Source of the DNA: Naegleria gruberi
Taxonomy: Eukaryota
Assembly (NCBI GenBank): GCA_000004985.1
Contig: GG738891.1
DNA length: 64,000 nt
Direction: 5' to 3' (one strand)
Under the pieces are notes generated by a model. The model had not been told where the DNA came from. It saw nothing but the letters and a program-made list of their open reading frames with translations, and did no database searches. Shown here in pieces: positions 1 through 64,000 of this stretch (positions are counted from its first letter, which is position 1; the number at the start of each line of letters is the position of its first letter). The position numbers were made by a program, and so were the translations under genes.

Positions 1-88
1 AAAGACAATACCACTCAAAGTTGACAAAAGCCGTGAAGATTTTCCTCCAACTCAAAATCCTCCAACTCCAGAACCTTAGACATTTGGG

Positions 89-796
89 TTAAAAGTGTTT
101 TTTTGATGTTTTATTGGAAACTTGATGAAATACCCAAAGTGGAAAGTAAAATTGCATTGTTGATTGTTCATCGTAGGCAAATGAAGCTCTCCTTCTGAGA
201 ACACTTCTTCTCTTTACTGTTTTCTTAGTTTTGTGAATAGCAGTTGGTTGGTTAGGTGTCGAATTGTCATTCAGTGAGGTGGTTCTAGTTTCAGATATCG
301 AATTGGAATCAACCACCTTACTTATTGAAAAAGAGGTCTGTACATTCTCTTCAATGATCTGTTGGTGCTTTCTTTCATCAAGGTGATGATTTGAATTTTC
401 TTCTGGCATTTCTCTCTCATTTGTCATGATTATTGAAATATCTTGATAATAACTTCTTATCAAATCTTCGTAATCTAAAGATAACATAAGCTGTGTATCT
501 TCATACTTGTCAATGATTGGTTCCCTGCTCACTGGATCCAACAGTGAAGATCTTGTGGTATTGGTGGACAATGGTGGAGAAAAGGAAGGAGATGGAAGGG
601 AAGAGCTAGCTGATGAAGTTCTTGTTGGGGCCAATTCATCACGAGAATAGTATTGACTGTTAAAAGAACAAGATAACATTTGGTCGCTATTGACATTTCT
701 TGGCAAATTTCTCTTATTAGTTTCCTCTCGAGACGAATCAATGACGGAAACAAGAAATTTCAGCATCAGGTCTTCAACAGAAGTAATTTTCGACAT
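89..796 (-). CDS. Hypothetical Ser/Thr-rich protein, about 235 aa. It has an RRRASF basic motif near the C-terminus.
   Basis: Long ORF with a real ATG at 796 in an A-rich context. Low-complexity S/T/N-rich composition. No recognisable domain. Confidence 0.35.
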   Translation of the reverse strand: MSKITSVEDLMLKFLVSVIDSSREETNKRNLPRNVNSDQMLSCSFNSQYYSRDELAPTRTSSASSSLPSPSFSPPLSTNTTRSSLLDPVSREPIIDKYEDTQLMLSLDYEDLIRSYYQDISIIMTNEREMPEENSNHHLDERKHQQIIEENVQTSFSISKVVDSNSISETRTTSLNDNSTPNQPTAIHKTKKTVKRRSVLRRRASFAYDEQSTMQFYFPLWVFHQVSNKTSKKHF

Positions 797-1803
797 CTCT
801 GTTGGGATTGTTGTATTAGAAGTGTATCAATTTTGTTTGTTTTTGAAAATTGCTATTGAGCCAAACGAATTTCATCGAAACCAAGCGAAACAATATGGTG
901 GGAAATTTTTACTTTTCTTGTCACACACCTTCCCTTTGTGAATTGTCAAACTGTGACAGCGCTAAATCCAAATCCATAAGCTAGAACAGAAAAAGGCTGA
1001 TAATACACCATTGTTGACACTAGTAGCATCTTTCGTCCACTTTAAGCTAAATTTCTCCACCAATTTCACTATTGTTTTGGATTTAAGCAACTGTATTGTG
1101 TAACCAACAACTTTTTAGAATCGTATGTCCACGTCTTTGATGCTTGTAATACCTTGAAAATTAGCATGAAACCAATTATGCATTTCGAATAACAAAAAAG
1201 AATAAAACTGACCATATAAAAGGAATTTTGAATGTCCATAACAACAGAATCAAACCATATTGTTAAATAAATCACACTGTCCTCTAATACCGAATTACTC
1301 CGTTTTCTTATGCATCCTTAACTAATACTAAAAAACAATTCTATTTAGTAATGTGCCATTTTGACAAGTTTGCATTTGTCTTGAGATTTCACTCAGATTT
1401 TTTCATCCCACTTAAACATCCAATAAATCATGAAGTGATTCTTGAAAATATTTCCAATTTGTAAAACGTGTCATTTAATCACAAATCTTCAGAATCCTGC
1501 AAAATTTCACTCTTTGCAATATTTTGAAGAAATTTCTTCTTTTTCTTAATATTTAGAGGTAAATTTTTATAAAAGATGGAGTGGTTCAATAGTATTTTCT
1601 AATTCTCAGTTTTACTGTAAATTTCAAAAGGAATGTTTCGTCAGCAGTTTAGTTTATAAAACTAAATGAAAAATGTTAATTGATTTTAAATTTTTGGAAA
1701 GTGGACGAATATGAGGAAAATCCAAAATTAAATTGAATGAGATTGATTTTCAAAGGTAAATAAGGGAGCGGTAAAAATAGATTTCAAACACATCCTTAAA
1801 AAA

Positions 1804-3306
1804 ATGAAACCGAAATGTTGTATTGGAAATGTTTCGAATACTACAACTTGGACGTTTAGTTCAATAATGAAGAGCATTCCGATAGAAGTTATACAACACA
1901 ATATTTTCCCCTATATGGAACATGCTGATTTGAAATATTGTAGATTGGTTTGTAAACTGTGGGACGAATTTTGCCGAAACACATCAACATTTATTCTATT
2001 GAATGTTCAATTAAAATTTGATGAAGAACTGTTTCATTTAAACAGAAAAGGATTCGGTTTCCACGATTGGACAATCAACAAATTGAAAATTGTAAATAAT
2101 AATATTGACTATGAATATATTTATCAGATTTTAAGAGAAATTAAACGAAAGAGCGATTTGGAACATTTAATTTTGGATAAAAGAATTGATTTCAATCAGC
2201 CAATGAGTCAACTGGTATTAAATTTCCCAAATTTGAAACATTTTTCTATGAACAGCACAAATCTCACCAATCATGCTGGTTTGATTCGAATAGTTTCCAA
2301 TCTAGAAAGTTTAAAACTAAGAGTAATGAATTTGGAAAAGGACTTTCTTCTAAACTTGACCAATAATTTTGGATCCAATTTGGTAAAACTCAAAATTGGA
2401 GCAAGTTTTATTGGAAATGAACATTTATCATGTTTGACAAGCTGTAAACAAGCAAGAAATTTGAAATGTTTAGAAATTGTTTCAAGGAGACATGAAAAAT
2501 TTAACATTGAGGCTAATTTTAGTAATTTTAAGGAAGTGGAAGAGCTGAGTTTGGAATTTGGTGATGCCAATGGCGAAGCTTGTTTGAATGAAATTGTAAA
2601 GATTGAGAATTTGAGAGTTTTATCCTTATCGAGGATGAATCTGGGTGATATTTCTAAACATTTTGAAAAACTGAAGAGATTAGAAAGTCTTTCACTTCAT
2701 AATTGTAATTTTAAAGGATTGAATCAAGTTTACAAATTGCAGAGATTGAAATGTTTGAGTATTAAGGGAGGCACACTGGATGAGCAGGATGTTGTGGGAA
2801 TTTCACAATTGGAGTTGACTAAATTGGCTTTGGATCGTTGTGGAATCTCTGCAGATTTGATTTGTAAACATTCAAGAATGAATTCTTTGAGGGAACTTTC
2901 TCTAACAGGAATTCCGCTCACTGAGGAAGCAATTTCAATAATAGGCAGAGAATTTACCCAATTGAGAACACTCTCCATTAGTTCAATATCAATGGAAAAG
3001 GAAAAACTTCAAAGATTGTTAAGAAATGATTTGTTTAGCTCTCTAAGAAATCTCTCCCTCATATCTTGCAATCTCAATGATGATCATTTGGAAACAATCT
3101 TGGACACAACAAGTATTCTTTCCAGATTATCCAATCTCAATATTGATTTGAATGATTTTTCAGAGAATTCCCTCAAATCTTTGCAAAATCAAAATGCTGC
3201 CTCAATGACAACCATTTCTACCCGATCTAGAAAGTCCAGTTTCAGCAATTCTGATCGACCTACCTCTCCCAAAAGAAGAGAAAAACAAGGATGTCTATTC
3301 CAATAA
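1804..3306 (+). CDS. F-box/LRR-repeat protein (FBXL/AMN1-like), 500 aa.
   Basis: Real ATG at 1804 after an A-run. N-terminal F-box-like segment (IPIEVIQHNIFPYMEHADLKYCRLVCKLW). Many Cys-containing leucine-rich repeats follow (LxxLxLxxCxxI pattern). Confidence 0.6.
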   Translation: MKPKCCIGNVSNTTTWTFSSIMKSIPIEVIQHNIFPYMEHADLKYCRLVCKLWDEFCRNTSTFILLNVQLKFDEELFHLNRKGFGFHDWTINKLKIVNNNIDYEYIYQILREIKRKSDLEHLILDKRIDFNQPMSQLVLNFPNLKHFSMNSTNLTNHAGLIRIVSNLESLKLRVMNLEKDFLLNLTNNFGSNLVKLKIGASFIGNEHLSCLTSCKQARNLKCLEIVSRRHEKFNIEANFSNFKEVEELSLEFGDANGEACLNEIVKIENLRVLSLSRMNLGDISKHFEKLKRLESLSLHNCNFKGLNQVYKLQRLKCLSIKGGTLDEQDVVGISQLELTKLALDRCGISADLICKHSRMNSLRELSLTGIPLTEEAISIIGREFTQLRTLSISSISMEKEKLQRLLRNDLFSSLRNLSLISCNLNDDHLETILDTTSILSRLSNLNIDLNDFSENSLKSLQNQNAASMTTISTRSRKSSFSNSDRPTSPKRREKQGCLFQ

Positions 3307-3370
3307 ATCAACCAACTCGAAATCCAATTTTAATTCTCATCCAACTCAATTAAAGTACATTTATTTACAA

Positions 3371-5029
3371 TTATTCCTCTTCCTCATCCACTACACATGC
3401 ATCATCGCTTTCATATCCACTTGTTGATTTTCTTGGCATACGATTACCAATAGTGCTCTGGAAACGAGGAGCATTTGGATTTGGGAGTGGTCTCCTAGAA
3501 TCACGAACAACAGCTCTCTTTCTAACTGGTATTTTGATTTTCCTCACTGTTTGTCCTTCATTGTCAACTTCTGCTGTTTGTTGTTGATTCACTCCTTCTA
3601 CTGTATTTGCTGTTGGTTGTTGACTCATTTCCTCATCACTATTCGATTTTACATCTTCCGTAGTATCGTATTGTTGTGGAGATTCTTGACGTTGATCAAC
3701 AACTGCTTGTCTTTGTTTTGGTGAAATATCCATAACTTCCATCACTGGAGGTTCTGTTAGATAAGTTTGTTTCGAATTATTCATCTCCAAAGGATTCAAC
3801 AAAACAGGTGGTTGATTAAACGAGGTTTGTGGAGAAGTAGGAGTTGGCAATGCTTTCAAATACCCACTATGTGTCTTTATGCCATTGTGTGGTGTTGTAC
3901 TAATTTGTGGAGGTGGTGCCTGTTTCTTCACTGGTTTATCCCAAGTTGTCGTGCCAGATTGTGCATGATGATAATAGTACTGATTGCTTCCGTAATCGTA
4001 GTAAGCTACCCAACCCTCTTCCAATTGTTCTTCCTGTTGTTGTTGTTGTGTTGTACTAGTAGTTGTTGTTGTAGTTGTTTGTGTGTTGGAAACAGTTGCA
4101 GTTGTTGAGGCAGTTGTTGAAGAAGAAGACGAATTATTGGAAGTGTTTGATGAGGATATTGAGGATGCTGATACTGATGATGATGATGATGTACTGCTGC
4201 TATTATTTGATGATTCATCATCTCCGAATATAGAATGTGCTTCAGCAATCAGGGTTGTCATTAAATTACTAGAATATTTGGAATCCTGGAGAATTTCCAT
4301 GTGACTTTGAGGAAGATCTGATTTTAACAAGTTAGGAGCAAAAACAATGGCCAAATTACTTGGCGACATTTTGTTAATACTTGAATTTGCAGCAACTTTC
4401 TTCAAGAATAAACATAAATTCTTTAAAATTGTAAAGTTTGTGGGTGGAAGAAACTTGATTACTTTTTGAATCATGACCAATCTTTGTTCTTCATCAGGAA
4501 TTCTCTGAATATTTGTGAATTTCATGAATAATTTTCATTTGAATTATATTTTCGAAAGTCAAATGATTCGAATAAGATCTAAAAACAAGTCTAAATAACA
4601 TACCTCAGCTGCCAAAAACATTCCATACTGTTCATATGTCAATAAAGGATCCATCAATTCTCTCAAATACAATTTCAGTAAACTACTCGCCAAGTGAATT
4701 TCATATTTCTCATACGGAACATCAAATTTAATATTTTGCTCTAATTGTTGAATGACTTCATCTTCATCTGATTTTTTAGGTGAAATTCTAAAGATACCTT
4801 CAATCTTTAGTCCATTTTCGTCTAGATAGGACATGGCTTTTAATACGAAAGGAGGTAAATCATTTGGATCGAGTGGAAGTTTCTTTGCAAAAACTTTGGA
4901 ATTTGCAAACTTTTCATTGGTTGGGAATTTTTGTGAACCTGGTGAGTTAGCAGCAACTGGTGATGATGGTGAGTTGGAATTGGTTGGTGGAGATGTCGAT
5001 TTCTTGTTATTCTTTTTAAAGATTTTCAT
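3371..5029 (-). CDS. RhoGAP-domain protein with a C-terminal WW domain. Two exons: 5029..4604 and 4504..3371, with a 99-nt GTATGT..CAG intron.
   Basis: Exon 1 carries GIFRISPKK and HLASSLLKLYLRELMDPLLTYEQY, the RhoGAP arginine-finger region. Exon 2 carries LCLFLKKV, NKMSPSNLAIVFAPNLL and the WW motif GWVAYYDYGSNQYYYHHAQSGTTTWDKP. The track start at 5092 is GTG, so I took the first ATG at 5029. Poly-T, Q and S tracts are present. Confidence 0.6.
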
Positions 5030-5672
5030 CCCTTCTTCTTTGTTTTTATACGAAAGTAAACTAATGCTATTAGAAATATGATGAACACACACTATTGTAT
5101 GGTCAATATGAAGATGTTGAATGGAAGATGATGACGAAGGCTTTGTTGCTAATCCGAAAGTCCCAAATGATACTGTTGTGTTTTTGTGCTATTTTTTTTT
5201 ATGCTTGTCTGAACATTCATTGGACATTTGACGTGTGAGCGGGTCAGCCAACAGAAACTTGATTCCTAAAAACCCGTAAGTCTGAGGATTCGTGAGACTC
5301 GAGATTAATATTGGCAAAACGAATCCACATATTTCATTGTAATCAAATGCCAAATGCCAAACTGTCGAGACAATAAAGAATATAATCAAGCAAAAACAAG
5401 AGAAGATGTAAAAAGAGACAAGATATAAATTTCTTCATTGTGAAAAACATCAAATATTGCAAACGAACATGAAAACAGCAAGTAACACTATTTTCTAAAT
5501 TTATTCTTATTGAGGCAAGCTTTGATAGCATGAATTTTATTTCCTTTTGGGGATTGTTGTAAAATTAAAAGGAACAGGAAGTTTGGTAGAATGTCATGAA
5601 ATGCTTGCCGAATCTATTCGAATCAATTTTATTATTAATAATTCGAAATTAGGATCTTTTTTGTCGTGTCTG

Positions 5673-6350
5673 TTAAAACAACTTTCGCACAGATTTAATA
5701 ACCCAAAACGAAACTACACTTCCCACCAATACATTAATCAATGAGTTTACAATTATTGTAAAGGCATTCATCAAGACAATTTCAATTTTTTCAATGAAAA
5801 TTGGAATTATAATTTGAGAGATTGAATCTCCTAAAACTTCACTAATTGTTTTTCCCAATAATTTGCTCGCAATTTTCAGCTCAAAATCTTGTAACAATTT
5901 TAAAGAGCTAACGTTTACAAATTGTAATGGAAGTGAAGAGTTTGATAAATGTGGAATTGTAAAATAATCAAATTTCATAGAGATGGAAACATGTTCGAGT
6001 GATATTTTACCTTGATCCCAAATAAAATTCTTTCCTTTTTGGTTAATTCTTTGAATTTTGTAATCAAATTCCAAATTTGTTAATTTAAAGTGATTTAAAT
6101 TTTTCAAATCCAAAATAATAGTTGTATTTTCCACAGAGAAGAGTAAATTAGAATTGGAAAGTACTTGATTCAATAGTGAATATTTCAATTCGATGGATTT
6201 TTCAAATTTAATTGAAGAGAGAAAGTAAGATGAGAAACTTTCCGAAATGGCAGTTGAAGTTTTTGAGAGGAAGGTTGTATGTTCCAAGCCTGATGAATTT
6301 TCCAATAGAAAAAAACAAGCAAGCAACATTAGCAAAAACACGTGTTTCAT
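5673..6350 (-). CDS. Secreted hypothetical protein, 225 aa, with an N-terminal signal peptide.
   Basis: ATG at 6350 after an A9 run. Hydrophobic N-terminus MKHVFLLMLLACFFLL. No recognisable catalytic motif. A lipid-binding (BPI/takeout-like) fold is only a guess. Confidence 0.35.
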   Translation of the reverse strand: MKHVFLLMLLACFFLLENSSGLEHTTFLSKTSTAISESFSSYFLSSIKFEKSIELKYSLLNQVLSNSNLLFSVENTTIILDLKNLNHFKLTNLEFDYKIQRINQKGKNFIWDQGKISLEHVSISMKFDYFTIPHLSNSSLPLQFVNVSSLKLLQDFELKIASKLLGKTISEVLGDSISQIIIPIFIEKIEIVLMNAFTIIVNSLINVLVGSVVSFWVIKSVRKLF

Positions 6351-6793
6351 TTTTTTTTGAAATTAGAAACTTAAGTTTATGTAGTTTACAATGAAGAATG
6401 GTCCCTGCCATGAAAAATTGGATAGTAATTGCAATTGTTAGTTTTTGGAGTCATCTTAATTTTATTTTAACAAAGAAACAAAAAGACTACAGCACCACAG
6501 GTTCCCAAGTTGTCTCCAACCTCAGTACTGATGTGGCTCGACGATGCTTAACTTCTCAAATCGGACGGGATGAGGTGCATTCATCGTGATATGGCCGTAG
6601 CCATTCAATTACTAGATTTCTGAGTTATAAATCAAAGTTGCAATCAATTTATTTTCGCAACTAAGCTTACCATGCAATTACAAAATAAAGTTGATAGACA
6701 ATTGGTGAAACAGACCTGCCTTTGAAGGATGTAAATCTTTATTGATCATTCCATCAGGTCTCAAAATAATCCTACCCTGGAAAATTAAAAATA

Positions 6794-6866
6794 TGCCGAC
6801 ACCAGGGATCGAACCAGGGACCTTAAGATCTTCAGTCTTACGCTCTCCCAACTGAGCTATGTCGGC
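6794..6866 (-). tRNA. tRNA-Phe (anticodon GAA).
   Basis: The reverse complement reads GCCGACATAGCTCAGTTGGGAGAGCGTAAGACTGAAGATCTTAAGGTCCCTGGTTCGATCCCTGGTGTCGGCA. This is a canonical cloverleaf with a 7-bp acceptor stem, a GTTCGATCC T-arm and a CTGAAGA anticodon loop. Confidence 0.9.
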
Positions 6867-6978
6867 TTCTTAATTCATATGTGTAAGTATTAAGGTTCCT
6901 TATATAAGAAAATGGAACTTTAGCAAAGTTGCCTCTAAATTGGTTAAATAAAAAAACCTTTAAACTGTTAGAAAATGT

Positions 6979-9273
6979 TTAATAAAATGGTTCCCCTCCA
7001 TTATAAACGTCCAAATATTCGATTCCCTCGAACTGTCTAAATCTGAAGTAATGAGCACCTGCAACTGATTGAATTAGGGCAGGATCCATCTCACTTGAAA
7101 CTATTGAGGCATCAGGAATCATTTCTGATGTTACCCTTTCAACAATCTCTTTCAGTTTTGGAATGTTAAAAGTACCTCCGGAAAGGATAACATGCTTAAT
7201 CTTTGGTACTCTTCCATATGGCGAAGGAATCATTCCCTCTGTGATGGATTCTCTTAGTAACTTCTCAAAGTTTGCAAATTCGTTTTCACATAGAGTGTAA
7301 AATTCATCCCTTGTAACTGTAACAGAAGATCCATTTGAAAGTTCTACGATTGTGGAATTATTGATAGAAAGGGAACCCTTTACCTTTTCACATTGCTTAA
7401 GATCGATTGAGGAGCTGTGCTTTTCTTCCAAATGCTTCAATAAAATGAAACTGAAATCCTTTCCATTACAGCATTCCAAAAACTTTTCAAATATAAGATG
7501 ACTGTAGTAGTATTGAGAAACCTCACTGATATTGACTACTGGCTTACTACTTGACCAATTAACCACTAGACAATCACTGCCCATAATTGATTGGATGAAT
7601 GCATAAGGTATAATTTCTCTTCCATCCTCACAACATTGCAAGACTGACAATCCACAAGCTTTAGCAGATTCTACAACTAGATATTTATCCTCTGTTGGGA
7701 CTAGTAATTGTACAATTTTGGTTGAGAAGTATTTCACATTACCATCAAGATTGATCCGATCACTTGCATAGCTTGTCTCCATGTGTTGTTTGAATTCTCT
7801 GAATAATTCCTTCATTCTTTCACTGTTCGAATAAATATTTTCATCATTCGTTTGAATAACTTTTGCTGTTACTCCAACTGAATTACTAATTGAAATTGAA
7901 GCTTTCCATCGAGTTCTTCCACAATCAATTGACCAAGGAGCATGATTAAATTTACATCTGGAAATGATATTGTCTCTAATAGCTTGATCTCTTAAAGTAG
8001 TAATTGCCCATGAAATAACAGGTTGAATTCCATCCAATTCAGGATTGTAATCAACTCCCATAAATCCAGAAATGTAATGAAACTCTTTCCACTTTTGATG
8101 ATTCAACACCTCGACACTTGTTGCCGTAATTGGATTAGGGAAGCATCCAATTTCAAAAGCCTCTCTCCATCTGAAAACTTTTGCAAGTTTCTCAACTTCA
8201 GACTCTCCAGTTTCTTCAAACAAGTAGCCCTGAGAGAAATCATCAGTATATGGTTCATTTTCAGCAAATTTAGAATCCATCTCGATAAATTTCTGTAAAT
8301 GGTATGAAACTCTGTTCTCTTTATCATATGGGAAGAAGTAATTGATCCATCCAGAAATGAAATCAAAGCCACTGCTAGAATCAAAGAGAGCAATACCATT
8401 CCAAAATGTTTTCAACTCTTCAGTGAGAGTTTCTTCTTGGGCTGTTTTGATAATCCTATCAAGAATGAGTGTCAAAACCTTTCTCCACCAAGCCATATCA
8501 TATTCGTCAAGGAGTTTGAGCTTCTCTCTCATTCCCAACCAGTCATCCATAGTTCCCAAAATTGTAACACTTGGAAGACCACATAAGAAATCATTCTTAT
8601 ACGAATAAAAATCCTTAAAAGCTTCCATCAACAACATTTTCGAGGCAACTTTCTCAACTTGGGTAGAAGTTGAAAAGTTGTGATCTATAAAGTCCATCAA
8701 TTTGATTTTTCTCTCATCTCCCTTATGGGATGAAACATCATTTACAATTGCCTGATGAATTTCATTCACAACTCCCTCCCAATTAATCTCAGCACTCACT
8801 GGATCAATATATTGAGGCATAGCAACAACAATATCCATCTTGTTTTGCTTTTCTTCAGCATTGCCAATCAATTCAGGTCTCAAAGCCAAATGCTTTACCA
8901 ATCCCTGTGTAATCATCATCCAAATGTGATCAGGACTCACAATCAATGGATAATGTTCACTGTAAGCAGTACAATAACAAGCAACAACAGGATGAGGTCT
9001 CACCAATAGATTCTTCAATGCATAGACATTATCGGGTGAGTGTATGACACTGTAACGGGATCGAATTAAATCCTGATCAACTTTATCTCCCTTCTCAATG
9101 GTATTAGTAAATAATTGATTTAATAAAACTCTTTCAGAAGGCTGACTGTAGAGTTTGCCAATTTCATAGGGTTTGGCTTCTTCTTGTTCATCCTCATCAA
9201 TCGGATGCTTCTTCTTTGGAGTCCATGATGAAGCATAGAAGGGAGTAAAATCCCTCTTACAAAGAACCTTCAT
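6979..9273 (-). CDS. Fusion protein. About 440 aa of an uncharacterised domain sit upstream of an Hsp70-like actin-fold ATPase domain. There is no Hsp70 substrate-binding domain.
   Basis: The C-terminal half aligns by eye to Hsp70 NBD blocks. SIDCGRTRWKASI matches the IDLGTT phosphate-1 block. LVVESAKACGLSVLQCCED matches ATKDAGVIAGLNVLRIINE. HVILSGGTFNIPKLKE matches IVLVGGSTRIPKVQ. DPALIQSVAGAHYF matches DEAVAYGAAVQAAIL. The phosphate-2 DLGGGTFD block is degenerate. The track start at 9342 is TTG and the first ATG is at 9273. An upstream exon was not excluded. Confidence 0.5.
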   Translation of the reverse strand: MKVLCKRDFTPFYASSWTPKKKHPIDEDEQEEAKPYEIGKLYSQPSERVLLNQLFTNTIEKGDKVDQDLIRSRYSVIHSPDNVYALKNLLVRPHPVVACYCTAYSEHYPLIVSPDHIWMMITQGLVKHLALRPELIGNAEEKQNKMDIVVAMPQYIDPVSAEINWEGVVNEIHQAIVNDVSSHKGDERKIKLMDFIDHNFSTSTQVEKVASKMLLMEAFKDFYSYKNDFLCGLPSVTILGTMDDWLGMREKLKLLDEYDMAWWRKVLTLILDRIIKTAQEETLTEELKTFWNGIALFDSSSGFDFISGWINYFFPYDKENRVSYHLQKFIEMDSKFAENEPYTDDFSQGYLFEETGESEVEKLAKVFRWREAFEIGCFPNPITATSVEVLNHQKWKEFHYISGFMGVDYNPELDGIQPVISWAITTLRDQAIRDNIISRCKFNHAPWSIDCGRTRWKASISISNSVGVTAKVIQTNDENIYSNSERMKELFREFKQHMETSYASDRINLDGNVKYFSTKIVQLLVPTEDKYLVVESAKACGLSVLQCCEDGREIIPYAFIQSIMGSDCLVVNWSSSKPVVNISEVSQYYYSHLIFEKFLECCNGKDFSFILLKHLEEKHSSSIDLKQCEKVKGSLSINNSTIVELSNGSSVTVTRDEFYTLCENEFANFEKLLRESITEGMIPSPYGRVPKIKHVILSGGTFNIPKLKEIVERVTSEMIPDASIVSSEMDPALIQSVAGAHYFRFRQFEGIEYLDVYNGGEPFY

Positions 9274-9442
9274 GTTGCGCAATTTTTTTGGAATTGTTCC
9301 ATCTTGTTCCTTAACAACAATATCTTTGATATCTGCTTCCAAAATATTTGTGCTTTCCCTTGTAAGGTGTTTTGTACAGTCCGCAGAGCAAAGATTGAGA
9401 AATTACAAAGGATTTGAAAATCATAAAATATATCTTACACGT

Positions 9443-11299
9443 TTATAACTTAGGGGTAGTGCTATTCTTTCTTACAGTAATTTCCTCATTTAGGTTTTCT
9501 TGTATGCATGCTAAAATCTTAGATTTGTTTTCAATGGCATAAAATTGTGACATTAAGTGAATTTGTTGAATTGGAGAATAGATTCTTATATTAATTCTTG
9601 CTTGAACTAGATCAAACCAATTAATGGAAGGGGGTGGAGCTAGAATTCCTGTAGTATATTCAGCAAGTGATTTCTCATCAATACTCCAATTATGTCTATA
9701 AATTTCTTTCCATATAACATCAGACTTGGCAGATTCGTACCAATGTCTACAAACAGAGAAACATGTCAATAAATCAGGTATATCCAAAAAGAGGAATATA
9801 TACACTAGGGAATCTGTAGTAATACGTCTATTGAGTTCACCATTATTCTTCTTTGATCCTTGCTTAATTGTAAGTTTAAATCCTTCAATGCATTGCATTA
9901 AATAGTCAGATGAAATATATATACAATTATCAGAATTATTTGAGAAGGTTTTCTGAATATTTTGTAAACTTAATACTTGAGTGTCTGATCCTACTGGAAG
10001 TGTGACAATCTTTCTATGTTTGGGTTTGCTTTGAATGACAACAGGTTTTTCTTCTTCTGGCACATACTCATCATCGTCAGCTTTTCTCTTTCTTTTACCT
10101 TTTCCAGTTCCAACAATTGTTAGTTCAGATTCCTCATCCATCATCTGATCTGCATCATCTGTACTTGATTGAGGTGCACTTGGAAGTGGTTTAGTTCTTG
10201 GTCTACCTCTTCCTCTCTTCTTTTCCACTTGTGGTGGTGATGGAGGTGGTAGTTCAACACTTGATGAGGCAGAAGCTACAATTGTTTGTACAGTTGCTTC
10301 CAAAGGAGGTGCTGGTTTTTTCTTGTTGGAAGAACCTTTTGGACGACCTCTACTCCTCTTTCCTTGTTTTTCAGGTGTTGAAACATTAGTAGATGTTGTT
10401 GTGGCAGCTGCTTCCAATGATGTTTGTGTGTTTGTCAATTGTGAAGAGGTTGCAGATTCCTCAGTGCCAGTAGTACTACTACTAGAAGATGATGGTTTGC
10501 TTTCATCAGTTGCTTTAAGAGATTCGGAAACAAGATGGCCTGCATCATTGTACTTGATAAAAGGTCTCACTCCCTGTTGGGCTCCTGTACCAGGATCTAA
10601 AAAGCCTACATTAGTGGAATATTTAATACCACAAGCATTACATAATGTTCCTGTTCCAAGAGGTCCCTTTCTCCAAGTAGGAGTATCCATACATCCACAA
10701 TTAGAGCAAACAGCCTTCGCTTGAATTCTCTTCACTTTCAATGAAGAAACAATAGAATCTCTTTCACCTTCTGCCAATTGTACAATTTCACCCTTCTTGC
10801 CAGGCTTCTTTTTCTTTTGGTGTTCTTCTGTGGTTGCTGTTGGTACTGTTGTGGATGCATCCTTGTCCCAAATTAATTGTAGTGTGGTTGGTGCCTCTGT
10901 ATTGATTGTTGTTGGTGGTAAATTGTTACAAGGAAGGGAGGAAGAGGCTGGATCTTGTCTGCCAACTTGTCCTCCTGAGGCTGAAAATACATTGGGAATA
11001 ACAGATGATCCATTCACAACACTACTAATAGAACCCTTCTCGGCACTAGAGGTTAATTGATCCAGAATACTACCGAGTGTTATTTCATTGGTGTTATCTG
11101 AGGTCATCCCGACAATCCCTGGCGTGTTAGTATCAACAGATGAAGCAGTTAGGGGTGTACTAGACTCTTGAACCTCTAGTTTGACTGTAGAAGATGACAA
11201 CACGTCTACAGCTGCTGGACTAACAGTGTTAGCCTCCTGAGTTGTTGAAGGAGGATGATTCAGCTGTGTTTCTTCTTGGTTTTCGGAGGCGAGGCTCAT
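9443..11299 (-). CDS. GATA-type zinc-finger protein with two AT-hooks and a C-terminal F-box-like motif.
   Basis: The GATA zinc finger reads CSNCGCMDTPTWRKGPLGTGTLCNACG. The AT-hooks are KRSRGRPKGS and KRGRGRPRTKP. The C-terminus reads DIPDLLTCFSVCRHWYESAKSDVIWKEIYRHNW, which is F-box-like. The track start is GTG. A real ATG (MSLASENQ) sits at 11299 after an A-run. Confidence 0.6.
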   Translation of the reverse strand: MSLASENQEETQLNHPPSTTQEANTVSPAAVDVLSSSTVKLEVQESSTPLTASSVDTNTPGIVGMTSDNTNEITLGSILDQLTSSAEKGSISSVVNGSSVIPNVFSASGGQVGRQDPASSSLPCNNLPPTTINTEAPTTLQLIWDKDASTTVPTATTEEHQKKKKPGKKGEIVQLAEGERDSIVSSLKVKRIQAKAVCSNCGCMDTPTWRKGPLGTGTLCNACGIKYSTNVGFLDPGTGAQQGVRPFIKYNDAGHLVSESLKATDESKPSSSSSSTTGTEESATSSQLTNTQTSLEAAATTTSTNVSTPEKQGKRSRGRPKGSSNKKKPAPPLEATVQTIVASASSSVELPPPSPPQVEKKRGRGRPRTKPLPSAPQSSTDDADQMMDEESELTIVGTGKGKRKRKADDDEYVPEEEKPVVIQSKPKHRKIVTLPVGSDTQVLSLQNIQKTFSNNSDNCIYISSDYLMQCIEGFKLTIKQGSKKNNGELNRRITTDSLVYIFLFLDIPDLLTCFSVCRHWYESAKSDVIWKEIYRHNWSIDEKSLAEYTTGILAPPPSINWFDLVQARINIRIYSPIQQIHLMSQFYAIENKSKILACIQENLNEEITVRKNSTTPKL

Positions 11300-11562
11300 T
11301 TTTTTAATTAAAAATAATAAAATATTTGTGATGATGATAGAAAATTGTTCATCAAAGGACAACCTGTTGTGATCTTTGTTGTAACTTGAATGGAACACAA
11401 TTTTAGATTAATGGATTGTGTTTATTTTGTGGTGGTTGTACTGTGTCGGATGATCGTATTGCAAGACTTTCATTATCTAACTTTTGTCATTTTCAAATAT
11501 GTTGATTATTATTGCAATGTTGAACACAATTTGGATGAGAACAAGGATTAGATTCTTTCTTG

Positions 11563-12831
11563 ATGATGGAAAGAGAAAGAAGTGAACTTGCTATTACAAT
11601 AAAGTTTAAAAAAATGACTTCGGCTCTGCAGCCAGGGAAAATGCTCAGCAACAATAACCAAACATCAAGTTGTTGCCCACCATCTTCTCAGTTGCAGCAT
11701 CAGCAAGGAGGTACAATGACTATCGGAAGAATGTCTTCAGTGGCCAATCATCATAAACGTGGTGGAGCTAATAGCAATGGAAAGAGAGGACTGAACATGA
11801 CTACAACAAGAATAAATCAACAGAAAGAAATTAATGATGGAGAGGGTATGAGAGATGATTCATCTCTCATTAATCAGAAGCTTCAAAATAGTAGTAATGA
11901 TAATAATAATTCGGAAAGGGAGAAGGAAACAATTGTTAATTCAGATCGTTTGAGATTATTGCTTTTTAATCATAAAAGCAGAAATACAATTTATAATAAT
12001 TCTCTAAATAAGCAACAAGTAACTGTTAAGAACTTGGTCCATGTCGGTGTTGAACAACAGCCAGCAAAAAAATATAATCATTCTCAATCAGAAAAATCAG
12101 ACAATTGTTTTGATGAAGGAAATCAAGAGAAAATTAATAGTACTGTGGAAGAAATGAATTCTATTATAAAACCGAAATGGTTAAAATCTATTGTGGATAA
12201 TCAGTGCGATTTGGGTTTTGTGAAGGAAAATGGAAATTGTACAAATATGAATCATTACCCAAAGATAAGGGAAAATAATTCTTTTATGGATACCAAATCA
12301 AAGAAAGTTTCAAAAGAGTCAATTAATGTGAAAAAGAAGAATGGTTCCAATAGGAAAATTGAAAGGACAGAAAAATCCTTTAATAATGTAATGTTGGAGT
12401 TATTCAAAGAAAGGTCAACCGAAATACAACCTCCACAAGATATTCAAAGTAATGACACAATGTTTACAAAGCTAACCAAGTCGTGGAATAGATTCTTATT
12501 CTGGTGGATTAAATGGAAGAGGGATTTCACCACCAACACCATTCACCAATTTTTGAGTTCATATGATCCAGTGATGAGGACATTTGAGTGTGTTTTCATA
12601 TTTTTCGAAACTTTTAGAATACCCTATCCTATTCGATATGCTGTTCATCGAATCAGACACTTTTTATATTTGATATTTCAATTTGTGTGGACATCCACAT
12701 TTCTCTTTGAGGAAAATTCAGAATTTGAACGTGAGCTTTTATCTCACAACAATAGAAGAAACGACTCTCAAATCTACAATGCCGATCCAAGATATTATTA
12801 CGATGATGTAAATTACTATTCACAAAATTAA
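11563..12831 (+). CDS. Hypothetical Asn/Ser-rich protein with a hydrophobic Trp/Phe-rich C-terminal region.
   Basis: Long ORF with ATG ATG at 11563. Poly-N and poly-S low complexity. C-terminal segment WNRFLFWWIKWKRD...FIFFETFRIPYPIRY. No known domain recognised. Confidence 0.35.
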   Translation: MMERERSELAITIKFKKMTSALQPGKMLSNNNQTSSCCPPSSQLQHQQGGTMTIGRMSSVANHHKRGGANSNGKRGLNMTTTRINQQKEINDGEGMRDDSSLINQKLQNSSNDNNNSEREKETIVNSDRLRLLLFNHKSRNTIYNNSLNKQQVTVKNLVHVGVEQQPAKKYNHSQSEKSDNCFDEGNQEKINSTVEEMNSIIKPKWLKSIVDNQCDLGFVKENGNCTNMNHYPKIRENNSFMDTKSKKVSKESINVKKKNGSNRKIERTEKSFNNVMLELFKERSTEIQPPQDIQSNDTMFTKLTKSWNRFLFWWIKWKRDFTTNTIHQFLSSYDPVMRTFECVFIFFETFRIPYPIRYAVHRIRHFLYLIFQFVWTSTFLFEENSEFERELLSHNNRRNDSQIYNADPRYYYDDVNYYSQN

Positions 12832-13144
12832 TTTAAGATTATAAGATATAATAAGAAAATTGGTAGTATTAATATGAATTAGTTTATGCTCAACGTTAAT
12901 AGCTAAAGTAATAGAAAATATATTGAGAATAGGGAAGAACGCCTTTTATTAACGTTAAATATTTAAAAAAAATATTTTAAGGAAACTCAAAGCCTTAGAA
13001 AATTTCTAACCGACGAAAATTTTCATCCCTCAATCAAGCGTTCTATCATTGTGATTATTATATATATTGCGTGTATATTTATACTGTTGGAAATTGTAGG
13101 ACCAATCCGTTGATGATCTAATATTCACTCACAATTCGAGGAAA

Positions 13145-14173
13145 ATGATAAGCAACAACAAGTTACCATCATCCATATTATTATCATCATCTTCAAATTC
13201 TAATAACAATAACATTTCAACAACACCACGAGGGGAAATGCTTACCATCAATGATTTGCAATCACCTTCTCCGAATAGATCTGGAAGAGTAGCCTCTTCG
13301 GGTTTATTATTGGCAACATCAACTCCTCCTCCCCTCAATATTTCAAAGAAGCTGAATAATTCAACGATGGGTTTAGCAAATAGTAATAATAATAGCAACA
13401 ACAATAGTAGCAACAATAGTGCTCGTGTGAGTCCCCTCGTTGAAAGATTGAATGCAGTTAAGAACACAGCCCAATCATTTAATGGAGGATTAATGGAAGA
13501 TTTAAATTCTAGGAAGGAAGTAGAACAAACCAAAGTGTACGAACTAAGAGATACTGTATCTAGATTGGAGAAGGATTTGACTATGGAAATGAGGAAGAGA
13601 GCAGATGGAGACAAGGTCTTACAAACAATGTGTGATAACAAGATAAATACTATACAGGATTTGATAGAGAAGAAAATGTCTGAAAAGTTTTCTCAAATGC
13701 AACAAACTGTTGATACTCTCACTAAACGTGTTCTAAGTCTGGAAAAGTGTTTGGCTGAGGAGAAGGATTATTCATCCAAGTTTTCAACCTCTATGAAATC
13801 TGGTGTTTTGGGACAATTGGAAGAACTCAGAAATCTAGTTGAGGACGAAAGATTGAATCGATTGGATAGAGAATCTCAAATGATGAGAAAGTTCAATGAT
13901 GAATATTACAAACTCTCTCAAAAGTTAGACACTGAAAAGAAATCTAGGGAAATATTTATGAATTCCACACGTGAGGAAATTGAAAGAATTGAACAAGCTA
14001 AGGCCAAAATTGATCAGGACTTTAGAGCTCAACTCTTTGAAGAAATTGATTCGATTCGTGATGAAATCAAAGTTGAAAAGGAACAACGAGAAATTGTCGA
14101 TGAGCAAATAGTTTCTTCCTTAGATACGATTATCAAGGAAGTCCACGACTCTCTCAGATTAGTTACTAAATAA
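13145..14173 (+). CDS. Coiled-coil protein, 342 aa, with an Asn/Ser-rich N-terminus.
   Basis: ATG at 13145. The C-terminal 230 aa show strongly heptad-like charged patterning (EKDL, EKCLAEEKD, ELRNLVEDERLNRLDRE). Confidence 0.4.
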   Translation: MISNNKLPSSILLSSSSNSNNNNISTTPRGEMLTINDLQSPSPNRSGRVASSGLLLATSTPPPLNISKKLNNSTMGLANSNNNSNNNSSNNSARVSPLVERLNAVKNTAQSFNGGLMEDLNSRKEVEQTKVYELRDTVSRLEKDLTMEMRKRADGDKVLQTMCDNKINTIQDLIEKKMSEKFSQMQQTVDTLTKRVLSLEKCLAEEKDYSSKFSTSMKSGVLGQLEELRNLVEDERLNRLDRESQMMRKFNDEYYKLSQKLDTEKKSREIFMNSTREEIERIEQAKAKIDQDFRAQLFEEIDSIRDEIKVEKEQREIVDEQIVSSLDTIIKEVHDSLRLVTK

Positions 14174-14283
14174 AAGAAACAAACCTGTACTTCATTGATA
14201 CAGTATTTTACTAATGATATTTTTGATATCTAAGCTTTTCAATATTTCAACAAGATTCGATTACATTGCAATGGCATTTCCAG

Positions 14284-15531
14284 ATGGCGACAATGGCGAC
14301 TTTTTTATCAAAATTAGAAAACCTTCCATACCAGTTTGTATTTAAATTTACTAATCTCTCCAAGCAAAGATATCCAAAAAGTTCTTCAAAAAAAATGTCA
14401 TCAATACTCCACCTAGTTTTTAGATCAATTTTTAGAGTCTCTGTTTGGTGTTATGGTTGTTATCGATTTGTCACTGGTGCCTCGTCATCATCAAATAGTG
14501 ATGTCTCCTCGGAAACCTTGCTATGGAATAAATTTATATCTGCTGGAATGGATATCAAGTTTGAAGAGGTTGAAAAGTTCAGACAACAGTCCAGAACACT
14601 CATTCCTATCATGTTTGCTCCAATGGATAATTCTCTATTCGGATGTGCTGATAAAATTGAAAAAATTGAAGAATTGAGAGGTTCCTATTGGATTTCATTG
14701 GAAAAGAAACAGGGAGCAGTTATGGTATTTATGCATGGAGGTGGATTCATCTCTGGTCATCCAATTGGAATGGATTGTCAATCGATAGTGTATGCTTTAA
14801 AGGATTTCAATAAGAAGAATTCGACAACTCAAAAATGTAGTCACGTCTTGTCAGTTGAATATAGATTATGTGATGATCCAAATAATAAGGATAGAATGGA
14901 TAGAAATTTGTGTACAGATAATTTGAATGATCAATTGGAGGATTGTTATGAAGCTTTCAGATGGTTGATAGAGGAGAAGGGAATTAAGGCAAGTAATATT
15001 GTGCTTGCTGGTTATTCTGCTGGTGCTACACATGCTGCAATGCTAGTTTTGAAAAAGTTGATGAATAGTGAAAATCCAGAAATGTGGCCAATTCGATCAG
15101 TTGCCATGTGTTCAGCTTCATGTGATCTCTCCAATCGAATTGTTAACTCTGATGAGAAAAAAGCTGGTGGAGTAACAATTATTCATCAAGGTTTGAGAAA
15201 TCTCATTACCAAGTGCGTTCCACAAGAAGAAAAGGACAAGTACTCTTTGATAGGAACAATGAATGAAATGGAAAAACAAGATTCTTCCTTCTTTTCTAAA
15301 GTATTAAGCACCAAATGGATTGTCAATTATAGTAGTGATGAAGAATTGGCAGCTTCCAATTTATATCTTGTGGATAAATTGCAAATGAAAGCTCAGGAGT
15401 TGAATCTACCAGATCATCAAGTTGTAGAAATTGCTGAACCAAACCAAATGCATTGCTATTTAGTTGGTTATTCTGTTCTTCAAGTTGCCAAACAATCAAT
15501 GAGCAGATTCCTTGAAAATGCCTTCAATTAA
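14284..15531 (+). CDS. Alpha/beta-hydrolase fold-3 esterase/lipase (arylacetamide deacetylase / HSL-like).
   Basis: Oxyanion-hole motif HGGG (VMVFMHGGGFISG). Nucleophile elbow GxSxG (LAGYSAGATHAA). The track start is TTG and the first ATG is at 14284. Confidence 0.55.
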   Translation: MATMATFLSKLENLPYQFVFKFTNLSKQRYPKSSSKKMSSILHLVFRSIFRVSVWCYGCYRFVTGASSSSNSDVSSETLLWNKFISAGMDIKFEEVEKFRQQSRTLIPIMFAPMDNSLFGCADKIEKIEELRGSYWISLEKKQGAVMVFMHGGGFISGHPIGMDCQSIVYALKDFNKKNSTTQKCSHVLSVEYRLCDDPNNKDRMDRNLCTDNLNDQLEDCYEAFRWLIEEKGIKASNIVLAGYSAGATHAAMLVLKKLMNSENPEMWPIRSVAMCSASCDLSNRIVNSDEKKAGGVTIIHQGLRNLITKCVPQEEKDKYSLIGTMNEMEKQDSSFFSKVLSTKWIVNYSSDEELAASNLYLVDKLQMKAQELNLPDHQVVEIAEPNQMHCYLVGYSVLQVAKQSMSRFLENAFN

Positions 15532-15657
15532 TAAACCTGTACATACTCCTTTTTATTCTAATAAGATATTAAGAAAAGTTTGTTGGACCATTTTTAGCTA
15601 CCTTAGCACCTTAACAAGGATAATCATTATTTATAATTTTGATGTTGATGTATGTAA

Positions 15658-15728
15658 TCGGGTGTGGTATAGTGGTAGCATTCCAGACTGTCACTCTGGC
15701 GACCCGGGTTCAATTCCCGGCACTCGAG
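15658..15728 (+). tRNA. tRNA-Asp (anticodon GUC).
   Basis: TCGGGTGTGGTATAGTGGTAGCATTCCAGACTGTCACTCTGGCGACCCGGGTTCAATTCCCGGCACTCGAG. The acceptor stem TCGGGTG/CACTCGA includes a G-T wobble. The anticodon loop is CTGTCAC. The sequence is very similar to metazoan and fungal tRNA-Asp. Confidence 0.85.
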
Positions 15729-16358
15729 TAACAATTTTATTTTATCCAGTTTATTTCTTTTTTTTTGTTTACGATTTTTATGTGTAATGTACTCCAGATA
15801 TCTTACTTCTTAAGTACGTTTTTATTTTTTAAAATTCTTTTTATTTCCATTTTTGGAAACCTCGGCTTGAAGGTCATTTTTTTTACATCCAAACTAGCTG
15901 AGTATTTTGGTAAATTCAAATTATTTTTTTAAACTACTTGATTTGTGTTTGAAAGAGTATGAAAAATGTCTCTTCTGTTACTTTCACCAACACTAGTAAT
16001 CGAGTTAAATCCTATCACCTTCCTCTAATCTCTGATATAAAAGCAGAGAAATTCAAAACATCCTTTTCCAAATAACAAGCTTCATCGAATTCATTAAACC
16101 ACTTTGGTTGCATTTCTCTTTTTTATTAGATTGATGAATTTTCAATCAAAAATCCTTGATAATTAGTTATGGCTTGGTCACATCCAGGGATTTGGATTTT
16201 ACTATTCATCATTTAATAATGATTAATTAAAAAGTAACCCAATAAACACAAAATTATAAGTTGACCCACTTGTTTTTGTACTATTTCCTCTTTTGTCAAT
16301 TAACATTTTGAGAAAATCATTAAAAAATAAAAATTCAAAATAACCAATTTTAAACAAA

Positions 16359-16753
16359 ATGAAAAAACTATCAATAACAAGCAAACTATTTACAAAGAAG
16401 TGGAAATTTTCCCAAAATCAAGTTCGATTTGTTCAAGTAAGTTTCAAACCCCAAATTAATTCACACAATAATCTCTGTTTTTGACAATGAAACTCACACA
16501 GACCGCATTGGTCACTGAGGAGGGAGATCGATTTGAACAGGAGGTTCAAAAAACACTCAAGGGAGATGTTGCCAAAACCATAATTGACTATCAAGGATGG
16601 AATGAAACTTTAGGATCATCCAGTGAGGCAATCGTTAAAGCAGAACGTTCAGAACAATTGAATGGACCAACGATGGAAGACCTTCAAAAACAAACCATTG
16701 AATTTCTTCATGAGAGAGAGGATAAGAAACAATATCCATTCGATAAAGAATAA
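16359..16753 (+). CDS. Small two-exon protein of about 110 aa with a basic, presequence-like N-terminus. Function unknown. Exons are 16359..16436 and 16502..16753.
   Basis: The ATG exon reads MKKLSITSKLFTKKWKFSQNQVRFVQ. It ends at a GTAAGT donor. A 65-nt intron ends in CACAG and joins in frame to TALVTEEGDRFEQEV...KQYPFDKE. Exon 2 has a visibly higher GC codon choice (gag, gga, cag, ctc) than its neighbours. Confidence 0.3.
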
Positions 16754-17035
16754 TCAATATGGAGATGAAATAAATTATTGTTCTACCTATTTCAAGCTCG
16801 AGAAAGGGATTTTTATTGAACATGAAAAGAACACGAATTGAGTATGAGAGATTATGAAGATATTCTGGTTAGGGATGATACAATACTTTAAATATCAAAG
16901 TTTATCCTCTTCAAATAGTAGTGCTGAGCTACTTAGTTGATTTTGTGACCATTAACTGAAATGTTACCATACTTGTAAATAATGACAAACAGAATAATGA
17001 AAGTAACGATACTACATGCAAGGAAACAGAAAAAC

Positions 17036-17852
17036 AATCCCAAACCAATAGCTCCAAACTATTACAATTTCAAATTCTGATCTACTTACTTTTCTTCCTC
17101 TACTGCTATACTTGGTACGATTTCTTGTAATGAAAAAGAGAACAATCCAAATGATTGGCAAACAAAATCCACCCAAGAATAACAAAAAGGCCATGTCATC
17201 ATTCTTGTTCATTTCAGAATTTTCATTTGGCATGAGTATTTCATTTGGTCTATTTTCTGTGAGTGAATGCTGAGTTTTCAATTGCTTACTTACTGGTAAT
17301 TGGTTTGAGAAGGGTAACCATTATTGTGAACGAGTTGATCTTGCATTCGATAAATATATTTGTTTTCTATTCAAATTTGAGTTTCTACCAGTGATTAGTT
17401 TTTTTCTGATAATTGTTTCTCAAACAGAGTGAATCAAACACTTGTAGTCAATTTTGGCCATAAAACAAGTAACCCTTACAGTCAACATATTGGCATTAGA
17501 TTTCAATGTGCTGCTCTTTCTTCCTTTTTACCTTGTGTAATCGTGATACATAATTATTGGAATGTTATTGGAAGGTTACATGAATTCACAGTATTCAAAC
17601 TCTAATTCTGAAGAGATTTGAAGTTGGCGATTTCACAAATAGAGACCAATCGAGAGAGTAACACCAATTCTTATACTGATGAGAGTACATGAATCTTGGA
17701 ATAATATCACTCTTAATCATATGAAGAATGATCGAGTGAGCCTCATCGAACACGTCCATTGTTAAAACCGACAAGATATTAGAGGTCGCATGTCACGCTT
17801 CATAGTATTGTTGTGAACTTTGAAAATTCCCAAACCAATAGCTCCACACTAT
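17036..17852. repeat. Element of about 0.8 kb bounded by 27-bp near-identical direct repeats (A[A/T]TCCCAAACCAATAGCTCCA[A/C]ACTAT at 17036-17062 and 17826-17852). It contains an inverted 147-bp copy (17641-17787) of an RGS-gene exon fragment (21786-21932).
   Basis: I compared the sequences directly. The copy is about 95% identical by eye to the reverse complement of coding exon 3 of the C2-RGS gene. A further dispersed repeat GGAAGGTTACAT occurs at about 17567 and about 18131. Confidence 0.45.
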
Positions 17853-18424
17853 ATCAATAATTCATTAATTAATCATATTCAACATCTTTAACAACTTACC
17901 TCTATCACCAGTCAATAAGGCATTTTGTCTTAACATTTGTTATAGTTTCGAAATTGCAGCAATCATCTGATACGTTTCCATAATGAGCATGTTAATATAT
18001 AGATCAGTACTTAAATGCTGACACTTGGTTAGGATAACAAATAGATTCCTTTTCAATTTTACAAATAAGGGATTGTAAAAATTATGTCATAACACCTATA
18101 GTCTATTATAGCACAGATTTGCTTTCTGACTAGAATGTTTTTGGAAGGTTACATACTTCTCCAGTGCTTTGAACCCTTGCTCTCAGTGTATTCATAATAT
18201 TCTTGTTATTAATTTCAACATTTAGTGAGCTGGTTAAACTTTTCATCAAAGAGGGGTAGAGCAGTACTTATTAATGAATATAGGTCAATACTATTTGTTA
18301 ATATTGAATCAAGAAAAGCATTGAAAATATTGTGGACTAAACCAAACTTTTGTTTACAAAAAATCAATCTGATCCTCTTTACTTATACAAATTGAATTAT
18401 TTGTACTTGTATATTATACATCAA

Positions 18425-19051
18425 TTATTCCTTAGTAAATTTACCATAAATAACTTTGGCATCATTGAAATCATCAACAACAACCTTTGAAGTAACATGC
18501 TTAACACCATCCTTTTCAACTTCTCTATATTTCAATGAACCTCTAATAGAGACAATGACACCCTTCTTGAAGAATTTAGTGGCAACCTTTGCCAAAACTG
18601 GATTGAAGGAAACTACACTGTGGAATGTAGATTGTTCTTCAATATTTTCACCCTTCTTAATTCTCTCCGAGGTAACAACAGTCAAACCAGTAAAAGTTCC
18701 ACCATTTGCAATTTCCTTTATAACAGCATCAGAAGCAAGAGTACCAATAAGATGAACAGAATTGACTGATCCTCTAATTTGGAAAGTTTGTCCTTCTTCT
18801 TGAGAAGGTGCTGGCTTTGAAGATACATTTGTCTTTTTGTATGAAGAATTTGATGATGATGAATAAGAAGGAGTATCACTATTTGATGATGAAGAGGATG
18901 AAGTTGTTGTTGTTGGTTTAACGCTCACTCTTCTGGTAACATCGGAGAGGGTTTGGCTTGTGTGATAGGAACAAGCAGAAGAAGCGAATTGATGGTGGTG
19001 GTGATACAAGGCTGAAGATCTGTTGCCAATAATTGAAATTCTCTTTAACAT
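18425..19051 (-). CDS. Mitochondrial single-stranded DNA-binding protein (bacterial-type SSB OB-fold) with an N-terminal targeting and low-complexity region.
   Basis: The OB-fold blocks match bacterial and mitochondrial SSB: NSVHLIGTLASD, EEQSTFHSVVSF, KGVIVSIRGSLKYRE and HVTSKVVVD. A real ATG at 19051 follows an A-run. The N-terminus is S/T-rich and basic. Confidence 0.7.
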   Translation of the reverse strand: MLKRISIIGNRSSALYHHHHQFASSACSYHTSQTLSDVTRRVSVKPTTTTSSSSSSNSDTPSYSSSSNSSYKKTNVSSKPAPSQEEGQTFQIRGSVNSVHLIGTLASDAVIKEIANGGTFTGLTVVTSERIKKGENIEEQSTFHSVVSFNPVLAKVATKFFKKGVIVSIRGSLKYREVEKDGVKHVTSKVVVDDFNDAKVIYGKFTKE

Positions 19052-19599
19052 TTTTTTAATTTTTTAAATTTTCCAAAGTTGAGCGGGAGAGTTTCATATC
19101 CTCGGAATTGATGAAATGATGATGATATTGATGATGGAATGAATAGGATGAGATTATTCATAGGAATGTATCAATAAGGTCTCATTCCGATTAAATTAAT
19201 TTTTCATCAAATCAATTATTAAAATTTCAGAGATGATGAAGAACAAAGTAATCTTTCCTTTCATCAAACATCTTTTCAACTGCAAGCAAATATCATTCTC
19301 TTTGCATATAAACTAATAGAAAATGAAAAGATCAAGATAGCCGTTGCCAACTGCAGTTGTTGTTTCCAAATAGAAAAAAATGGGCAACGTGAACAAGCAA
19401 TTGGATCGTCATCAATTGTTTGATATTCAAAAGAGAACAACCTGTAGGTAGAAGAATTATTGTTACTTTAAATGTATCTAATTTATTGTTGCTCCTATCA
19501 TGATCTTTTGGATTTTTAAATTCCGATACTTGTTCATGAATTATAATAATATTAATTTTAATAATGGGAATTTAATCATGATAATTTAATTTGGATAAT

Positions 19600-20463
19600 A
19601 TGATAATAGTATCGGCAAAGGAAATTAAGGAATGGTACTCGTTGTTTATGAAACAATTTCAAGATACCAAAGTTTCAAAGGATAAATACTTGCCAAGCCT
19701 AAAGATTCATAGTTTACCATCGAGTTATGAAAATACGACAACAATAATCACAACAACATCTCCATCTTTGAATAATAGTAATACTAATGGAAATAATTCA
19801 TCTTTAAATAATCAACAATTGGATTCTAATGAAATTAGTGATAAACAAGTAGAAATTGAAATTGTTGATAAGAAGGAAATGACAACGTCGACAGCACCAA
19901 ATCATGAAAAACAAGAACCAAAGAAATTGACAGATCTTACCTATCCAGAATTAATTTATGATACAACCCACTTGTCATTTCTCAAATATTTCTATTCGGA
20001 AGATTATCCAGGATCAAATTATAGGAAGAGTCAGTTACAGTTCGTACATTTCATACCATCGTATGAAATTTATTTGAAAGGTAATAGAGTATCACAAGCA
20101 GATTGGACCTATACAGCCATAACAAGCCAGAAGAGGATGGAAGATACAGAACCAGAAAAGAAGAAGAAGCATACACCATTTTCCATCTCCTTTCATGACT
20201 TGTCTGTATTCTTTGAAGTTATCTATGGATATCTTCAACTGAGGCCTTTCGAAATTGGAAAGCTGCCCAAACACCTGCACAGTCCAGAAGCATGTACAAG
20301 ATATGTTTTTCAAAATGTATTGAATTTTGTTGGAATTGATACTGATAATTTGGAAAACAAAGCAATCTCCAAACAACAATTTATGGATTATTGTTTTCAT
20401 AAATTGAGTCAAGAAAGTACTCAAGTATTGGAACAGTCGTCTCAAACCAACCTTGTCAATTAA
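19600..20463 (+). CDS. Hypothetical Asn/Thr-rich protein.
   Basis: Long ORF. The track start at 19591 is TTG and the first ATG is at 19600. No domain recognised. Confidence 0.3.
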   Translation: MIIVSAKEIKEWYSLFMKQFQDTKVSKDKYLPSLKIHSLPSSYENTTTIITTTSPSLNNSNTNGNNSSLNNQQLDSNEISDKQVEIEIVDKKEMTTSTAPNHEKQEPKKLTDLTYPELIYDTTHLSFLKYFYSEDYPGSNYRKSQLQFVHFIPSYEIYLKGNRVSQADWTYTAITSQKRMEDTEPEKKKKHTPFSISFHDLSVFFEVIYGYLQLRPFEIGKLPKHLHSPEACTRYVFQNVLNFVGIDTDNLENKAISKQQFMDYCFHKLSQESTQVLEQSSQTNLVN

Positions 20464-20656
20464 TTGTAAATTTTGTAAATATTTCAAAAACTCCCAAATT
20501 AAATTACATTTCAAATCAAATATTAATGAGCTTGGCAAGTTTATCTTTCCAAGAATTACTGAATCAGTGAATTGTAAATTATTCAAAGAATATTGCAACT
20601 AGTTCTTGCATGTCAACGTCAGAAATTCATCAGTGATTATTTCAATTTTAAAAAAA

Positions 20657-22236
20657 ATGGTGAATGGAATCTTTAATAGTGGCAGAGCATCTGTCGATTT
20701 TAATTACCGTCCTGGTATGCATCGGTTTGCAGATCCTTCAATGACCAGTGACAGAATAATGCTAGGAAGAAGTCCAGGAGCTGGTTTCGGAGGCATGTAT
20801 TTAATGTCAGGTACATCAGAAATTTCTGCTTTAACAACACCTTCACAATCCACAAAAACATCTTTTGATTCGATTGGAAAAATTTGGATTAATTTAATTG
20901 AAGCAAGAAAACTTTTGGCAGCTGACGTGAATGGAACCTCAGATCCTGTAAGTTTTTGTGTATTTCATATTTAATTTTACAAATTTGATATAGTATGCTG
21001 TTATATTGTGTAGGTGTTATGAATTTTAAATTGAGTTTAATAATAATGAAAGTTGGTGATATTCAAAAAAAGTCACGTGTCATGTACCATAATTTAGATC
21101 CAATTTGGAAGGAAGAATTTTATTTTGATATTTGTGAAACGAATGAAAGTTTAAAGATTTATATTATGGATAGTGATACAATTGGTTCAGATGATTTTTT
21201 AGGATTGGTTGAAGTGCCAATCAAGTCAATTGTTGAATCAAAAAATGATTTAATAGACAAGTGGTATAAATTGAAATCTACTTCAGTAAGTTTACAATTT
21301 TTCAAATCAAATGAAAATTAACTTTCTCAGTTGACTACTCGAGTAACAGGTGAACTTCATTTGCAACTCAAATTTTTACCAAACAATGCACGTCAAGCCA
21401 TAATGTCACCAATCACGCCAATTCCAACTTATTCGGATACTGATTTATCCAGTGAACGATCCACCGATTATATGGAACAAGTAGATGATCTGGGAGCCAA
21501 TTTTTCAATGAATACTGAAAAAATGTTGAGTGACATTCATTCAGCTCGTTATTTACATTCATTTATGAAGGAGCAATTTTGTGAGGAATGTTTGGAATTC
21601 ATTTATGCAGTGGAACAATTTAGGAAAATTTATAAAAATCGACAAGTGGATCCAAAAGAATTGAAGAAGGTTGCATTTGTAGTTTATGAGAGATTTTTAC
21701 AATTTGGAAGTCCACAGGAGGTTGCAATTCCGTTCATGATTAGAGTAGAGCTACAGGACTTTTTTGAGAACAAATTGGAAGATGAGACGTCTAATATATT
21801 GTCGGTTTTAACAATTGACGTGTTCGATGAGGCTCACTCGATCATTCTTCACATGATTAAGAGTGACATTATTCCAAGATTCATGTACTCTCATCAGTAT
21901 AAGAATTGGAGTTACTCTCTCGATTGGTCTCTCCAATTCCGAATGATGGAAGAAAAGAGGAGAAAGCAAAGTTTGACCTATCTCATTGAAATGATGGATG
22001 AGAAGAGTTTGCAATTTTTAAAGAAGAGAATTATTGAGAGACAAAAGAAAAAGAATTCCTCCAATAGTACTTCTTGTAATTCTGCATTTGATGATTGTGA
22101 TTCGGATGAGGAAGGAATTTTGGAAGAATTGAATTTGAGTGATTTCAAATCAACTAAATTTTCCTCAACCCAACAAGCTCAACAGGGCCAACAACAACCA
22201 ACAATTGATATGGGAGAGTTTGTTTTAACCTTGTAA
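20657..22236 (+). CDS. C2-domain plus RGS-domain protein with three exons. Exons are about 20657..20957, 21014..21285 and 21331..22236.
   Basis: The C2 blocks are GTSDP, KLSLIIMKV, DPIWKEEFYF and DSDTIGSDDFLGLVEVPI. The RGS block is SFMKEQFCEECLEFIYAVEQFRK with VAFVVYERFLQFGSPQEVAI. Intron 2 runs from GTAAGT to CTCAG and is 45 nt. Intron 1 fits only with a GTGTAT donor (56 nt), so that junction is less certain. ATG is at 20657 after an A8 run. Confidence 0.6.
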
Positions 22237-22382
22237 ATAATAAATAAGCTCACAGAATTTGATTTATTTCCCTTTTTTCACTTTTTTCATTAATAATCAG
22301 GATGTTGGTTGCGTGCTGGTATCGTTTGGGTTAACGGAATGGTCAAATGTCTGGTCAAGGTAAAGAGCATTTATACTCAGGT

Positions 22383-23482
22383 TTAACAGTATCTAATGTC
22401 ATCCTCATCTTTTTCATAGACAAGTACTTCATAAATCAACGTTTTCAACTTGGGAGCTAGTGCTAATTTAATTTTCTCAATGTGATCTTCTTTAAAAATT
22501 GTTCCATCCAAGTCCAATGTTGTCAAGCTCTTCATGAGACATATAACTTGTAAATCCAATTCTGGATCACTGCCAATCTGTGAACATCCCCTCAATGACA
22601 AACAGCTTAATTGACTCAATTTGGCGAGTTGTACTAAAGAATCATGAGTTATTGATCCATTACATCCCAGGTTTAGTGAGGTCAATTTTGGCAGCTTTTC
22701 ACAAATTACTTTAACTTCCGAATCTCCAATCCAGGTACTTCCAAGGTCAAGGCTTGTGAGATTTCTCAATTTTGAGCAGACAAATGAAAGCAAATCCTTG
22801 TTCATATTTGATAGTCCAATATCAAGAGATTGTAAATCTGTTAAAGCGCAAATATTTCTTATATCACCATGGTTGATTTCAGTACGACACAATCCAAGAG
22901 ATTTCAGTTGTTTCATTGAGCTGATTATTGTTGTGCCAACATTTCCAACTTTGGTATGTCTCATGTTTAATTCAGTTAAATTTTCCAAGTTTTGTATGTA
23001 TTTCAAGTTCCTTGGATTTATACTACAAACTTCCAATGTTAAGGAGTGTAAAAGTTTCATATTTTGGCAGAAACTCATTCCCTTTTCATCTATTGAAGCT
23101 CCATACAGAGACAAACTTGTTAATTTATCCTTCAAACAATCACTCAATATCTTAAAATAACTACTATCAACAGTAACAAGCCAATTACTTCCAATTCCAT
23201 CATAATGATAGGCAAATGATGTGATATTTGCATGTTGCTGCAATCAAGAGAAAGAATTTCTTGAAATGGTTCAAAATAGAACGATTTCACCTTCAAATGA
23301 ATAGGAAATTGTCTAATTGCCACCAAATACCACTGTTTTGATACGAGAGAATACCTCTCCATCACTTCTTTTCTATCCAAAAATTTTAATATTTCATAAC
23401 AAATATCATCGGGTATGATCGGTGCCTCACTACTTTCAAACTTCTTTACAGGAGGAGAGGCAGATAACCCTTGCTTGTCCAT
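22383..23482 (-). CDS. F-box/LRR-repeat protein with two exons. Exons are 23482..23291 and 23237..22383.
   Basis: Exon 1 carries the F-box IPDDICYEILKFLDRKEVMERYSLVSKQWYLVA. A 53-nt intron from GTGAAA to TTGCAG joins in frame to Cys-containing LRRs (LTSLDLGSTWIGDSEV, LSLRGCSQIGSD). Confidence 0.65.
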
Positions 23483-24060
23483 GTTTTGTATTGGATTTTG
23501 CTGCTTTTGGGGGTTTTGATGGTTTACTCATTTTTTTATTGAGTGAACTTGAACCTCCTTAATAGAATTTAGAGATTTAATGAGAGATAATTGTTGATTA
23601 CAATAATCCATGGTCATTTAGTAAGGCAACGCCTCTCTCTTATTAATTTACTTAATTAGTGTAGGGCAGAGTGTGATTTTAACCTGTCCCTTCAATCAAG
23701 GTACTTATCATTGTTCTGATACACGTATTCAATGAAACAAAAATATTGTGAAGATTTCTTGTTTTTGGATTCTTATTAAGTTGGTAGATTGAAGTGTATC
23801 AAGATTAGAGAATAAATTGGAATCAAACTTTTATACAATGTTCTTGAAAAGAAAAGTCGATATTCCTGTATGAATCTATCAAGTGCAGGTTTAGACTCAG
23901 AAAACACCATTTCAATTAAAATAAACAAAAATACAAACACCACATAAATGACTCATTAATCCAAATTGTAATCAATTTTTGTAAACTTTCCAAAAAGATC
24001 TTTAATTGTACAGTTTTCAAAAACAACTCCTAAAATCACCATATTTGAAATTGTAAATCC

Positions 24061-24180
24061 AAAAGGCGCCAAACAAATGAGTTCCATCGAGCAAATCCAC
24101 GAAAAATCATCAAATCTCAATATTTATTTTTAGAAGCAACATTTGAGTCATTATTGCTTTCTCTGAAAAGTGCGCCAAAA
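24061..24180. promoter_or_regulatory. Two E2F-like sites in a divergent promoter region: AAAAGGCGCCAAAC (24061-24074) and AAAGTGCGCCAAAA (24167-24180).
   Basis: GC-rich 8-mers (TTTGGCGC on one or both strands) match the E2F/DP consensus TTTSSCGC. They stand out in about 75% AT intergenic DNA. They lie between the F-box gene start (23482, minus strand) and the 24420 ORF. Confidence 0.4.
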
Positions 24181-24419
24181 AAACCTTCCAATTTGAACCT
24201 CAATCTTCATCCCTTCAAATATGACACGTTCTCTTCACCACATCATAATAAGCAGCACTTGCTGAGTTTTATTAATAACCAAGGAATAAAACTACTAGTA
24301 GCTGTTGGGCAAGGGCATTTGAATAAAACGGTTAGCAAGGGAGTGGTGACTCGAACAATTTTCCATAATAAAAAAAGATAACAACTTGAATCAACATTGA
24401 TTGTAATATAATAATAGAT

Positions 24420-24692
24420 ATGGCTCAAAGATCTTCATTGCCACTTCATAGTCAAGAAGAGGAACAAGCTTCCTTAACTGCTAATGCTGCTCCTCATCAT
24501 CATCCTCATCATAGAATTAAACAACAGGATGAGTCACATTTTGTGATATTAGAGAATGGATCTTCTGTTCCATTGTCAGATGTGATGGATAAGGAGGAAA
24601 GAGAAAATCCGAGTGATTTGTTGTTGAGAATGATGAAGAAGAGAGCTGTTGCATCACTACTCGATTCACGAAGGAATACTTTGAAGCAATAA
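24420..24692 (+). CDS. Small hypothetical protein, 90 aa.
   Basis: ORF with ATG at 24420. Acidic and His-rich. No homology recognised. Confidence 0.25.
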   Translation: MAQRSSLPLHSQEEEQASLTANAAPHHHPHHRIKQQDESHFVILENGSSVPLSDVMDKEERENPSDLLLRMMKKRAVASLLDSRRNTLKQ

Positions 24693-24943
24693 TTGAGTAT
24701 TCTTTCGAATGTATTTGTATGGTATTCTTCATAGTATTGGAATACATTGGATAACAATCAACATGCATAATGTTGATTTTGTATAATATAGCACATCGAG
24801 TATAGCAACACCTCTAACTTATCTAACTAAATAAAAACGTTTTAATTATTTCAATCATTCTCTATTCGAAATGTTTCTTTTGAAATTTCAGGCTTTGATT
24901 CCTTGTTCCTCGTTTCGAATGAAAAGAAAATAAAATTCAAGTT

Positions 24944-27763
24944 CTAAAAGCTTTCAAAACTTGCCTTCTGATTTGACTTTCTAATTCTTCTTCCCAAATC
25001 CTTGTCTAATGGAACGTTACTGGCACGAATATTCTTAAGATTGGGTGATCTTGCAACAAGTGTCTTGATACTCTTTTCATTAAGACTAGTTCCTCTAATG
25101 TCAACAATTGCCAGATAGGGAAGTGTTGATTTTTTGGATTGGAATTTGAGTTGTGTCAGTTGAGTACATGAAGATACATTCATCTTGATGAGAGAATTAG
25201 ATCCTTCAGGTATTATTATTGATTTGACATTTCCACTATTCATGCTTAATACCCTCATCGATGGAAGAATATTAATTGAAGGAATTTCTCCATCAAATGT
25301 TAAACTTTCCAAATTTGATAACTCACTCAAAACCTCTTGAAATTTCGGTCCAACCTTTCCCTCATGAATTGCAATCCTTTTCAGATTTTTAAAGAGTGGA
25401 ATACTTTGTCTAAAATTCACAATGTTACAACTCCTTAATGTTAGAGAGTGGACGCTAGAGAAGGCGTTTTCCTTTGCCTCATTTTGTACGACCAATTCCT
25501 TAATTTCACAATTGGTTGCATTGATATCTTTCAATAAATTAGATTTCAGATAAACGTAGGAGGTATAGGTAATGTTCAAGCTTTCAAGAAGTGGTGCAAA
25601 TATTGAGAATTTCACATCGGTTGCCTGCTTTAGTAAAATCTCCAATCTTCTCAAATTCTTGTGGTCTATATTGAAAACGAATGAGTCATTGGAAAATCTA
25701 GATGACAAACCAAACTCCTCTAAATTATTGATATTCATCAATAAACGTGACATTCTCACCGATGAAATGTGTTTCATATTGCTTTCAATGTGAAAGTGTA
25801 GCTTCTTCAATGCCTTCATGTTTTCATATTGATTTGACAGATAGGTCCACAGAGGTGACTCAAAATCTCCATAATAGAACAGTGATTCGAATGTATGCAT
25901 CATTGGTTCTGGTGTCATACTTCTCAATCCATTACAATTGGAAAGTTTGATGTGGCGAATTTGTGGATAAATCTCACGATCTCCCAATTCAAAACTGAAT
26001 TCTCTTAGACTTTTTACATGTTTCAGGGAGAGTTTCTCGAGAACTATTCCATTATTTTCAATTAAATGAAGTCCCACACAAGCAATTGATACCTTTTCGA
26101 GTTGAGGCATGGAAGAGATTTTCAAAGTTCTCAGCTGTACAAAATTATTCACGTATGGATCTTTGAGAATATGAATCGATCGAATATTAAAGCAATCTCT
26201 AATTCTAAACTCAGTCAAAGAGTCAGAACATTTTCCAAGCAGTGCATTCAAGTGTCCATTGAACATGAAAGAATTTGCAATTCGTAAATTTTGTAATTTT
26301 TTCAATTCACTCAGCACCATGAGCTCTCCAAAATTTTGAAGTATTAACTTTTCTATATTTGGTAAATCCAACTGTACAAGACTCTCTCTACAGCAAACTG
26401 GATAGTTAATGAAACGTAGCTGTTTCAGAGAGTTGCTTTTGAGAATTACTTTCCCATCTACTTCAGTGTTAGAATCTGGTCGAATTATGGAAACATTGAG
26501 GTATTGTAAATTTGGAAGATTATTGAGAATTTTCTGAATATCTCTTGCTTCCTTTGTGCGAAATGCTTCAATAACCATCTTGGTTAAATTATTTCTTGGA
26601 ATGGTTGGTAAATTGAATGGCTGTATGCAATTCAAACCCCCAATCAAAATTTCTTCCATTTGTGGCAAAACTTCTTCTCTTTCAATTTGGAAAAATGTAT
26701 TCACAAAATCTTCTATTGTAATATTTTGACATCCAAAACTCTTCAATGATGTCCCTAGTTGATTACTGATCGCCAATAATTCATTCTTACTAAACTCATA
26801 ACATGTTATGTTTCCCCTCTTGTTAAATCCAAAATGTAAAGATTCCAAACTATTTAAACTCGATATAAACTCATTAAACCCCTGATTGGCAATAAATGAT
26901 AAATTTTGATTGGCATCATTTGTGAAAAATGAAATTTTCAATCTTTTAACATTGGTCTGAGCTAGAAATTCCTTAATAATCCTCAATTCATTCGAAACAT
27001 CCTTAAATTTAATATTCAATAATTGTAAATCACACAACTCGGTAAAAGACTCTGCCAAATATTGAATATCATTCCTTTCCAATGAAATATACATGTACTT
27101 TTCAAAATCCAAAACCAATCTCGTCACATTCACTAAAAATGGGAAATGTTCCAAATAAATTGAAAAGAAAGACCTCAAGGTTGTGAAATTACTAATAGGA
27201 AGAGAAATATTTGACAAGATTGCCATTCCCAATGTTGAACTCGTCGAAGAATCAAACACCAAAGCATTTGAAATTGTTGGAAGGAAATTCATTTCATCCA
27301 ATCCTTGCCAAAACTCCTTTCTCATCAAGTATTCACTCCTCAAATAGGAACACGTTTGAGAGAATTTCAAAATTGAATTTAAATCCAAATAACTGACAAT
27401 AATTCTCATCTGATAGAGGGGAATATATTGGAAAAAGTACTTTTCGGAATTGTTAACAAGATTGGGTCTTCTTCTTTTGGCTTCAATTTCTGTAATGTCC
27501 ACTTCTTCAACCTCGTAGTCATCATCATCTCCTACTACTACTAGTTGATGATTAATTTCATTATTTTCCTCTTGATGATTATTGGTTTTACTATTTTCTT
27601 GGAATTTTCGTTTTAGTGGATTTTCATTATTTTCATCATCATCATCGGAAATGACCACTACATCATCATCACTACTACTTTCCGAAGAGGAAGATGAATC
27701 TTCATCCTCCTCCTCATCACTAAAATCCAAGTCAATTTCGTTGCTTACTTGACTTTTAGTCAT
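24944..27763 (-). CDS. Large F-box/LRR-repeat protein, 939 aa, with an acidic Ser/Asp-rich N-terminus.
   Basis: ATG at 27763. An F-box-like segment (QYIPLYQMRIIVSYLDLNSILKFSQTCSYLRSEY) is followed by more than 20 irregular leucine-rich repeats. Confidence 0.55.
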   Translation of the reverse strand: MTKSQVSNEIDLDFSDEEEDEDSSSSSESSSDDDVVVISDDDDENNENPLKRKFQENSKTNNHQEENNEINHQLVVVGDDDDYEVEEVDITEIEAKRRRPNLVNNSEKYFFQYIPLYQMRIIVSYLDLNSILKFSQTCSYLRSEYLMRKEFWQGLDEMNFLPTISNALVFDSSTSSTLGMAILSNISLPISNFTTLRSFFSIYLEHFPFLVNVTRLVLDFEKYMYISLERNDIQYLAESFTELCDLQLLNIKFKDVSNELRIIKEFLAQTNVKRLKISFFTNDANQNLSFIANQGFNEFISSLNSLESLHFGFNKRGNITCYEFSKNELLAISNQLGTSLKSFGCQNITIEDFVNTFFQIEREEVLPQMEEILIGGLNCIQPFNLPTIPRNNLTKMVIEAFRTKEARDIQKILNNLPNLQYLNVSIIRPDSNTEVDGKVILKSNSLKQLRFINYPVCCRESLVQLDLPNIEKLILQNFGELMVLSELKKLQNLRIANSFMFNGHLNALLGKCSDSLTEFRIRDCFNIRSIHILKDPYVNNFVQLRTLKISSMPQLEKVSIACVGLHLIENNGIVLEKLSLKHVKSLREFSFELGDREIYPQIRHIKLSNCNGLRSMTPEPMMHTFESLFYYGDFESPLWTYLSNQYENMKALKKLHFHIESNMKHISSVRMSRLLMNINNLEEFGLSSRFSNDSFVFNIDHKNLRRLEILLKQATDVKFSIFAPLLESLNITYTSYVYLKSNLLKDINATNCEIKELVVQNEAKENAFSSVHSLTLRSCNIVNFRQSIPLFKNLKRIAIHEGKVGPKFQEVLSELSNLESLTFDGEIPSINILPSMRVLSMNSGNVKSIIIPEGSNSLIKMNVSSCTQLTQLKFQSKKSTLPYLAIVDIRGTSLNEKSIKTLVARSPNLKNIRASNVPLDKDLGRRIRKSNQKASFESF

Positions 27764-27826
27764 TTCAATTTTTTTTTTGTTTCAGATTTTAAATTGAAGA
27801 TAGAAAGTAAATTTTATGAAACAAGT

Positions 27827-29613
27827 TTAAAGAACAGTGACAGTCTTGGCCAAATTTCTTGGTTTGTCTGGATCGTGACCACGGAGAAGAGCCAATTCGT
27901 AAGCAACCAATTGGAGTGGAATATTGGCCAACAAGGCACTGAAAATACCATTAGATGGAACATCAATAACATAGTCAGCTTCATGGGATGGAATCTTATC
28001 TGGAATATCAGTAATAGCTACAGTATAAGCACCTCTTGATTTGATTTCAGCAGCAGCTGTCATATTCATCTTAAAGTACTTGTCATCAAGAATGAAAACA
28101 AAAATAACAGTTCCTGGTTCAATAAGGGCGAATGGACCATGTTTCAAGGCACCAGATGAGTAACCTTCGGCGTGAGTGTAAGTAACTTCCTTAACCTTCA
28201 AAGATCCTTCATAAGCAACAGCTTCACCATAACCCTTACCCAACATGAAAAGAGTATTGCCCTTCATGTTATAAATATGTCTGGCAATATGTCTACACTT
28301 CTCTCTAACTCTGCTCAAAACCATACCTGCACTAGTTGGCAAACGATGGAGGTATTGAATAATGGCTTGACGATGTTGAAGTTGGAATTTTGGTGATCTG
28401 TTTTGAGCAAACCACAAACCAATCAATGCCAAAACAGTAACTTGGCAAGAGAATGCCTTGGTTGAGGCAACAGCAGTTTCACGACCAGCATTAATATACA
28501 CACCACACTTTGTAGTTCTAGCAATAGTTGAACCGACACGATTAACGCAGGAGAAGCTTGGAACGCTCAATTGTTCTGCAATATAAATACATCTCAAAAC
28601 ATCAGCTGTTTCACCACTTTGTGATAAAACCAAAAGGCCAGAATTTTCAGGGCAAAAATGTGATTCCTCAAGTTCAGCACCATCAATAACTTGGATAGTC
28701 TTGAAGCATCTCAAATCTCTGAAAATTTGAGCACCATAGAGACCAGCATAGTAACTAGTACCACAACCAGCAATAACCAAATGTTCAATACCAGATAACC
28801 ATTCCTTATTATCATCCAAACCACCCAATTTAACATGACTATCATCACTAATTCTACCACCAAAATTCAAAGATCTTGAAATTGATTCAGGTTGCTCCAA
28901 AATTTCACGAATAGTCCAGTGAGCATGTGGATGAGGAGTCTTTTCAATCTTTTCTTCTTCAACAACAATCTTTCTTTCATAAGGAAGAGTAACACCTTCA
29001 GAGGTAATGACAGCAATTTCATTATTTTCCAAACTGATCATTTCTCTAGTGTACAATCCGAATGCAGAACTTTCGGAAGCAACAAACATCTTACCTTGTG
29101 AAACACCGACCAAGAGAGGAGAACCATTTCTGGCTACAACCAAACGATCTGGTTCAACTGTAGACATAATAACCAAACCCCAAGTACCTTCCAAATGTTT
29201 AGTAGTCTTGAGAACGGCCTTTTCAACAACATCTTGCTTCATTCCATCCTTTAACATTTGGTCCAAATAGACACCAATCATTTGAACAATAACTTCAGTA
29301 TCTGTTTCACTCTTGAATTTAATTCCGTGCTTTTCTATCAATTCCTTTTTCAATTCACCAGAATTTTCAATGACACCATTGTGAACAAGAATCACACGAC
29401 CAGATTGATCCATGTGAGGGTGAGCATTCATATCAGTTTTAGCTCCGTGAGTAGCCCATCTAGTGTGAGCAATACCAATACTATCATTTCCGTGTGTATG
29501 TAAAGTTTCTCTCAATCTCTTAAGAGCATCACTTGTTGTTTGAGAACTGGCATATTTAGTTGTGTGGAAGCAAGGTTCTCCCTTATCGTTTTGTCTTAAG
29601 NGTTGCAATACCT
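27827..29613 (-). CDS. GFA1: Glutamine--fructose-6-phosphate aminotransferase (GFA1/GFAT). The 5' end is truncated by an assembly gap.
   Basis: Diagnostic blocks are present: GIAHTRWATHG, the SIS-domain blocks CGTSYYAG and LSQSGETADV, and the C-terminal block LAKTVTVL. The N-terminal Cys1 glutaminase region lies in the N-run. The expressed-gene codon bias is strong (ggt, gct, aag, ttc). Confidence 0.85.
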
Positions 29614-29663
29614 NNNNNNNNNNNNNNNNNNNNNNNNNNNNNNNNNNNNNNNNNNNNNNNNNN
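29614..29663. other. Assembly gap. A run of N is present, plus an isolated N at 29601.
   Basis: Ambiguous bases in the sequence. Both flanking genes lose their 5' ends here, so the true gap is larger than 50 nt. Confidence 0.95.
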
Positions 29664-30738
29664 GAAGATGTGGAAGTCACCAAATGGTACTATTAGAAAC
29701 ATTTTGGGTGGTACTGTCTTCAGAGAACCTATTGTTATTGAAAACATTCCAAGATTAGTTCCTGGATGGACTCAACCAATTGTTATTGGTCGTCACGCTC
29801 ATGGTGATCAATACAAGGCTACTGACTTGGTTATTGGCGAACCAGGAAAGATGGAACTTGTTTTCACTCCAAAGAATGGTGGTGAAACTCAAAGATACAC
29901 TGTCTTCAACTTTGAAGGTTCTGGTGTTGCTATGGGAATGTACAATACTGATGAATCTATCAGAGATTTTGCTTACTCATGCTTCCAATTGGCTGTTGAC
30001 AAGAAATGGCCATTGTACTTGTCCACCAAGAATACCATCTTGAAGGCTTATGATGGTAGATTCAAGGATATCTTCCAAGAAATCTATGAAAAGGAATTCA
30101 AGACTAAATTCACTGAATTGGGTATCTGGTACGAACACAGACTTATTGATGACATGGTTGCTCAAACTTTGAAGAGTTCTGGTGGTTTCATCTGGGCTTG
30201 TAAGAATTATGATGGTGATGTCCAATCCGATATTGTTGCTCAAGGTTATGGTTCTTTGGGTTTGATGACTTCTGTCTTGTTGTGTCCTGATGGTAAGACT
30301 GTTGAAGCTGAAGCTGCTCACGGTACTGTTACTAGACACTACAGAGAACACCAAAAGGGTAAGGAAACCTCCACCAACCCTGTTGCCTCCATCTTTGCTT
30401 GGTCTCGTGGTTTGGCTCATCGTGCTAAGCTCGATGGTAATGCTGAATTGGCCAAGTTCTGTGATGCTTTGGAAGCTGCCACTATTGAAACTATCAGAGC
30501 TGGTAAGATGACCAAGGATTTGGCTATCTGTGTTCACGGAAACAAGTAAGTTTTTTCACACACGACAGATTTTCTAATTATTATTTTATTATTAATTATT
30601 TGATATTGTGATGATATTAATATTGAAAATTTGCATGATTATTATGGATAAACAGTGTTGATCGTTCTCAATACCTCAACACCAATGATTTCATGGCTGC
30701 TATTGATGAAACTTTGAAGAGTAAGCTCGGATTGTAAG
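29664..30738 (+). CDS. IDP: NADP-dependent isocitrate dehydrogenase. The 5' end is truncated by the gap. Exons are 29664..30545 and 30655..30738.
   Basis: The protein aligns by eye along its whole length to eukaryotic NADP-IDH ([54 protein letters not shown]). The last exon ([27 protein letters not shown]) is joined across a 109-nt GTAAGT..ACAG intron. It matches the conserved IDH C-terminus. Confidence 0.85.
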
Positions 30739-31049
30739 CATTTAATTCTTGATCACATTCTTTAATTCAAAAAGATTAAATTTACCAAAACAACGAGCAT
30801 CCAAACTGTAATAAAAAAGTTTAAAAATCCCTCCGAATCATGGACAATTGAGATGATCATCCTTCCCTTGTAATTTAAATTTATTTATTCTCCACCATTA
30901 TTTGTAAATTGTTAATCCTAGAATTTAGTCAATTAGTATTAAATAGTATTATTGAAATTTGTTCTTAGTTCTTTTTCAAAGGAATATCAAATTATTAATT
31001 ACAACCAATTAAAATCTAAATAATTAAAAACAGTTAAAAAAATCGAAAC

Positions 31050-33570
31050 ATGACAACTGAATTGGCTGATGAAGTAGAAACCATCAGAAAGACCTTTCCA
31101 ATTCTATTACACGATGAGGAATTTTCAGATGGAGCCATGCACGTCTCTCTTCGTTATTCGGAACGTGGTAATATCGTAGAGGCTAATCTGTGTTGGGATT
31201 GTAACATGTCATTAGAGGATTTTGTAAATAATACTTGTTGTAATGAATATCATTTGCCAATTTATTTAAAAGATAGTATTACTCATCAATTGTATGAATT
31301 AGTTAGAGAGAGACAATTAGTGAGAAATGATCAAATTACTTGTGATTTTTTCCAATCAACTTTTAGACATCAAGATGATGATGATGAGGAATTGAAACAA
31401 CAAGAAGAACAACAGGCACATGTACAATTTGGACAAGCAATTGATGATTATCGGGATGATGATGATGATGAAGAAGGAGAAGGATGTGATGATGATGATG
31501 ATGATGATGATTATTATTACGATTCGGAAGATAATGAAGATGATGTGGAACAAGACAATGATGAAGAAAATAATGATGAAGATTATTCGGAGGAGGAAAT
31601 TACAGAAGAAGAGGCAACAACTGAATCTGATATTGGAACTTATACAACAACTGAATCGACAATAATAGAAACTGAACAGCATCCAATGAACTTTTCACAA
31701 TTTTACAAGGTTTTTCATTCAAGTGCTACTAGTCAAATTACCTTGACCAAAGTAGCAAATGATTTAAAGTGTGTATATCAGGATAAATATCAAGAAAGAG
31801 ATAGAGGCATTAATCAAATTCAAAAAGAGTATGTTTTATTGAATTTTGAACTCTGAGTCATTTATCACAATTTTATCTAAATTTCACAATAATTATTATA
31901 GACATAGAGATGGAGTTGAACAAAATAATGAAAGAATTGATCAGGTTCAACAAATGGTTCTTGATCACATGAAAGAATTGGAAGAATTTGAGGAAAGATG
32001 GAATTTAGAATTGAGTGAATTGAGAACGAATATCAAACAAACTTTTTGGAATTTTGTGCATGATTTTGAAAAGGATGAAGATAAATCCAAACCAAAAAAC
32101 AAGCAATCCAACACTGTTAGGAGTAAGGAAGAACTCCTACTACCAGGATTCAGATTGATGGAACCAAGAGGCAAACAATTTGAACTTTTATTGAGAAATG
32201 AATTACAAGAAAAGTCAAATACTCAGATTGTTTCAAAATTCGCCTACTTGAAAAGTATTTTAAAGAGAATTAAAAAGAAATCTAATTCTCCAAAGGTTAC
32301 TGTCAATGATCCTTGGACCGTTGTTGAGGATTATGATGCCATTGAACATGTTCAATCAAGTTCGAGTACTCATTCTAACAATCCAGCATCTAGTCAAGAG
32401 CTTGCTAAATCTGCCCTCAACTCTATCAAAATATTCATGAAGAGTCTTTTCAGGGATAACAGATTACTGACAGATATTCCACGATTGATTCAAAATGAAA
32501 GATTCCACGTCTTGTCCTTCTACAAGAAGATTGAACGAATGTATCTCGAGTCAGATGAAATTTTCAGTCCATATGATGATTCATTTGTTTTCATTGAGGA
32601 TGAGAGTGAGAAGGAGGATCCAAACAAGAGATTGTGTGGAAGAATATTTGTAATTTACACTGCTGATATGAGCGATTGTATTTCTAAAAACTACAAGAAG
32701 GATGAAGAGGAAAGAGACTATGAGGAGGAGTATCTTTTATTCAAAACTAGACACTTGTACAATTTGTATCAATCTAGATTGAGTGCACTTGTGGTGAGTA
32801 GTTGCATTCATGATGATCCACAGGATGAGAATGATTCTACCATGAATCAACAAGTTCTCTCTTGGACTATGAGGGACATGGAGAGAATTTCATTTGAGGC
32901 CAATCATGGACAAGGCCCAGATTTTCATTTCCCATCCCTCAATGATCAAGTTTCCCAAATGAAAAGAGACATTAGAAGAAGGTTGAAGAGACAGGAGGCC
33001 ATTGATTTGGGCGAATATTATTTGACCAAACATTCAAATCTGAGTTATGCCAATTGCCTATTCCATATGGTTGCACAATTGGATTCCAAAAAGGAGCATA
33101 ATCTCGACGATTACAACAAGATTCTTCAAGCATACTCAAATATTATAGATGAATGTAGAAATATGGGTATTAGAAATTTATCTATTCAATTACCACTCTC
33201 ACTATCTTACAAACATCCTAAAATTGATGGAAATTTACCAAATGGAGATACTATTATATTGCAAATTAGGGATATTATGAAGATTTATTTAAAGAAACAG
33301 AAAGAATATGGATCATGGTTCCTCCCTAATCTATTCTTCTATTGTCCAAAGAATCCAAAACATTCATCAGGAGATTTCCAATGTCAGTGTCACTATTCCA
33401 TTCTCAAAACATCAGATGATATTTTACATGTTTCAGGTAGTGAAAATTCAGACAATCGCTATGAAGAAAGTCACAATGAGAATGATAATCTTCACAAGTA
33501 CATTGTTGAACCATTCTTCAAATCTTATTTGAATTCCAATATTCAATTACCACCTTCATGGATGCAATAA
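31050..33570 (+). CDS. Hypothetical acidic protein of about 830 aa with a poly-Asp tract. Exons are 31050..31838 and 31902..33570.
   Basis: The two track ORFs are joined in frame by a 63-nt GTATGT..TATAG intron. No known domain recognised. The (GAT)n tract encodes D8-D9. Confidence 0.45.
31486..31512 (+). repeat. (GAT)9 coding microsatellite, giving poly-Asp in the acidic protein.
   Basis: Direct tandem triplet in the sequence. Confidence 0.9.
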
Positions 33571-33663
33571 AACTTGAACAACGTTTGTTCTTAAAATATC
33601 TCATTAACTTTTTCATGTTAAATTGAAAAGTGTGTAAATGTACATTGTGAGTTAATATTTATT

Positions 33664-34728
33664 TTACAAATCATCATTAAATCTATCCAATCCAGCATCT
33701 TGATTTGAATGCATTGATGTAAACATGGATCTAATTGACTTTTTAGGTTTTGCTTGTTTAGAATTAGGATATCTCCATTCAGGATTCGGTTGATAAGTTT
33801 CAAAAGTTCTCAATACTTTTACCAAATGTTGAAAACACTCCTCAACATTCTTTCTAGTTTTTGCCGAAACATAATAAATCGGACATGATAATTTCAATTC
33901 ATTCTTGACAATCATTGAAATTGTCTTTTCTGGAATATGACTCATCAAATCACACTTATTTCCAACAATTACACATGGAAAATCCAAATTATCTAGAGTA
34001 GGACATGGCCTATATTTATCATTCTTTATCGATCTAATTTGCTCAATAAATGGTTGAAGTCTACGAAGTGATTCATCTGCTCGAGAAACATCAAAAACTA
34101 GAATAAATCCATAACATGATTGCATGTAGGATTGTCTTAGTGCCTAGTTTCGAATAGTTTCAATTGAAATAGATATGATTATAATCAGTCCATGAAATAT
34201 TATAATAATTGAGTAATACTATTTCAATATATATAGTTACCTTATAATCATCTGCATTACAATAAATTGTAAATAATTAGGATCATTATTATATTCGAAA
34301 GTATACTTACCTTGTCCGGCAGTATCAATAATTTCCATTTCCAAACTCAAATCATCATATTGTCTCTTTACATAAAAACTCGTTTCAATAGTTGGATCAT
34401 ACAACTATTAAATATTTAAATATTATTACAAAAATATTACAAAATATTGTAATTGGTAATATTGTTATATTCGAAAGTGATTATTTGAAAAGAAACCTAC
34501 ATCCTCTCCTTCAAATTTATTTTGTGTATACTGGATAGTCTTTTTTTCCGAAATACGTTTATTTCCACAACTTTCGAATAATTTATTGAACCTACCACCG
34601 ATGTTTTTCCAACTCCACCATCTCCAACCTAATTGTTATTATTATTCAGAATATATTTGATGATGAAAAATTAAAACACGTACGATGGCGACTTGGTAAA
34701 AATTTACATTGTCTTTGGTTTTTGGCAT
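33664..34728 (-). CDS. Ras-family small GTPase with six exons. Exons are 34728..34684, 34628..34596, 34539..34501, 34404..34311, 34251..34241 (an 11-nt micro-exon) and 34143..33664.
   Basis: The spliced product carries VGDGGVGKTSVTIQYTQNKFEGEDLYDPTIETSFYVKRQ (G1 and switch I), DTAGQDDYKALRQSYMQSCYGFILVFDV (G3) and NKCDL and SAKT (G4/G5). The donors are GTACGT, GTAGGT (twice), GTAAGT and GTAACT. All acceptors end in AG. Each junction restores Ras-like sequence. There is no C-terminal CAAX box; the protein ends in FNDDL. Confidence 0.65.
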
Positions 34729-35672
34729 TTTTTTTATAGTTTGGCAGATGACATGTTAAAAAGGAACGCGATTATGGCAACCAAAATAATCAGAATGGGA
34801 AGGTTCATCATATTGTAGTTAATTTTTCGTGATATTATATTGTACTTGTTTACAATAATACTATTTAATGTTATTGTAAACTATTGAATTGTGCGCGGGA
34901 GATGACCTTTCAATGGAAAGAATCTTATTTTGATTGATTAGAACTTCAATAGTTTTGTAGATCGTACACGTGTCTTGAAGTGAGGAGGTAGGTGTAGAAA
35001 CATTCAAATTGATTAGAAAGATATTCAGCTCAAAAAAAGACTTTGAGTTTCTGAATTGGCTATTTTTGAAAATTAATGAAAAACTGGTCATGTAGCTAAG
35101 GAGGAAAGCTTTAATCTTCAATGGAGCCCTGTTCATCAAGTAATCAAGTCATTTACATACAATGAAACTTCACTTTCTGATAGAAATTCGAAACTAGCTC
35201 AGTGATTGACTCTAGTTGTGTAGTCGTTATATCTCCATCAGTTCCATCAGTTATGGAACTTTTCAAAGCTGTCATTAATAGTACATCTCTTGCAACATGA
35301 ATTACAATGGTTCACTAAAAAGTTGAAATCATTTTACAATGACTATCTTTTGGCTTTTTTCTTTGAACAGTTCAACAATTTACAAACTTTTTCACAACTA
35401 CCAACACAGGTTGCCACATCAATTGATTCGGAATTCCAATTATTATTAATTTCACTACTTTCCAACTAACATTTCGCAATAGCAATAGGGCTAATTACCT
35501 GCGAGCTGTATTAACAAACACATCGTAGAATCGTACTTGATAGAGATTGTCCTCACCACATCGACTCTCACTTGACCACCAGATGAATTTGAATGATGAA
35601 ATGAGCATTGCTGCCTTGCACTTAATATCCATTATCGATAGTTGAAAGTAGTTGAAACGCTGTTGCTTATTC

Positions 35673-35802
35673 TTCGCGCACTTGGAGCACTTGCGGTATA
35701 GCATCTAAGTGCGCCACTGCTTTCTGCTCAAGAGAGAATCTCCTAGTGCTGCAGCAAGGACGATGTTCGGCAATTTTTTTCCAAACTTAAGTGCGCCAAA
35801 GT
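35673..35802. promoter_or_regulatory. Cluster of three GCGC-core E2F-like motifs upstream of the ABCB gene. They are TTCGCGCAC at 35673-35681, TAAGTGCGCCAC at 35707-35718 and TTAAGTGCGCCAAAG at 35788-35802.
   Basis: The same AAGTGCGCC(A) word is seen at 24167. The cluster lies 120-250 bp upstream of the ATG at 35919. A further GC-rich word TGTGCGCGGGAG sits at about 34885 near the divergent Ras-like gene. Confidence 0.35.
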
Positions 35803-35918
35803 CTTTCTCGAAAATAGATTCAAACAGAAAAAAAAAACAACGCCACATTTGTGTTGATATTATCTCATCTATATAATTGCTACTAGTTATTAGATAACAC
35901 CAAGAATAGAGAGAGAAA

Positions 35919-38059
35919 ATGGCTAGTGAAGTGAATATGTTGAGTGGCACATCGGTCGATTTGAATGATGAAAAGCCTTCGGATCACAAAGTACACGTAG
36001 AACCAGCACCACCACAGGCACAATCCCGAAATCCTTTCAAAAGACTTAAACAACGAAAAGAGAAGGCTAATTTGAAACATAATAGTGAAGAAATACCAGA
36101 TCCTAGGGACCCTAAAATTGGTTTTAAAGACCAAATGGTTCTATTCAAAATGTTTGGAGCAGCAAATTGGTTTTTAATCTTTTTGGGTAGTATTGGTGCT
36201 ATGGGGTAAGTAGTTTATAATGATATGATGATTCTAATGTATTTAGTGCTGGTGTTATTCCATTGACTTTCCAATTTGTTTTGGGAGATTTATTGAATTC
36301 TTTGGCTACTGCTTTTGCAGATCCTAATGCTTTGAGAGATAGTGTTAATACAATTGCTGCTAAATTTGCAGGTATTGCATTGGGTGCTTTGATTGCGAAT
36401 TTCATGATGCAATTCTTTTTGAACTGGGCTTCCGAACGTATTGCTGTTGCTTTAAGAGAAGGATATTTCAATGCTCTTACAGCTCAAGAAATGGCCTTTT
36501 TTGATATTAAGAAAGTTGGTACTCTTACTGTAGCACTCAGTGAGGATGTTGCCAAAATTCAAGATACTTATACTTTAAAGTTTGCCACATTTTTACAACA
36601 AATGACACAATCCGTAGTTGGTATTGTTCTTGCCTTTGTCAGTAGTTGGCAAATGAGTTTAGTCATGATTTCAACTTCACCATTGATGGTTGTGTTTGTT
36701 GGTGGTTTGTCACAAATGATTAAGTGGTTGACCAAAAAAACAAACGATGCCAATGAACACTCTGCTGCCATTGCTACAGAAATTATTTCTTCAATGAGAA
36801 CTGTTAGAAGTATGGCTGGTGAAATTAAAGAACAAAATAGATTTAAGGAAGATTTGAAGAAGGTTGGATTATTCGGTTTTTGGAAAGCAATGTTCCAAGG
36901 TTTAACATTTGGTTCAATTACCTTCATTCTTTGGGGTACTGTTGCTTTGGCATTTTGGGTAAGTAGTAGTATGCATTTATTTAATGATAACTGTTTATTA
37001 TTAGTATGGTGGTGGTTTGACTGTTGATAAAACTATCACTCTTGGTGATATGTTTAAGGTATTCGGTCTTATGCTTATGGGTGTTCTCGGTCTCTCCCAA
37101 GCAGGTACCTTCTTCCCAGATTTGAGTAAGGCAAGAATGAGTCAAGTTACTCTTTTGAAAGTTATTAGAAGAAGTCCAGAAATTCCATTCAAGGGTGGAA
37201 AGACTTTGGAAAATATTTCTGGTAATATTTCTATTAGAAATGTCGATTTTATCTATCCTTCTCGTCCAAATATTACTGTTTTGAAGAACTTCTCCCTTGA
37301 AATTACACCAGGTCAATCCGTAGCTCTTGTTGGTCCTTCAGGTTCTGGTAAATCAACCATTGTTGGTCTTGTTGAAAGATTTTACAATGCAAACTCTGGT
37401 CAAATCTACATTGATGGTGTTGATATTACTGAACTCGATCCAATGTGGCTTCACAGAAAGATTGGTATTGTTACTCAAGAACCAGTGCGTAAGTATCTTT
37501 TGTTTTTATGCAATTAACAATTTGGAAAATAGTTTTTGCTTGTAGTATTAGAGATAACATTGCCTATGCTGTTGGTGCCGAAAATGTTACACAAGAACAA
37601 ATTGAAGATGCTGCTAAAGCTGCCAACTGTCACAATTTCATTGTTGATCTCCCAGAAGGTTATAACACAATGTTAGGTGAAAAGGGTGTTTCATTATCAG
37701 GTGGTCAAAAGCAAAGAATTGCTATTGCTCGTGCCTTGTTGCAAAATCCATCTGTTCTTTTATTGGATGAAGCTACATCTGCATTGGATACTGAATCAGA
37801 AGCTCTCGTTCAAGCTGCTTTGGACCATTTAATGAAAGGACGTACTTCAATTTGTATTGCCCACAGACTTTCAACAGTTAAGAACTCTGACACCATTTGT
37901 GTTTTGGCTAAGGGTGTTTTGGTTGAAAAGGGTAAACATGAAGAATTGTTACAAATTGAAAATGGTGTTTACAAAAAGTTAGCTGAAAAGCAAATGATGT
38001 TTGGTAAATCAGAGAGTAAGATTGATTTGGAAGCAGTTATGGATATTATTGAAGAGTAA
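35919..38059 (+). CDS. ABC transporter, ABCB-type half-transporter (TMD-NBD), of about 670 aa. Exons are 35919..36205, 36247..36958, 37005..37488 and 37533..38059.
   Basis: Walker A reads GPSGSGKST. The Q-loop joins across the intron as [17 protein letters not shown]. The ABC signature is [14 protein letters not shown]. Walker B is [11 protein letters not shown]. The H-loop reads IAHRLST. The introns are 41, 46 and 44 nt and each restores conserved ABCB sequence. Confidence 0.8.
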
Positions 38060-38279
38060 ACAATTTTGATAGAGAACGATTGTAAATAAATATTACGAGT
38101 TATTTAATTCTTTTACAAACTCTGAAAATATTCCCATATTGAATGAACATGCAAATTGTGATTCATTTTATTCCACTGCCGTATTATAATATTGAAGACT
38201 ATTGTAAAAATAGCATTTACAATATACTACGTATTTCAAATACGCATTTGCTGGATTATGAAAATATTATTAAAAAAAA

Positions 38280-39458
38280 ATGTCATCACTCAATCATGAA
38301 CAACGATTTTCCCGAATTGAAAAATTATTCAAAAACTTAGCCTCTACCCACAATCCTTCCGGAGAAGAATCCAATCTCATGCTCGAGATTAAATCCTTTC
38401 TACTCGATCACCAATTGATTGACAATTCAAATAGTTGTCATGATAATTTCCTCCTCTTTGATACTCAAATTGGAATGATATTCAAATGTAGTACTTTCAA
38501 TGATGAGAATCAAAATTTCATTTCGGATGAAAATTCACCATCGATTTGTTTATTTGCTCATCTTGATAGTGATCACATTGAATTGGAACAAGAAAAATTG
38601 AAACAATTAATTTGGAGAAGAGATGAAAATCTTCTTTACTATTCAAATAATGAAGAAATTGTTGAGGTTGGACTTGATGATAAGAGTGGAATTTGTGTCA
38701 TTTTGGAAACCTTGTTGAGATTGAAAGAAATGAAGGGTATTAGAGTGAATGTTTATGTTTGTTTTTCAGTACAGGAAGAAACTGGACAGAAAGGAGTTAT
38801 GAGAATGGATCATTTGATGTTTAAATCAATGGTTGAGGATGGAGGAGTGGGTTGTGGAATTGCTGTTGATAGAATGACATATTATCATCCAGAAAATAAG
38901 AGACATTTAGTGGACGAATATTGCCGAATTCCATTGATACCCAACGATCAAAAAGACTCTTTCATGAATCAATTTAATAAGAGCAGTCAATTGGTGGAGG
39001 GATGCGACATTGATTTCATCCCAAGTGAAAATTGCAGTGATCTATTGGAATATAAAATCAAATTGGATTGTGAAATTATTGCACCAGAAATGTTAGAATC
39101 CTTAAACGCTCACGATGTTAAATTATTCGAAAAACTTTCAACTCTCTTAGAGAAATATGAAAATATCACGAGTGAAATTAAGAAAATTATGAATAACATT
39201 TCAGCAACGAGTAGAGTGAGTGGATTTAAAAGTCATCCAAGATTTACCAGATATCAACTGGCACATCAAATTAATTCATTGATTTACTCTGACAAGGTAT
39301 TGAAATTTTACAATGAAACATCATTGAAAAAGTATTTAAATGTTTCTTTTGTAAATTTGAGTTTGGATTATGATGACAGTTGTGGATTTGTTTCTTTGAA
39401 AGAATTGGATAATACAGCTGAAATTTTATTTGATTTTATTAGAAATTATCACCTTTAA
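38280..39458 (+). CDS. M42-family (FrvX/CelM/glutamyl-aminopeptidase-like) metallopeptidase homolog. Intronless. 392 aa.
   Basis: The motifs resemble M42/M20 peptidase blocks. LFAHLDS matches AHMDEIG. GLDDKSG matches ALDDRAG. FSVQEETGQKG matches FTVQEEVGLRGA. ATG is at 38280 after an A9 run. The identity rests on short motifs only. Confidence 0.4.
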   Translation: MSSLNHEQRFSRIEKLFKNLASTHNPSGEESNLMLEIKSFLLDHQLIDNSNSCHDNFLLFDTQIGMIFKCSTFNDENQNFISDENSPSICLFAHLDSDHIELEQEKLKQLIWRRDENLLYYSNNEEIVEVGLDDKSGICVILETLLRLKEMKGIRVNVYVCFSVQEETGQKGVMRMDHLMFKSMVEDGGVGCGIAVDRMTYYHPENKRHLVDEYCRIPLIPNDQKDSFMNQFNKSSQLVEGCDIDFIPSENCSDLLEYKIKLDCEIIAPEMLESLNAHDVKLFEKLSTLLEKYENITSEIKKIMNNISATSRVSGFKSHPRFTRYQLAHQINSLIYSDKVLKFYNETSLKKYLNVSFVNLSLDYDDSCGFVSLKELDNTAEILFDFIRNYHL

Positions 39459-39662
39459 AATTATTAATAAATTGATAGAATGCAAAACAATCCATTTATC
39501 ATTGTAATTTGAATACTAGTGCCATCTTCCTTGTGTTCATCAGGTATCCTTGATACATGATCTAAGACAATATTCTGAATTCTCAAATTGATAACTTACT
39601 GATCAGCCATCTTCATGATAAAATCTTTATTGATGGTTTTGAAACAACTTATTTTAAATAGC

Positions 39663-41558
39663 TCACTTGTATGAAATTTCTTTCATATCAAAGCTAGTAT
39701 TGATAAAGTCAATGATGTTCTTCTGAGTGTTTGTAATCAAGTGAGATTTACCTTGCATTGTGGTAATTCTAGATCTAAAGTCTCGTTCATCGAGTGATAA
39801 GTTCAGAATGGCATCTAAATTTAACAATAAATCAGAAGTATAGTCTTCCAAACGAGATAGATGGTCATTAAATAAATAACCATAGGTCTCTAACATTAAA
39901 AATTCCTTCTCTGACTTTTTGGTTGTGTTAAATTTGATTTTGAGTGTGTCAAATCCGAAATGAATGTAAGCAAATGCATAACATGAACGTAAGAGTCTTC
40001 TACATCTGTAGATATTTCTGAAAGAGTCGAGAAGGAATTTGAGATCCTTGGTTGGTCTAATATGGAAAAACTTTTCCTTATAATTTGCAATTTCGAGTCG
40101 ATAGTGACCTGTTCGTTTATGTTCCTCCAACCATTGATTGTGTCTTCTGTATAATGAGACGAATCTTCCATAAAGTTCTTCTGCTGCAGAGAATAATTTA
40201 ATATCTTCAGATGTTTTCACTGTCTTTGGAGCACAAACTGTTTCAGCATGAACGTAGGATGTATACTCTGAACCACACTATCGATGAAGAATCAAAACTA
40301 AACTCTCTTTGATGATGATACTTACAATATAACAAAATTCATGTCCACAAACACAATTAATGTGATTACATCCAACATCCTTAAATATAATTCTTTTACA
40401 CTTGTTACATTGTTGACTTGTTCTGTGAATAAACTCTTTCGATGCAAAATCATCCTGAGCAATAGTCAAGAATCTCTTATACACATCACATGAGCATGGG
40501 AAGTGAGGATCCTTATCACATTGGAAGCAACACTCTTCACCACACTTGCATTGAGCAATGTACAAACTTTCATCACATAGTTTCTTGATTGCATAGGGAC
40601 CATCACAGCCTGGATTAGGACACCACTTTAGTCTGTAACTTGAACCCACATATGAATCAATCTTTCTCTGGAAAAACTTTTCAAATAATTCCTTATCTTC
40701 CTTTGGATCCAATTGTGACAACATAAATGTCTCAGTAAGTGTAGTCTTACATGAATAGTCCATACACTTTACAGTATTATCATTCATTGCTGTTTTGACA
40801 TGATTGACAATATATTCCTTCCAACAAGTTCTACAGAAAACATGTCCACACATATCATATGCGTACAATGGAACATCATCTGAATAACAAGCATCACATG
40901 TGCCAATTGTTGAAGATGAACATGATTTTTTGAAATCTGGATTGAGTCCACACTTGGTTAATAAAGCATCCAATCCCAAATCACCATAATCTCTAATTAA
41001 TTTCTCTGTATTCCACTGATATTCCTTCAACATACATTCCACAAATACTTTACTCTTCAATTGAAGAGTTTCAGCTGCTGTCTTTACTTCTGCCTCTTGA
41101 TCTTGCAATAATTCCTTTGTATCAAGTACCTTGTACAATTCTCCTTTTGTTTTAAATTCCCTCGTCTTGACAACTTCTACAAAGGCAGATTCGTCCACTT
41201 GTTCACCAATATCATCATCAAAGTAATGTTCTTCTCCTACTATATCATCTTCATTGTATTCAATTTCCTCCTCCTCTTCATAATTTTCCTCTTCATGATC
41301 ATGATGATCACAACCACATTCCGGCGTCTCGTGCTCTTCTTCCTTCTCTTCATCATCAATTGAAGCTTCCAATAAATCACCATTCTCCTCACACATCTGA
41401 ATGACAGTCTCTATGGCAAGAGCCTCATCTAAATTACAATCCAAAACCACTTGATGGAGTGTTTGGAGGCTAATACTGGGAAAGAGTTCGTTCAATGAGA
41501 GAACGATTGCTTTTATTTTTTCCTTTCGTTTGTCCTTCTCGGATTGTTGTTGACTCAT
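39663..41558 (-). CDS. RBR (RING-between-RING) E3 ubiquitin ligase of the Ariadne type, with an acidic N-terminus. Exons are 41558..40326 and 40277..39663.
   Basis: RING1 reads CDACYSDDVPLYAYDMCGHVFCRTCW. The IBR reads WCPNPGCDGPYAI...CKCGEECCFQC. RING2 reads CNKCKRIIFKDVGCNHINCVCGHEFCYIC and joins across a 48-nt GTAAGT..GATAG intron. A C-terminal Ariadne-like domain follows. Confidence 0.7.
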
Positions 41559-41682
41559 TTTTTTATTTTGTTGATTTCTACGCTGTTTGTTTTCGAAATT
41601 GAAGTTGAGATGCTGAAAGTTCTTTGATAATGAAAAACAAACAAGAGTACTAAGTTACAAAAAAGGAAAACTTAAAAGGAAA

Positions 41683-42530
41683 GGGGACCAGTGGGAATCG
41701 AACCCACGGCCTCTCGCACCCAAAGCGAGAATCATACCACTAATTTTTATGAAAGGGATTTGTGAAGAAGGGATCTGTGAGGAAGGGATCCGTTACAAAA
41801 GGGATTCATTGAGAATGTGTTAGTTACTTTCGAATATTTAATTGAAATTTGATCTATATTAAAAAAAATTGCGGAAGGGGTAGTCTCTTTTTTGAAATTA
41901 ATAAAAATATACAATTTTGAAAATTAAAAATCAAGTTTTTTTATTGTTATTTGATGTTTGATTATTTTCTGTAAATTGATTAATTTCACATTTTCTATTA
42001 TGACAATAATGTGAATAATTAACACTTTTTGATGGTTTGTAATTTTGATTCATTTTCTTTTTTAAAATTTAATCTCATTCTAATTTTTAAAAATGTAATT
42101 GTTCATATTATTAAAATGTTATTTTTCTATTTACAATAAATTATTCTATCTCTCTTGAATATTTTTAATAATTGTAAATTTTCTAAAAAAAGGAAATAGA
42201 TAATATTCAATTAAATCCCTTCTAATTTTAAATTTTTTTTTGAGAAAGGGATTTGTGAGGAAGGGATTCATTGCAAAAGGGATCCGTTCTGAAAGGGATT
42301 CATTGAAAAATGGATTCATTATGGATGTGATAGTTTCAAATTTTAATTAATAATATAAAATTAACACAATATTTATTCTATTTATATACATTTCTTTTTT
42401 TGGTAATGGATTTCATTGCAAAAGGGATCCGTTAAAGAAGGGATTCATTACAGAAGGGATCTGTTACAAAAGGGATTCATTGTAAACGTGTTTCATTGAG
42501 AAAGTGTTTCTACCACTAGACCATGGTCCC
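41683..42530 (-). pseudogene. tRNA-Pro (UGG) gene interrupted in the D-arm by a 768-bp insertion. The 5' part is at 42511-42530. The 3' part is at 41683-41742.
   Basis: The 5' part reads GGGACCATGGTCTAGTGGTA. The 3' part reads TAGTGGTATGATTCTCGCTTTGGGTGCGAGAGGCCGTGGGTTCGATTCCCACTGGTCCCC. Joined, they give a canonical 72-nt tRNA-Pro that is very similar to animal tRNA-Pro. The 8-nt TAGTGGTA is present at both junctions as a target-site duplication. Confidence 0.75.
41743..42510 (-). mobile_element. Non-autonomous insertion of about 768 bp inside the tRNA-Pro gene. It is flanked by an 8-bp TSD (TACCACTA on the + strand).
   Basis: There are no terminal inverted repeats. In tRNA orientation the 3' end is A-rich (CATAAAAAT) and abuts the TSD, which is SINE or retroposon-like. 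There is no ORF. Inside are three arrays of direct 15-16-bp repeats with consensus AAGGGATYCRTTR (41751-41830, 42247-42335, 42404-42500). These are separated by very AT-rich spacer. Confidence 0.5.
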
Positions 42531-42787
42531 TTACGTTTAAAATCCATTATATTTAAAATTGGTGCCTATAATACGGACTACATCTATTTTCCTTGTGTGA
42601 TTCATTACAAAAGGATGGCTATTCAAAACTTTAGAAGGTTACAATTTTAAATGTACTTTGCATGTTACTCACTATTTTTAGTGTCCCAATAGATTTCACT
42701 CACATTCTATTGAAGGTGTTGTGAAAAAAAAAGCACCAACAACCAATACCTTTACTAATCGCTCACTGCCAGCAGTTCATTACCAAC

Positions 42788-43789
42788 ATGTTTACCTTCG
42801 AAGACGAAGAAGCTGAACAAGGTTTTCCATTTGAAAACTCAACCCCAGAGCAAATTATTAACCATCTACAAACTCATGACCATCCTGAAACAATCATCAA
42901 TTCTCAACAAGTGCTTATCATGGCTGTTGAGAATTGTAAAGATTGTTATGAACAGGGAGAAGAGGAAGACTACGTGGAATGGTTCAAATTATGTGAATAT
43001 TTAACATCCAAAAGTGGAGTTAATATTAATGTTTGTAGATGTATTGAAGATGACTATGATTATCCATTATCAATTGCCATTGAATCGTGCGATTTAAAAT
43101 TGATAGAATTGATACTCTCTCATGGAGCTGATCCAAATAATGGAGCTGGTTTCAGATGTAGAAATGTAATGATTAACCTTGCAATTCAAGAAGGATCGAT
43201 GGATATTTTGAAATTATTGCTAAAATATGGAGCTGATGTCAACAAATTCAATACAGTGCATTGTGGAAGATTCTCTCCATGGAATTGTGCCTATTCGAAT
43301 CAAGAGTTTGAAATATTGGATTTTCTCCTAAATCTTCCAAATATTTCTCTAAAGAATTCAAGAATTTTTCATGAAGCTTCTGCGAATGGAGATGTGAAAA
43401 TGGTTGAATTATTAATTAAGAATCATTTTCCAATTTTGGATTTGAATCATGGTAATTATTCAACTCCATTATTTGAAGCATGTAAGGGACAATTCGTTGA
43501 AGTTGTGAAATTACTTGTTCCTCTGCCAGGAATTGACATTAATTTGGGAAGCTATTCTGGAAGAATGGAAACACCTTTACAAAATGCAATTCGAAATTCA
43601 AATATTGAAATTGTCAGTTTGCTAATTTCACACGGAGCCATATTTACAGAATCTGATAGTTTGGAAGCACATAATAATGCAGGTATCAATCTTTATCAAA
43701 TCAAACTTCAAACACAACCAGTTTCGCAACTTCAAAAATTGCTACATTCTAACCTTGCACTTTCTGACACCACATTCGAATATCAATAA
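42788..43789 (+). CDS. Ankyrin-repeat protein, 333 aa.
   Basis: Repeated ankyrin blocks are present (PLSIAIESCDLKLIELILSHGADPNN, MDILKLLLKYGADVN, NIEIVSLLISHGA). ATG is at 42788. Confidence 0.6.
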   Translation: MFTFEDEEAEQGFPFENSTPEQIINHLQTHDHPETIINSQQVLIMAVENCKDCYEQGEEEDYVEWFKLCEYLTSKSGVNINVCRCIEDDYDYPLSIAIESCDLKLIELILSHGADPNNGAGFRCRNVMINLAIQEGSMDILKLLLKYGADVNKFNTVHCGRFSPWNCAYSNQEFEILDFLLNLPNISLKNSRIFHEASANGDVKMVELLIKNHFPILDLNHGNYSTPLFEACKGQFVEVVKLLVPLPGIDINLGSYSGRMETPLQNAIRNSNIEIVSLLISHGAIFTESDSLEAHNNAGINLYQIKLQTQPVSQLQKLLHSNLALSDTTFEYQ

Positions 43790-43835
43790 GAAGCATTCAA
43801 TTTAGTGTAAATATCAATAAATCTTTTTATATAAA

Positions 43836-44624
43836 TCAAACACTAACTTCCTTAATATTTGAATCAATATTTCTCAATCTTACAACACCAGAAACACAAC
43901 AAACAGTACAACAAATAACTCCAATGCATGCAAATATAGAAAATATGATCAAGAATGGAAGAAAGTAACGACCATGTGAATTGGGGATGAAATTATATCC
44001 AGTTGTGAAGAAGGAAACATAAATAAATATAAATTCCCATACGAAAACCAACATTCCCAAACTTAGAAAAACAACATGCAACAATGAAAATCTTGCAGTT
44101 TTGGTTGAATTTTGTTTGGTGGATAAAACTCCAAAAACACCACTCAAAATCAACAAGATTGCATTCAATGCCAACAATGGGAATTTCACAAAACTGACAG
44201 CAGGTGCATTGTGTGGACTTCCATTCGGATAAGTTGATGATGAATAATAAATTGCTCCAGCAATTAAATCTGCAAGAAGAAACATGGTAATAATTGCAGT
44301 TCCAATGAATAAAAGAATGGAGCCAATTGCAATGACTTTGGTTGTCTTGGGATTTTCATCATTTGCATTGTAAGCATGTTGAGGTGGTGAGGAGGAAACA
44401 ATATTCGAATCAATATCCGAATGAATAAGTGATTCTTGTTGATAGAGAAGAGGAGCAGAACTCTTCTCATATGGTTGTTGTGGTTGTTGTTGTTGATAAC
44501 TAACAGTATTACCTTGAAGATGTGGATACATTTTTTTTTTGACTTGATTGACAAGATTTGCTTTTCGTGCAGTTGAATTTATTTCACCTTCTTTATAAAG
44601 AATTAAAAAACGTTCTAAACACAT
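43836..44624 (-). CDS. Four-transmembrane membrane protein with a Gln-rich N-terminus. Function unknown.
   Basis: There are four hydrophobic about-21-aa segments. The last contains CCTVCCVSG. Two possible ATG starts exist, at 44624 and at a downstream MYPHLQ after an A9 run. Confidence 0.4.
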   Translation of the reverse strand: MCLERFLILYKEGEINSTARKANLVNQVKKKMYPHLQGNTVSYQQQQPQQPYEKSSAPLLYQQESLIHSDIDSNIVSSSPPQHAYNANDENPKTTKVIAIGSILLFIGTAIITMFLLADLIAGAIYYSSSTYPNGSPHNAPAVSFVKFPLLALNAILLILSGVFGVLSTKQNSTKTARFSLLHVVFLSLGMLVFVWEFIFIYVSFFTTGYNFIPNSHGRYFLPFLIIFSIFACIGVICCTVCCVSGVVRLRNIDSNIKEVSV

Positions 44625-45712
44625 TCTGTGCTCCTTCTAATGTTCCAGCTAGAAAGTCAAGCAAGTTATTGTAAGTTCGTCCACTACAGCAAAGTTATGA
44701 GAAAAAGGCAATCAATAAAATATTGTGATTTTTGACCAATCAATTTTTGGCTGGATTTTGATCATGATATTAAAGCTGTGCACTACTACATAAAACTGAG
44801 ACCAGGTAGGAGTACACACAATACATCAAATCGTTCTAGATGATCTCTAGAATTTGATTTTTGATAGCGTGAGATTCTAGTAACTATAATTTTGGAATTT
44901 GAATTGTTTTTAAGAAAAAAGAATCATTTTGGCCCAGTTTCTTGCTGAAGGTGAGTTTGGATGAAGAGTTAGAAACACACTTATATACGTAATACTGGTT
45001 TTGTGAAGAGGAGTTTTTCGCTCTTATTGAAATTTTAGAAGATCTTGCAAGAAAATAGAACCACTTTGGAAAGGGCAAGTAAATTTTGAAATAATTGACA
45101 AGAGAACCATGAGAAATCTTCAGACGGTGGTTGAAAAAATTGTTTTCAAATTGAGTTCAAGATCATTAGAAAAAGAATCGAAATTTACCGTGAAGTGGAA
45201 CATTGAAAAGTGTTTTCTCATATCTGATACCCTCCTATTATCACAAGCTTTCTCATCAAGACATAATGCCCTAAATCTTATAAGATTGAAATTCCTCTTC
45301 AAAGTCATCAATCTATTTCAATAAATAACAATAAAAATGGTTAAACTCCAACATCATGGTGATAAAGATAGTGAACTTCCCGATTAATTCAAGTATTAAT
45401 TTAAATCTGCATTTTGTAATTGCACTACTATTCATCCCCTTTGTAAACTCTCAATACCCATCCTTCAACAAATCCCATTGAATTTGAATTTCCAATCAAC
45501 ACCTATTCTTTCAAGATCTCTAAATTGCAATCAGATTCACAAATTCCATGTCACTTCATCATCAACTTCATATGAATGAATTAAATTTTCAATAAATATT
45601 TGAAAATGCACAATTTTAAAATAAAGGCCTCTCCTCAAAAAAATATCTCAACACCTTTAAACGCCACACTCCCTAACCGAGCAATATTAGTAGTCATATA
45701 TAAAACAGCAAG

Positions 45713-46635
45713 ATGAGTTCTCTCCCAACAACTTTCCCTACTGAATTTTTACATTCTCACACTCAAGTTAAGAAGAAGGAAGAGGATGTAACTACAAGTT
45801 TGTTCTCAAAGAAAGCCGAAAAGGAAAAGGAAATTGCTACAGTCCAAAGATTGGTTTCCTATGTTAATAATTTTAAAACTCCATCAAAGCAACCATTTAT
45901 TATTGGTGTTTGTGGTGGTAGTGCTTCTGGTAAAACAACTGTCTGTAGAGAAATTGTCAAGAGTTTGTCCGATAAGAGAGTTGTCGTTGTTTCTCAAGAT
46001 AGTTTCTATAGAAATTTGAATGAAGAAGAACGTGAACTTGCCAGAAATAACGTTTATGATTTTGATCATCCAGGTATGTGCTCTTGATTGTCATCATTTT
46101 GAAAATTAATTTTTCAATAATTAGATGCTTTTGATTATGAAGCCTTTGAGGAAACAACCAGAGAATTGAAGGCTGGTAATCCTGTCGATATACCAGTTTA
46201 TGATTTCAAGACTCACTCTAGAACAACTGAAACTGAACCTGTTGAAGGTGCCGATGTCATCATTATTGAAGGTATTCTCATCTTCTTCACCAAGGAAATG
46301 AGAGAATTGATGGATATGAAGATTTTCGTTGATACCGATGCAGATGTTAGATTGGCCAGAAGAAGTATGTAATAATTAGTAATATTAATAGTAATTATAA
46401 TAATAATATTTAAATAGTTAGAAGAGATACAAAGGAAAGAGGACGTGATCTTGAAGGAGTTTTGCTTCAATATGAAAGATTTGTCAAGCCATCATTTGAT
46501 GATTACATTATGCCTACAAAGAAGTATGCTGATATTATCATTCCAAGAGGTGGTGCTAATACTGTTGCTATTGATTTGCTCACCCAACACATTCATCTCA
46601 AGTTGTTGGTTTTGAGTGATAGTGCTTCTAAATAA
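45713..46635 (+). CDS. Uridine-cytidine kinase with three exons. Exons are 45713..46073, 46125..46364 and 46418..46635.
   Basis: The P-loop reads [21 protein letters not shown] and DFDHP|DAFD are joined across a 51-nt GTATGT..AATTAG intron. [11 protein letters not shown] is present. [11 protein letters not shown]|[25 protein letters not shown] is joined across a 53-nt intron. All blocks are classic UCK. Confidence 0.8.
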
Positions 46636-46712
46636 GTTTACAAAATTCTCATAATTATTTGAGAAAATGGAAAAGAATTCTTGTAAATAATTGTTTTAAT
46701 ATGAAATAAAAA

Positions 46713-47188
46713 ATGACAAATTCAACAACTCCAAAACAACCCTACAGAAGAGGAAGAAATTTTTTCACTAGAGCACTGTTTCATCCGAATACTTATTATC
46801 TGGTGCAATATGGTGGTTTGCTCACAATTTCTTATTTGATTTTAATTAAAACAAATTGGAAAGAAGGAACAATATTTTATGATGTGAGTTTTTGAAGAAT
46901 GAATTAGTGTACAATAATAATATCGGAAATTGGATTTTAATATTCATCATCATCTATTATAATTTATTTAATTGAATGAAAATATTTTGATTGAATTTTT
47001 ATCGGATTTAATTTTGATTGAATGATGTATTTAAATATTTGGAAATATTAATAATATTAATAACAATATTGGAAAAAATATAGTTTAAACAATATTTACA
47101 AGAAAAGAGAAGAAATTTACTTTCAATGAGTGAGGAAGAAATTCAAAAACAAAAGGAACTTCTCAAATTATCCAAAGAATCTAAATAG
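46713..47188 (+). CDS. Small single-pass membrane protein, about 92 aa, with two exons. Exons are 46713..46883 and 47084..47188. Function unknown.
   Basis: Exon 1 ends at a GTGAGT donor. A 200-nt AT-rich intron ends in ATATAG and continues in frame into FKQYLQEKRRNLLSMSEEEIQKQKELLKLSKESK, then stop. One TM segment is present (LLTISYLILI). Confidence 0.3.
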
Positions 47189-47216
47189 CCAATTATTATT
47201 AAATTATTTAAATCAA

Positions 47217-48633
47217 TTATTTTACATAAACTCTCTTCAATCTAGGTAATAAAGCAGTTACAACTTCATAGTTAATAGTATTGGACCAGTGTGACACCAT
47301 TTCACATGTCACTTCCTTACCATCTTGTTCACCAATTAAGACTACTTCATCATTGATTTTAACTCTATCTACAACAGTTGGAGAAATTTTAACTACAAAT
47401 TGATCCATGCAAATTCTACCAACTATTGGACACTCTTCACCTCTAATTAATACGTGGGCCTTACCAGTATTAATTCTCTTGTATCCATCTCCATAACCAA
47501 CTGGGACTAATGCAAGGGTTTCGTCATCCTCTGCAACTGTATAGGTATTTCCGTATGAAACTGGTGATCCCTTTGGGAATTTTTGAACTCTTCCAAGGTG
47601 CGAAACAACAGTGAGAGCAGGTTTCAATTTGAATGGAAGTCTTGGATCATCTCTATCATTACTTGGTGAAAGTCCATAAATTGAAATACCTGGTCTAATC
47701 ATATCCATGTGCATTTCTGGGAAGAATAGAGTTCCAGCACTATTGCAACAATGGTAAGTGAGTGGCTTTTCAAAAACTCTTGAAACTTGATGATTTTCAA
47801 TCATTTTCTTCACCTCCATGAATTTATAAAATTGCTCTCTCGTATAGTCTGGGCTCATCTCATCAGCACTTGAAAAGTGTGTAAATACTCCTGTAATTTT
47901 GATTCTATTGTACAATTTCATTGGATTAATAGTGAACCATCTCAAGAAATTTTCCAATTTTTCAGGATGAGCTCCAAATCTTCCCATTCCAGTATCAACC
48001 TTCAAATGTACATTAATGGTTTTATCTTGTTTTTCACATTCTCTAAACAGAGTTTCAACAATTAATCTACTGCCTGAAATAGTTGGAGTTAAATTGTAAG
48101 TGACACATTCCTTCACCTCCTCTGGAATGGCATAACCCAACACTAGAATTTCAATATTTGCATTTTCCTTACTCAAATTACTACGAATTTTAACACCTTC
48201 CTTCACTCTATTTACTGCAAATTGTTTAATTGACAATTCATTGTAAAGTTCCCTGACAACTGGTGTATCTCCGTGTCCTATAATATCATGAAATCATGAA
48301 ATTGGATTCGTCGTATGAGTGAAATTGTCATCACATCCGAAATTAATTTTTTCATCATTAACAAATATACATCATGAGAATATTTTCAACATCATGATTA
48401 AATATATTCCGATCCATAATTTACCTACCATAGGCATTGGCTTTAACCACTGGCATTACGTGAATATCCTGATTGTAGTTTTTAGCAAAATTTACAGTAT
48501 TTTCCACATTTTCAGTGATATTCCTCAAATTCACAATCGCACACGAAGTTGATTGTAGTTTTCGTGGCACATTGGACAAGGTTGTTCCCAAATGTTTTAA
48601 CAAGTTGGATGTTGTTGTTCCTTGTTTCATCAT
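47217..48633 (-). CDS. alr: Alanine racemase (bacterial-type PLP enzyme) with two exons. Exons are 48633..48429 and 48277..47217.
   Basis: The PLP-lysine motif VVKANAYG|HGD is split by a 151-nt GTAGGT..TATAG intron and restored in frame. HLKVDTGMGRFG, VPVGYGDGY and GRICMDQ are canonical Alr blocks. The protein is about 427 aa. Confidence 0.8.
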
Positions 48634-49282
48634 TTTTTTTCTGAGCAAATTGTTTGTTTACTTTCTTAAATTTGGACAATTTGTGAAAAGTTACTTATCG
48701 AGAGAAGATGATTGTAATTGCATTAGATTGGCATTGTTAATAGTGTGAATATTAAATGTTTATTTCAATAGATGTATTTATGAAATTGACTAATTCATGT
48801 TCATGTGAAAATTTGTGAATTTTAGTAGAAAATTGACTCAGTCAAGAAGAATTACACTCGTGAGGGTTGCAATCCTCTCAATAATATGGCGAATTTCATT
48901 TCATATTGAACTTTCACAATATGTTCATTGTAATCAAGTAATTTAATATATTTAAAAATCTTAACATTCAATCCTTTCCCATCTCTCAATTTAATCCATC
49001 CTCATGTCCCTTCCAAATTCTCCTATAATTATTCATCTCAATATTCTAAACATTTTCCTCCTCCCTAAACAGCAATTGCTTCTTCCTGAACATTCACCCA
49101 ACAAACCAACAGCAACAACAACCATATGAAAGATCATCATCCTCACCACCACCAACCAAGCAACCTTATCAACAAACCAATCAAGTCATTCACCACCCAC
49201 TCTCTATCCAACCACCAAATATCACTTCTTATCAAAAGACAAAGAAAAACCAATTGCTCTTGAATTTTTAAATAGATAAAAA

Positions 49283-50983
49283 ATGTTGTCATCATCATCG
49301 GGTGCTGATAATAACAACAAAAGCAGTAATAATAATAATAATAATAGAATGGATAATAGTACTAATAGCAATTGTAGCAACAACAACAACAGTAGCAACA
49401 GTAGCAATAATGTTGGTTTGGGAGGTTCTGGTAGTGCTCTGAAGGGATCGGAGGAGAAGAAGAAACAACAGGCTCCTATTAAAATTCTCAAGAAGAATGA
49501 TTTTAGACAGGATAATGATGAAGAGTTTTCAATGAGTCCAAAGTTAGTTACGAGAGGAGTTTTATCAGTTAAAATTCCACCTGCTAATGTTAATAGTAAT
49601 AATGGATCTCCCCTCCCTTCATATAAGAAGAGTTCAGCCTCGCCTTCAGCATCTTCACCACCAGCATCAGAATTATCTAAAGCTTTAGTATCATCGGAAG
49701 ATCATGATGGTCAAAGTCCATCACCAACAACATCTTCTTCTTATGAGGAGCAAGGAATTGCTGAAAATCATTTTATATTTCTTCCGAATCATAATGAATT
49801 GTTTAATCACTTTGCATTAGATATTGGTGGATCACTTGTCAAGATGGTTTACATGTTACCTTTTAGTGATAATGAATTTATTTATCAAACTCAAGATTCT
49901 GAAAGTAATGAACTTGAAGCTTATTATCATCAAGCTGTTAGTAGTGATGATGAAGAGGTTGATGGACAATTATCCATAAAATCACTTCCTCCACAATCAC
50001 CATTAATCATTTCAAAGGATGTTGATCATTTTTATGAATCTGAAAATGGTGTTAAAAAGAGAGGTTCTAAACTTTGTTTTGCTAGATTCCAAACACAAGA
50101 TATTGAACAATGTTTGAGTTTAATTGAAAAGTTACTGAAATTAGATGAATCAATAACTGGTTCATCAGAAGCTCCTTGTATTAAACATATTAATGCTACT
50201 GGTGGAGGTGCATTCAAGTTTTCAGCACTATTGAAAAATAGATTTGGTTTTGAAGTTAACAAGCTAGATGAAATGGAATCATTGATTAAGGGGTTAAACT
50301 TTTTATTGTTAAATATTCCAAATGAATCATTTACATTCACAAAGGAAAAGAAGAGAGAATACCTTTCTTTCCATGACAAGTTACATACAGATATTTTCCC
50401 ATATTTAATTGTAAATATTGGAAGTGGTGTGAGTATTGTTAGAGTTGATGATGTTGGTAAATTTGAAAGAGTTTCGGGAAGCAGTATTGGTGGAGGTACC
50501 TTCTGGGGTTTATCAAAATTATTAACAGGTTGTAATTCATTTGAGGAATTGTTGAAATTAACCAAGACTGGTGACAACAAAAAGGTTGACATGTTAGTTG
50601 GTGATATTTACGGAAGAGATTATGAAAAAATTGGTTTGAATTCTGATATTATTGCTAGTAGTTTCGGTAAAATGATTCAGTACAAAGCTGGAGAAGGTGA
50701 AGAACCAAAAGATGCCGATCTTGCTAAATCTTTATTATTTATGATTTGTAACAATATTGGTCAAATTGCCTATCTTAATGCTCTCAGATTTGGCCTTAAA
50801 AGAATATTTTTTGCTGGTTACTTTATCAGAAATCACGATGTCACAATGCACTACATTTCCTATGCCATCAACTTTTGGTCTAGGGGTGAAATTTCTGCCA
50901 CTTTTTTGAGACATGAAGGTTATTTGGGAGCAATTGGTTCCTTCCTTTCATCTCCTCAAAAAGATTCAGAAAATTCTGAATAA
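49283..50983 (+). CDS. Pantothenate kinase, type II eukaryotic PanK, with a long Asn/Ser-rich N-terminal extension.
   Basis: FALDIGGSLVKMVY, NATGGGAFKF and IVNIGSGVSIVRV are present. This is the actin-fold eukaryotic PanK (fumble) family. ATG is at 49283 after an A-run. It is a single exon. Confidence 0.8.
   Translation: MLSSSSGADNNNKSSNNNNNNRMDNSTNSNCSNNNNSSNSSNNVGLGGSGSALKGSEEKKKQQAPIKILKKNDFRQDNDEEFSMSPKLVTRGVLSVKIPPANVNSNNGSPLPSYKKSSASPSASSPPASELSKALVSSEDHDGQSPSPTTSSSYEEQGIAENHFIFLPNHNELFNHFALDIGGSLVKMVYMLPFSDNEFIYQTQDSESNELEAYYHQAVSSDDEEVDGQLSIKSLPPQSPLIISKDVDHFYESENGVKKRGSKLCFARFQTQDIEQCLSLIEKLLKLDESITGSSEAPCIKHINATGGGAFKFSALLKNRFGFEVNKLDEMESLIKGLNFLLLNIPNESFTFTKEKKREYLSFHDKLHTDIFPYLIVNIGSGVSIVRVDDVGKFERVSGSSIGGGTFWGLSKLLTGCNSFEELLKLTKTGDNKKVDMLVGDIYGRDYEKIGLNSDIIASSFGKMIQYKAGEGEEPKDADLAKSLLFMICNNIGQIAYLNALRFGLKRIFFAGYFIRNHDVTMHYISYAINFWSRGEISATFLRHEGYLGAIGSFLSSPQKDSENSE
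49327..49346 (+). repeat. (AAT)n coding microsatellite, giving poly-Asn in the PanK N-terminus.
   Basis: Direct tandem triplet. Similar AAT/AAC/CAA tracts occur in many genes (for example 13370-13430 and 4030-4070). Confidence 0.85.
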
Positions 50984-51038
50984 GCTGTAAATATGTATTG
51001 AATTGTATTAAAAGAAATATATTTATTAAATTTACAAT

Positions 51039-54000
51039 TTAAAAGTTCATTGTCATCTTTTTCTTAGGTTGTTTGGCAGCAACTTTCTTTTCTGTCTTGG
51101 CAACAGCTGCTTGTTGTTGTTGTTTTGCAAAATCTTGAATATCCAGTAAAACTGATGAAGGTAAGAGTTGTGAAGTGATTAAGGATTTGAATTGTTCTGG
51201 AGCAACTTTGGTCAATCTGTCAAAACATTGAACTCCAAGAAGGAAGAGTTTGGAAAGGGCATTATTCTTGGCAAATTTAGTTACTTTCACTAACATTGGT
51301 ACAATCATACTCAAATAGCTTTGAATACCTTGAGAAGGTGTATTCAATTCAGCCAAAAGTGAAAAACCAGCCAACAAAATATTGATTGCTGGAGGAGCAA
51401 TCTTATCTGCACCATTAACAACAAGAAGTCTCGATTCTGATGAAAGACTCAGAACAATTTCTTCAGCAATCTTCATAGAATAGAAAACTGAAAGTTTTGC
51501 AAGACCGTTTCTAGCCAAGAATAGAATACCATTCTGAATACCATAAAGTAAGTTGAAAACATTGTCAACTGATTTGGCTTGTTTGATTTGATCAGTTCCG
51601 TGAAGAATTTCAATGTCAGAAGTAATTGCCTTACGAATAGCTGAGACAACATTTTCATGGATTGAAACATCAGAACATAGAGATGAAGAAAGGAAAATAA
51701 ATAATAATTCAACTTCTGGATTGGTAATTAGCTTTCCAGAGGCAACTCTACCAATAATATTTTCAATAGAGGCACTGATTGCTACTTGCCAAATACTGAA
51801 TTTCTCTTCAGCAGAGATGGATTGATCTTTGGATTCACTTTCATTTCTCAATTTTTCGCTTACCTCAATTATGGCTGTTGTGGTATCTAGACCCATGTTT
51901 GATTTGGTGAATTGAATGACTCTACAGGTTGTGTACAACAAAGTTGGGACTACAGCACCAGTAATTGACAAGCCAAAGACTTTAACAATTGTTTTCAAGG
52001 ATTTCATACTATTAGCAATTAAAAGTTTTTGTTCCTTTTCCAATTCAAAAGATCCTAGTTCAAATTCACTGTCTTGTTTGAAGAGATATGGGAAATGAAG
52101 TCTCAATGGCTTTAAGCAAACTTCAGTACTGGTTGTCACAACTGCTTGAGCATTGACTTGATCACTTGAAACAAAGAGAGAAACATCTACACTACTCAAA
52201 ATCTTTTCCAAAAGTTCAAGGCATGCATTATGAAGTTGGAAATGTCTGACTCCTTGAATTTCAATCAATAGCAAGAATACTTCGAAAACTGCTCCAGGAG
52301 CATGGTGATGTTTTTGGAATTGTTTGGTGGCCATTATTTCACCAATAGCTTTAATACACTTGATAGCCTTATCCACATTTCTCTTGTCAGTTCCATATAA
52401 TCCAGAAATTGCAAGACCAATCAATAGAGAATCATTATAGTCAATATCTTCAGCTACAGCTTCAAGACCAGCCTTCTCCTTTGCAAGCGTAATACCATTC
52501 AAAACACTAGCATAAGCTTGCTTGTAGTAGTAGAGTACATTTCTTTCGGTACCTAAAGCAACATAGTAGAATCTGTTAAGATTTTCTTCAGCTTGTTCAT
52601 AAATTGGAGAATATTGATCAGAACTTGATCTGACCAAGATGTTGTCATCCTCTTCGTCTGTTACCACAATTGTCAAGTTGGCAAAATCTTGCAATAAAGT
52701 ATACCAACTAATAAATATATCCTTCATATTTGGTTTAAGGATTTCAATGAGTTCAGTGTTTTGAGTTTCTTGAGCAGCTACATAAATATCAGCAAGAGCA
52801 GCTAATACAGAAACCTTAATCATACAAGTAGTAACCTCACCGCCTGCATTAATAAATAACTTTTCATCAATAACATAATTTACAAGGTAGGAACACATTA
52901 TGGAAAGTAATTTGTTTTGATTTCTAAGCATCTTAGAAGGAATGATTATTGATGAAAGTTGACATGCAACATATACTAGTAGAGGCGAGTTGATTTGTGT
53001 GATAGTTTCACAAACAGCTGTTGTAAATCTAAGTGAATGTTGTTGAAGTAAAACTTCACATGGACTAACTGGATCAAGTACTTCTCCAAAGACATTGTTA
53101 ATATTAATCATTAACACAAGCCCAGCATGTTGAACTGAAATAGTTCCTTTGTTTGTTGCAATAGAACAAATATTGATTATTTTTTCCAAATGATTAACCA
53201 AACAATCCTTGTCAGTATTCTTTAGAGCAACAGCCGCATCAACATGATGTAACTCATCCTTGAGTGTTTCGATAAGTTGTTGTAAACACTTCATGGAGAA
53301 TACCTTTGTTTGCCAACTGAAGGCAACAACTACTGATTTTCTTTCAACAGGAGTATCATCCTTTTCATCAGTATCACTCAACATTACACTTTGACTCTTT
53401 TCTGCTTCTGCTATCTTAGTTTCTGAAGAAACAACTGTAAAAATCAAATTGACCCAATCCTTTGGTGGTATTAATTTGCTTGAAATTAAAGATAAAACAA
53501 TATTCTTAAAGTGATTTTCTTGGTTATTTCCAGAAACATAGCTATCATTTGAACTTTGCGAAAGTGATTGATAGGTGAGAGCTTGTGAAATACTAAAATC
53601 AATTGAATCAATGATTTGGAACAATTCTTCAGGTGAGAAGTATTTAGAAATAAGTTCTGGCCTTTGGTCACAAATAATCTTGATACATTGACCAATCTCG
53701 TTTTGTATGTTTTCTATGTACAATCTTTCCTTCTTTGTGGAGAGTACTTGCTTCAAATATTGAACAATCATTTCAAAATCAGAAATCATATATGGTGTAA
53801 AAATGATAGCTCTTTGCATCAGTCTAACAAATTCAATTAGTAATCCATCGGTAATATCCAATTCAGAGGTGGTTAAAGTGGCATTCATAATGTCAGTAAT
53901 AAAGTATTGGAAAATCTTATCGAATGGAAGATTTCTGAGTTGCAAAAGCTCTGGGCCCAAACCAATCAATGCTCGCATAATTTTACAAACTCCAGTCATA

Positions 54001-57000
54001 ATAGAGGTTGGAGAGTTTGGATTTTCAAAGAGAAGTAAGAACAAGTGTTGAATGATTGACTCAGTGTGAGGCACGAAGGCAACACCATTAGTCTCAATAG
54101 TCTGGTAAATTGATACGATTGAGCTCTTTTGAACGTCTTCTTCTATAATCTTTGAAAGAGCAAGCAAGAAGCTAACTGTTGATGGTAAGGAAGCTCTACT
54201 CTTAAGAGCACCAATGGCTCTATTGACTGAACCGAGAGCTAAAGCTAAACCAGATTTGAGGGCAATATTAGTAGTGAGGATCTTTTCCTGGCAACGCTTA
54301 ACAAGGTCATTGAGTAAAATATCTCCTATAAGTTTACCAAATGAGTGCATACATTCGGCAGCAGCAGCTCTCACAAATGAATCTGAAAACCCTAAAGCAG
54401 CATTCAGAATGGAATGTACTTGGGTGAAAAATTTGTGTTTCCTGTTTTCTTCAATATTTGTCTCTAAATTTCTGAGAATGCAATAAACAGAAGCAACAAC
54501 GTTACTGAAAATGCACAACCCAACATCGGCTGGTCCTGTTTCTTCATCAAGTCTACTTCTTAAAGGTGTTGATGATGGAGAGATGAAGTTATTGGCAAGA
54601 GCTGTTTTGATTTGTTGTACTAAATGTTCAATAATTTGGGTCTTGGAGTTTGGTTTGTGGTAAATAAATAATTTTCCTAACAATCTGATTGAGGAGTCAA
54701 CTAATCTGACAGCCAGTGATGGTAATTTCAAATAAATACTTTCAGAATAGAATAAATTAGAAATATTATCAAATAAAACACAAGCTGCATCTAAACTATC
54801 AACTGATATTGAGGTTACTTTGCTTTCGATTGCTTCCAATTTGACTTTAAGATCAACCATTGAATCAACAAGAGAAGTTCTAACTGGTACTGAATCTGTT
54901 GATGTAGCATCAGCCTCAGCAAATGCCATCTTGGTAACAAAATTGATGACGTGTCTATGTTGAGGTAATTGCAACTTGCTGTCAACAGATGGTACATATG
55001 CAAGCATTACTTCTGGAAGTTTTCCAATCAAGTTAAATAAATTCATCTTGAGTAATCTTATTGAGTATAACCCTATTGAAGTAGTAGATTTAAAGTTGGT
55101 AGGTAAACTAGAGAGCAACTCAATGGTGGAGGAAATATATCCGAAAATCAAGTTCATCTTTTCTGGTGTGAGTAAAGGAGCACAATTAGTAATAAAAACT
55201 TGCAATGAAAGAAGGCAGCAAGCTCTAGATCTGAGTCTATATGTAATAATTTCCTCCTTAGTTGTATAAGTAATAGGTTCTTCATACTTTCCACTCATTG
55301 TTTCATTCCATAATTCGAGAATCTTCTCTAAATTATTCTTTACCCAGTAATCATTGAGAGAAAGAACTGAACAGATAAGTATCCAACAAGATTCTTGTCT
55401 CTTCATAGATACATAAATATCATCAATATCTCGATGAGCTGCTTTACCAAGCAGACATGCTGTATCTAAAACAGCAGAGCACAAACTATGAGAAATAGTC
55501 AAGCTATGTTTGGCAGATACAGTAATTAACGCAGCCAAGGCACATGAATGTCCATGTAACGAATTAGCATAATTTTTGATATTTTCATCCCTCTTGGAAG
55601 CTGTTGCTAATTCACCATGATCAATTTGTACCATGTTCATCAAAGCACTAATTAGACCTGTTGAGTGTGATGGTAAAGCTTCCATGAGTTGCTTAATTGT
55701 CAATGCTCCAACATATCTCACATTTTCAGATGGATATTTAAGACTACATAAAATAGCATCCAAAATAGAATCTCTTTGTTTAGAAACACATTCTCCTAAA
55801 ACTCTACATAATTTTCCTATACAATATAGCACAGTTGTAAAACAACTCTCATTGGACAAAACTGTATGGCCAACAACTAATTGAACTAAATTTGATAGTA
55901 AAGAAAGTCTTCCTGCTTCTGTTAATCTATCAATAAGACCAATACTAATCATTTTAGTTACATAGGTTTGGGCATATTTCTTGTCATTGTTTGTAATGTT
56001 GTTTGAACTGATCGAGATGAGTCCTGTTAAATTTCTTACAATTGTATCCATATTGTTGATAATGACTTCCTCTGGGCATTTAGAGAAGAAATAAATGATA
56101 CATGATGAAATAGCTGCTCTGAGCTCTTTTGTTTGTCCAATTCTTGTGAAAGGTGCTGTAGCAACCATGATGGCATACAGACAAGTGTATTCTTTAGAAC
56201 GTTTGGCTGTACTTCTTGGAGTTGTTCCACCATCTTCATTACCTACGGAATCATAAACACCTGTGTCACTCATACATGATAGTAATAATTGTGCTGTGCT
56301 ATGACTAAACACTTCTCTAACTTCTTCATCCGTTTCCTCCATAGCTTTCAAAGAAATATTAAGAGAAGTTTCAAAGATTTTTAGATTAACATCCGAAGGT
56401 CTCGCATAATTGATAGCAACAGCAAGCATAAGTTGCCCACAAGCTACTTTCACTTGTTTGTTTGTTTCTTGTGTTCCTTTCATAATTAATTTCAAGTATT
56501 CAGTCCACTCATTCTTCACTCTCTTTTTAGAGTTTGCTACAAACTTTGTACATAATAATAACATTGATTCTTTCATCGGATCATCCTATAATAATCATCA
56601 AATATTAAATCCAAATAACAATAAAGTTATAACAATGTTTAAATAATTAATCAAATAATAAAGTATAATAACAATAAATCTATAATCTAACAATTAAAAA
56701 CAACTTACATTCAACTTCCACAATCGTGTAAAGAGGCCATTCATGATCAAATTAAATAAACTTGGAACAAGATGTGATTGTATCGAATAGGCCTCTCCGA
56801 GTATATCCAATAAACAGGAAATTTCGTTCAACTTTTGTGGATTTCTAGCAAGATTGGAGTGTTGTTCAAGTGATTGAATAATACGACTTGATCCGGATGG
56901 AATCAACGATGTTGGATTTATCCTATAAAATCTATTAAAACATCTACACAAAAGTCGTTTCGTGAGAGAAGGATTGCCAATATTTGTCAGAAAAGACACT

Positions 57001-57176
57001 GACTTTATCAATGTAACTTCAACATTCTTATCCAATTTATCATAACCAGTATTCTCCAAATAACCACACAAATCGGTGAATATCAGATAAATTTGTTGTT
57101 GTTGAGTACTATTTATCTTTTTGTTTTGTGAGGCAAGCGTACAAAACTGTGTTAGCTGAGAGAGACAGGCCTGCAT
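51039..57176 (-). CDS. HEAT-repeat protein of about 2000 aa, HEATR5/Laa1-like. Exons are 57176..56709 and 56585..51039.
   Basis: The two track ORFs are joined in frame by a 123-nt GTAAGT..TATAG intron (LWKLN|DDPMKESM). The size and all-helical repeat composition fit HEATR5B/Laa1. The N-terminal block PSLTKRLLCRCFNRFYRI resembles the HEATR5 N-terminus. The family call is from memory, at moderate confidence. Confidence 0.5.
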
Positions 57177-57435
57177 TTTTTATGATTTGAAATTGTCGTT
57201 GGATAATTTCCCTCTTCTCTCACCACTTATCACAAACAACAAACATATCATAAAAAAATTATTAAAAAAATATCAAATAATGAAACCTTAATCCCGAATA
57301 ATAATATTATTTCATTGTTTATGATGAAGACTTTGATTACATGACTGGTTTGTTGCAGAGACTGAAATCAAGAAATGAATATATTGCCAAGAAGTAGGAG
57401 GACTAAATTTAGTCATAATCATTCTTGCAATTTGT

Positions 57436-58998
57436 TTAATCAAATTTCCAACCAGAACTGAACATATTCTTGTAATTTCCTTCACTTTGAAAGATGCCAA
57501 AGGCCATATGATAAATACTATCAAGTATTTGAATTCTTTCTTTTCCAAAATCTGAGAATCTTCTTTTAAATTCATTCCATTCTAAATAATTAACCTTATT
57601 ATTGATAGATTTCAATCCAATCTTGAACAGTAAATATCTTGCCAATTTCATCTCTCCAATAATTTTTGTAATTCTGCACGGAATATTTGCTCCTAACTTG
57701 TATTGGAATGTGTTTATGACCTCATCCACTTTTTTACGGTCTTCTTCAGTTATTTGAGCAAATCTTTTTTCAAATTTCTCATCATTGTCATTCAATTCTT
57801 TCAAGTAAGCTCCAAGCTCCTCAGTTGATTTGAAATCATTAATGTCAATAAAAAGGCTTGAAGGAAAACCCCAATCCTTAATATTTTGAGCTCCTCTATA
57901 AATGATTAATAACTTGGCACCATTTTGAAGAGCTTTCACACCCTCAAAGAATTTCTCTGTAACGTAATCCTTTGAAATGGAATTCTCAGCAGCAAAATAG
58001 AATTTGCAATTATTCTCCAATTCAAATTGTTTTCCATCAGGGCCTTCTTGAGCATTTCTTCCACAACGTCCATACTGTCTTATTGGAATAAACTTGGATA
58101 ATGTGGTGAGAGTTTGATATCTTTCTTTTGCATAGGTTCCATCCTTGCAATTCGAAACAAAGGCACAAATTCCAGAATTTCCACTTCTTTTCTTTTTTCC
58201 AAAGAATGCACTCTTTGCCAACTCGATAGGATAATACAAATAATTTACCCAAACAGAGCAAGTTGACAAGTAACAAACGCTAATATCTGCAGTAGATTCA
58301 GAGAATCTCTTCATGGATTCAATATCTGAAACTGTTTGAGTGAGAGGTTGAATATTTTCATGAAGAACTGCCTCACTACACATAAAGATTGATAATCTTC
58401 TCATTCCTCTCCACATATTCTCACCATACAATTCATCAATTTTATGGGAACGAATCAAGCTTTGAGAACTTTCCAATTCTATAACTCTTTGAAATACTTC
58501 AATATTTCTCAATTCTTCCTCTTTTGTGCTGAGGAAGAATGGCTGAGAATATTCACACAACACTAAAACTGCATCCAAATTCAAACCTCTTTCTTTTGAT
58601 ACAATGTCAGCACTCTTATCTCCATATATTTTACTTGAATGTTGTCTAGTACATTTTGATGTATCAAAAGTTCTAAAATAGGAAAACATTGAATCACTTG
58701 TTGTCCAAGTATCTTGAAATCCTAACTTTGCCATGATTGGATCAGAAAATTTAGTATTTCCCAACATGTTATTTTCCAATTGTTTTCGGTACCATCCATA
58801 ACTTCCTTCGCTGTCTTGATATGGATTTGTTAATTGTAGAGCAATTGCTGTGAAAACATCGTGTGAAGGAAGGAAAATATTAGAAAGGAACCAAATTATT
58901 AAAACAGTAAAAATTATTATTCCATAGATCAAATGTTTCTTATTTCCAGTGATCTTTTTTAATAACAATTTAAATTTGTTGGTTTTGGCTTGTTTCAA
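57436..58998 (-). CDS. Alpha-1,3-fucosyltransferase of glycosyltransferase family 10. It is type II membrane topology. The 5' end is uncertain.
   Basis: The GT10 alpha-1,3-FucT motif is CKFYFAAENSISKDYVTEKFF (FxLxFENS...DYITEK). An N-terminal signal anchor is LIYGIIIFTVLIIWFL. The track start is TTG. There is no in-frame ATG between the upstream TAA (59074-59076) and the TM segment. An out-of-frame A-run ATG lies at 59093-59095. Confidence 0.65.
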   Translation of the reverse strand: MKQAKTNKFKLLLKKITGNKKHLIYGIIIFTVLIIWFLSNIFLPSHDVFTAIALQLTNPYQDSEGSYGWYRKQLENNMLGNTKFSDPIMAKLGFQDTWTTSDSMFSYFRTFDTSKCTRQHSSKIYGDKSADIVSKERGLNLDAVLVLCEYSQPFFLSTKEEELRNIEVFQRVIELESSQSLIRSHKIDELYGENMWRGMRRLSIFMCSEAVLHENIQPLTQTVSDIESMKRFSESTADISVCYLSTCSVWVNYLYYPIELAKSAFFGKKKRSGNSGICAFVSNCKDGTYAKERYQTLTTLSKFIPIRQYGRCGRNAQEGPDGKQFELENNCKFYFAAENSISKDYVTEKFFEGVKALQNGAKLLIIYRGAQNIKDWGFPSSLFIDINDFKSTEELGAYLKELNDNDEKFEKRFAQITEEDRKKVDEVINTFQYKLGANIPCRITKIIGEMKLARYLLFKIGLKSINNKVNYLEWNEFKRRFSDFGKERIQILDSIYHMAFGIFQSEGNYKNMFSSGWKFD

Positions 58999-59208
58999 GT
59001 CATGGAAGGAATGATCAGTACTTGGTTCGTGTGGTCTGCTTCTTCTGGTGAGGTTAGGAATAACACCACGATCTTAGTGAGTAGGAAGGTAACATTTTTT
59101 CACAACCTTTCAACTCTCTTTTGAAGTGTGACGCTGATAAAAGTCAAGACCGACTATTAAAAAGGAAATCGAGTTTAAAGAGCAAAATTCAAAATTAAAA
59201 TTGAGTGT

Positions 59209-61077
59209 TTAGTATTCAAAGCTTTGTACCAGGTTTTCTTCGTAAAGATCTTCCTCTTCTTCGAAACCATCAAACATTCTTCGAGAGTTAGATTCCTCAA
59301 TGTATTCATCCATTCCCACATTTACTGTACAAACTCTGCTGGGTATTGATTGTGAGACACTACTACTCTTATTGACATATTCCTCATCTTCTTCAGTTAA
59401 GCTGGCTAACATTGTGTTTCTTTCAATAAAACTGTCATGCTTTGATCTTTTTGGCTCCATATGGTCTTCATCCAACAGCACAATATCATCATCTTCAAAT
59501 AGTTGAGGATTATATCTCTTTTCTTCCTTAAATTTATAACTATTAATCGTCTTGATGCTCTTTCTTGGTGGGTATTGTAAGGAAAATTCTTCATTTGCAA
59601 TTTCTTCTTCCAGCTCATTGGATCCTTCTTCCTCTTCAATTTCCTCGTCACTAAAGTCTGTTTTTCCAAACAAGTCACTATTTGTATCCTCTTCATCTTC
59701 GTCTTCGTTATCCATTCCTCTAAATAACGTGTTCTTAGATGGTGTTGATCTAGAATCTTGTAACTTTACAGAGGTCAAACTCTTTTCCAGATTTGAGATG
59801 TTGTCATATGATTTTTGAATTGACTTTTTAGAGAAAGCTTCTGGAGGAGGCTGATAAAGAGGAGAATCGTCCAATTCATCGCCAATATCTTCCTCTGAAA
59901 TAATAATCATGTCATCATGAGAAGCAGAAGCTTGATAATGTTCTGGATGGTACTCTTCCTTTGGAGGTTTTTTTAAAATTCTTAATTCCTCTATTGAATA
60001 GTGTTGTGTGTCTTCTTCCAAAATATCGTCTTGTTCCTCTCTGTTTTCATACCTAGATATTTGAGAATCATTTGGGATATTGCTATGAGAAATTAATAGT
60101 ACATGATTTTGTTGCTTATTGGAGCTTCCTAGTTTGGATTGAACTTGACTCTTGTTGTTTTGTTTTGCAGTTTTGGTAATTGGTTTGGCTCCTTGCATGA
60201 CAAGAGCTTTGGAATTGGTTGGACTGGTGGTGTTTGGAGTTGTTATCATTCTTGGTAGAGCTGTTTGTGGTTTAGGTTCAGTTAGGAATGATGATTGGTC
60301 CAGTATCGATTCAGACATGTCAATATTGGTTGTGTTAGGTCTGTTTGAAGTTTTTGCCATTCTCCTTCCGAAGGCAATATGTGGTTTATCTTTTGATGTA
60401 TTCAATGGTTTCTCAATGGCGAGTGGTTTCTTCTTCAGAGCTAACTTTTCTTCTTCTGTCAGATATGAAGATGCATCTATCATGCATACGTTATTATCTC
60501 CCATATGTGTAAATGCCAATTTCTTCGGTATGAGTGCCTCCGTGACAGGATTCTGTCTTAGGGAGTATATTTTCCTTAACGTACAAGCTGGTCCAATACT
60601 AATCCTATCCATGCAATAGTACTCTTCCTTATCATTGAATGACATGGATGTCAGTTCTTGTAAATCAAAACATAAATTCATCCACTCTCCACTTTTTACA
60701 ACATCAGAAATTGGTATTTGCGTATGCAGTTGTGTCTTGGTAACAGTTTTAAAACTACTAGAGAAAATCAATCTCTTTTTGATTTGTTTTTTATCCCGAA
60801 TATGTATTTCTATTTGAAAAACTGATCCGATACAACATTGTAGTACTAAATATCGATGCATAATTTGTAGTGTTGATGTTGTCGATTTCGGAAGCTCAAT
60901 GTTCGTTGTATGAAAGGAACTTCCCTCAATACAAACAACAAACGATTTAACCTCTTTATCAAATTCTTTTTTTACCATCTTTGTATTCTTAATTGCAATA
61001 TTAGCAAGAGCACTCGATCCCTGAGTTGACAGCAATTCAATACTATCACCCGAACTTGAGGCAAGATTTGTCGACAT
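59209..61077 (-). CDS. CFAP20-domain (DUF667) containing protein, CFAP20DC-like, with a long acidic and Ser-rich C-terminal extension.
   Basis: The N-terminal about-190 aa align by eye with CFAP20: VVCIEGSSFHTTNIELPKSTTSTLQIMHRYLVLQ, KKRLIFSSSF, GEWMNLCFDLQELT and the C-terminal TLRKIYSLRQ against RIRRVYFSDR. ATG is at 61077. Confidence 0.55.
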   Translation of the reverse strand: MSTNLASSSGDSIELLSTQGSSALANIAIKNTKMVKKEFDKEVKSFVVCIEGSSFHTTNIELPKSTTSTLQIMHRYLVLQCCIGSVFQIEIHIRDKKQIKKRLIFSSSFKTVTKTQLHTQIPISDVVKSGEWMNLCFDLQELTSMSFNDKEEYYCMDRISIGPACTLRKIYSLRQNPVTEALIPKKLAFTHMGDNNVCMIDASSYLTEEEKLALKKKPLAIEKPLNTSKDKPHIAFGRRMAKTSNRPNTTNIDMSESILDQSSFLTEPKPQTALPRMITTPNTTSPTNSKALVMQGAKPITKTAKQNNKSQVQSKLGSSNKQQNHVLLISHSNIPNDSQISRYENREEQDDILEEDTQHYSIEELRILKKPPKEEYHPEHYQASASHDDMIIISEEDIGDELDDSPLYQPPPEAFSKKSIQKSYDNISNLEKSLTSVKLQDSRSTPSKNTLFRGMDNEDEDEEDTNSDLFGKTDFSDEEIEEEEGSNELEEEIANEEFSLQYPPRKSIKTINSYKFKEEKRYNPQLFEDDDIVLLDEDHMEPKRSKHDSFIERNTMLASLTEEDEEYVNKSSSVSQSIPSRVCTVNVGMDEYIEESNSRRMFDGFEEEEDLYEENLVQSFEY

Positions 61078-61479
61078 TTTTTATTCTTATTTTTAGATGA
61101 CAAACAGCCTCAATAGCAAACCTAAAAAAAACCGTAAATTCGCTTGATTGCTTGCGATTTTGATCATCATAACCTTCATGAAAAAATATATTAGAAAGTA
61201 AATATGGGAAATGAGAACACTGGAAGTGAAAAAAGCAATAAGGCAATTTTAAATAATAATAATAAATAATATTTAATATTAATGAACAAGTTTTCCCTCC
61301 ATCAAAAAAATGCCAGCAAAGAAAGTGAAGAGTAAAGACTCTACTACAACAACACAGCAACAACAGAGACATCCAAAACTAAGAAGAAGTCATCATCATC
61401 GAGTAGTAGTGCACCGAAAAAGTCTTCATCTTCGGGTAGTAGTGCTGCTACACCAAGTACTCCAACAATAGCATCGAAT

Positions 61480-62757
61480 GTGAATACAACATCAAAATCA
61501 TCATCAAAACAGGCATCAGCAACATCTTCTGTTGATTCTGTTCACAATTTATCATCATCTGTGGCTTCTCCTTCTCCCTCTGTAACAAAACCTAAAAAAA
61601 CAAGTAAGAAAACAAAAACTTCTTCATCTATAACTTCAGGCAGTGCTAGTAATTCTTCTGTTGCTGCTACAAGTGCTCCGATCATTCCACAAGCCTCTAT
61701 TCCTCCTTCCTCACAAATTGCAACCCCTGTAACTATAAATTATGCACAACAGGCAGTACCTCTGGCTTTTCCACCACAGTTTGCCAATAAGAATACCAAT
61801 CCTACACCACCATCAAATGTGGAGGTTCCATACTCGGAGGAAATCAGTAAAATGTTGATGGTATTTTGTTATACGAGCAGAATTGAGCCAAATGGAAATA
61901 GAATTATTGAAAGATATACTAGAAATCATTTAATTCAATTAATTTCAACAGCTTGTGAACAGATACAAAAATCAGCCACACAAACAGATAGTTCAATAAC
62001 TATTTCTCCAGATGACATTCTCTTCTTATTTAAAAATAATAGTCTAAAATTAGCTAGGATTGAAAATTTAATTAAAGTGAAGGAAATGAGGAAAAAGGAT
62101 GAAGAAAGTACATCAGAATCTGATCCAAAGAAGAGAAAACTTACAGCAATCCCATTATTAAAGGAAAAAAAGATTAAATATGATCCAATTTTAGAGATTG
62201 GACATTTTTCTGATGATGAGGATTTGGAAAATGAAAAATCAAGCTACGATCCTTTTGCCACATACATGCACGAAAAACGAAAGGCTGCTGATTTTTTAAC
62301 TAAATGTATGACAACAAATGAATATATGGAATTTACAAAGAATAGAGAGTCTGCAAACATGTTGACTAAGGGAACCAAAAAATTCAGACAATGGCTCGAC
62401 GTGTCGAACGATATCAAGATGAACGACCTTGTTTTAGAAATATTAGCAATGGAAGCTTTCGAAACTATTGGAATACTCTGTCAAGTAGCTCTCATAGTAG
62501 CTATCGATAGTCAAAATAGAAGAATATCACCATTCGAGGATGCTCTTTTCAAGTATGCTGGCTTACTGTCCGAGAGAGCCAGAAGGATGTACTCTCAACA
62601 TCCACAAGACCCGATAGACTTGGCCACTTCGAAACCAGTTCCAACTGTAAATAATAGTTTCCTTACTAATAATCACTTCCTTAGCGCAATCACCTTACTC
62701 CACCCACCAAGTTGCGGAAAACATTATAACCCTCTCAAATTTATTGTGAACATATAA
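61480..62757 (+). CDS. SPT3: SPT3/SUPT3H-like SAGA subunit (double histone fold) with a Ser/Thr-rich N-terminus. The 5' end is uncertain.
   Basis: ISKMLMVFCYTSRIEP...SPDDILFLFKNNSLKLARIENLIKVKEMRKK matches Spt3 IQQMMFV...LPEDVIFLIRHDKAKVNRLRTYLSWKDLRK. The track start is GTG. An A-run ATG at 61310 lies in another frame. Confidence 0.6.
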   Translation: MNTTSKSSSKQASATSSVDSVHNLSSSVASPSPSVTKPKKTSKKTKTSSSITSGSASNSSVAATSAPIIPQASIPPSSQIATPVTINYAQQAVPLAFPPQFANKNTNPTPPSNVEVPYSEEISKMLMVFCYTSRIEPNGNRIIERYTRNHLIQLISTACEQIQKSATQTDSSITISPDDILFLFKNNSLKLARIENLIKVKEMRKKDEESTSESDPKKRKLTAIPLLKEKKIKYDPILEIGHFSDDEDLENEKSSYDPFATYMHEKRKAADFLTKCMTTNEYMEFTKNRESANMLTKGTKKFRQWLDVSNDIKMNDLVLEILAMEAFETIGILCQVALIVAIDSQNRRISPFEDALFKYAGLLSERARRMYSQHPQDPIDLATSKPVPTVNNSFLTNNHFLSAITLLHPPSCGKHYNPLKFIVNI

Positions 62758-63319
62758 ACCCATATTCTTTTGAAGCGACATCAACTTTGAGGTATTTCAG
62801 TTTCTAAACAAGTTTTCAATGAAAAATTGCTTATTATACAAAAGAACTTAATCCTTAATGATGCTTAATGATGGAATTTACAGTAAAACAGAAATTTCTT
62901 TCCAAATATATAATAATAGAGTATTGAACCTCTAATGAGCAGATATATATTACATTTAATATTCTTAATAAATAGTTTCATTATTTGTAATTTCTATTTT
63001 TTGTAATATTTTTGGAATATCACAATTATCACCATCATTCAAATAACATTTACTTTTTAATGAATGAATATTATTTGATTGAGGTGTTGTATCAGAAACT
63101 CCACCTATTGTGGATGAAGAGGAGTGACGAATTGTAATCAAATTGTTTGATCAGATTTTAACTGAAAATCATAGTGAAAGTTCGTATGATTGTTGTAATA
63201 ATGAGAGCGGTTACAATTGATCATCCACCAATGGATTGGAAGGAGGGTTTCACCGCAAATTTTGCTAACTCCTAAACTTTGAATGCACATATTTGGAGAG
63301 ATTTTCAGCAAAAGAAAAA

Positions 63320-64000
63320 ATGTTTACAAACGACTTACTGTTTGTTGCATTGTGTCTTGTTTTCGCTCTTTATGTTGGTCAATTTGTCCATGTGACTAAT
63401 GGCCAAAATTGTTCAGCATCAAGTTTAGTTTCGAATTTCGCTATTGATCAAGCTGCCAATGTTCAATGTCAAATTGGCTACGCTCCAGACAAACTTTCAT
63501 TACAATGTAGACCCTATGACACTGTATTCGATGAAAATTATGGTAAACTTTGTAATGTCTCAAGTGATTGTCAATTAAGTTTCGTTTGTAGTGAATTGTC
63601 AAAGATTTGCGTTCCTTCCAAAACCAGAAGATTAGGAGACGCATGTCTTGCAAGAGAAAGTTGTGTAGAGCCATTCAATTGTTTTAACGGAGTTTGTTCC
63701 ATTGTAAAGGAAAGCAGTGATAGAAAATTTGGTGAAAAGTGCAATTTCATTGATTATGCCAATAATACAAAGCACTTATGTAATCCTACCTTTGCATGTC
63801 TAGCTGTTTCTTATCCAATTTATCACTGTTTTGAAAGAATAGAATCTGATATTGGTGGATTTTGTGGTCAGAACTCAACTTCTTTCCAAAGTGGTTCTTG
63901 TAAAGTGGGAATGTGCAATGCCATAACTGAACAATGTGTTCCATATCTTACCAATGCAACAGAAGGTCAAGGTTGTGAAATTATGACACCAAATTCGTAT
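63320..64000 (+). CDS. Secreted cysteine-rich repeat protein. It is 3'-partial and runs off the window.
   Basis: ATG at 63320 after an A-run. Signal peptide MFTNDLLFVALCLVFALYV. At least four repeats of G-x-C-x(5-8)-C-x(4-6)-C-x(4-6)-C modules are present. Confidence 0.45.
   Translation, partial: MFTNDLLFVALCLVFALYVGQFVHVTNGQNCSASSLVSNFAIDQAANVQCQIGYAPDKLSLQCRPYDTVFDENYGKLCNVSSDCQLSFVCSELSKICVPSKTRRLGDACLARESCVEPFNCFNGVCSIVKESSDRKFGEKCNFIDYANNTKHLCNPTFACLAVSYPIYHCFERIESDIGGFCGQNSTSFQSGSCKVGMCNAITEQCVPYLTNATEGQGCEIMTPNSY

What the first reader, a model, noticed from the sequence alone, without database searches (positions are those of the whole stretch)
6979..9342. Fusion of an uncharacterised 440-aa domain to a stand-alone Hsp70-like nucleotide-binding domain with a degenerate phosphate-2 motif
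The C-terminal 330 aa align block-by-block with the Hsp70 NBD: IDCGRT, ESAKACGL, GGTFNIPKLKE and AGAHYF. There is no substrate-binding domain. The DLGGGTFD motif is replaced. This suggests an ATPase-dead scaffold or a diverged actin-fold enzyme. The N-terminal partner domain is not one I can name. The translation start is ambiguous: TTG at 9342, ATG at 9273, and an open frame back to about 9400.
Basis: partly seen in the sequence, partly recalled or inferred. Interest (0 to 1): 0.6.

Follow-up and report, generated by a model that had tools for sequence, protein, structure and literature searches.

The report
DUF4419 fused to crippled Hsp70 ATPase domain
This is a real single gene of a Naegleria-type amoeba that joins a widespread but unstudied domain (DUF4419) to a stripped-down, probably non-hydrolysing copy of the Hsp70 ATPase domain; the combination is an uncharacterised, lineage-restricted curiosity, not a new kind of system.

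Summary
The ORF is real. It runs from ATG 9273 to the stop at 6979-6981 on the minus strand and encodes 764 aa.

- **Organism:** a eukaryote. The best homologues are from Naegleria lovaniensis and N. gruberi.
- **C-terminal half:** clearly Hsp70-derived. A profile search of PDB returns only Hsp70 NBDs (E=4e-15), and Foldseek gives probability 1.0.
  - Kept: phosphate-1 (IDCGRT), the adenosine motif (SGGTFNIP) and the IIB motif CEKxK..LS.
  - Lost: all of subdomain IB, and so the catalytic Lys71 counterpart. The phosphate-2 loop DLGGGTFD has become NWSSSKPV.
  - There is no substrate-binding domain.
- **Distribution:** among 1.84 billion representative proteins the fusion occurs only in the two Naegleria homologues and one environmental contig. 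In N. lovaniensis about 190 aa are deleted in frame.
- **Rate:** the NBD evolves about twice as fast as DUF4419.
- **Best reading:** DUF4419 is the functional core. The pseudo-NBD is a non-hydrolysing accessory module, in the position where other DUF4419 proteins carry LRR, HEAT, SUKH or serpin modules. This mechanism is inferred, not shown.

Interest is moderate to low.

The parts
6979..9273 (-). Complete single-exon CDS: ATG at 9273, stop at 6979-6981, 764 aa.
   Evidence: ORF list. There is no ATG between the upstream in-frame stop (9403-9405) and 9273. The N-terminus MKVLCKRDFTPFY is identical to N. lovaniensis P0001. The protein is colinear end to end with N. gruberi P0002.
9172..9273 (-). 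N-terminal ~34 aa. Poorly conserved and predicted disordered. No signal peptide.
   Evidence: AF2 pLDDT is 30-46 over residues 1-47. Identity between homologues is 30-52%.
7996..9171 (-). DUF4419 domain in its extended form (aa 35-426). The Pfam-defined core is aa 94-424, nt 8002-8994. Motifs: AYSEHYPLIVSPDHIW (8920-8967), NFSTST (8662-8679), CGLP (8572-8583), GTMDDW (8539-8556), SGWINYFFPYD (8323-8355), PVISWA (8005-8022).
7936..7995 (-). Short linker of about 20 aa (TLRDQAIRDNIISRCKFNHA) joining DUF4419 directly to NBD strand beta-1.
   Evidence: The pattern R-x-N-[LI]..F-x-[HR]-x-x-W is shared by the window, N. gruberi and the environmental homologue. Part of it is predicted helical.
7027..7935 (-). 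Hsp70-derived nucleotide-binding domain without subdomain IB (aa 447-749).
   Evidence: PDB profile search returns Hsp70 NBDs only, best E=4.2e-15. Foldseek gives E~1e-8 and probability 1.0. hhalign becomes colinear from phosphate-1 to the C-terminal helix only when Hsc70/DnaK residues 36-112 are removed. The predicted secondary structure of lobe IA is b-b-b-a-b-a-b.
7912..7929 (-). Phosphate-1 motif IDCGRT, equivalent to Hsc70 IDLGTT. Asp10, Gly12 and Thr14 are kept; Thr13 is replaced by Arg.
   Evidence: hhalign against the IB-deleted Hsc70. The motif is conserved as IDCG[RYS]T in three homologues.
7537..7560 (-). Degenerate phosphate-2 loop NWSSSKPV, equivalent to Hsc70 D199-LGGGTF-D206. 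Changes: D199N, GGG to SSS, T204K, D206V.
   Evidence: The loop differs between homologues: DWPTGEPF in N. gruberi and DWGSSDPF in the environmental contig.
7366..7392 (-). Subdomain IIB motif CEKVKGSLS, equivalent to Hsc70 CERAKRTLS. It contains the counterparts of Glu268, Lys271 and Ser275, which contact the nucleoside.
   Evidence: C, E, K, L and S are invariant in all four homologues. The residue roles come from established Hsc70 structural knowledge and were not tested here.
7147..7185 (-). Adenosine motif LSGGTFNIPKLKE, equivalent to Hsc70 LVGGSTRIPKIQK.
   Evidence: GG..IP is invariant in all four homologues. This is the best-scoring Pfam and PDB segment.
6982..7026 (-). C-terminal tail GIEYLDVYNGGEPFY. 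It may be a vestige of the Hsp70 NBD-SBD interdomain linker. No SBD follows.
   Evidence: A BLAST alignment with an environmental Hsp70 (L013) pairs GIEYLDV with the linker-like NIDIIDI. This is weak evidence: the LDV is not conserved in the other Naegleria homologues.

Best explanation
**What it is.** A cytosolic two-module protein of a Naegleria-lineage amoeba.

**Module 1.** An intact DUF4419 domain. This family is patchily distributed in bacteria, amoebae and giant or insect DNA viruses, has unknown biochemistry, and has no solved structural relative.

**Module 2.** An Hsp70 NBD attached through a short conserved linker.
- It has lost subdomain IB and therefore the catalytic Lys71.
- It has lost the glycine-rich phosphate-2 loop, the Thr204 and Asp206 counterparts and, in this species, Asp199.
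- It has lost the whole substrate-binding domain.
- It keeps phosphate-1 (D-x-G-x-T), an acidic residue at the Glu175 position, the IIB nucleoside-contact motif (CE-x-x-K-x-x-LS) and the adenosine motif (GG-x-x-x-IP).

**Most likely mechanism (inferred).**
- DUF4419 is the conserved working part.
- The Hsp70 remnant no longer runs an ATPase or chaperone cycle.
- It serves as a non-hydrolysing accessory, adaptor or regulatory module, and may still bind an adenine nucleotide.
- It sits in the C-terminal slot that other DUF4419 proteins fill with protein-binding or inhibitor modules (LRR, HEAT, SUKH, serpin).

**Shown versus inferred.** Shown: the architecture, its homology, the motif status and its restriction to this lineage. 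Inferred: loss of hydrolysis, the adaptor role, and any nucleotide binding.
For: **One gene, conserved fusion.**
- The continuous ORF is colinear with N. gruberi P0002 over 93% of its length.
- The same order occurs in N. lovaniensis P0001.
- It also occurs in the environmental contig L006 once a 1-nt homopolymer indel is repaired.

**DUF4419 is intact and constrained.**
- Pfam E=4e-68 with all invariant residues present.
- Identity between homologues is 47-70%. dN is 0.20 against 0.54 for NBD lobe II, window versus N. lovaniensis.

**The NBD is Hsp70-derived.** The Hsp70-specific blocks LGG.DF, CE.AK..LS and ITR..FE are recognisable.

**Subdomain IB is absent.**
- There are 100 residues rather than 165 between the Asp10 and Glu175 equivalents.
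- The AF2 secondary structure of lobe IA is b-b-b-a-b-a-b with no inserted subdomain.
- BLAST and hhalign place the helix SERMKELF... on Hsc70 alpha-1.
- The alignment is end to end only against an IB-deleted template.

**The phosphate-2 loop is replaced and varies among homologues,** whereas phosphate-1 and the adenosine and IIB motifs are invariant.

**The J-domain contact arginine is not conserved.** The Hsc70 Arg171 position is Gln in the window and Cys in N. gruberi (alignments; the role of Arg171 is from prior knowledge).

**Other DUF4419 proteins carry variable C-terminal modules:** LRR+HEAT, SUKH-4, SMI1/KNR4 and tandem DUF4419, and Plug/CarboxypepD_reg+serpin.

**The fusion is unique to this lineage.** Only P0001, P0002 and the fragment P0091 (from contig L006) are close to it among 1.84e9 representative proteins. 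None was found in JGI metagenomes.
Against: - No biochemical or expression data exist, and no paper mentions the gene or its homologues.
- Loss of hydrolysis is inferred from Hsp70 rules. Other ASKHA enzymes catalyse phosphoryl transfer without a Lys71 equivalent.
- N. gruberi and the environmental homologue keep Asp199, and the phosphate-2 positions remain small residues.
- AF2 gives low confidence for lobe I (pLDDT 35-75) and no usable information on domain packing (pTM 0.53).
- The N. lovaniensis homologue has lost about 190 aa, including the end of DUF4419 and lobe I. The NBD may therefore be dispensable rather than functional.
- The function of DUF4419 is unknown, so 'working part' rests only on its conservation.
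Confidence: 0.5

Rival explanations
1. The C-terminal domain is still an active, non-canonical ASKHA ATPase or kinase. Its nucleotide turnover drives or supplies the DUF4419 domain.
For: Phosphate-1 D-x-G-x-T, an acidic residue at the Glu175 position, the adenosine GG..IP motif and the IIB nucleoside contacts are all conserved. Asp199 is kept in N. gruberi and in the environmental homologue (DWPTG, DWGSS). ASKHA enzymes outside Hsp70 do not need Lys71 (prior knowledge).
Against: Subdomain IB, and with it Lys71, is absent. The Thr204 and Asp206 counterparts are lost in all homologues. The window protein also has D199N and T13R. The phosphate-2 loop differs in every homologue, which is unexpected for a catalytic loop. 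N. lovaniensis has deleted lobe I altogether.
Confidence: 0.2
2. The Hsp70 part is a functionless relic of an old fusion that drifts neutrally. The gene is on the way to loss, and only DUF4419 matters.
For: The NBD is 22-39% identical between homologues, against 47-70% for DUF4419. dN is about 2.7 times higher in the NBD. N. lovaniensis has an in-frame ~190-aa deletion that removes lobe I. N. lovaniensis also has a DUF4419-only paralogue, P0124.
Against: - The reading frame is kept open over more than 300 codons in at least three lineages even though synonymous sites are saturated (dS>1). This is in A+T-rich genomes, where stop codons arise easily.
- The residues that stay invariant are mostly identical to Hsc70 residues and lie in its nucleoside-binding blocks; these are not random positions.
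- The remaining C-terminal 177 codons in N. lovaniensis are still open and 39% identical to the window protein.
Confidence: 0.2
3. The NBD remnant is a decoy or docking site for the Hsp70 co-chaperone network (J-proteins or nucleotide-exchange factors). It would tether DUF4419 to chaperone machinery.
For: Lobe II, including IIB, is the best-conserved and best-modelled part (pLDDT 85-94). IIB is a known binding surface for exchange factors (prior knowledge).
Against: The position of the J-domain contact Arg171 is not conserved. Subdomain IB, which is half of the BAG/Hsp110/GrpE-type interface, is missing. No direct evidence exists.
Confidence: 0.07
4. Artefact: two adjacent genes joined by the ORF finder, or a chance resemblance to Hsp70.
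For: None, beyond the weak single-sequence Pfam score of 22.8 bits.
Against: The ORF is uninterrupted. The linker is conserved and the architecture is the same in three other sequences. The profile E-value is 4e-15, and the sequence hits listed and the top 47 structure hits are all Hsp70 NBDs.
Confidence: 0.02

Closest known systems
N. gruberi predicted protein XP_002681138 / D2V4I9 (NAEGRDRAFT_63746) and N. lovaniensis C9374_009046
   Same: Same DUF4419 + linker + Hsp70-like NBD order, with both Pfam families precomputed for these entries. Identity over the whole protein is 39-41% for N. gruberi and 59-61% for N. lovaniensis.
   Different: Both are uncharacterised 'predicted' or 'hypothetical' proteins. 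The N. gruberi phosphate-2 loop keeps Asp199 (DWPTGEPF), and the protein has a longer acidic C-terminal tail. The N. lovaniensis protein lacks window residues ~403-595. The flanks of the N. lovaniensis locus are not syntenic with the window.
Canonical Hsp70 nucleotide-binding domain (HSPA1A, HSPA8, BiP, DnaK; Pfam PF00012)
   Same: ASKHA two-lobe fold. Shared features are phosphate-1, the adenosine motif, the IIB motifs CE.AK..LS and ITR..FE, the LGG.DF block and the C-terminal helix. Eukaryotic cytosolic Hsp70s score best.
   Different: No subdomain IB and so no Lys71. The phosphate-2 loop is not glycine-rich. The Thr204 and Asp206 counterparts are lost. There is no SBD or lid. A 446-aa foreign region sits N-terminal to strand beta-1. 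Identity is only about 17-25%.
Atypical or truncated Hsp70 relatives: HSPA13/STCH (NBD only), Ssz1/HSPA14 (non-cycling), Hsp110 (from prior knowledge, not tested here)
   Same: These are precedents for Hsp70-derived NBDs that lack an SBD or no longer hydrolyse ATP and act as partners or regulators.
   Different: As far as I know, all of them retain a full four-subdomain NBD. None is fused to DUF4419. No specific similarity to them was detected or tested.
DUF4419 family (PF14388) proteins of Bacteroidota, Fibrobacter and Planctomycetes, and of giant and insect DNA viruses
   Same: The N-terminal half is a full-length member with all invariant residues. Viral members match the model with Foldseek probability 1.0.
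   Different: About half of the bacterial members have signal-like N-termini. Their C-terminal modules are different: extensions with no Pfam match, LRR/HEAT, SUKH or serpin. None has an Hsp70-like domain. The Naegleria proteins carry an acidic insertion inside the domain.

Membership tests
DUF4419 (Pfam PF14388) | Score above the Pfam gathering threshold with full-length model coverage | tested here: met
   230.4 bits against a cutoff of 25, E=4.3e-68, model positions 1-303 of 303.
DUF4419 (Pfam PF14388) | Family-invariant residues: A..H, P, Q, W, F(ST), CG.P, G...DW, WW, FW | tested here: met
   All 14 invariant columns of the 124-sequence alignment are present in the window protein.
DUF4419 (Pfam PF14388) | A known biochemical activity or a known fold | not testable with these tools
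Hsp70 family NBD (Pfam PF00012 / ASKHA) | Sequence-profile membership | tested here: met
   Pfam HSP70 scores 22.8 bits against a cutoff of 20.6, so it only just passes; the homologues score 35.5 and 33.8. The 4-sequence profile hits only Hsp70 NBDs in PDB, best E=4.2e-15.
Hsp70 family NBD (Pfam PF00012 / ASKHA) | Two-lobe actin-like fold | tested here: met
   Foldseek ranks 1-47 are Hsp70/BiP/DnaK NBDs with probability 1.0. Lobe II is modelled with confidence; lobe I has low confidence.
Hsp70 family NBD (Pfam PF00012 / ASKHA) | Phosphate-1 motif (I/V)DLGTT | tested here: met
   IDCGRT: Asp, Gly and the second Thr are kept, and Thr13 is replaced by Arg.
Hsp70 family NBD (Pfam PF00012 / ASKHA) | Phosphate-2 motif DLGGGTFD | tested here: not met
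   The motif is NWSSSKPV in the window, DWPTGEPF in N. gruberi and DWGSSDPF in the environmental homologue.
Hsp70 family NBD (Pfam PF00012 / ASKHA) | Subdomain IB with the catalytic Lys71 | tested here: not met
   About 65 residues are missing between phosphate-1 and the Glu175 equivalent. The alignment is colinear only with an IB-deleted Hsc70/DnaK. No IB elements appear in the model.
Hsp70 family NBD (Pfam PF00012 / ASKHA) | Adenosine motif GG.TRIP and the IIB nucleoside contacts | tested here: met
   SGGTFNIP and CEKVKGSLS. GG..IP and C-E-K-L-S are invariant in all four homologues.
Hsp70 chaperone (functional class) | Substrate-binding domain and lid after the interdomain linker | tested here: not met
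   The protein ends 15-25 residues after the last NBD helix. Pfam HSP70 matches only model positions 258-351 of 599.
Hsp70 chaperone (functional class) | ATP binding and hydrolysis, and stimulation by J-proteins | not testable with these tools
   Indirect evidence only: the counterparts of the catalytic residues are missing and the Arg171 position is not conserved.

The most novel reading that the evidence does not exclude
DUF4419 is an undescribed enzyme or ligand-binding fold. Its family-invariant His, Gln, Cys and Asp, with no PDB relative, would form the active site. In Naegleria its activity would be gated by adenine-nucleotide binding to a hydrolysis-dead, IB-less Hsp70 NBD. That would be an Hsp70 ATPase domain reused as an allosteric nucleotide sensor outside the chaperone system.
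Probability: 0.1. Interest if true: 0.6.

Novelty: new variant of a known kind. Interest (0 to 1): 0.35.

Why it matters
If the inference holds, this is a clean natural example of an Hsp70 ATPase domain reduced to three subdomains and reused as a non-chaperone accessory module. It would also give an experimental way into DUF4419. That family has thousands of members in bacteria, amoebae and giant or insect viruses, with no known function and no solved fold.

The practical importance is limited. The fusion is confined to Naegleria and its close relatives, it is already visible as an unstudied domain architecture in public databases, and one species has partly deleted it.

Tried and rejected
1. 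**NBD-only homologue search.** The search for homologous proteins with the NBD-only alignment A2 returned nothing, not even P0002. I treat this as a limitation of the word-index search, not as evidence.
2. **Global MAFFT alignment with Hsc70/DnaK.** It suggested a Lys71 counterpart, Ser in the window and Lys in N. gruberi. I rejected this. BLAST, global hhalign and the test against an IB-deleted template put that helix on Hsc70 alpha-1, with IB absent.
3. **dN/dS between homologues.** Synonymous sites are saturated (dS 1.1-4.3 or undefined). Only the relative dN values are usable.
4. **NCBIfam, PADLOC and PHROGs scans.** Only sub-threshold DnaK/HscA matches and nothing defence- or phage-related.
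5. **Function from bacterial gene neighbourhoods.**
   - Five individual loci and 69 genome loci show no universal neighbour.
   - About 12 Prevotellaceae loci share an operon of ECF sigma factor, anti-sigma-like protein and DUF4251 protein, followed by DUF4419 proteins, some of which are fused to a serpin.
   - This is probably lineage synteny and does not reveal an activity.
7. **Source organism and extra loci.** Exact-sequence look-ups for the window protein failed, as did retrieval of the N. gruberi locus.
8. **JGI metagenome scan with the NBD profile.** It found only ordinary Hsp70 genes, none with DUF4419.
10. **Literature.** Nothing on the gene, its homologues or DUF4419 function.
Full report
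**Observation**

The minus-strand ORF at 6979..9342 exists. It has 787 codons when counted from a TTG.
- The window is eukaryotic.
  - G+C is about 33% throughout.
  - Neighbouring genes encode a RhoGAP+WW protein split between two ORFs, a GATA+F-box protein, an F-box+LRR protein and SF-assemblin.
  - The closest homologues of the ORF are from Naegleria lovaniensis (P0001, 59-61% identity) and N. gruberi (P0002, 39-41% identity over 93% of the query).
- The TTG is therefore irrelevant.
  - The frame is open back to 9402, but the first ATG is at 9273.
  - The peptide that starts there, MKVLCKRDFTPFY, is identical to the annotated N-terminus of the N. lovaniensis protein.
- The gene is a single exon: ATG 9273 to the stop at 6979-6981, 764 aa.

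**N-terminal half**

The N-terminal half can be named. It is Pfam DUF4419 (PF14388), E=4.3e-68, covering the whole model.
- A profile search collected 157 homologues, mostly from Bacteroidota.
- An exhaustive search of 1.84 billion representative proteins gave 5,644 hits at E of 0.001 or better.
- In a 124-sequence alignment the window protein has all 14 invariant residues. These include one His, one Gln, one Cys and one Asp.
- Among viral models it matches only DUF4419 proteins of giant and insect DNA viruses.
- The literature holds only two passing mentions of the family.

**C-terminal half**

The C-terminal half comes from the Hsp70 lineage.
- The single sequence only just passes the Pfam HSP70 threshold (22.8 bits against 20.6). 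The two Naegleria homologues pass clearly, at 35.5 and 33.8 bits.
- A profile built from the Naegleria sequences hits only Hsp70 NBDs in PDB.
  - With three sequences the best E-value is 7e-11. With four sequences it is 4.2e-15.
  - Eukaryotic cytosolic Hsp70s rank first.
- The full-length AF2 model gives Hsp70, BiP and DnaK NBDs at Foldseek ranks 1-47, with probability 1.0.
- Hsp70-specific blocks are recognisable: LGG.DF, CE.AK..LS, ITR..FE and GG..IP.

**How the NBD differs from a normal one**

The domain is not a normal NBD.
- Subdomain IB is absent.
  - The counterparts of Asp10 and Glu175 are 100 residues apart, against 165 in Hsc70.
  - The model shows a bare b-b-b-a-b-a-b lobe IA.
  - BLAST against an environmental Hsp70, and global hhalign, both place the helix SERMKELFREFKQHME on Hsc70 helix alpha-1, residues 116-135.
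  - hhalign runs colinear from phosphate-1 to the C-terminal helix only when Hsc70/DnaK residues 36-112 are deleted from the template: 275 aligned columns, score 91.6. With the intact template it gives 253 columns, no phosphate-1 and score 87.7.
  - The catalytic Lys71 therefore has no counterpart.
  - An earlier MAFFT alignment that suggested one was mis-registered.
- Phosphate-2 (DLGGGTFD) is NWSSSKPV in the window protein. It differs in each homologue: DWPTGEPF in N. gruberi and DWGSSDPF in the environmental sequence.
- Other motifs are conserved across homologues: phosphate-1 (IDCG.T), an acidic residue at the Glu175 position, the IIB motif and the adenosine motif.
The PDB alignments independently show the same register for lobe II.
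- No SBD follows the NBD. The 15-residue tail aligns weakly with the Hsp70 interdomain linker, which I treat only as a hint.

**Is the fusion real, and how widespread is it?**

- The linker and the domain order are shared with N. gruberi P0002.
- They are also shared with an environmental contig, L006. Its two adjacent gene calls become one 687-codon ORF after a single T is inserted in a homopolymer run.
- N. lovaniensis P0001 is a single-exon gene with an in-frame loss of window residues ~403-595. The lost segment covers the end of DUF4419, the linker, lobe I and phosphate-2.
- N. lovaniensis also has a DUF4419-only paralogue, P0124.
- No other sequence among the 1.84e9 representatives combines the two parts.
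- A JGI metagenome scan with the NBD profile found only ordinary Hsp70 genes.
- The window holds no second copy.

**Relative constraint on the two halves**

- DUF4419 is 47-70% identical between homologues. The NBD is 22-39% identical.
- Between the window and N. lovaniensis, dN is 0.20 for DUF4419 and 0.54 for NBD lobe II. dS is saturated, so omega values are not reliable.

**Context of the DUF4419 family**

- Other members carry different C-terminal modules.
  - These include LRR+HEAT, SUKH-4, SMI1/KNR4 and tandem DUF4419 copies.
  - In rumen Prevotellaceae the module is Plug/CarboxypepD_reg-like domains plus a serpin. There the gene lies downstream of an ECF sigma factor, an anti-sigma-like membrane protein and a DUF4251 protein.
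- About half of the bacterial members have signal-like N-termini.
- No gene neighbour is universal.

**Interpretation**

- The architecture, the homology and the state of each motif are shown by the results above.
- The mechanism is inferred.
  - DUF4419 is the conserved working module, of unknown activity.
  - The Hsp70 remnant lacks IB, Lys71, the glycine loop and the Thr204 and Asp206 counterparts, and in this species it also has D199N. It has no SBD and no conserved Arg171.
  - It is therefore unlikely to run an Hsp70 ATPase or chaperone cycle.
  - It most likely acts as a non-hydrolysing accessory or adaptor module, and may still bind an adenine nucleotide.
  - This parallels the variable binding modules attached to DUF4419 in other organisms.
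- Three rivals cannot be excluded without experiments: an active non-canonical ASKHA enzyme, a neutral relic and a co-chaperone decoy.
- The 'two genes' and 'chance similarity' rivals are refuted.

**Novelty and interest**

- The same Pfam architecture is already recorded for the N. gruberi and N. lovaniensis entries, but nothing has been published on it.
- I rate it a new variant of a known kind: an IB-less, SBD-less Hsp70 NBD in a new fusion.
- Interest is moderate to low.

Noticed in passing
L001:6001-7782 (N. lovaniensis PYSW02000037.1): The N. lovaniensis homologue is a single open frame that lacks the equivalent of window residues ~403-595: the last strands of DUF4419, the linker, NBD lobe I and phosphate-2. 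Its flanking genes (RasGAP/IQGAP, a Myosin_TH1/Pkinase-domain protein, RecQ-like helicase) are not syntenic with the window.
   Followed up: partly
L006:4658-6717 (ENA ERZ27315067 k141_375068): An environmental contig encodes a fourth DUF4419-NBD fusion, called as two genes. Inserting one T in the run at ~5437 restores a 687-codon ORF that reaches the contig end. This is probably a homopolymer assembly error in an uncultured Naegleria relative.
   Followed up: yes
L088:1119-4283, L074:3105-6125, L085:9510-12236, L090:7725-10307 (rumen Prevotellaceae MAGs): Secreted DUF4419 proteins are fused to Plug/CarboxypepD_reg-like domains and a C-terminal serpin. They lie downstream of an ECF sigma factor, an anti-sigma-like membrane protein, a DUF4251 protein and repeated unknown secreted proteins, all on one strand. 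This operon appears to be undescribed.
   Followed up: partly
window 3371-5092 (-): A RhoGAP domain is split between two ORFs: profile positions 1-83 in 4559-5092 and positions 79-146 in 3371-4525. A WW domain follows. This fits a short intron around 4520-4600. The splice sites were not resolved.
   Followed up: partly
window 9443-11398 (-): The upstream neighbour, whose stop codon lies only 170 bp from the ATG at 9273, combines a GATA zinc finger, GRP/AT-hook-like basic runs and a C-terminal F-box in one ORF. This is an unusual pairing of a DNA-binding finger with an SCF adaptor motif.
   Followed up: no
window 13145-14173 (+): An SF-assemblin/beta-giardin homologue (E=4e-33), consistent with an amoeboflagellate source organism.
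   Followed up: no
L007:5001-6245 (N. lovaniensis PYSW02000003.1): A DUF4419-only paralogue (P0124, 414 aa, 34.5% identical to the window protein's DUF4419 half) exists at another N. lovaniensis locus. Naegleria therefore has at least two DUF4419 genes. No counterpart lies in this window.
   Followed up: partly
P0223, P0221, P0135, P0125, P0170: DUF4419 is fused to SUKH-4, SMI1/KNR4 or LRR+HEAT, or repeated two to three times in tandem. This pattern is reminiscent of poly-immunity or binding-module proteins of bacterial conflict systems. Their genomic contexts could not be fetched.
   Followed up: no
L008:4510-7416 (Bernardetia litoralis CP003345.1): Two DUF4419 genes lie in tandem next to WYL/WCX and RlaP genes. 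Tandem duplication also occurs in 9 of the 68 bacterial loci where a DUF4419 ORF was called.
   Followed up: no

Follow-up and report, generated by a model that had tools for sequence, protein, structure and literature searches.

A single intron-less reading frame

The window analysed here, a 64,000-nt stretch of Naegleria gruberi DNA with a G+C content of 30-39%, is ordinary eukaryotic nuclear DNA, gene-dense and with few introns. On its minus strand, positions 9443..11299 form a complete coding sequence without an intron, in which 618 uninterrupted codons run from an ATG at 11299 to a stop codon at 9443-9445. Since the local base composition would place a stop once in 13-14 codons, the computed probability of 618 stop-free codons is approximately 2e-21, and the open reading frames listed for the plus strand inside 9443-11299 reach at most 133 aa, with none of note among them. 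The same 618-aa protein, identical throughout, is predicted on two contigs of the metagenome run ERR1078381 (99.4% DNA identity with window positions 7326-12937), and its N-terminus, MSLASENQEE, pairs with the starts of the Naegleria proteins (MNVSEK...) in an alignment of five members (alignment A1). The original prediction of one undivided gene holds up, in that the frame is single, the protein recurs on independent metagenome contigs, and its counterparts in N. fowleri, N. lovaniensis and more remote relatives arrange their domains in the same order. That the gene and its combination of GATA finger, AT-hooks and F-box are real is very nearly certain.

Predicted N-terminal DNA-binding modules

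The first module is a GATA-type zinc finger of the form CX2CX18CX2C (residues 198-223; 10631..10708, minus strand). Such a finger had been predicted from the motif CSNCGC...LCNACG, which occupies residues 198-224, and Pfam PF00320 bears this out with 39.8 bits against a gathering cutoff of 26.8, the match spanning residues 198-227. The loop of 18 residues is typical for plant GATA factors, and the top single-domain match in the PDB is Arabidopsis GATA18/HAN (PDB 8j48, chain D), which aligns without gaps at E 6e-9 and has the same CX2CX18CX2C spacing with the pattern TPxWRxGPxGxxxLCNACG. The next matches are animal GATA-1/3/4 and fungal AreA, within a range for GATA factors of E 1e-9 to 1e-5. 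Most residues of the finger are invariant among the five members of alignment A1.

The finger is followed by a family-specific extension (residues 224-252; 10544..10630, minus strand) with the pattern GIKYST..LDPxTGA..G..F..D, whose invariant columns in alignment A1 are L234, D235, T238, G239, G243, F247 and D252. Canonical GATA factors with an 18-residue loop carry a basic region after the finger, whereas no basic region was found directly C-terminal to the finger in this protein, the residues there, STNVGFLDPGTGAQQG, being non-basic and conserved in the family; the Pfam match itself goes no further than position 30 of the 36-position profile. Judged from the alignment, the extension stands where GATA factors usually have a basic tail, the lack of which may be compensated for by the AT-hooks.

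Both of the predicted RGRP AT-hooks are present and conserved in the orthologs. Recognised by motif and conservation, they read KRSRGRPKGS (residues 314-323; 10331..10360, minus strand) and KKRGRGRPRTK (residues 360-370; 10190..10222, minus strand). The tetrapeptide RGRP occurs only twice in all the window's open frames of at least 100 aa (19,536 residues), both times in the 618-aa protein, from the composition of which 0.003 occurrences are expected (probability of two or more, approximately 4.5e-6). Hook 1 appears as RGRPKGS, and hook 2 as KRGRGRP, in the relatives P0002, P0003 and P0004, while P0008 has the related RGRPPGS and RKRGRPPKN at these places; in the Naegleria orthologs and P0008, both hooks stand as conserved islands amid an unalignable Ser/Thr/Gln-rich low-complexity linker. 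The two RGRP cores with K/R flanks are of the kind seen in HMGA-type proteins, and we take them to resemble the hooks of human HMGA1 closely, with the difference that they are embedded here in a far larger multidomain protein. The Pfam AT_hook profile reports nothing on the 618-aa protein at E<=10, as expected for so short a motif.

The linker extends over approximately 230 residues and is of low complexity and poorly conserved overall. It does contain one further conserved block (RKRK...D.DY.PEEE in alignment A1; 10049..10105, minus strand), in which a basic patch, GKGKRKRK (residues 399-406), is followed by an acidic patch, DDDEYVPEEE (residues 408-417). From its composition, the basic patch is likely to be a nuclear localisation signal, and the domain content as a whole predicts DNA binding at GATA-type or AT-rich sites.

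A C-terminal F-box continued by a family-specific tail

The C-terminal module opens with a segment at residues 458-480, NCIYISSDYLMQCIEGFKLTIKQ (9860..9928, minus strand; alignments A1 and A2), which only the Naegleria-like clade conserves and which P0005 and remoter members lack. The F-box itself covers residues 493-534, ITTDSLVYIFLFLDIPDLLTCFSVCRHWYESAKSDVIWKEIY (9698..9823, minus strand). It includes the motif LTCFSVCRHWY...IWKEIY from which an F-box had originally been proposed, and profile searches back that proposal: F-box-like (PF12937) scores 37.4 bits against a cutoff of 24.3 and F-box (PF00646) 22.5 against 20.5, with Pfam placing the domain at residues 495-535. A family profile searched against the PDB retrieves F-box proteins only, FBXW7 first at 7.9e-5 and the F-boxes of KDM2A/B among the others, and these matches are restricted to the F-box segment (profile positions 28-94). 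In addition, the three-helix F-box fold of an AlphaFold (AF2) model superimposes on Skp1-bound F-boxes, lying within 0.7-1.6 Å of the SKP2 F-box over 39-40 residues at 32-33% identity (Foldseek), and the KDM2B F-box/SKP1 structures 6bva_E and 5jh5_A are found among the sequence and fold matches. On the profiles and the model, the C-terminal motif is a genuine F-box; Skp1 binding and SCF assembly are predicted.

Only 84 residues remain after the F-box, and no Pfam match to LRRs was obtained there in the 618-aa protein. What follows instead is a helical tail of approximately 73 residues (535-607; 9479..9697, minus strand), which is conserved in all 10 clusters of the family and constitutes its most conserved and most specific part, with the signature ..W..L.QAR......PIQQ.E.M.KFY.IEN.PKIL.CI. 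The original prediction overlooked this segment, even though it is the signature of the family. The isolated tails of seven members gave no consistent Pfam match even at E<=10, and the family profile search found no PDB sequence match outside the F-box.

An AF2 run on the five-sequence C-terminal alignment (A2) reached a pLDDT of 50 and was discarded; a usable model of residues 480-618 was obtained from 11 diverse sequences (alignment A3), with a mean pLDDT of 83.9 and a pTM of 0.71. This model is all-helical, with eight helices, of which helices 1-3 constitute the F-box and the other five continue into the tail, helix 4 starting within the F-box segment. Compared with the PDB (Foldseek), the C-terminal model matches Skp1-bound F-box proteins only, and the sole structural likeness of the tail is to helical linkers or extensions of F-box proteins. 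In the model, the tail is predicted to pack directly onto the F-box as a compact unit that appears unique to a small protist family. Its conserved residues are mostly aromatic or hydrophobic, together with one invariant Arg and one near-invariant Glu, a pattern that, at the level of sequence, fits a rigid domain.

A small family of fused proteins

When a C-terminal profile (pre-F-box segment, F-box and tail) was searched against 1.84 billion representative proteins, only 10 clusters were found at E<=1e-10, including those of Naegleria fowleri, N. lovaniensis and Willaertia magna, and the weaker matches covered the F-box segment alone. Nine clusters are thus added to that of the 618-aa protein, of which P0010 (W. 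magna) is a fragment and eight are full-length. The contigs that carry P0007 and P0008 come from JGI 3300062347 and SRR32315890, respectively. A GATA-type finger is present in seven of these eight; P0005, P0007 and P0008 have strong ones, those of P0011 and P0012 are weak or degenerate, and none was found in P0009. Paired RGRP hooks recur in P0002, P0003, P0004 and P0008, and P0012 has a single hook. Among 140 ordinary F-box matches, in contrast, neither a GATA finger nor an AT-hook was found in any. The fused domain order recurs in at least eight independent clusters, the most distant members of which show 24-33% identity. Because the finger, in most cases together with hooks, recurs with the F-box and tail across clusters, the fusion is old and maintained rather than an accident of one genome.

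A word-indexed search returned both Pfam domains in a 566-aa JGI metagenome protein, in N. lovaniensis C9374_009972 (752 aa) and in N. fowleri FDP41_006414 (750 aa), all at 40-45% identity, as well as a 595-aa relative with two GATA fingers and an F-box at 27% identity. The order of the aligned blocks is the finger with its extension (LDPxTGA..G..F), AT-hook 1, AT-hook 2, the RKRK/acidic block, the pre-F-box segment, the F-box and the tail, with divergent linkers between them. Over the C-terminal module, identity amounts to 53-60% with the Naegleria sequences and 43% with the W. magna fragment KAL9646387.

In N. fowleri, the ortholog likewise has no intron, since 2253 nt encode its 750 aa. Directly downstream of the gene, both in N. 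fowleri and on the JGI contig, lies a RhoGAP gene that corresponds to window positions 3371-5092 (79-83% identity) and that is separated from the GATA/F-box gene in the window by two extra genes. Upstream, at a distance of 3.3 kb in N. fowleri, lies a 958-aa gene orthologous to window 24944-27763, with which it shares 35% identity over 855 aa (E 2e-145). By sequence comparison, the intron-less gene and the common neighbours support the orthology of the N. fowleri locus. A beta-tubulin gene adjoins P0011 (Logan SRR23962323), its best matches being 93-95% identical metagenome tubulins; a taxonomic placement of P0011 by this gene was rejected, as the protein is too conserved (Euglena gracilis 94%, a protist transcriptome entry 93%). 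A pattern search of metagenome contigs for related loci, based on alignment A2, produced 388 pattern matches, of which 0 were confirmed.

Relation to known proteins

The architecture had been called unusual, and this is a fair description, given 10 clusters in 1.84 billion proteins and no paper found in a literature search covering GATA/F-box proteins and the N. fowleri and N. lovaniensis loci. In public databases, the Naegleria orthologs are named 'hypothetical' or 'GATA-type domain-containing protein' and carry precomputed matches to the two Pfam domains, so that the architecture is recorded but uncharacterised.

By analogy, the closest work-alike group is that of KDM2A/KDM2B (FBXL11/10) and FBXL19, in which a zinc-finger DNA module is likewise followed by a SKP1-binding F-box that tethers Skp1 to chromatin (PMC5997449). 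The DNA reader of that group is a CxxC (CpG) module rather than a GATA finger with AT-hooks, LRRs follow its F-box where a short novel helical tail is found here, and the 618-aa protein has neither a JmjC nor a PHD domain. The likeness represents a convergence of design and not membership, because the lineages (animals versus heterolobosean-type protists) are unrelated.

More partial likenesses are found elsewhere. To the finger of a canonical GATA factor, the 618-aa protein adds the AT-hooks, the F-box and the tail. SLY1/GID2, the plant gibberellin F-box protein, is without a DNA-binding module, and it shares no detectable sequence similarity with the tail (13-14% identity), its GGF and LSL motifs not being seen in the 618-aa protein. 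Ctf13 (of yeast CBF3) and Fbh1 (an F-box DNA helicase) are F-box proteins that act on DNA with Skp1; they are not known to have a sequence or domain relation to this protein beyond the F-box. F-box proteins with DNA-binding modules are already known, and it is the combination of GATA finger, AT-hooks and F-box, together with the tail, that is new.

A candidate DNA-tethered SCF receptor and its alternatives

The layout of the protein corresponds to the standard logic of an SCF receptor with a DNA-targeting module added, and for this reason a DNA-tethered Skp1/SCF receptor is the mechanism that we favour, though tentatively and with somewhat less than an even chance of being correct. The protein would be nuclear and composed of three kinds of module, an N-terminal DNA anchor, the F-box and the helical tail. 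The GATA finger and AT-hooks would hold it at GATA-type or AT-rich sites, while the F-box would bind Skp1 and thereby Cul1-Rbx1. The tail, situated where ordinary SCF receptors have WD40, LRR or Kelch domains, would recognise a chromatin-bound partner, which would then be ubiquitylated locally; this receptor role, and with it the existence of a substrate, is suggested by the conservation and the modelled position of the tail. The more far-reaching version, in which deeply diverged protists have kept a DNA-addressed SCF receptor whose undescribed helical domain acts as a novel kind of substrate receptor, seems to us rather unlikely.

A serious rival is a non-proteolytic Skp1 adaptor, in which the DNA-bound F-box/Skp1 unit and the tail would form a platform that recruits another complex, without a cullin or ubiquitylation, as modelled on FBXL19 with CDK-Mediator, KDM2B with PRC1.1 and Ctf13 with CBF3. 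Its weight derives from FBXL19, which binds SKP1 and requires its F-box to recruit CDK-Mediator, while CUL1 was not detected and Mediator stability was not affected (PMC5997449). The presence of the KDM2B F-box/SKP1 structures among the matches described above points the same way, as does a tail without any recognisable substrate-receptor domain, although no feature of the sequence separates the adaptor from the SCF model. It counts against the adaptor that Cul1 joins the majority of the F-box proteins that have been characterised with Skp1, and we regard this rival as unlikely.

Another possibility is that the F-box is a relic, the C-terminal 125 residues forming one helical domain that serves dimerisation or some other contact and does not bind Skp1. 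The Leu-Pro dipeptide that opens helix 1 is missing from most members, being replaced by Ile-Thr in the 618-aa protein and by Leu-Thr in Naegleria and found at the start of the F-box in P0008 only; the Pfam alignment starts only after profile position 8; the scores of P0011 (18.7 bits) and P0012 (18.8-19.6 bits) fall under the gathering cutoffs; and the conserved residues are chiefly of the core type. Leu-Pro is, however, common but not obligatory among F-boxes, and the VC(R/K)xW...(L/I)W motif is intact. Moreover, F-box-like scores of 31-42 bits, all above the cutoff, are reached by the 618-aa protein, the Naegleria proteins, P0005, P0007, P0008 and P0009, and the close overlay on the SKP2 F-box also argues against a relic, so that this reading is improbable.

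It is also quite improbable that the protein is a self-limiting transcription factor, that is, a GATA/AT-hook factor made short-lived by SCF autoubiquitylation through its own F-box. F-box proteins are commonly unstable by autoubiquitylation, and the DNA-binding modules are as well conserved as the F-box. Such a factor would nevertheless leave the top conservation and family specificity of the tail unexplained, an ordinary degron would cost much less than a combination of F-box and folded domain, and no activation or repression domain was recognised by Pfam. Finally, a gene-model artefact, in which adjacent GATA-factor and F-box genes are read as one, could appeal to the low complexity and poor conservation of the middle approximately 230 residues, but it is rejected as very improbable on account of the uninterrupted frame (618 stop-free codons in DNA of 33% G+C), the conserved AT-hooks and RKRK/acidic block inside the linker, the recurrence of the fused order in at least eight independent clusters, including the intron-less N. 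fowleri gene, and the opposite strand, which offers no notable alternative frame.

Few F-box proteins read DNA directly, the best known being those of the animal KDM2/FBXL19 group, with an F-box that is partly cullin-independent. If the DNA-tethered SCF receptor is correct, it would represent a second solution found in nature for bringing Skp1/SCF to defined sites on DNA, present in free-living as well as pathogenic amoebae, and its post-F-box tail would join the list of candidate substrate receptors. The surprise is only moderate, because proteins with fused F-boxes are often met in protists and database records of the orthologs already flag both domains; the gene is also compact, intron-less and testable.

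F-box/LRR genes elsewhere in the window

Three further F-box/LRR genes had been predicted nearby, and for two of them the assignment is sustained. The gene at 1804-3306 has LRRs and an F-box-like match just below threshold (23.0 bits against 24.3; 20.6 bits, E 1.6e-5, with a custom F-box HMM). The gene at 22383-23482 has an F-box-like match of 25.1 bits (cutoff 24.3) in exon 1 and LRRs in exon 2, the exons joining in frame across a 53-nt GT..AG intron at 23238-23290. The third gene, 24944-27763 (939 aa), does not belong with them: its F-box match reaches 12 bits only (E approximately 0.2), no significant Pfam LRR match was found in it, and it escapes the custom F-box HMM.

The lineage-specific expansion of F-box proteins that had been read from these neighbours is poorly supported. 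In pairwise BLAST, the three show a best E of 0.001, confined to the LRR region, so that by sequence they are not close paralogs, and a local tandem F-box/LRR expansion is rejected on this account. The linkage of 24944-27763 to the GATA/F-box gene, moreover, is inherited rather than the product of a recent local burst, because the two are already linked in N. fowleri. Three F-box genes among the approximately 35-40 genes of the window may hint at a large family genome-wide. No Skp1 gene was found in the 64,000-nt window when it was queried with a human SKP1 sequence. Other genes in the window encode HEATR5/Laa1, a CFA20-domain protein, pantothenate kinase, GlmS, an RBR-type E3, a TFIID subunit and a RhoGAP-WW protein.

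Gene order around the GATA-F-box gene

The linkage of the GATA-F-box gene with a gene encoding a 939-aa protein (24944-27763, minus strand) is conserved between the window and N. fowleri, in which the ortholog, a 958-aa protein with 35% identity over 855 aa, is encoded on the minus strand at positions 1-2695 of L006, the locus carrying the N. fowleri GATA-F-box gene, 3.3 kb upstream of the latter. The 939-aa protein has an acidic N-terminus, rich in Ser and Asp, as well as a sub-threshold F-box-like motif at residues 113-160 (approximately), and no significant LRR was found in Pfam, where the top match reached 15 bits (E = 0.023). In N. fowleri, the GATA-F-box gene and the gene for the 958-aa protein flank a gene for an OTU-domain protein (L006 2882-3877, plus strand), a member of a family of deubiquitinases.

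In N. fowleri the GATA-F-box and RhoGAP genes adjoin directly, whereas in the window they are separated by two ORFs, 5673-6350 and 6979-9342. The latter (minus strand, 787 aa) matches the DUF4419 domain with 230 bits and, in its C-terminal part, an Hsp70-like segment with 22.8 bits, which is barely over the cutoff. Given this difference in gene order, ORF 6979-9342 looks like a lineage-specific insertion.

GATA fingers in other family members

Within the family, P0005 and P0007 represent a branch with two GATA fingers. The called N-terminus of P0007 (L003 4001-5665) begins within the conserved inter-finger segment SLGKMPL..GPKP..P.Y.GPNY, and the first finger is therefore probably missing from this gene model. 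Immediately upstream of a distant member, P0008 (L004 4001-5809), and on the same strand, a separate gene was called for a 337-aa GATA-finger protein (L004 2856-3869, plus strand). It could be a GATA gene in tandem with P0008 or, alternatively, belong to the P0008 gene as an upstream exon that the gene call missed.

Other genes in the window

The F-box/LRR gene at 22383-23482 (minus strand) contains one of the few visible introns of the window, a 53-nt GT..AG intron (23238-23290) that parts the F-box exon from the LRR exon. A further ubiquitin-system gene is provided by a 426-aa IBR-domain ORF (RBR-type E3 ligase; 40278-41558, minus strand). At 59209-61077 (minus strand), a 622-aa ORF carries a CFA20 (cilia/flagella-associated) domain that is confined to the first ~175 residues and leaves a long C-terminal extension without a domain match; the presence of this gene fits an amoeboflagellate source.

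Follow-up and report, generated by a model that had tools for sequence, protein, structure and literature searches.

Gene structure of the locus

The DNA analysed here (hereafter the window) is a stretch of 64,000 nucleotides of Naegleria gruberi contig GG738891.1, with a G+C content of 30-39%. Between positions 34,728 and 33,664 its minus strand carries a gene for a predicted Ras-family small GTPase. Six exons of 45, 33, 39, 94, 11 and 480 nt join in frame to a 702-nt CDS, and the product of 233 amino acids has the C-terminus ...GLDRFNDDL. The five introns are 55, 56, 96, 59 and 97 nt long, and each one begins with GT and ends with AG. A first-pass annotation made from the DNA letters had proposed a six-exon Ras-like GTPase gene with five introns of 55-97 nt; when splicing was redone on the window, all of its numbers and coordinates were reproduced.

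All exons and introns of the gene are on the minus strand. Exon 1 (34684-34728, 45 nt) starts with the ATG at 34728 and encodes MPKTKDNVNFYQVAI; exon 1 of the Naegleria fowleri orthologue is also 45 nt long, and the N terminus MPK.KD.(I/V)N(F/Y)YQ(V/I)AI is kept in the N. fowleri and Willaertia orthologues. Intron 1 (34629-34683, 55 nt, GTACGT...TTAG, phase 0) occupies a position common to N. fowleri and precedes exon 2 (34596-34628), which encodes VGDGGVGKTSV with the G1 motif (P-loop) in 33 nt, as does a 33-nt exon in N. fowleri. Intron 2 (34540-34595, 56 nt, GTAGGT...AAAG, phase 0) contains TATTCGAAA on the gene strand, and its position is common to N. fowleri and Willaertia. It is followed by exon 3 (34501-34539, 39 nt), which encodes TIQYTQNKFEGED and again has a 39-nt counterpart in N. 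fowleri. Intron 3 (34405-34500, 96 nt, phase 0), likewise at a position common to N. fowleri, contains ACTTTCGAATATAACAAT and TTACAATATTTTGTAAT, both of which resemble intron 4. Exon 4 (34311-34404, 94 nt) encodes LYDPTIETSFYVKRQYDDLSLEMEIIDTAGQ, with one further base that opens the codon after it, and holds switch I (G2) and G3.

Intron 4 (34252-34310, 59 nt, GTAAGT...GCAG, phase 1) is lineage-specific and creates the micro-exon. This exon 5 (34241-34251) consists of the 11 nt ATGATTATAAG, completes an Asp codon and encodes DYK at the start of switch II, so that the spliced reading is (G)AT GAT TAT AAG, or DDYK, directly after DTAGQ. Intron 5 (34144-34240, 97 nt, GTAACT...CTAG, phase 0), also at a position common to N. 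fowleri, contains TTATAATCAT at 34175-34184 and TATTCGAAA near its 3' end. Exon 6 (33664-34143) is 480 nt long with its TAA stop (33664-33666) counted in, and encodes the remainder of switch II, NKCD (G4), SAK (G5) and a 45-residue tail without cysteines.

The micro-exon has canonical splice sites on both sides, GCAG directly preceding ATGATTATAAG and GTAACT directly following it. Retention of intron 4 leads to a stop codon, and skipping of the 11-nt exon to a frameshift. With canonical sites, an essential place in the reading frame and conserved residues, it has the predicted properties of a constitutive coding exon.

Orthologues and the published protein model

The N. fowleri protein FDP41_006383 (P0001, 261 aa) matches the product with full coverage at E=1e-101, with 60% identity by BLASTP and 69% in a three-way alignment. 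A Willaertia magna protein (P0003) shares 52% identity, and heterolobosean paralogues are more distant. The gene for glutamine-fructose-6-phosphate aminotransferase (GFAT) adjoins the N. fowleri orthologue, and in the window it lies downstream of the Ras gene on the same strand (27830-29569, 93% identity); this common neighbour supports the orthology. Elsewhere in the window, a pantothenate kinase ORF with one exon (49283-50983) matches an annotated Naegleria gruberi protein at 100% identity, which marks the window as N. gruberi.

Exact spliced mapping of the N. fowleri protein onto its own locus gave exons of 45, 33, 39, 105 and 564 nt. Four intron positions and the lengths of exons 1 to 3 agree with those of the window gene, and the 105-nt exon equals 94 + 11, exon 4 of the window gene being its first 94 nt. 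N. fowleri reads without interruption through GGCCAAGATGATTACAAA to GTGAGT, where N. gruberi has GGACAAG, intron 4, ATGATTATAAG and GTAACT; both encode DTAGQDDYK. The first-pass claim that an 11-nt exon at 34241-34251 supplies the DDYK of switch II is borne out, with DDYK identical in N. fowleri. The N. fowleri protein has the same start, an identical DTAGQDDYKALR stretch and the same loop insertion of 10 residues ahead of G4, and it too lacks a CAAX box and has the GLDRF-DD-L end; it differs in having longer introns (87-257 nt), a 28-residue Ser-rich insertion in its tail and one 105-nt exon in place of 94 + 11 nt, without intron 4.

The only 100%-identical entry in the protein collection searched is a 153-aa ORF fragment of the last exon from a metagenome (P0002), and the spliced 233-aa product was not found there from any RNA assembly. 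Two JGI metagenome scans yielded no closer orthologues, only generic Ras genes with 28-52% identity. The N-terminal 74 residues alone, used as a query, gave 94 candidates, with the N. fowleri orthologue not among them.

All Ras-superfamily genes of N. gruberi have been re-annotated by hand (Herman et al., 2021, BMC Biol 19:142; PMC8296547). Additional file 10 of that study (Table S8) contains a 'Ras' entry, XP_002673397.1, marked with one asterisk for a manually corrected model (two asterisks mark a newly created one). The corrected sequence equals the 233-aa model letter for letter, from MPKTKDNV to FNDDL, and the N. fowleri sheet of the table pairs the entry with Ras21 (NfowleriV212_RP30). 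As tabulated, the entry carries no pseudogene flag, no extra domain and no orthologue outside Heterolobosea. According to the supplementary text, Ras-family genes number 80 in N. gruberi and exceed 40 in N. fowleri, and the curators recognise three separate Rap1 genes in N. gruberi. On the evidence of this table the protein model is already known, having been published in 2021. Because the corrected model was derived by homology, it is no independent experimental proof. The passages of the study consulted here do not mention how the exons are arranged, nor the 11-nt exon and where it came from. The first-pass remark that gene finders miss such exons is in keeping with the manual correction of XP_002673397.1.

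Alternative splice patterns

Across exons 4 to 6 and the introns between them, 26 combinations of GT and AG sites are in frame and free of stops. These were scored with an HMM of 37 Ras homologues, from which this gene and its two orthologues had been left out. The proposed pattern was the top-scoring one of the 26, with 198.1 bits against 185.7 bits for the runner-up, a variant with a 32-nt exon, while the best patterns without the micro-exon reached 175.9 and 172.9 bits with the same independent HMM. The first-pass annotation had named an alternative splice pattern with a different protein as one of the findings that would overturn its model; the ranking of the 26 patterns favours the model.

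The 25 other combinations nevertheless deserve consideration, because a different one of them as the real or main pattern, such as the 32-nt exon, whose donor is at 34219, or one intron in which the region of the micro-exon is lost, would give a different switch II. The runner-up still scores well, and single-intron variants reach 170-176 bits. Every alternative, however, falls 12 to 25 bits below the proposed pattern, which alone yields DTAGQDDYKALRQSYMQSCYGF, gap-free against H-Ras, and whose DTAGQDDYKALR stretch recurs unchanged in the N. fowleri orthologue. Its donors, GTAAGT and GTAACT, are the better matches, and the curators arrived independently at the same sequence, as their table gives it (Herman et al., 2021). 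We consider it very improbable that another pattern is the real or main one.

Protein family and G domain

The product matches the Pfam Ras family (PF00071) with E=2e-35 and 122.1 bits (cut-off 21.6) over residues 13-185, corresponding to profile positions 2-160 of 162. The best solved relatives in a PDB sequence search are H/K/N-Ras (E~1e-29). Together with the N. fowleri match, these similarities show that the locus is no chance ORF. The G motifs are GDGGVGKT at residues 17-24 (G1), YDPT at 41-44 (G2), DTAGQ at 66-70 (G3), NKCD at 136-139 (G4) and SAK at 167-169 (G5), and their columns are invariant in a 40-sequence alignment. Equivalents of Gly12, Gly13 and Gln61 are present, with the switch I Thr and the catalytic Gln intact. 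Since these equivalents are kept, a normal GAP-sensitive GTPase cycle would be expected, and from its intact G motifs the protein should act as a conventional GDP/GTP switch.

The fold was examined on the N. fowleri orthologue, whose AlphaFold (AF2) model has pLDDT >90 over most of residues 9-191 and is disordered beyond about residue 200. A Foldseek search with this model placed K/H/N-Ras at the top (TM 0.82-0.89, normalised to the PDB target).

H-, K- and N-Ras share with the N. gruberi protein the equivalents of Gly12, Gly13 and Gln61, the YDPTIE effector core, NKCD and SAK, but they have a CAAX box and hypervariable-region cysteines, and the N. gruberi protein has neither. Compared with H-Ras, it has Asp in place of Ala11, and its effector loop reads YDPTIETSF instead of YDPTIEDSY, with Thr for Asp38 and Phe for Tyr40. 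Two extra residues are inserted ahead of switch I, and ten more between helix 3 and strand 5.

The first-pass annotation had left the class to be settled by alignment to Ras, Rap and RJL-family GTPases. The sequence fits the Ras family and speaks against Rap and RJL. The protein scores 38.9 bits against the N. gruberi RJL of Table S8, as compared with 97-102 bits against HRAS, RIT1, RALA and RAP1A, and RJL is rejected on that basis. Rap is rejected on the Gln of DTAGQ at the position of Ras Gln61, where Rap-type proteins have Thr (DTAGT). With the same references, pairwise BLAST scores do not separate Ras, Rit, Ral and Rap for so divergent a protein.

Rit1 and Rit2 (Rin) are CAAX-less Ras-family GTPases with a non-lipidated basic C-terminal tail. 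The likeness to the N. gruberi protein consists of a Ras-family G domain and a tail of that type, and RIT1 scores about the same as HRAS against the N. gruberi protein (102 versus 100 bits). The tails differ in that the Rit tail has a polybasic/Trp cluster and the N. gruberi tail ends in an acidic-aromatic motif. Orthology with Rit1/Rit2 is unsupported; the curated entry lists no orthologue beyond Heterolobosea (Herman et al., 2021). The safest label is that of a divergent, heterolobosean-specific Ras-family paralogue, which agrees with the curators' placement in Table S8.

C-terminal tail

A motif scan of the 233-aa sequence found neither a CAAX box nor CC or CXC; Gly2 is lacking, and no Cys follows residue 177. 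There is no signal for prenylation, palmitoylation or myristoylation. The first-pass description of a protein that ends in FNDDL without a prenylation motif is thus accurate, the last Cys being residue 177. Its further statement, that this is not a classical membrane-anchored Ras or Rap, holds at the level of sequence: CAAX box, late Cys and Gly2 are lacking, and Gln stands at the Q61 position. The orthologues and nearest paralogues also lack a CAAX box, and other heterolobosean Ras proteins have one (P0012, ending in ...CTLL, and P0108, ending in ...CCIM).

The N. gruberi, N. fowleri and Willaertia tails have three elements in common: NPEW(K/R), a patch of basic residues and an end that is acidic and aromatic, the last in the forms GLDRFNDDL, GLDRFEDDGL and DLYFDMDNN, respectively. 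Most likely, the tail would target the protein by binding a partner protein or by electrostatic contact with a membrane, and not through a lipid anchor.

Comparison with a second haplotype

A contig from ENA metagenome ERR1078381 (L003) matches 2.5 kb of the window with 98.4% identity and represents a second haplotype or strain. Over the 585 nt of exon 4, the micro-exon and exon 6, it differs from the window by one substitution, which is synonymous (TTG to TTA); the micro-exon and the 480 nt of exon 6 are identical. The overlapping part of intron 3 (86 nt compared) has 3 substitutions and 2 indels, and intron 4 (59 nt) has 4 substitutions and one 3-nt indel, which over the roughly 145 nt of both introns adds up to 7 substitutions and 3 indels. 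Intron 5 (97 nt) shows no differences. Every GT and AG dinucleotide is intact in L003. Genuine exons and introns would be expected to differ in this way when purifying selection acts on them.

This comparison also bears on whether the locus could be a decaying, unexpressed paralogue of the Naegleria Ras expansion, with a reading frame that is intact by accident. An expansion of about 80 genes, some of them flagged as pseudogenes in the curated table (Herman et al., 2021), gives such an idea some ground. Yet six exons remain in frame with all G motifs intact, orthologues are retained in N. fowleri and Willaertia along with the microsynteny, the curators' entry for this gene is unflagged, and the single synonymous exon difference set against the variable introns 3 and 4 fits purifying selection. 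A pseudogene is accordingly a very unlikely explanation.

We conclude with high confidence that the locus is a Ras-family small GTPase gene that corresponds to the corrected XP_002673397.1, is orthologous to N. fowleri Ras21 and contains a predicted constitutive 11-nt exon. By the curators' count (Herman et al., 2021), it is one of about 80 Ras paralogues of N. gruberi, an ordinary member of a very large lineage-specific expansion.

Origin of intron 4 and the micro-exon

The micro-exon exists because intron 4 splits a stretch that N. fowleri has as one exon of 105 nt. In the two species compared, intron 4 is missing from both the N. fowleri orthologue (continuous GGCCAAGATGATTACAAA) and the Willaertia magna orthologue. 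Two paralogues, from N. lovaniensis and Willaertia, have no intron at the exact site, though 6 nt upstream of it the one from N. lovaniensis is interrupted by a phase-1 intron. The insertion point, CAAG^ATGA, fits a proto-splice site (MAG^R, here AAG^A), and the uninterrupted N. fowleri sequence is CCAAGATGA.

Intron 4 resembles an internal part of intron 3, with a block ACTTTCGAATATAAyAAT followed by TTACAAT.T.TTGTAAT. The alignment of the two introns scores 40, against a mean of 20 and a maximum of 36 among shuffles (0 of 2000 shuffles reach 40), and intron 3 is the best non-self match of intron 4 among 2658 window tiles. In L003 the score is 48. When the shared 9-mer TTTCGAATA is removed, p is about 0.05-0.09 for the window haplotype and about 0.001-0.004 for L003. 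When N. gruberi is compared with N. fowleri, orthologous introns retain no residual similarity, so the likeness of introns 3 and 4 is probably young. An introner-like family is unsupported in the window: the 18-nt block shared by introns 3 and 4 occurs nowhere else in it, and there is only one other motif-bearing intron-like candidate (1123-1247).

From the distribution in the two other species compared and the fit to a proto-splice site, intron 4 was probably gained in the N. gruberi lineage. That it was copied from intron 3 specifically is a more tentative proposition, for which we would put the chances at slightly under even. The contrary view, in which N. fowleri and Willaertia have each lost an ancestral intron 4, leaving the resemblance to intron 3 as a shared functional motif or chance, has several observations in its favour. 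Intron loss is common in intron-poor lineages, and Willaertia has lost introns 3 and 5 as well. The phase-1 intron of the N. lovaniensis paralogue lies only 6 nt away, TTTCGAATA is found in the old introns 2 and 5 too, and in the window haplotype the similarity is marginal after removal of that motif. Ancestry would nonetheless require two independent losses, and an 18-nt near-identical block with a colinear 17-nt block would be hard to keep without recent copying or conversion, because the orthologous introns of N. gruberi and N. fowleri have diverged beyond recognition. We regard an ancestral intron 4 as a serious possibility that is rather less probable than a gain in the N. gruberi lineage.

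Intron gain by the copying of an intron of the same gene (a reverse-splicing or intron-transposition model) has reportedly been described in Oikopleura. The likeness to that model is a new intron that sits at an AG^R proto-splice site and resembles another intron of its gene; the N. gruberi case differs in that the similarity is partial (about 47 columns) and statistically moderate, with no family within the window. To our knowledge, Discoba have been little sampled for intron gain. A survey of introners (PMC9860276) makes no mention of Naegleria in its main text. In plants, misannotated micro-exons of 15 nt or less have been found to be evolutionarily conserved (PMC8831610). They resemble the N. 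gruberi exon in being very short constitutive coding exons in a conserved domain for which the automated model needs correction, but the plant exons are conserved, whereas the N. gruberi micro-exon is lineage-specific, the intron that creates it being absent from the sister species.

Repeated intron motif and possible pre-mRNA pairing

The 9-mer TTTCGAATA forms a cluster of four copies in the gene, one each in introns 5 (34148-34156, plus strand), 4 (34292-34300, minus), 3 (34468-34476, minus) and 2 (34572-34580, plus). Introns 3 and 4 thus have it in forward orientation, and introns 2 and 5 have it inverted. The window holds 9 copies against 0.97 expected, 4 of them in the introns of this gene, and the other five have no wider context in common. 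The copies are kept in L003 despite differences in neighbouring intron bases. As the ancient introns 2 and 5 also contain the motif, in inverted form, it may have a function instead of recording common descent. With the motif or its complement in four consecutive introns, the copies that flank the 39-nt and the 11-nt exons are placed so that they can pair.

The micro-exon (ATGATTATAA) has a perfect 10-nt complement in intron 5 (TTATAATCAT, 34175-34184), with a chance probability of about 0.01; the N. fowleri counterpart is a match of 6 nt only. Helices between the micro-exon and intron 5, and between the motifs of introns 4 and 5, are both present in the predicted MFE and centroid folds. A significantly stable pre-mRNA structure is unsupported (z-scores -1.1 and -0.96). 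The hexamer TTCGAA as a general mark of introns or non-coding DNA is likewise rejected, 22 of its 36 copies lying in long ORFs, near the window's ORF fraction of 74%.

These weak, post hoc observations on the motif and the complement may reflect relics of intron copying or pairing related to splicing. A fuller scenario, in which intron 4 is a recent copy of part of intron 3 at AAG^A and the TTTCGAATA copies and the intron 5 complement are pairing elements that order or assist the splicing of the 11-nt exon, seems to us unlikely as a whole.

Proposed mechanism and significance

In the mechanism that we propose, expression of the gene would need the removal of five short GT-AG introns from a minus-strand transcript, with the 11-nt exon acting as a constitutive coding exon. 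Introns of 55-97 nt are probably each recognised singly, by intron definition, so that an exon of 11 nt would have no need of exon-definition machinery. Introns 4 and 5, which flank the micro-exon, would probably be removed one after another. Intron 4 itself is, with moderate support, most likely a gain of the N. gruberi lineage, and part of intron 3 may have been its source. The product is predicted to be a GDP/GTP switch with a disordered C-terminal tail, in which a basic patch is followed by the conserved acidic-aromatic motif GLDRF-DD-L at the end.

For the catalogue of N. gruberi genes the locus adds nothing, because the corrected protein of this ordinary member of the Ras expansion is already in the published table (Herman et al., 2021). 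The public reference model of the gene was wrong, and the 11-nt exon could be recovered by reading the DNA sequence alone. What is new here is modest and concerns intron evolution: a species-specific intron, missing in relatives, creates a micro-exon, which suggests a recent gain. The lineage-specific intron is a small, testable addition. If the proposed origin is true, a micro-exon that arose from a species-specific short intron resembling its neighbour would be a clean, datable case of intron gain in Discoba.

Repeated and complementary sequences in the GTPase introns

The 9-mer TTTCGAATA is present in nine copies across the whole window, against approximately one expected. Four of these nine copies fall inside the Ras-family GTPase gene (33664-34728, minus strand), distributed as a single copy per intron in introns 2, 3, 4 and 5. 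Introns 3 (34468-34476) and 4 (34292-34300) have their copies in forward orientation with respect to the gene strand, and the copies of introns 2 (34572-34580) and 5 (34148-34156) are inverted. Elsewhere in the window, TTTCGAATA lies in just one more intron-like candidate (GTATGT...AG), at 1123-1247 on the plus strand, upstream of an F-box/LRR ORF (1804-3306).

A public "metagenome" contig (L003; ENA ERZ929261, run ERR1078381, PRJEB11402) corresponds over its entire 2472 nt to window positions 32009-34490, with 21 mismatches and 4 gaps. Because L003 shares 98.4% identity with this N. gruberi region, the ERR1078381 sample contains either a second haplotype of N. gruberi or a strain closely related to it. 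This second haplotype retains its copies of TTTCGAATA despite differences at adjacent intron bases.

Intron 5 also carries, at 34175-34184, a perfect 10-nt reverse complement of bases 34242-34251 of the 11-nt micro-exon, for which the chance probability is ~0.01. The helix between micro-exon and intron 5 is present in both the MFE and centroid folds predicted for the pre-mRNA, and the z-score of the pre-mRNA fold as a whole is not significant. For the N. fowleri gene, which is without the micro-exon, the match extends to only 6 nt.

Intron positions and exon prediction

Introns of the paralogues from N. lovaniensis (P0006, on L005) and Willaertia (P0007, on L006) lie near the intron positions of the GTPase gene and are never identical to them. 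The paralogue clade has a phase-2 intron within the Thr codon of (S/A)(V/I)TIQ, whereas the GTPase gene has a phase-0 intron directly preceding the Thr codon. Likewise, a phase-1 intron interrupts the DTAGQ Gly codon in the paralogue clade, versus a phase-1 intron in the Asp codon two residues on in the GTPase gene. These offsets could have arisen by sliding of introns or by insertions that occurred independently close to the same sites.

The short 5' exons of the gene are missed by automated prediction even where there is no micro-exon, as seen in P0004, a 199-aa automated prediction of the N. fowleri orthologue from an N. fowleri-like Logan assembly. P0004 begins with a spurious MLHHAQIITETQ and all sequence N-terminal to ALRYNYMNSC is absent; the exons encoding the P-loop, switch I and DTAGQ are therefore lost.

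Genomic neighborhood

A convergent plus-strand gene with an Fy-3 (FERRY Rab5-effector subunit 3) domain (31846-33570) ends with 93 nt separating it from the stop codon of the GTPase, and a multi-exon ABC-transporter-like gene (35919-38059, plus strand) lies upstream of the GTPase gene on the opposite strand. Another neighbor, a plus-strand ORF with a long Asp/Glu-rich stretch (31050-31856), has no Pfam match. Farther along, the GFAT ORF (27827-29683, minus strand) overlaps a plus-strand ORF resembling NADP-isocitrate dehydrogenase (29560-30549), and Ns occur at 29601 and 29614-29663, where the GFAT 5' end meets the latter. These Ns are an assembly gap or masked stretch, and the overlap is probably a gap artefact.

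No RasGEF ORF adjoining the GTPase gene was noticed in N. gruberi or N. fowleri. In Willaertia magna, a gene encoding an F-box-like + RasGEF protein (3946-5919 of L002, contig JBEGDK010000142.1) is located 150 nt downstream of the orthologous GTPase gene on the same strand, and its product could be a cognate exchange factor of the GTPase.

Follow-up and report, generated by a model that had tools for sequence, protein, structure and literature searches.

What controls the ABC transporter gene of Naegleria gruberi in front of which a series of conspicuous GC-rich words is crowded into AT-rich intergenic DNA? N. gruberi is a heterolobosean amoeboflagellate, and the words stand in a 64-kb stretch of its genome that was analysed as a whole (the window). 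A first-pass annotation had read them as E2F sites in the promoter of an ABCB half-transporter, with the same word recurring at a second, unrelated promoter. Our analysis of word statistics and related loci points to a different emphasis. A cluster of the rare word AAGTGCGC is probably a real gene-control element, because two related species also carry it in front of this gene. The feature is of an ordinary kind: a candidate cluster of transcription-factor sites, recognised from sequence statistics and three-species conservation.

A rare word clustered upstream of an ABC transporter gene

The gene downstream of the cluster was correctly taken for an ABCB half-transporter. Its four exons (35919-36205, 36247-36958, 37005-37488 and 37533-38059) are separated by introns of 41, 46 and 44 nt with the form GTAAGT..TAG, and the spliced product, a TMD-NBD protein of 669 aa, is exactly identical to EFC40591.1, annotated as 'abc transporter'. 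The protein is of the MDR type. Among solved structures the ABCB4 and ABCB1 (P-glycoprotein) halves are nearest to it; ABCB10 and CmABCB1, the half-transporter of a red alga, come next. The neighbour on the 5′ side encodes a Ras-like GTPase on the opposite strand, with its ATG near 34729, and the two genes share 1.19 kb of intergenic DNA. The motif cluster belongs to the ABC side of this divergent region, where six copies, four of them strong and two weak, are arranged in both orientations 70-250 nt 5′ of a TATA-like element that is likely to be the core promoter (Table 1). Just 5′ of the cluster there are also a TATCGATA palindrome (35633-35640), with the letters of the insect DRE, and a tandem pair of TAGTTGAAA (35639-35657).

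Table 1. Coordinates of the motif copies, the ABC transporter gene and other features (window coordinates unless a locus is named)
Feature	Position	Strand	Remarks
ABCB (MDR/P-glycoprotein-type) half-transporter gene	35919-38059	+	Product EFC40591.1/XP_002673335.1
TATA-like element TATATAA	35870-35876	+	43-49 nt 5′ of ATG; likely core promoter
AAGTGCGCGAAG (+ strand CTTCGCGCACTT)	35672-35683	-	7/8 match to E2F consensus
AAGTGCTCCAAG	35681-35692	-	Tandem with the 35672 copy, 9-nt offset; GCGC core broken
AAGTGCGCCACT	35707-35718	+	AAGTGCGCC core kept, A-run absent; no E2F consensus match
AAGTGCGCCAAA	35789-35800	+	Reverse complement holds TTTGGCGC, exact E2F consensus; 119-130 nt 5′ of ATG
TTAAGTGC(AAGG)	35618-35625	-	Degenerate copy
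TAGTGCTG	35745-35752	+	Degenerate copy; similar to AAGTGCTGC at 24252-24260(-)
AAGTGCGCCAAA	24168-24179	+	Second intergenic region; 12-mer identical to 35789-35800
AAAGGCGCCAAA	24062-24073	+	E2F-consensus word (TTTGGCGC on - strand), AAGTG part absent; distant relative
GCACTT	24255-24260	-	Weak extra copy, second region; AAGTGC on - strand, context AAGTGCTGC
GTGCGCG	34891-34897	+	Sole other GTGCGC of the window; same 1.19-kb divergent intergenic region
AGTGGACGAA	1032-1041	-	
AGTGGACGAA	1700-1709	+	
AGTGGACGAA	38909-38918	+	
AGTGGACGAA	41190-41199	-	
AGTGGACGAA	44676-44685	-	
5S rRNA gene, dispersed	6484-6602	-	Adjoins tRNA-Phe(GAA)
tRNA-Phe(GAA)	6794-6866	-	
tRNA-Asp(GTC)	15658-15728	+	
ATTTTGA(A/T)T-like words	L003 9540-10000; L004 9880-10000; L006 4090-4216		

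The GC-rich words described by the first-pass annotation are present where it placed them, and the cluster that they form is real; its list was incomplete, and further copies lie at 35681-35692, 35618-35625 and 35745-35752. Intergenic AT content, given there as about 75%, measures 66-69%, and the genome here is 33% GC. All counts for N. gruberi refer to the 64-kb window. AAGTGCGC occurs four times in it against 0.15 expected, a number that none of 100 shuffles equalled; three of these copies lie 120-250 nt 5′ of the EFC40591.1 ATG and the remaining one lies in the second intergenic region. The longer word AAGTGCGCCA is found exactly on the + strand at 24168, 35707 and 35789, and with one mismatch on the - strand at 35674 (AAGTGCGCGA, the TTCGCGC of the first-pass annotation) and 35683 (AAGTGCTCCA). 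These five occurrences with at most one mismatch compare with 0.77 in shuffles, none of 100 reaching five. Half of the ten GCGC tetranucleotides in 64 kb fall inside the two flagged regions, and every GTGCGC copy of the window is intergenic, including the one at 34891, about 160 nt 5′ of the ATG of the Ras-like GTPase gene (near 34729, - strand). The hexamer AAGTGC/GCACTT is packed most tightly, with five copies inside 177 bp (35618-35794; Poisson probability 3e-9, about 1e-6 after window scanning).

All 8- to 10-mers were also scanned, without bias, against a third-order background, and AAGTGCGC, AAGTGCGCC and AAGTGCGCCA ranked among the most over-represented words of the window that are not microsatellites. 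After correction for multiple words the single-word p-values are marginal (6.6e-6 for the 8-mer among 18,288 words; 8e-7 for the 10-mer among 50,446), so the case is carried by clustering and by conservation across species. Over-representation together with local clustering exceeds what composition predicts, as would be expected of a functional cis-regulatory motif.

Alignment of the five N. gruberi copies shows AAGT in all of them and AA at positions 10-11 in four, which suggests a recognised word of about 11-12 nt (AAGTGCGCSAAR), longer than an E2F core. AAGTGCG is its best-conserved part, and RGTGCG is invariant across all copies in three species.

Recurrence of the word between 24061 and 24180 was likewise borne out, by an exact 12-mer, AAGTGCGCCAAA, 11.6 kb away from its counterpart in an unrelated region whose flanks have no similarity to it. 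What lies downstream of this second region is an orphan ORF of 90 aa that the annotation lacks; it starts at 24420, with the copies at 24062-24179 standing 240-350 nt 5′ of it. The same copies are 580-700 nt 5′ of the ATG of an F-box/LRR gene (23482, - strand), the only clear neighbouring gene and one encoded on the other strand. The ORF (24420-24692) has no exact sequence match in the annotation, and its sole relative among 1.84 billion representatives is a near-identical 89-aa copy with one His codon fewer; it may be an unannotated orphan gene or no gene at all. AP-1/Gcn4-like TGASTCA sites beside the second-region copies were considered and set aside, the word not being enriched (15 vs 15.3).

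The window contains several other features of possible interest. AGTGGACGAA is present in five exact copies against 0.06 expected and is possibly another promoter motif, distinct from AAGTGCGC; the intergenic region 797-1803, a divergent one, has two copies in inverted orientation, and a further copy is found 54 nt 5′ of an ATG at 44624 (- strand). A link between it and AAGTGCGCSAA was rejected: the two are found only as exact, separate forms and are treated as different motifs. GCACTACTA occurs five times against 0.23 expected, and two of the copies, at 61404 and 61437 (-), 33 nt apart, share the divergent promoter of a CFA20-domain gene (ATG 61077, -) and a TFIID-18kDa-like gene (61480, +). 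An intergenic block of repeated units at 41780-42480 carries AATGAATCCC (five copies) and AACGGATCCCT (three copies), and an assembly gap (N run at 29601 and 29614-29663) separates a GFAT-like gene from an isocitrate/isopropylmalate dehydrogenase-like gene.

The word recurs in orthologous promoters and is absent from paralogous ones

A search with the full ABC protein recovered four paralogues from N. gruberi itself; other relatives came from N. fowleri, N. lovaniensis, Willaertia magna and metagenome contigs. In a neighbour-joining tree the window gene, a Logan contig, N. fowleri FDP41_013276 and an ENA gene of an uncultured relative form one orthologue clade, and the remaining loci are paralogues. 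We compared the window promoter with those of the orthologues in N. fowleri (locus L003) and the uncultured relative (L005), and with those of four paralogues (L004, L006, L007 and L008).

The rarest hexamer common to the three orthologous 500-bp promoters is GTGCGC/GCGCAC, with three, two and two copies in N. gruberi, L003 and L005, respectively, and AGTGCG/CGCACT ranks third. In 13 of 2000 dinucleotide-preserving shuffles (p ~0.0065), each of the three promoters had two or more copies of some CpG-containing hexamer; the test is a partial control, all three promoters being locally CpG-rich, which favours common CpG words. The N. fowleri count of two derives from a single palindrome, GTGCGCAC / GGTGCGCACC.

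Conservation is closest between N. gruberi and the uncultured relative, which share an identical AAGTGCGCGAAG (377-388(-) in L005). It lies at -117 from the ATG in L005, with AGGTGCGCCGAG at -204, and the window copies stand at similar distances, -130, -212 and -245. N. fowleri has TAGTGCGAC, GGTGCGCACC and GAGTGCGGG between -300 and -385, and here the core alone is kept (GTGCGC/AGTGCG), not the 12-mer. Away from the ABC promoter GTGCGC is scarce, with one copy in the 22 kb of L003 and none in the 6.7 kb of L005. The orthologous promoters are otherwise unalignable and the core is kept, the pattern of a phylogenetic footprint.

None of the four paralogue promoters contains GTGCGC, although those of L004 and L006 have CpG-rich patches; the L006 promoter holds one CGCACTT. 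The L008 paralogue (N. fowleri VFQX01000061.1, 1-15925), an ABCB half-transporter gene whose promoter has no AAGTGCGC motif, adjoins a pair of cytochrome P450 genes, and about 8 kb 5′ of it a protein is encoded that has a weak fungal-type Zn-cluster match; the locus resembles a detoxification neighbourhood. ATTTTGA(A/T)T-like words recur less than about 120 nt from the ATG in several Naegleria ABCB promoters, and TTTGAA and ATTCAA each occur at least twice in the three orthologous promoters, but chance alone would produce such sharing of AT-rich words (the null mean is 0.94 shared hexamers).

Candidate factors and alternative explanations

With moderate confidence, and reasoning from sequence patterns, we propose that the copies form a conserved homotypic site cluster for a sequence-specific factor controlling the MDR-type ABC transporter. 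The layout recalls that of known drug-efflux genes. Yeast PDR5 carries PDRE sites for Pdr1/Pdr3, and Candida CDR1/2 carry a DRE for Tac1; like these clusters, that of N. gruberi repeats one rare GC-rich word several times, on either strand, 100-300 nt 5′ of an MDR-type ABC gene, and the word is kept in Naegleria orthologues and absent from paralogues. The analogy is one of layout alone, since the word differs from the PDRE (TCCGCGGA) and the CGG half-sites of zinc-cluster proteins are absent here. There is also a likeness to the NRF-1/EWG half-site GCGCA(C/T), to which the reverse complement GCGCAC(TT) is similar, and L005 has GCGCAC, GCGCAA and GCGCAG at 9- and 14-nt spacing, reminiscent of NRF-1 half-sites; the palindromic NRF-1 site GCGCATGCGC, in contrast, is absent.

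The main rival to this proposal is the E2F reading, live but secondary, which we consider unlikely although by some way the best of the alternatives. It would make the copies true E2F/DP (or DEL) sites, through which Rb and E2F control both the ABC transporter and the second locus; the AAGT flank would then be a Naegleria-specific heterodimer preference or an adjacent partner site. E2F/DP sites conform to TTTSSCGC, and SELEX yields the palindromic TTTGGCGCCAAA. The 3′ half of most N. gruberi copies, GCGCSAAR, fits E2F-type motifs; a GCGC core followed by an A-run is seen in the three copies with exact TTTGGCGC and in the one with CTTCGCGC, all 5′ of genes. Exact TTTGGCGC is also over-represented (three vs 0.24 expected, one of 100 shuffles reaching three) and confined to the two flagged regions, where the word at 24062-24073 is E2F-type and has no AAGTG part, and CTTCGCGC, a 7/8 match, is conserved between the window and L005.

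The trans-acting machinery is present as well. The first-pass annotation had made its reading depend on E2F/DP homologues, and N. gruberi encodes E2F, DP, DEL (E2F7/8-like) and Rb, whose sequences (NgruE2F, NgruDP, NgruDEL and NgruRB) are given in the supplement of Medina et al. 2016 (PMC4862756). The recognition helix of NgruE2F is identical to that of human E2F4 in structure 1CF7, so TTTGGCGC sites are predicted to be bindable; the DNA-binding domain as a whole is about 75% identical to 1CF7 chain A, and NgruDP has the sequence RRRVYDALNVL.

What weighs against E2F is that its consensus and the conserved part of the word do not coincide. The wider class TTTSSCGC is not significantly enriched in the window (three vs 0.94; seven of 100 shuffles reach three). 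Its exact matches (24066, 24172 and 35793) are all TTTGGCGC and intergenic; the site at 35673 scores 7/8, and the others score 6/8 or have a broken core. Thus AAGTGCGCCACT matches at only 6/8 positions and AAGTGCTCCAAG has lost the GCGC core, and both keep AAGTGC, part of an AAGT/RGTG extension that is superfluous for E2F; the cross-species invariant, RGTGCG, lies outside what E2F/DP needs. In N. fowleri the orthologue has the core without the E2F consensus: TTTSSCGC is absent from the 22-kb locus, with 5/8 at best at the GTGCGC sites. L005 has no exact TTTSSCGC and one 7/8 match, and the E2F consensus is not the conserved part of the orthologous promoters.

The genes concerned are not those expected either. 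The two regions adjoin an MDR-type ABC transporter gene, an F-box/LRR gene and an orphan ORF, none of which is a gene of DNA replication or the cell cycle, and no canonical E2F target was found among the genes of the window. E2F promoters do not usually have such a layout, with four to six sites grouped in both orientations at a distance 5′ of the core promoter. The upstream region of an ATAD2-like gene of N. fowleri (ATAD2 is an E2F target in humans) has no E2F consensus and was uninformative. Of the original E2F proposal, then, the machinery, the recognition helix and the three TTTGGCGC words in two regions hold up; the conserved RGTGCG part and the lack of TTTSSCGC in N. fowleri speak against it, and the suggestion that the flanking genes are cell-cycle or DNA-damage targets found no support. 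Its corollary that the organism is not a dikaryon yeast was right, as seven of ten long ORFs have exact matches among annotated N. gruberi proteins (EFC40657.1 and EFC40651.1, for example), all encoded on one 339,217-bp scaffold.

It is less likely still, and in our view improbable, that the words have no specific factor behind them: they would have arisen incidentally, within a small patch of normal CpG content where an active promoter lies in an otherwise CpG-poor genome, and would have been multiplied by short local duplication. Observed/expected CpG is 0.43 for the whole window and 0.92-0.98 in the two flagged patches, and the densest CpG of the window, at about 35480-35850, coincides with the cluster (10 CpG in 200 bp, the mean being 2.35; o/e 0.96). 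Duplication would account for the 11-nt direct repeat TAAGTGCGCCA, formed by the 35707 copy with 35788-35798 at a distance of 82 nt, and for the tandem pair 9 nt apart, and the marginal corrected p-values of single words are compatible with this explanation. It does not readily explain why the core, and in one case an identical 12-mer, recurs in orthologous promoters that cannot otherwise be aligned, at the shuffle probability given above, why an exact 12-mer stands 11.6 kb away between dissimilar flanks, or why the CpG-rich patches of the L004 and L006 paralogue promoters are without the core.

Published methylomes bear on the same point. N. gruberi has 0.28% 5mC with no CpG preference (PMC12344493), and with almost no CpG-specific methylation a protected-island mechanism is not obvious; a CpG island shielded from methylation is accordingly an unlikely description of the patch. 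CpG depletion of the window as a whole, to an o/e of 0.43, exists despite this low and unbiased methylation.

Very improbable is a third possibility, that the copies are metal-response-element-like sites (TGCRCNC, bound by MTF-1) driving a metal-inducible ABC transporter. The letters GTGCGC are common to some animal MREs, AAGTGCGC itself occurring in one from mouse metallothionein; TGCGCAC in the N. fowleri palindrome fits TGCRCNC, and ABCB half-transporters of other lineages handle metal conjugates. No N. gruberi or L005 copy fits the consensus, however, because position 7 is A or G, and the core TGCRCNC is absent from all flagged N. gruberi copies. The consensus is moreover depleted in the window (three vs 14.9), with none of the three matches in the flagged regions; the transporter is MDR/P-gp-like rather than HMT1/ABCB6-like, and MTF-1 is a metazoan protein. 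We reject the MRE reading on these grounds.

Two further candidates can be dismissed briefly: a structured RNA or ncRNA gene (no Rfam match at E<=1, and a fold z-score of -0.63 against shuffles, which together with the occurrence of copies in both orientations indicate DNA sites rather than an RNA element), and the yeast readings suggested by 33% GC (Candida Crz1, Rpn4, Rim101, MSE), the organism being N. gruberi.

Implications for gene control in Naegleria

Returning to the conserved homotypic cluster as the preferred explanation, we envisage that one sequence-specific transcription factor of Naegleria would bind it, with a consensus of about AAGTGCGCSAAR and a core of RGTGCG, and that the cluster would most likely serve the ABCB half-transporter gene as an upstream element, either activating or inducible. 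Given the strong copy at 24168, the second region (24062-24260) may belong to the same regulon. Because GCGCSAA, the 3′ half of the word, overlaps the E2F consensus, E2F/DP could occupy some copies too, although the E2F half is not the one that is conserved. That the gene would respond to xenobiotics or stress is a guess from the type of transporter.

Our search of the literature found no description of a promoter motif for Naegleria, and the word itself turned up there only in primers and in sequences with no connection to it. As a tentative suggestion, and one we hold with less confidence than the existence of the site cluster, AAGTGCGCSAAR may be the first gene-specific cis-regulatory element to be defined in a heterolobosean. 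Its factor would be either lineage-specific or E2F/DP with an extended specificity, TTYSGCGCACTT, and the control that it exerts would predate the split between N. gruberi and N. fowleri.

If the conserved element is real, work on inducible control and drug efflux in the genus Naegleria, with its pathogen N. fowleri, could start from it; standing in front of a P-glycoprotein-like transporter gene, it would also be a usable regulatory part for emerging genetic tools. Should E2F/DP be what binds, a transporter gene of a deep-branching eukaryote would be controlled by a cell-cycle factor of ancient origin. If the reading of AAGTGCGCSAAR as a gene-specific element is true, it would provide a handle on the regulation of drug and xenobiotic efflux in the genus of the brain-eating amoeba.

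What the first reader, a model, noticed from the sequence alone, without database searches (positions are those of the whole stretch)
41683..42530. tRNA-Pro(UGG) gene split in its D-arm by a 768-bp repeat-bearing insertion with an 8-bp TSD
The two halves are GGGACCATGGTCTAGTGGTA (42511-42530) and TAGTGGTATGATTCTCGC...CTGGTCCCC (41683-41742). Both are on the minus strand. Together they reconstruct a perfect tRNA-Pro. TAGTGGTA is duplicated at both junctions. The inserted DNA has no TIRs and no ORF. In tRNA orientation it ends in an A-rich tail abutting the TSD. It carries three arrays of a 15-16-bp direct repeat (AAGGGATYCRTTR, about 18 copies in all) in a single orientation. This suggests a novel SINE or retroposon-like family, or a satellite-carrying element. 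The insertion lies inside a tRNA coding region rather than beside it. That is unlike dictyostelid tRNA-targeted elements, which insert next to tRNA genes. It should inactivate the gene unless there is unusual processing. The position, D-loop rather than 37/38, argues against a canonical tRNA intron.
Basis: seen in the sequence. Interest (0 to 1): 0.75.

Follow-up and report, generated by a model that had tools for sequence, protein, structure and literature searches.

The report
Repeat-bearing insertion splitting a Naegleria tRNA-Pro gene
A tRNA-Pro gene of the amoeba Naegleria gruberi has been cut in two by a recent 768-bp non-coding insertion that duplicated 8 bp of its target and carries three blocks of a 16-bp repeat; it looks like a small mobile element of unresolved class, and only this one copy could be examined.

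Summary
Bases 42530-42511 and 41742-41683 (minus strand) rejoin through one copy of TAGTGGTA into a 72-nt tRNA-Pro(UGG) that ARAGORN accepts. Between them lie 768 bp of AT-rich DNA (23.7% GC) with no ORF, no terminal or subterminal inverted repeats, no Pfam match and no Rfam match. The DNA contains three homologous ~100-bp blocks. Each is built of 15/16-bp units (AAGGGATYYRTT on the plus strand), all in one orientation, and each ends in an A run.

The window is Naegleria gruberi, not a dictyostelid. The cut separates the A box from the B box by about 800 bp. In tRNA sense the insert has 14 runs of four or more T, so it disrupts the gene and is not an intron. Both gene halves are undamaged, so the event is recent.

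The class is unresolved. The closest known kind is Dada: TIR-less DNA transposons that insert inside tRNA and snRNA genes. However, the TSD is 8 bp, not 6-7 bp. There are no subterminal inverted repeats. No Dada transposase was found in Naegleria.

Copy number could not be tested, because the N. gruberi genome is not in any searchable collection. The window, JGI metagenomes, viral and prokaryotic collections gave no related copy. Retroposition and capture of non-mobile DNA at a break remain live rivals.

The parts
42511..42530 (-). 5' part of tRNA-Pro(UGG): acceptor 5' strand, D-stem 5' strand and D-loop (tRNA nt 1-20). It contains the complete A box.
   Evidence: ARAGORN on the rejoined sequence
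42511..42518 (-). Target-site duplication, copy 1 (TAGTGGTA = tRNA nt 13-20: last base of the D-stem 5' strand plus the 7-nt D-loop)
41743..42510 (-). 768-bp insertion. 23.7% GC, non-coding, no TIR.
42395..42510 (-). Block A. Leader GAAACAC, about 7 units of 16 bp (CTTYYNYAAYGRATCC in tRNA sense), then an A7 run. It abuts the 5' junction.
42339..42394 (-). Spacer 1, about 9% GC
42222..42338 (-). Block B. Leader GAAACTATCAC, about 6 units, then an A9 run. One inverted unit follows at 42203-42221.
   Evidence: (I24)
41841..42221 (-). Spacer 2, about 17% GC. No coding remnant found.
41743..41840 (-). Block C. Leader GTAACTAACAC, about 5 units, ending CATAAAAAT directly at the 3' junction.
41735..41742 (-). 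Target-site duplication, copy 2 (TAGTGGTA)
41683..41734 (-). Rest of tRNA-Pro(UGG): D-stem 3' strand, anticodon arm (UGG), variable loop, T arm with the B box GGTTCGATTCC, and acceptor 3' strand. It is followed by TTTCCTTTT.

Best explanation
Shown:
- A 768-bp non-coding DNA segment was inserted into the D-loop of a functional-looking nuclear tRNA-Pro(UGG) gene of Naegleria gruberi.
- The integration duplicated exactly 8 bp of target.

Inferred from the structure: the target was cleaved with an 8-nt stagger, the segment was joined to it, and the gaps were filled.

Inferred from Pol III biology: the A box stays with the 5' part and the B box is moved about 800 bp away behind many T runs. This gene copy is therefore dead, and the cell relies on other tRNA-Pro copies.

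Inferred and committed to: the segment is a non-autonomous mobile element moved in trans at the DNA level. The enzyme would be a transposase-type protein that recognises the tDNA sequence itself, as Dada transposases do, and not the Pol III complex. The three ~100-bp blocks of 16-bp direct repeats, two of which abut the element's ends, would be its multimeric binding platform.

My probabilities: about 0.7 that this is a mobile-element insertion of some class, and about 0.3 that it is specifically a DNA-level, Dada-like mechanism.
For: - Perfect reconstitution of a 72-nt tRNA-Pro after removing the insert plus one TSD copy, with an exact 8-bp duplication.
- The insert differs in composition from its surroundings: 23.7% GC against about 33%.
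- It carries the only non-coding minisatellites in the window.
- The three blocks are homologous, with 76% column identity. Blocks A and C sit directly at the two termini.
- There are no ORFs, Pfam hits or Rfam hits, as expected for a non-autonomous element.
- Dada transposons are a documented precedent. They are TIR-less, insert at fixed sites inside tRNA and snRNA genes including the A box (TAGCTC/TAGCTCAG in Perkinsus tRNA-Ile and tRNA-Tyr), have TSDs of 6-7 bp with an apparent 8 bp in two families, and have internally deleted non-autonomous derivatives (PMC3706591).
- Recency: both gene halves and both TSD copies are unmutated. By comparison, the neighbouring 125-bp spacer is only 81.5% identical to that of a strain that is 98% identical overall.
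Against: - Only one copy is known, so mobility and target specificity are not demonstrated.
- All repeat units at both ends point the same way, and there are no terminal or subterminal inverted repeats. That is awkward for a DDE transposase, which normally synapses two inverted ends. Even Dada has 7-9-bp subterminal inverted repeats.
- The TSD is 8 bp, not 6-7 bp.
- The termini (GAAAC...AAAAT) do not resemble the published Dada termini.
- A profile of three Dada transposases found Perkinsus and fish proteins but nothing from Naegleria. That search is limited by its word index.
- N. gruberi was available in 2013 but is not in the Dada host list.
- A single random insertion landing in a tRNA gene is not excluded by chance alone.
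Confidence: 0.3

Rival explanations
1. Retroposon. An RNA copy of the element was reverse-transcribed into a staggered nick in the tDNA by a LINE-type enzyme (target-primed reverse transcription). The element would be a composite of three ~100-bp modules, each with a defined 5' end (GAAAC...) and an A-run 3' end.
For: - The architecture is strictly one-directional, with no inverted symmetry.
- The element begins exactly at the start of a module and ends exactly at the A-rich end of a module. Blocks A and B also end in A7 and A9 runs.
- An 8-bp TSD is within the usual range for this mechanism.
- From my own knowledge: site-specific non-LTR elements inside small RNA genes (CRE/SLACS/CZAR in spliced-leader genes) exist in kinetoplastids, which belong to the same supergroup, Discoba. 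SINEs with internal tandem repeats are known in Entamoeba.
Against: - The 3' tail is only CATAAAAAT.
- There is no tRNA-, 5S- or 7SL-like Pol III head. There are 14 T>=4 runs in sense orientation, so transcription would have to come from elsewhere.
- No reverse-transcriptase gene is in the window, and none is linked to this sequence.
- Copy number is unknown.
Confidence: 0.25
2. Not a mobile element. A piece of non-mobile DNA, for example an extrachromosomal circle derived from a complex satellite made of repeat block plus AT-rich spacer, was captured during repair of a staggered double-strand break in the tRNA gene. Fill-in of the overhangs produced the 8-bp duplication.
For: - No hallmark of any transposon class is present: no TIR, ORF, poly(A), LTR or hairpin.
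- The block-spacer-block-spacer-block layout looks like 2-3 monomers of a higher-order repeat.
- No second copy was found in anything that could be searched.
- From my own knowledge: tRNA genes are replication-fork barriers and fragile sites.
Against: - A clean 8-bp duplication with no deletion or filler at either junction is unusual for end-joining capture.
- The insert boundaries coincide with the block boundaries and not with arbitrary points.
- No donor locus is known. The window has no similar sequence.
Confidence: 0.15
3. Site-specific recombinase product. A small circular element carrying the sequence TAGTGGTA recombined with the identical 8 bp of the tDNA through a tyrosine recombinase supplied in trans. 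On this reading the 'TSD' is the shared crossover core, and the one-directional repeat blocks are arm-type binding sites flanking the core in the circle (block C - core - block A).
For: - From my own knowledge: an 8-bp direct repeat matches the 6-8-bp overlap regions of tyrosine recombinases, and arrays of direct repeats beside the core are typical of attP arms.
- The core equals a tRNA loop flanked by the D-stem arms, the kind of site that prokaryotic integrases favour.
- Degenerate DIRS1-like sequences, which encode a tyrosine recombinase, were reported in N. gruberi (PMC3266345).
Against: - The bases flanking the core in the element (AAAAAT / GAAACA) do not resemble those in the tDNA (ATGGTC / TGATTC), so no common core-type binding sites are visible.
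- The integration does not restore the tRNA gene, unlike classic tRNA-targeting integrases.
- There is no recombinase gene in the element or the window.
- No eukaryotic precedent for tDNA integration of this kind is known to me.
Confidence: 0.08
4. Functional split or intron-containing tRNA gene. The 768 bp would be removed from a precursor, or the two halves would be joined in trans, giving a mature tRNA-Pro.
For: Both halves are intact, and together they form a perfect tRNA. Ectopic and multiple tRNA introns exist in the red alga Cyanidioschyzon merolae (PMC3728597).
Against: - There are 14 runs of T>=4 (six of T>=5) in tRNA sense, the first 40 nt into the insert, which would stop Pol III.
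- The A box and B box are about 800 bp apart.
- No bulge-helix-bulge forms at the junctions in a folded mini-precursor.
- The junction-proximal regions share only a 6-nt complementarity.
- The 8-bp duplication is the signature of an integration event, not of an intron.
- The size is about ten times that of any known tRNA intron (my own knowledge).
Confidence: 0.02

Closest known systems
Dada DNA transposons (Kojima & Jurka 2013, PMC3706591; Kojima 2022, PMC8869645)
   Same: They insert inside multicopy small RNA genes, including the A-box region of tRNA genes (TAGCTC/TAGCTCAG in Perkinsus tRNA-Ile and tRNA-Tyr). They have no terminal inverted repeats. They make a short TSD, with an apparent 8 bp in Dada-U1 and Dada-tIA_PMar. 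Internally deleted non-autonomous derivatives exist. They also occur in unicellular eukaryotes.
   Different: The accepted Dada TSD is 6-7 bp, and here it is exactly 8 bp. Dada has 7-9-bp subterminal inverted repeats, one of them mirrored in the target; none is found here. The termini are unlike the published ones. No arrays of 16-bp direct repeats are described for Dada. No Dada transposase was detected in Naegleria, and Naegleria is not a listed host.
Site-specific non-LTR retrotransposons in multicopy RNA genes (R1/R2 in 28S rDNA; CRE/SLACS/CZAR in kinetoplastid spliced-leader genes; Mutsu, Keno, Dewa) and SINEs that ride on them
   Same: They insert inside or beside multicopy RNA genes as a safe haven. 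Their structure is one-directional with no inverted repeats. They make a TSD. The kinetoplastid examples are in the same supergroup (Discoba).
   Different: None is known to target a tRNA coding region. Those elements, or their partners, encode a reverse transcriptase and endonuclease. Here there is no coding capacity, a very weak A tail, and no known partner.
tRNA-gene-targeted retrotransposons of compact genomes (Dictyostelium TRE5/TRE3/DGLT-A, yeast Ty1/Ty3; PMC5006619, PMC5911963)
   Same: They associate with tRNA genes in gene-dense genomes of protists or yeasts.
   Different: Those elements are tethered by TFIIIB/TFIIIC and land about 50 bp upstream or about 100 bp downstream, leaving the gene intact. 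This insertion lies inside the gene, in the D-loop, and destroys it.
MITEs of the hAT, P and Mutator superfamilies
   Same: 8-bp TSD, small size, no ORF, AT-rich, with subterminal short repeats that bind the transposase.
   Different: These superfamilies are defined by terminal inverted repeats, and their subterminal motifs lie in inverted orientation at the two ends. Here there are no TIRs and every unit points one way.
Prokaryotic and archaeal integrative elements that use tRNA genes as attB (tyrosine integrases)
   Same: The target is a tRNA gene, with the crossover at a loop flanked by stem arms. A short direct repeat lies at both junctions. Direct-repeat arm sites lie next to the core.
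   Different: Those elements duplicate the 3' part of the gene so that it stays functional, and they carry their own integrase. They are not known from eukaryotic nuclei. Here the gene is disrupted and no integrase is present.

Membership tests
Dada superfamily | Dada-type DDE transposase (CCCC zinc finger, DDE with DxxH) in the element or in an autonomous partner sharing its termini | tested here: inconclusive
   The element has no ORF above 57 aa and no Pfam hit. A profile of 3 Dada transposases against 5.8e9 proteins gave only Perkinsus, fish and one bacterial-contig hit, none from Naegleria. That search is limited by its word index, and the N. gruberi genome DNA could not be searched.
Dada superfamily | Insertion at a fixed site inside a multicopy small RNA gene | tested here: inconclusive
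   This copy lies inside tRNA-Pro(UGG), at tRNA nt 13-20. Whether the site is fixed cannot be judged from a single copy.
Dada superfamily | TSD of 6-7 bp | tested here: not met
   The duplication is exactly 8 bp, and the bases next to both copies differ. Two Dada families show an apparent 8 bp that the authors reinterpret as 6 bp, so the mismatch is not decisive.
Dada superfamily | [quoted passage not shown] | tested here: not met
   The absence of TIRs is met. There is no inverted k-mer of 7 or more between the first and last 100 bp, and no shared k-mer of 5 or more at equal offsets in element ends and target flanks.
SINE / non-autonomous non-LTR retroposon | Internal Pol III promoter head derived from tRNA, 5S or 7SL | tested here: not met
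   The Rfam E-value scan of 41600-42620 gave no match to these families inside the insert. There are 14 T>=4 runs in sense orientation.
SINE / non-autonomous non-LTR retroposon | Poly(A), A-rich or LINE-matching 3' tail, and a TSD of variable length among copies | tested here: inconclusive
   The 3' end is CATAAAAAT, and the internal blocks end in A7 and A9. A TSD is present. Variation among copies and a LINE partner cannot be tested without the genome.
hAT / P / Mutator MITE | Terminal inverted repeats with an 8-bp (8-10-bp) TSD | tested here: not met
   The 8-bp TSD is met. The ends GAAACACT... and ...ATAAAAAT share no inverted repeat.
tRNA intron (canonical 37/38 or bulge-helix-bulge ectopic) | Position 37/38, or a BHB motif at both junctions; transcribable by Pol III | tested here: not met
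   The position is the D-loop. The MFE fold of a mini-precursor shows no BHB. There are 14 T>=4 runs, the first at +40.
tRNA-targeted retrotransposons (TRE, DGLT-A, Ty3) | Integration at a set distance outside the tRNA gene | tested here: not met
   The insertion is inside the coding region.
Any repeat family (mobile element in general) | Two or more dispersed copies with independent flanks | not testable with these tools
   There is no other copy in the 64-kb window. There were no related hits in JGI metagenomes, IMG/VR or prokaryotic genomes. N. gruberi is absent from the contig index.

The most novel reading that the evidence does not exclude
This is one copy of a previously undescribed heterolobosean family of mobile elements. 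The family would home to the D-loop/A-box of tRNA-Pro (or of tRNA genes generally). It would use a protein that binds one-directional arrays of a 16-bp iteron and makes an 8-bp staggered cut. That would be a TIR-less, asymmetric integration mechanism belonging to no current transposon superfamily, in a genome otherwise almost free of transposons.
Probability: 0.15. Interest if true: 0.7.

Novelty: new variant of a known kind. Interest (0 to 1): 0.4.

Why it matters
Elements that home to a fixed site inside multicopy RNA genes are rare. The known cases are R1/R2, CRE/SLACS and Dada. They show how selfish DNA survives in compact genomes, and they are candidate tools for safe-site integration. 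One recent RepeatMasker survey put the transposon content of N. gruberi at 0.28% (bioRxiv 10.64898/2026.06.24.734286), so a recently inserted element here would point to a still-active system. If the element proves multicopy and tRNA-specific, its strictly one-directional iteron arrays would imply an end-recognition logic different from classical transposases. If it is single-copy, it is only a curiosity: one dead tRNA gene.

Tried and rejected
1. Other copies. BLASTN of the insert against the rest of the window gave only AT-rich noise. A two-unit pattern scan of JGI metagenomes gave 5 unrelated hits, of IMG/VR none, and of prokaryotic genomes one unrelated hit.

2. Access to the N. gruberi genome. 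Exact-protein look-ups of two window proteins found nothing, so the genome is not in that index.

3. Empty-site evidence.
- The N. lovaniensis syntenic locus L001 shares neighbouring genes but has no tRNA.
- More distant RBR-gene orthologue contigs L009 and L010 have no tRNA.
- A 98%-identical strain in ERR1078381 (L007/L008) has the same tRNA 3' end at the same place, but both contigs stop inside or at the tRNA. Its insertion state is therefore unknown.
- The ankyrin gene on the other side has no >=90% relative in the protein collection.

4. Dada transposase in Naegleria: none found.

5. Array translations as protein queries. A profile of + strand translations against 1.84e9 proteins gave 12 hits. 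Those followed up, the cluster of P0025, are translations of a 16-bp minisatellite AAGGGATTCATTCCTG. It lies in an intron of a GPCR-like animal gene in marine TARA contigs, with no tRNA nearby. I judged this a coincidence of a 12-mer.

6. Coding or RNA remnants in the insert: no Pfam match and no Rfam match.

7. Origin from the rDNA plasmid (CERE). Its sequence is not in any available collection. The published description, a non-rDNA region of 36.7% GC with repeats of 34-371 bp (PMC5805870), neither supports nor excludes it.

8. Literature. Searches for the motif strings returned only primers. I found no paper on tRNA-inserted elements or ectopic tRNA introns in Naegleria.

9. Extension of the element into the flanks. 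Local alignment of the flanks to the insert is not above shuffles.
Full report
**What is in the sequence.** On the minus strand, 42530-42511 reads GGGACCATGGTCTAGTGGTA, and 41742-41683 reads TAGTGGTATGATTCTCGCTTTGGGTGCGAGAGGCCGTGGGTTCGATTCCCACTGGTCCCC. Joining the two through a single TAGTGGTA gives a sequence that ARAGORN calls as a 72-nt tRNA-Pro(tgg) with a standard cloverleaf. In place, neither ARAGORN nor Rfam at gathering threshold reports a tRNA. Both do report the tRNA-Phe and tRNA-Asp genes elsewhere in the window, and Rfam also reports the 5S gene. The bases next to the two TAGTGGTA copies differ on both sides, so the duplication is exactly 8 bp, and 768 bp lie between the copies. 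In tRNA numbering the duplicated bases are 13-20: the last base of the D-stem 5' strand plus the whole 7-nt D-loop.

**The host.** The 1845-aa ORF at 51039-56576(-) is 100% identical to NAEGRDRAFT_59012. The ankyrin-repeat ORF next to the split gene is XP_002673337 of Naegleria gruberi, on a 339-kb scaffold. The window is gene-dense and about 33% GC. The split gene lies between two ordinary cellular genes. One is an ankyrin-repeat gene (42788-43789, +). The other is an RBR/IBR E3-ligase-like gene (41558-40278, -). No transposon-type gene was seen among the ten largest ORFs I scanned between 31 and 51 kb.

**Anatomy of the insert.**
- It is 23.7% GC.
- It has three blocks: A (42510-42395), B (42338-42222) and C (41840-41743), in tRNA orientation.
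- The blocks are homologous to one another, with 76% column identity. Each starts with a GAAAC/GTAAC...CAC leader and continues with 5-7 units of 15/16 bp. The unit is CTTYYNYAAYGRATCC in tRNA sense and AAGGGATYYRTT on the + strand. There is a 32-bp super-period. Each block ends in an A run (A7, A9, and A5 within CATAAAAAT).
- The blocks are 33-37% GC. The two spacers are 9% and 17% GC.
- The motif occurs 13 times in the insert with at most 1 mismatch, always on the same strand. It occurs 15 times in the whole window against 1.9 expected, and none of 100 shuffles reached 15.
- No other non-coding minisatellite exists in the 64 kb.
- Block A starts at the 5' junction, and block C ends exactly at the 3' junction. 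The element's boundaries therefore coincide with block boundaries.
- There are no terminal inverted repeats and no inverted k-mers of 7 or more between the two ends.
- The longest ORF with a start codon is 57 aa. Stop-free stretches have no Pfam match. An Rfam scan at E<=10 gives only far sub-threshold noise.

**Consequence for the gene.** The 5' part keeps the A box (TGGTCTAGTGG). The B box (GGTTCGATTCC) is now about 800 bp downstream. In tRNA sense the insert has 14 runs of T>=4 (six of T>=5), the first 40 nt in. From established Pol III biology (TFIIIC must bridge the A and B boxes; termination occurs at T runs), this gene copy cannot yield a full precursor. A folded mini-precursor shows no bulge-helix-bulge. 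The junction-proximal regions share only a 6-nt complementarity. I therefore reject the intron and split-tRNA readings, at about 2% probability.

**Age.** A metagenome sample (ERR1078381) contains a Naegleria strain 98% identical to the window over 4.5 kb (L007/L008). In that strain the 125-bp spacer between the tRNA and the RBR gene is only 81.5% identical to the window, while the 28 tRNA bases present are identical. At that level of neutral divergence, an old dead gene would have decayed. Here all 72 tRNA positions and both TSD copies are intact. The insertion is therefore much younger than the split between the strains, unless gene conversion maintains the halves. Both contigs of the other strain stop at or inside the tRNA, so I could not see whether that strain carries the insertion.

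**What kind of event.** A perfect 8-bp duplication with no loss or filler indicates an 8-nt staggered cleavage of the target, followed by joining and fill-in. That much follows from the structure. Which enzyme did it is inference.

The closest documented kind is Dada (PMC3706591):
- Dada elements are DNA transposons without TIRs.
- They insert at fixed sites inside U6, U1, 5S and tRNA genes.
- In Perkinsus they insert into the A-box sequence TAGCTC(AG) of tRNA-Ile and tRNA-Tyr.
- They make TSDs of 6-7 bp, with an apparent 8 bp in two families.
- They have internally deleted derivatives.

Membership in Dada, however, is not established, and two features fail:
- The TSD is 8 bp.
- The 7-9-bp subterminal inverted repeats typical of Dada are absent.

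In addition, the termini differ from the published ones. A profile of three Dada transposases retrieved Perkinsus and fish proteins but none from Naegleria.

The strictly one-directional arrangement of all repeat units is hard to reconcile with a transposase that synapses two inverted ends. It fits better with an RNA-mediated or recombinase-mediated mechanism.

- **Retroposition.** This is supported by the modular structure (a defined 5' leader and an A-run 3' end in each block, with element ends in phase with the blocks) and by the lack of symmetry. It is weakened by a five-A tail, the absence of any Pol III head, and the lack of a known LINE partner.
- **Tyrosine-recombinase model.** On this model the 8 bp is the crossover core and the blocks are arm sites. 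The 8-bp length and the loop-between-stem-arms target fit. But the core-flanking bases of element and target are unrelated, the gene is not restored, and no recombinase is present. Only degenerate DIRS1-like sequences are reported in N. gruberi.
- **Capture of non-mobile satellite-like DNA at a break.** This cannot be excluded while only one copy is known.

My probabilities: DNA-level Dada-like transposition 0.30, retroposition 0.25, break capture 0.15, recombinase 0.08, intron 0.02, and something else for the remainder.

**The family claim could not be tested.**
- The insert has no relative elsewhere in the window.
- A two-unit pattern found nothing related in JGI metagenomes, IMG/VR or prokaryotic genomes.
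- The N. gruberi assembly is not in the contig index.
- Syntenic or orthologous loci from N. lovaniensis and more distant Naegleria-like contigs carry no tRNA at this position.
- A profile of translated arrays searched against 1.84 billion proteins gave 12 hits. Those followed up are translations of an unrelated animal intronic minisatellite that shares the 12-mer AAGGGATTCATT.
- One recent RepeatMasker survey put N. gruberi transposon content at 0.28%. The genome paper, as cited in PMC5805870, gives 5.1% repeats. With so few insertions in total, one landing by chance in a tRNA gene is unlikely but not negligible, so target specificity is not shown.

**Verdict.** The structure is real, clean and recent, and it inactivates one tRNA-Pro(UGG) gene copy. 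It is best described as a TSD-forming insertion of a small non-coding element with iteron-like, one-directional repeat blocks. Its class is unresolved. It resembles Dada in target choice and in lacking TIRs, but it fails two Dada criteria. I rate the interest as moderate (0.4). A genome-wide BLASTN, which I could not run, would settle within minutes whether this is a new tRNA-homing family or a one-off.

Noticed in passing
window 6484-6602(-) and 6794-6866(-): A 5S rRNA gene (Rfam 105 bits) lies about 190 bp from a tRNA-Phe(GAA) gene on the same strand. This is a dispersed chromosomal 5S gene paired with a tRNA gene, in an organism whose 18S/5.8S/28S genes are all on an extrachromosomal plasmid (PMC5805870).
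   Followed up: no
window 42599-42614: A solitary copy of the 16-nt array unit (GATTCATTACAAAAGG on the + strand, 15/16 identical to units inside the insert) lies outside the TSD-bounded insertion, 69-84 nt upstream of the tRNA 5' end. Such near-matches occur about 3.4 times per window by chance, and the flank alignment is not above shuffles. Only its closeness to the element is odd.
   Followed up: partly
window 42203-42221: A single unit in inverted orientation (AAATCCCTT on the + strand) lies directly beside block B and can form a hairpin with it (I24; alignment). It is the only exception to the one-directional arrangement.
   Followed up: no
window 42222-42345: Block B is bracketed by the 7-mer AAAATTT (…TTAAAATTT|GAAACT… and …CAAAAAAAAATTT|AAAATT…). 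This could be a TSD of an independently inserted ~110-bp module. In DNA of 9-17% GC it may well be chance.
   Followed up: no
L007 1-4554 and L008 1-2049 (ENA ERZ929261 / Logan ERR1078381): A metagenome sample contains a Naegleria strain about 98% identical to this window over 4.5 kb, with the same tRNA-Pro 3' end upstream of the RBR gene. The intergenic spacer is only 81.5% identical. Both contigs break at the tRNA. The raw reads of this run could show whether the insertion is polymorphic.
   Followed up: partly
L011 2465-2664 and 6540-6822; L012-L015: Marine TARA metagenome contigs carry 16-bp minisatellites (AAGGGATTCATTCCTG, 12.5 copies) that share the first 12 bases and the period of the Naegleria unit. 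They sit in an intron of a GPCR-like animal gene. One member of the protein cluster is seen on 75 contigs. I judged this coincidental.
   Followed up: partly
L002 2560-2700: An unrelated metagenome contig has palindromic arrays (AATCCCTTATAAGGGATTCATTGTTTAAGGGATTCATTG…) built on the same GGGATTCA core. Its origin is unknown.
   Followed up: no
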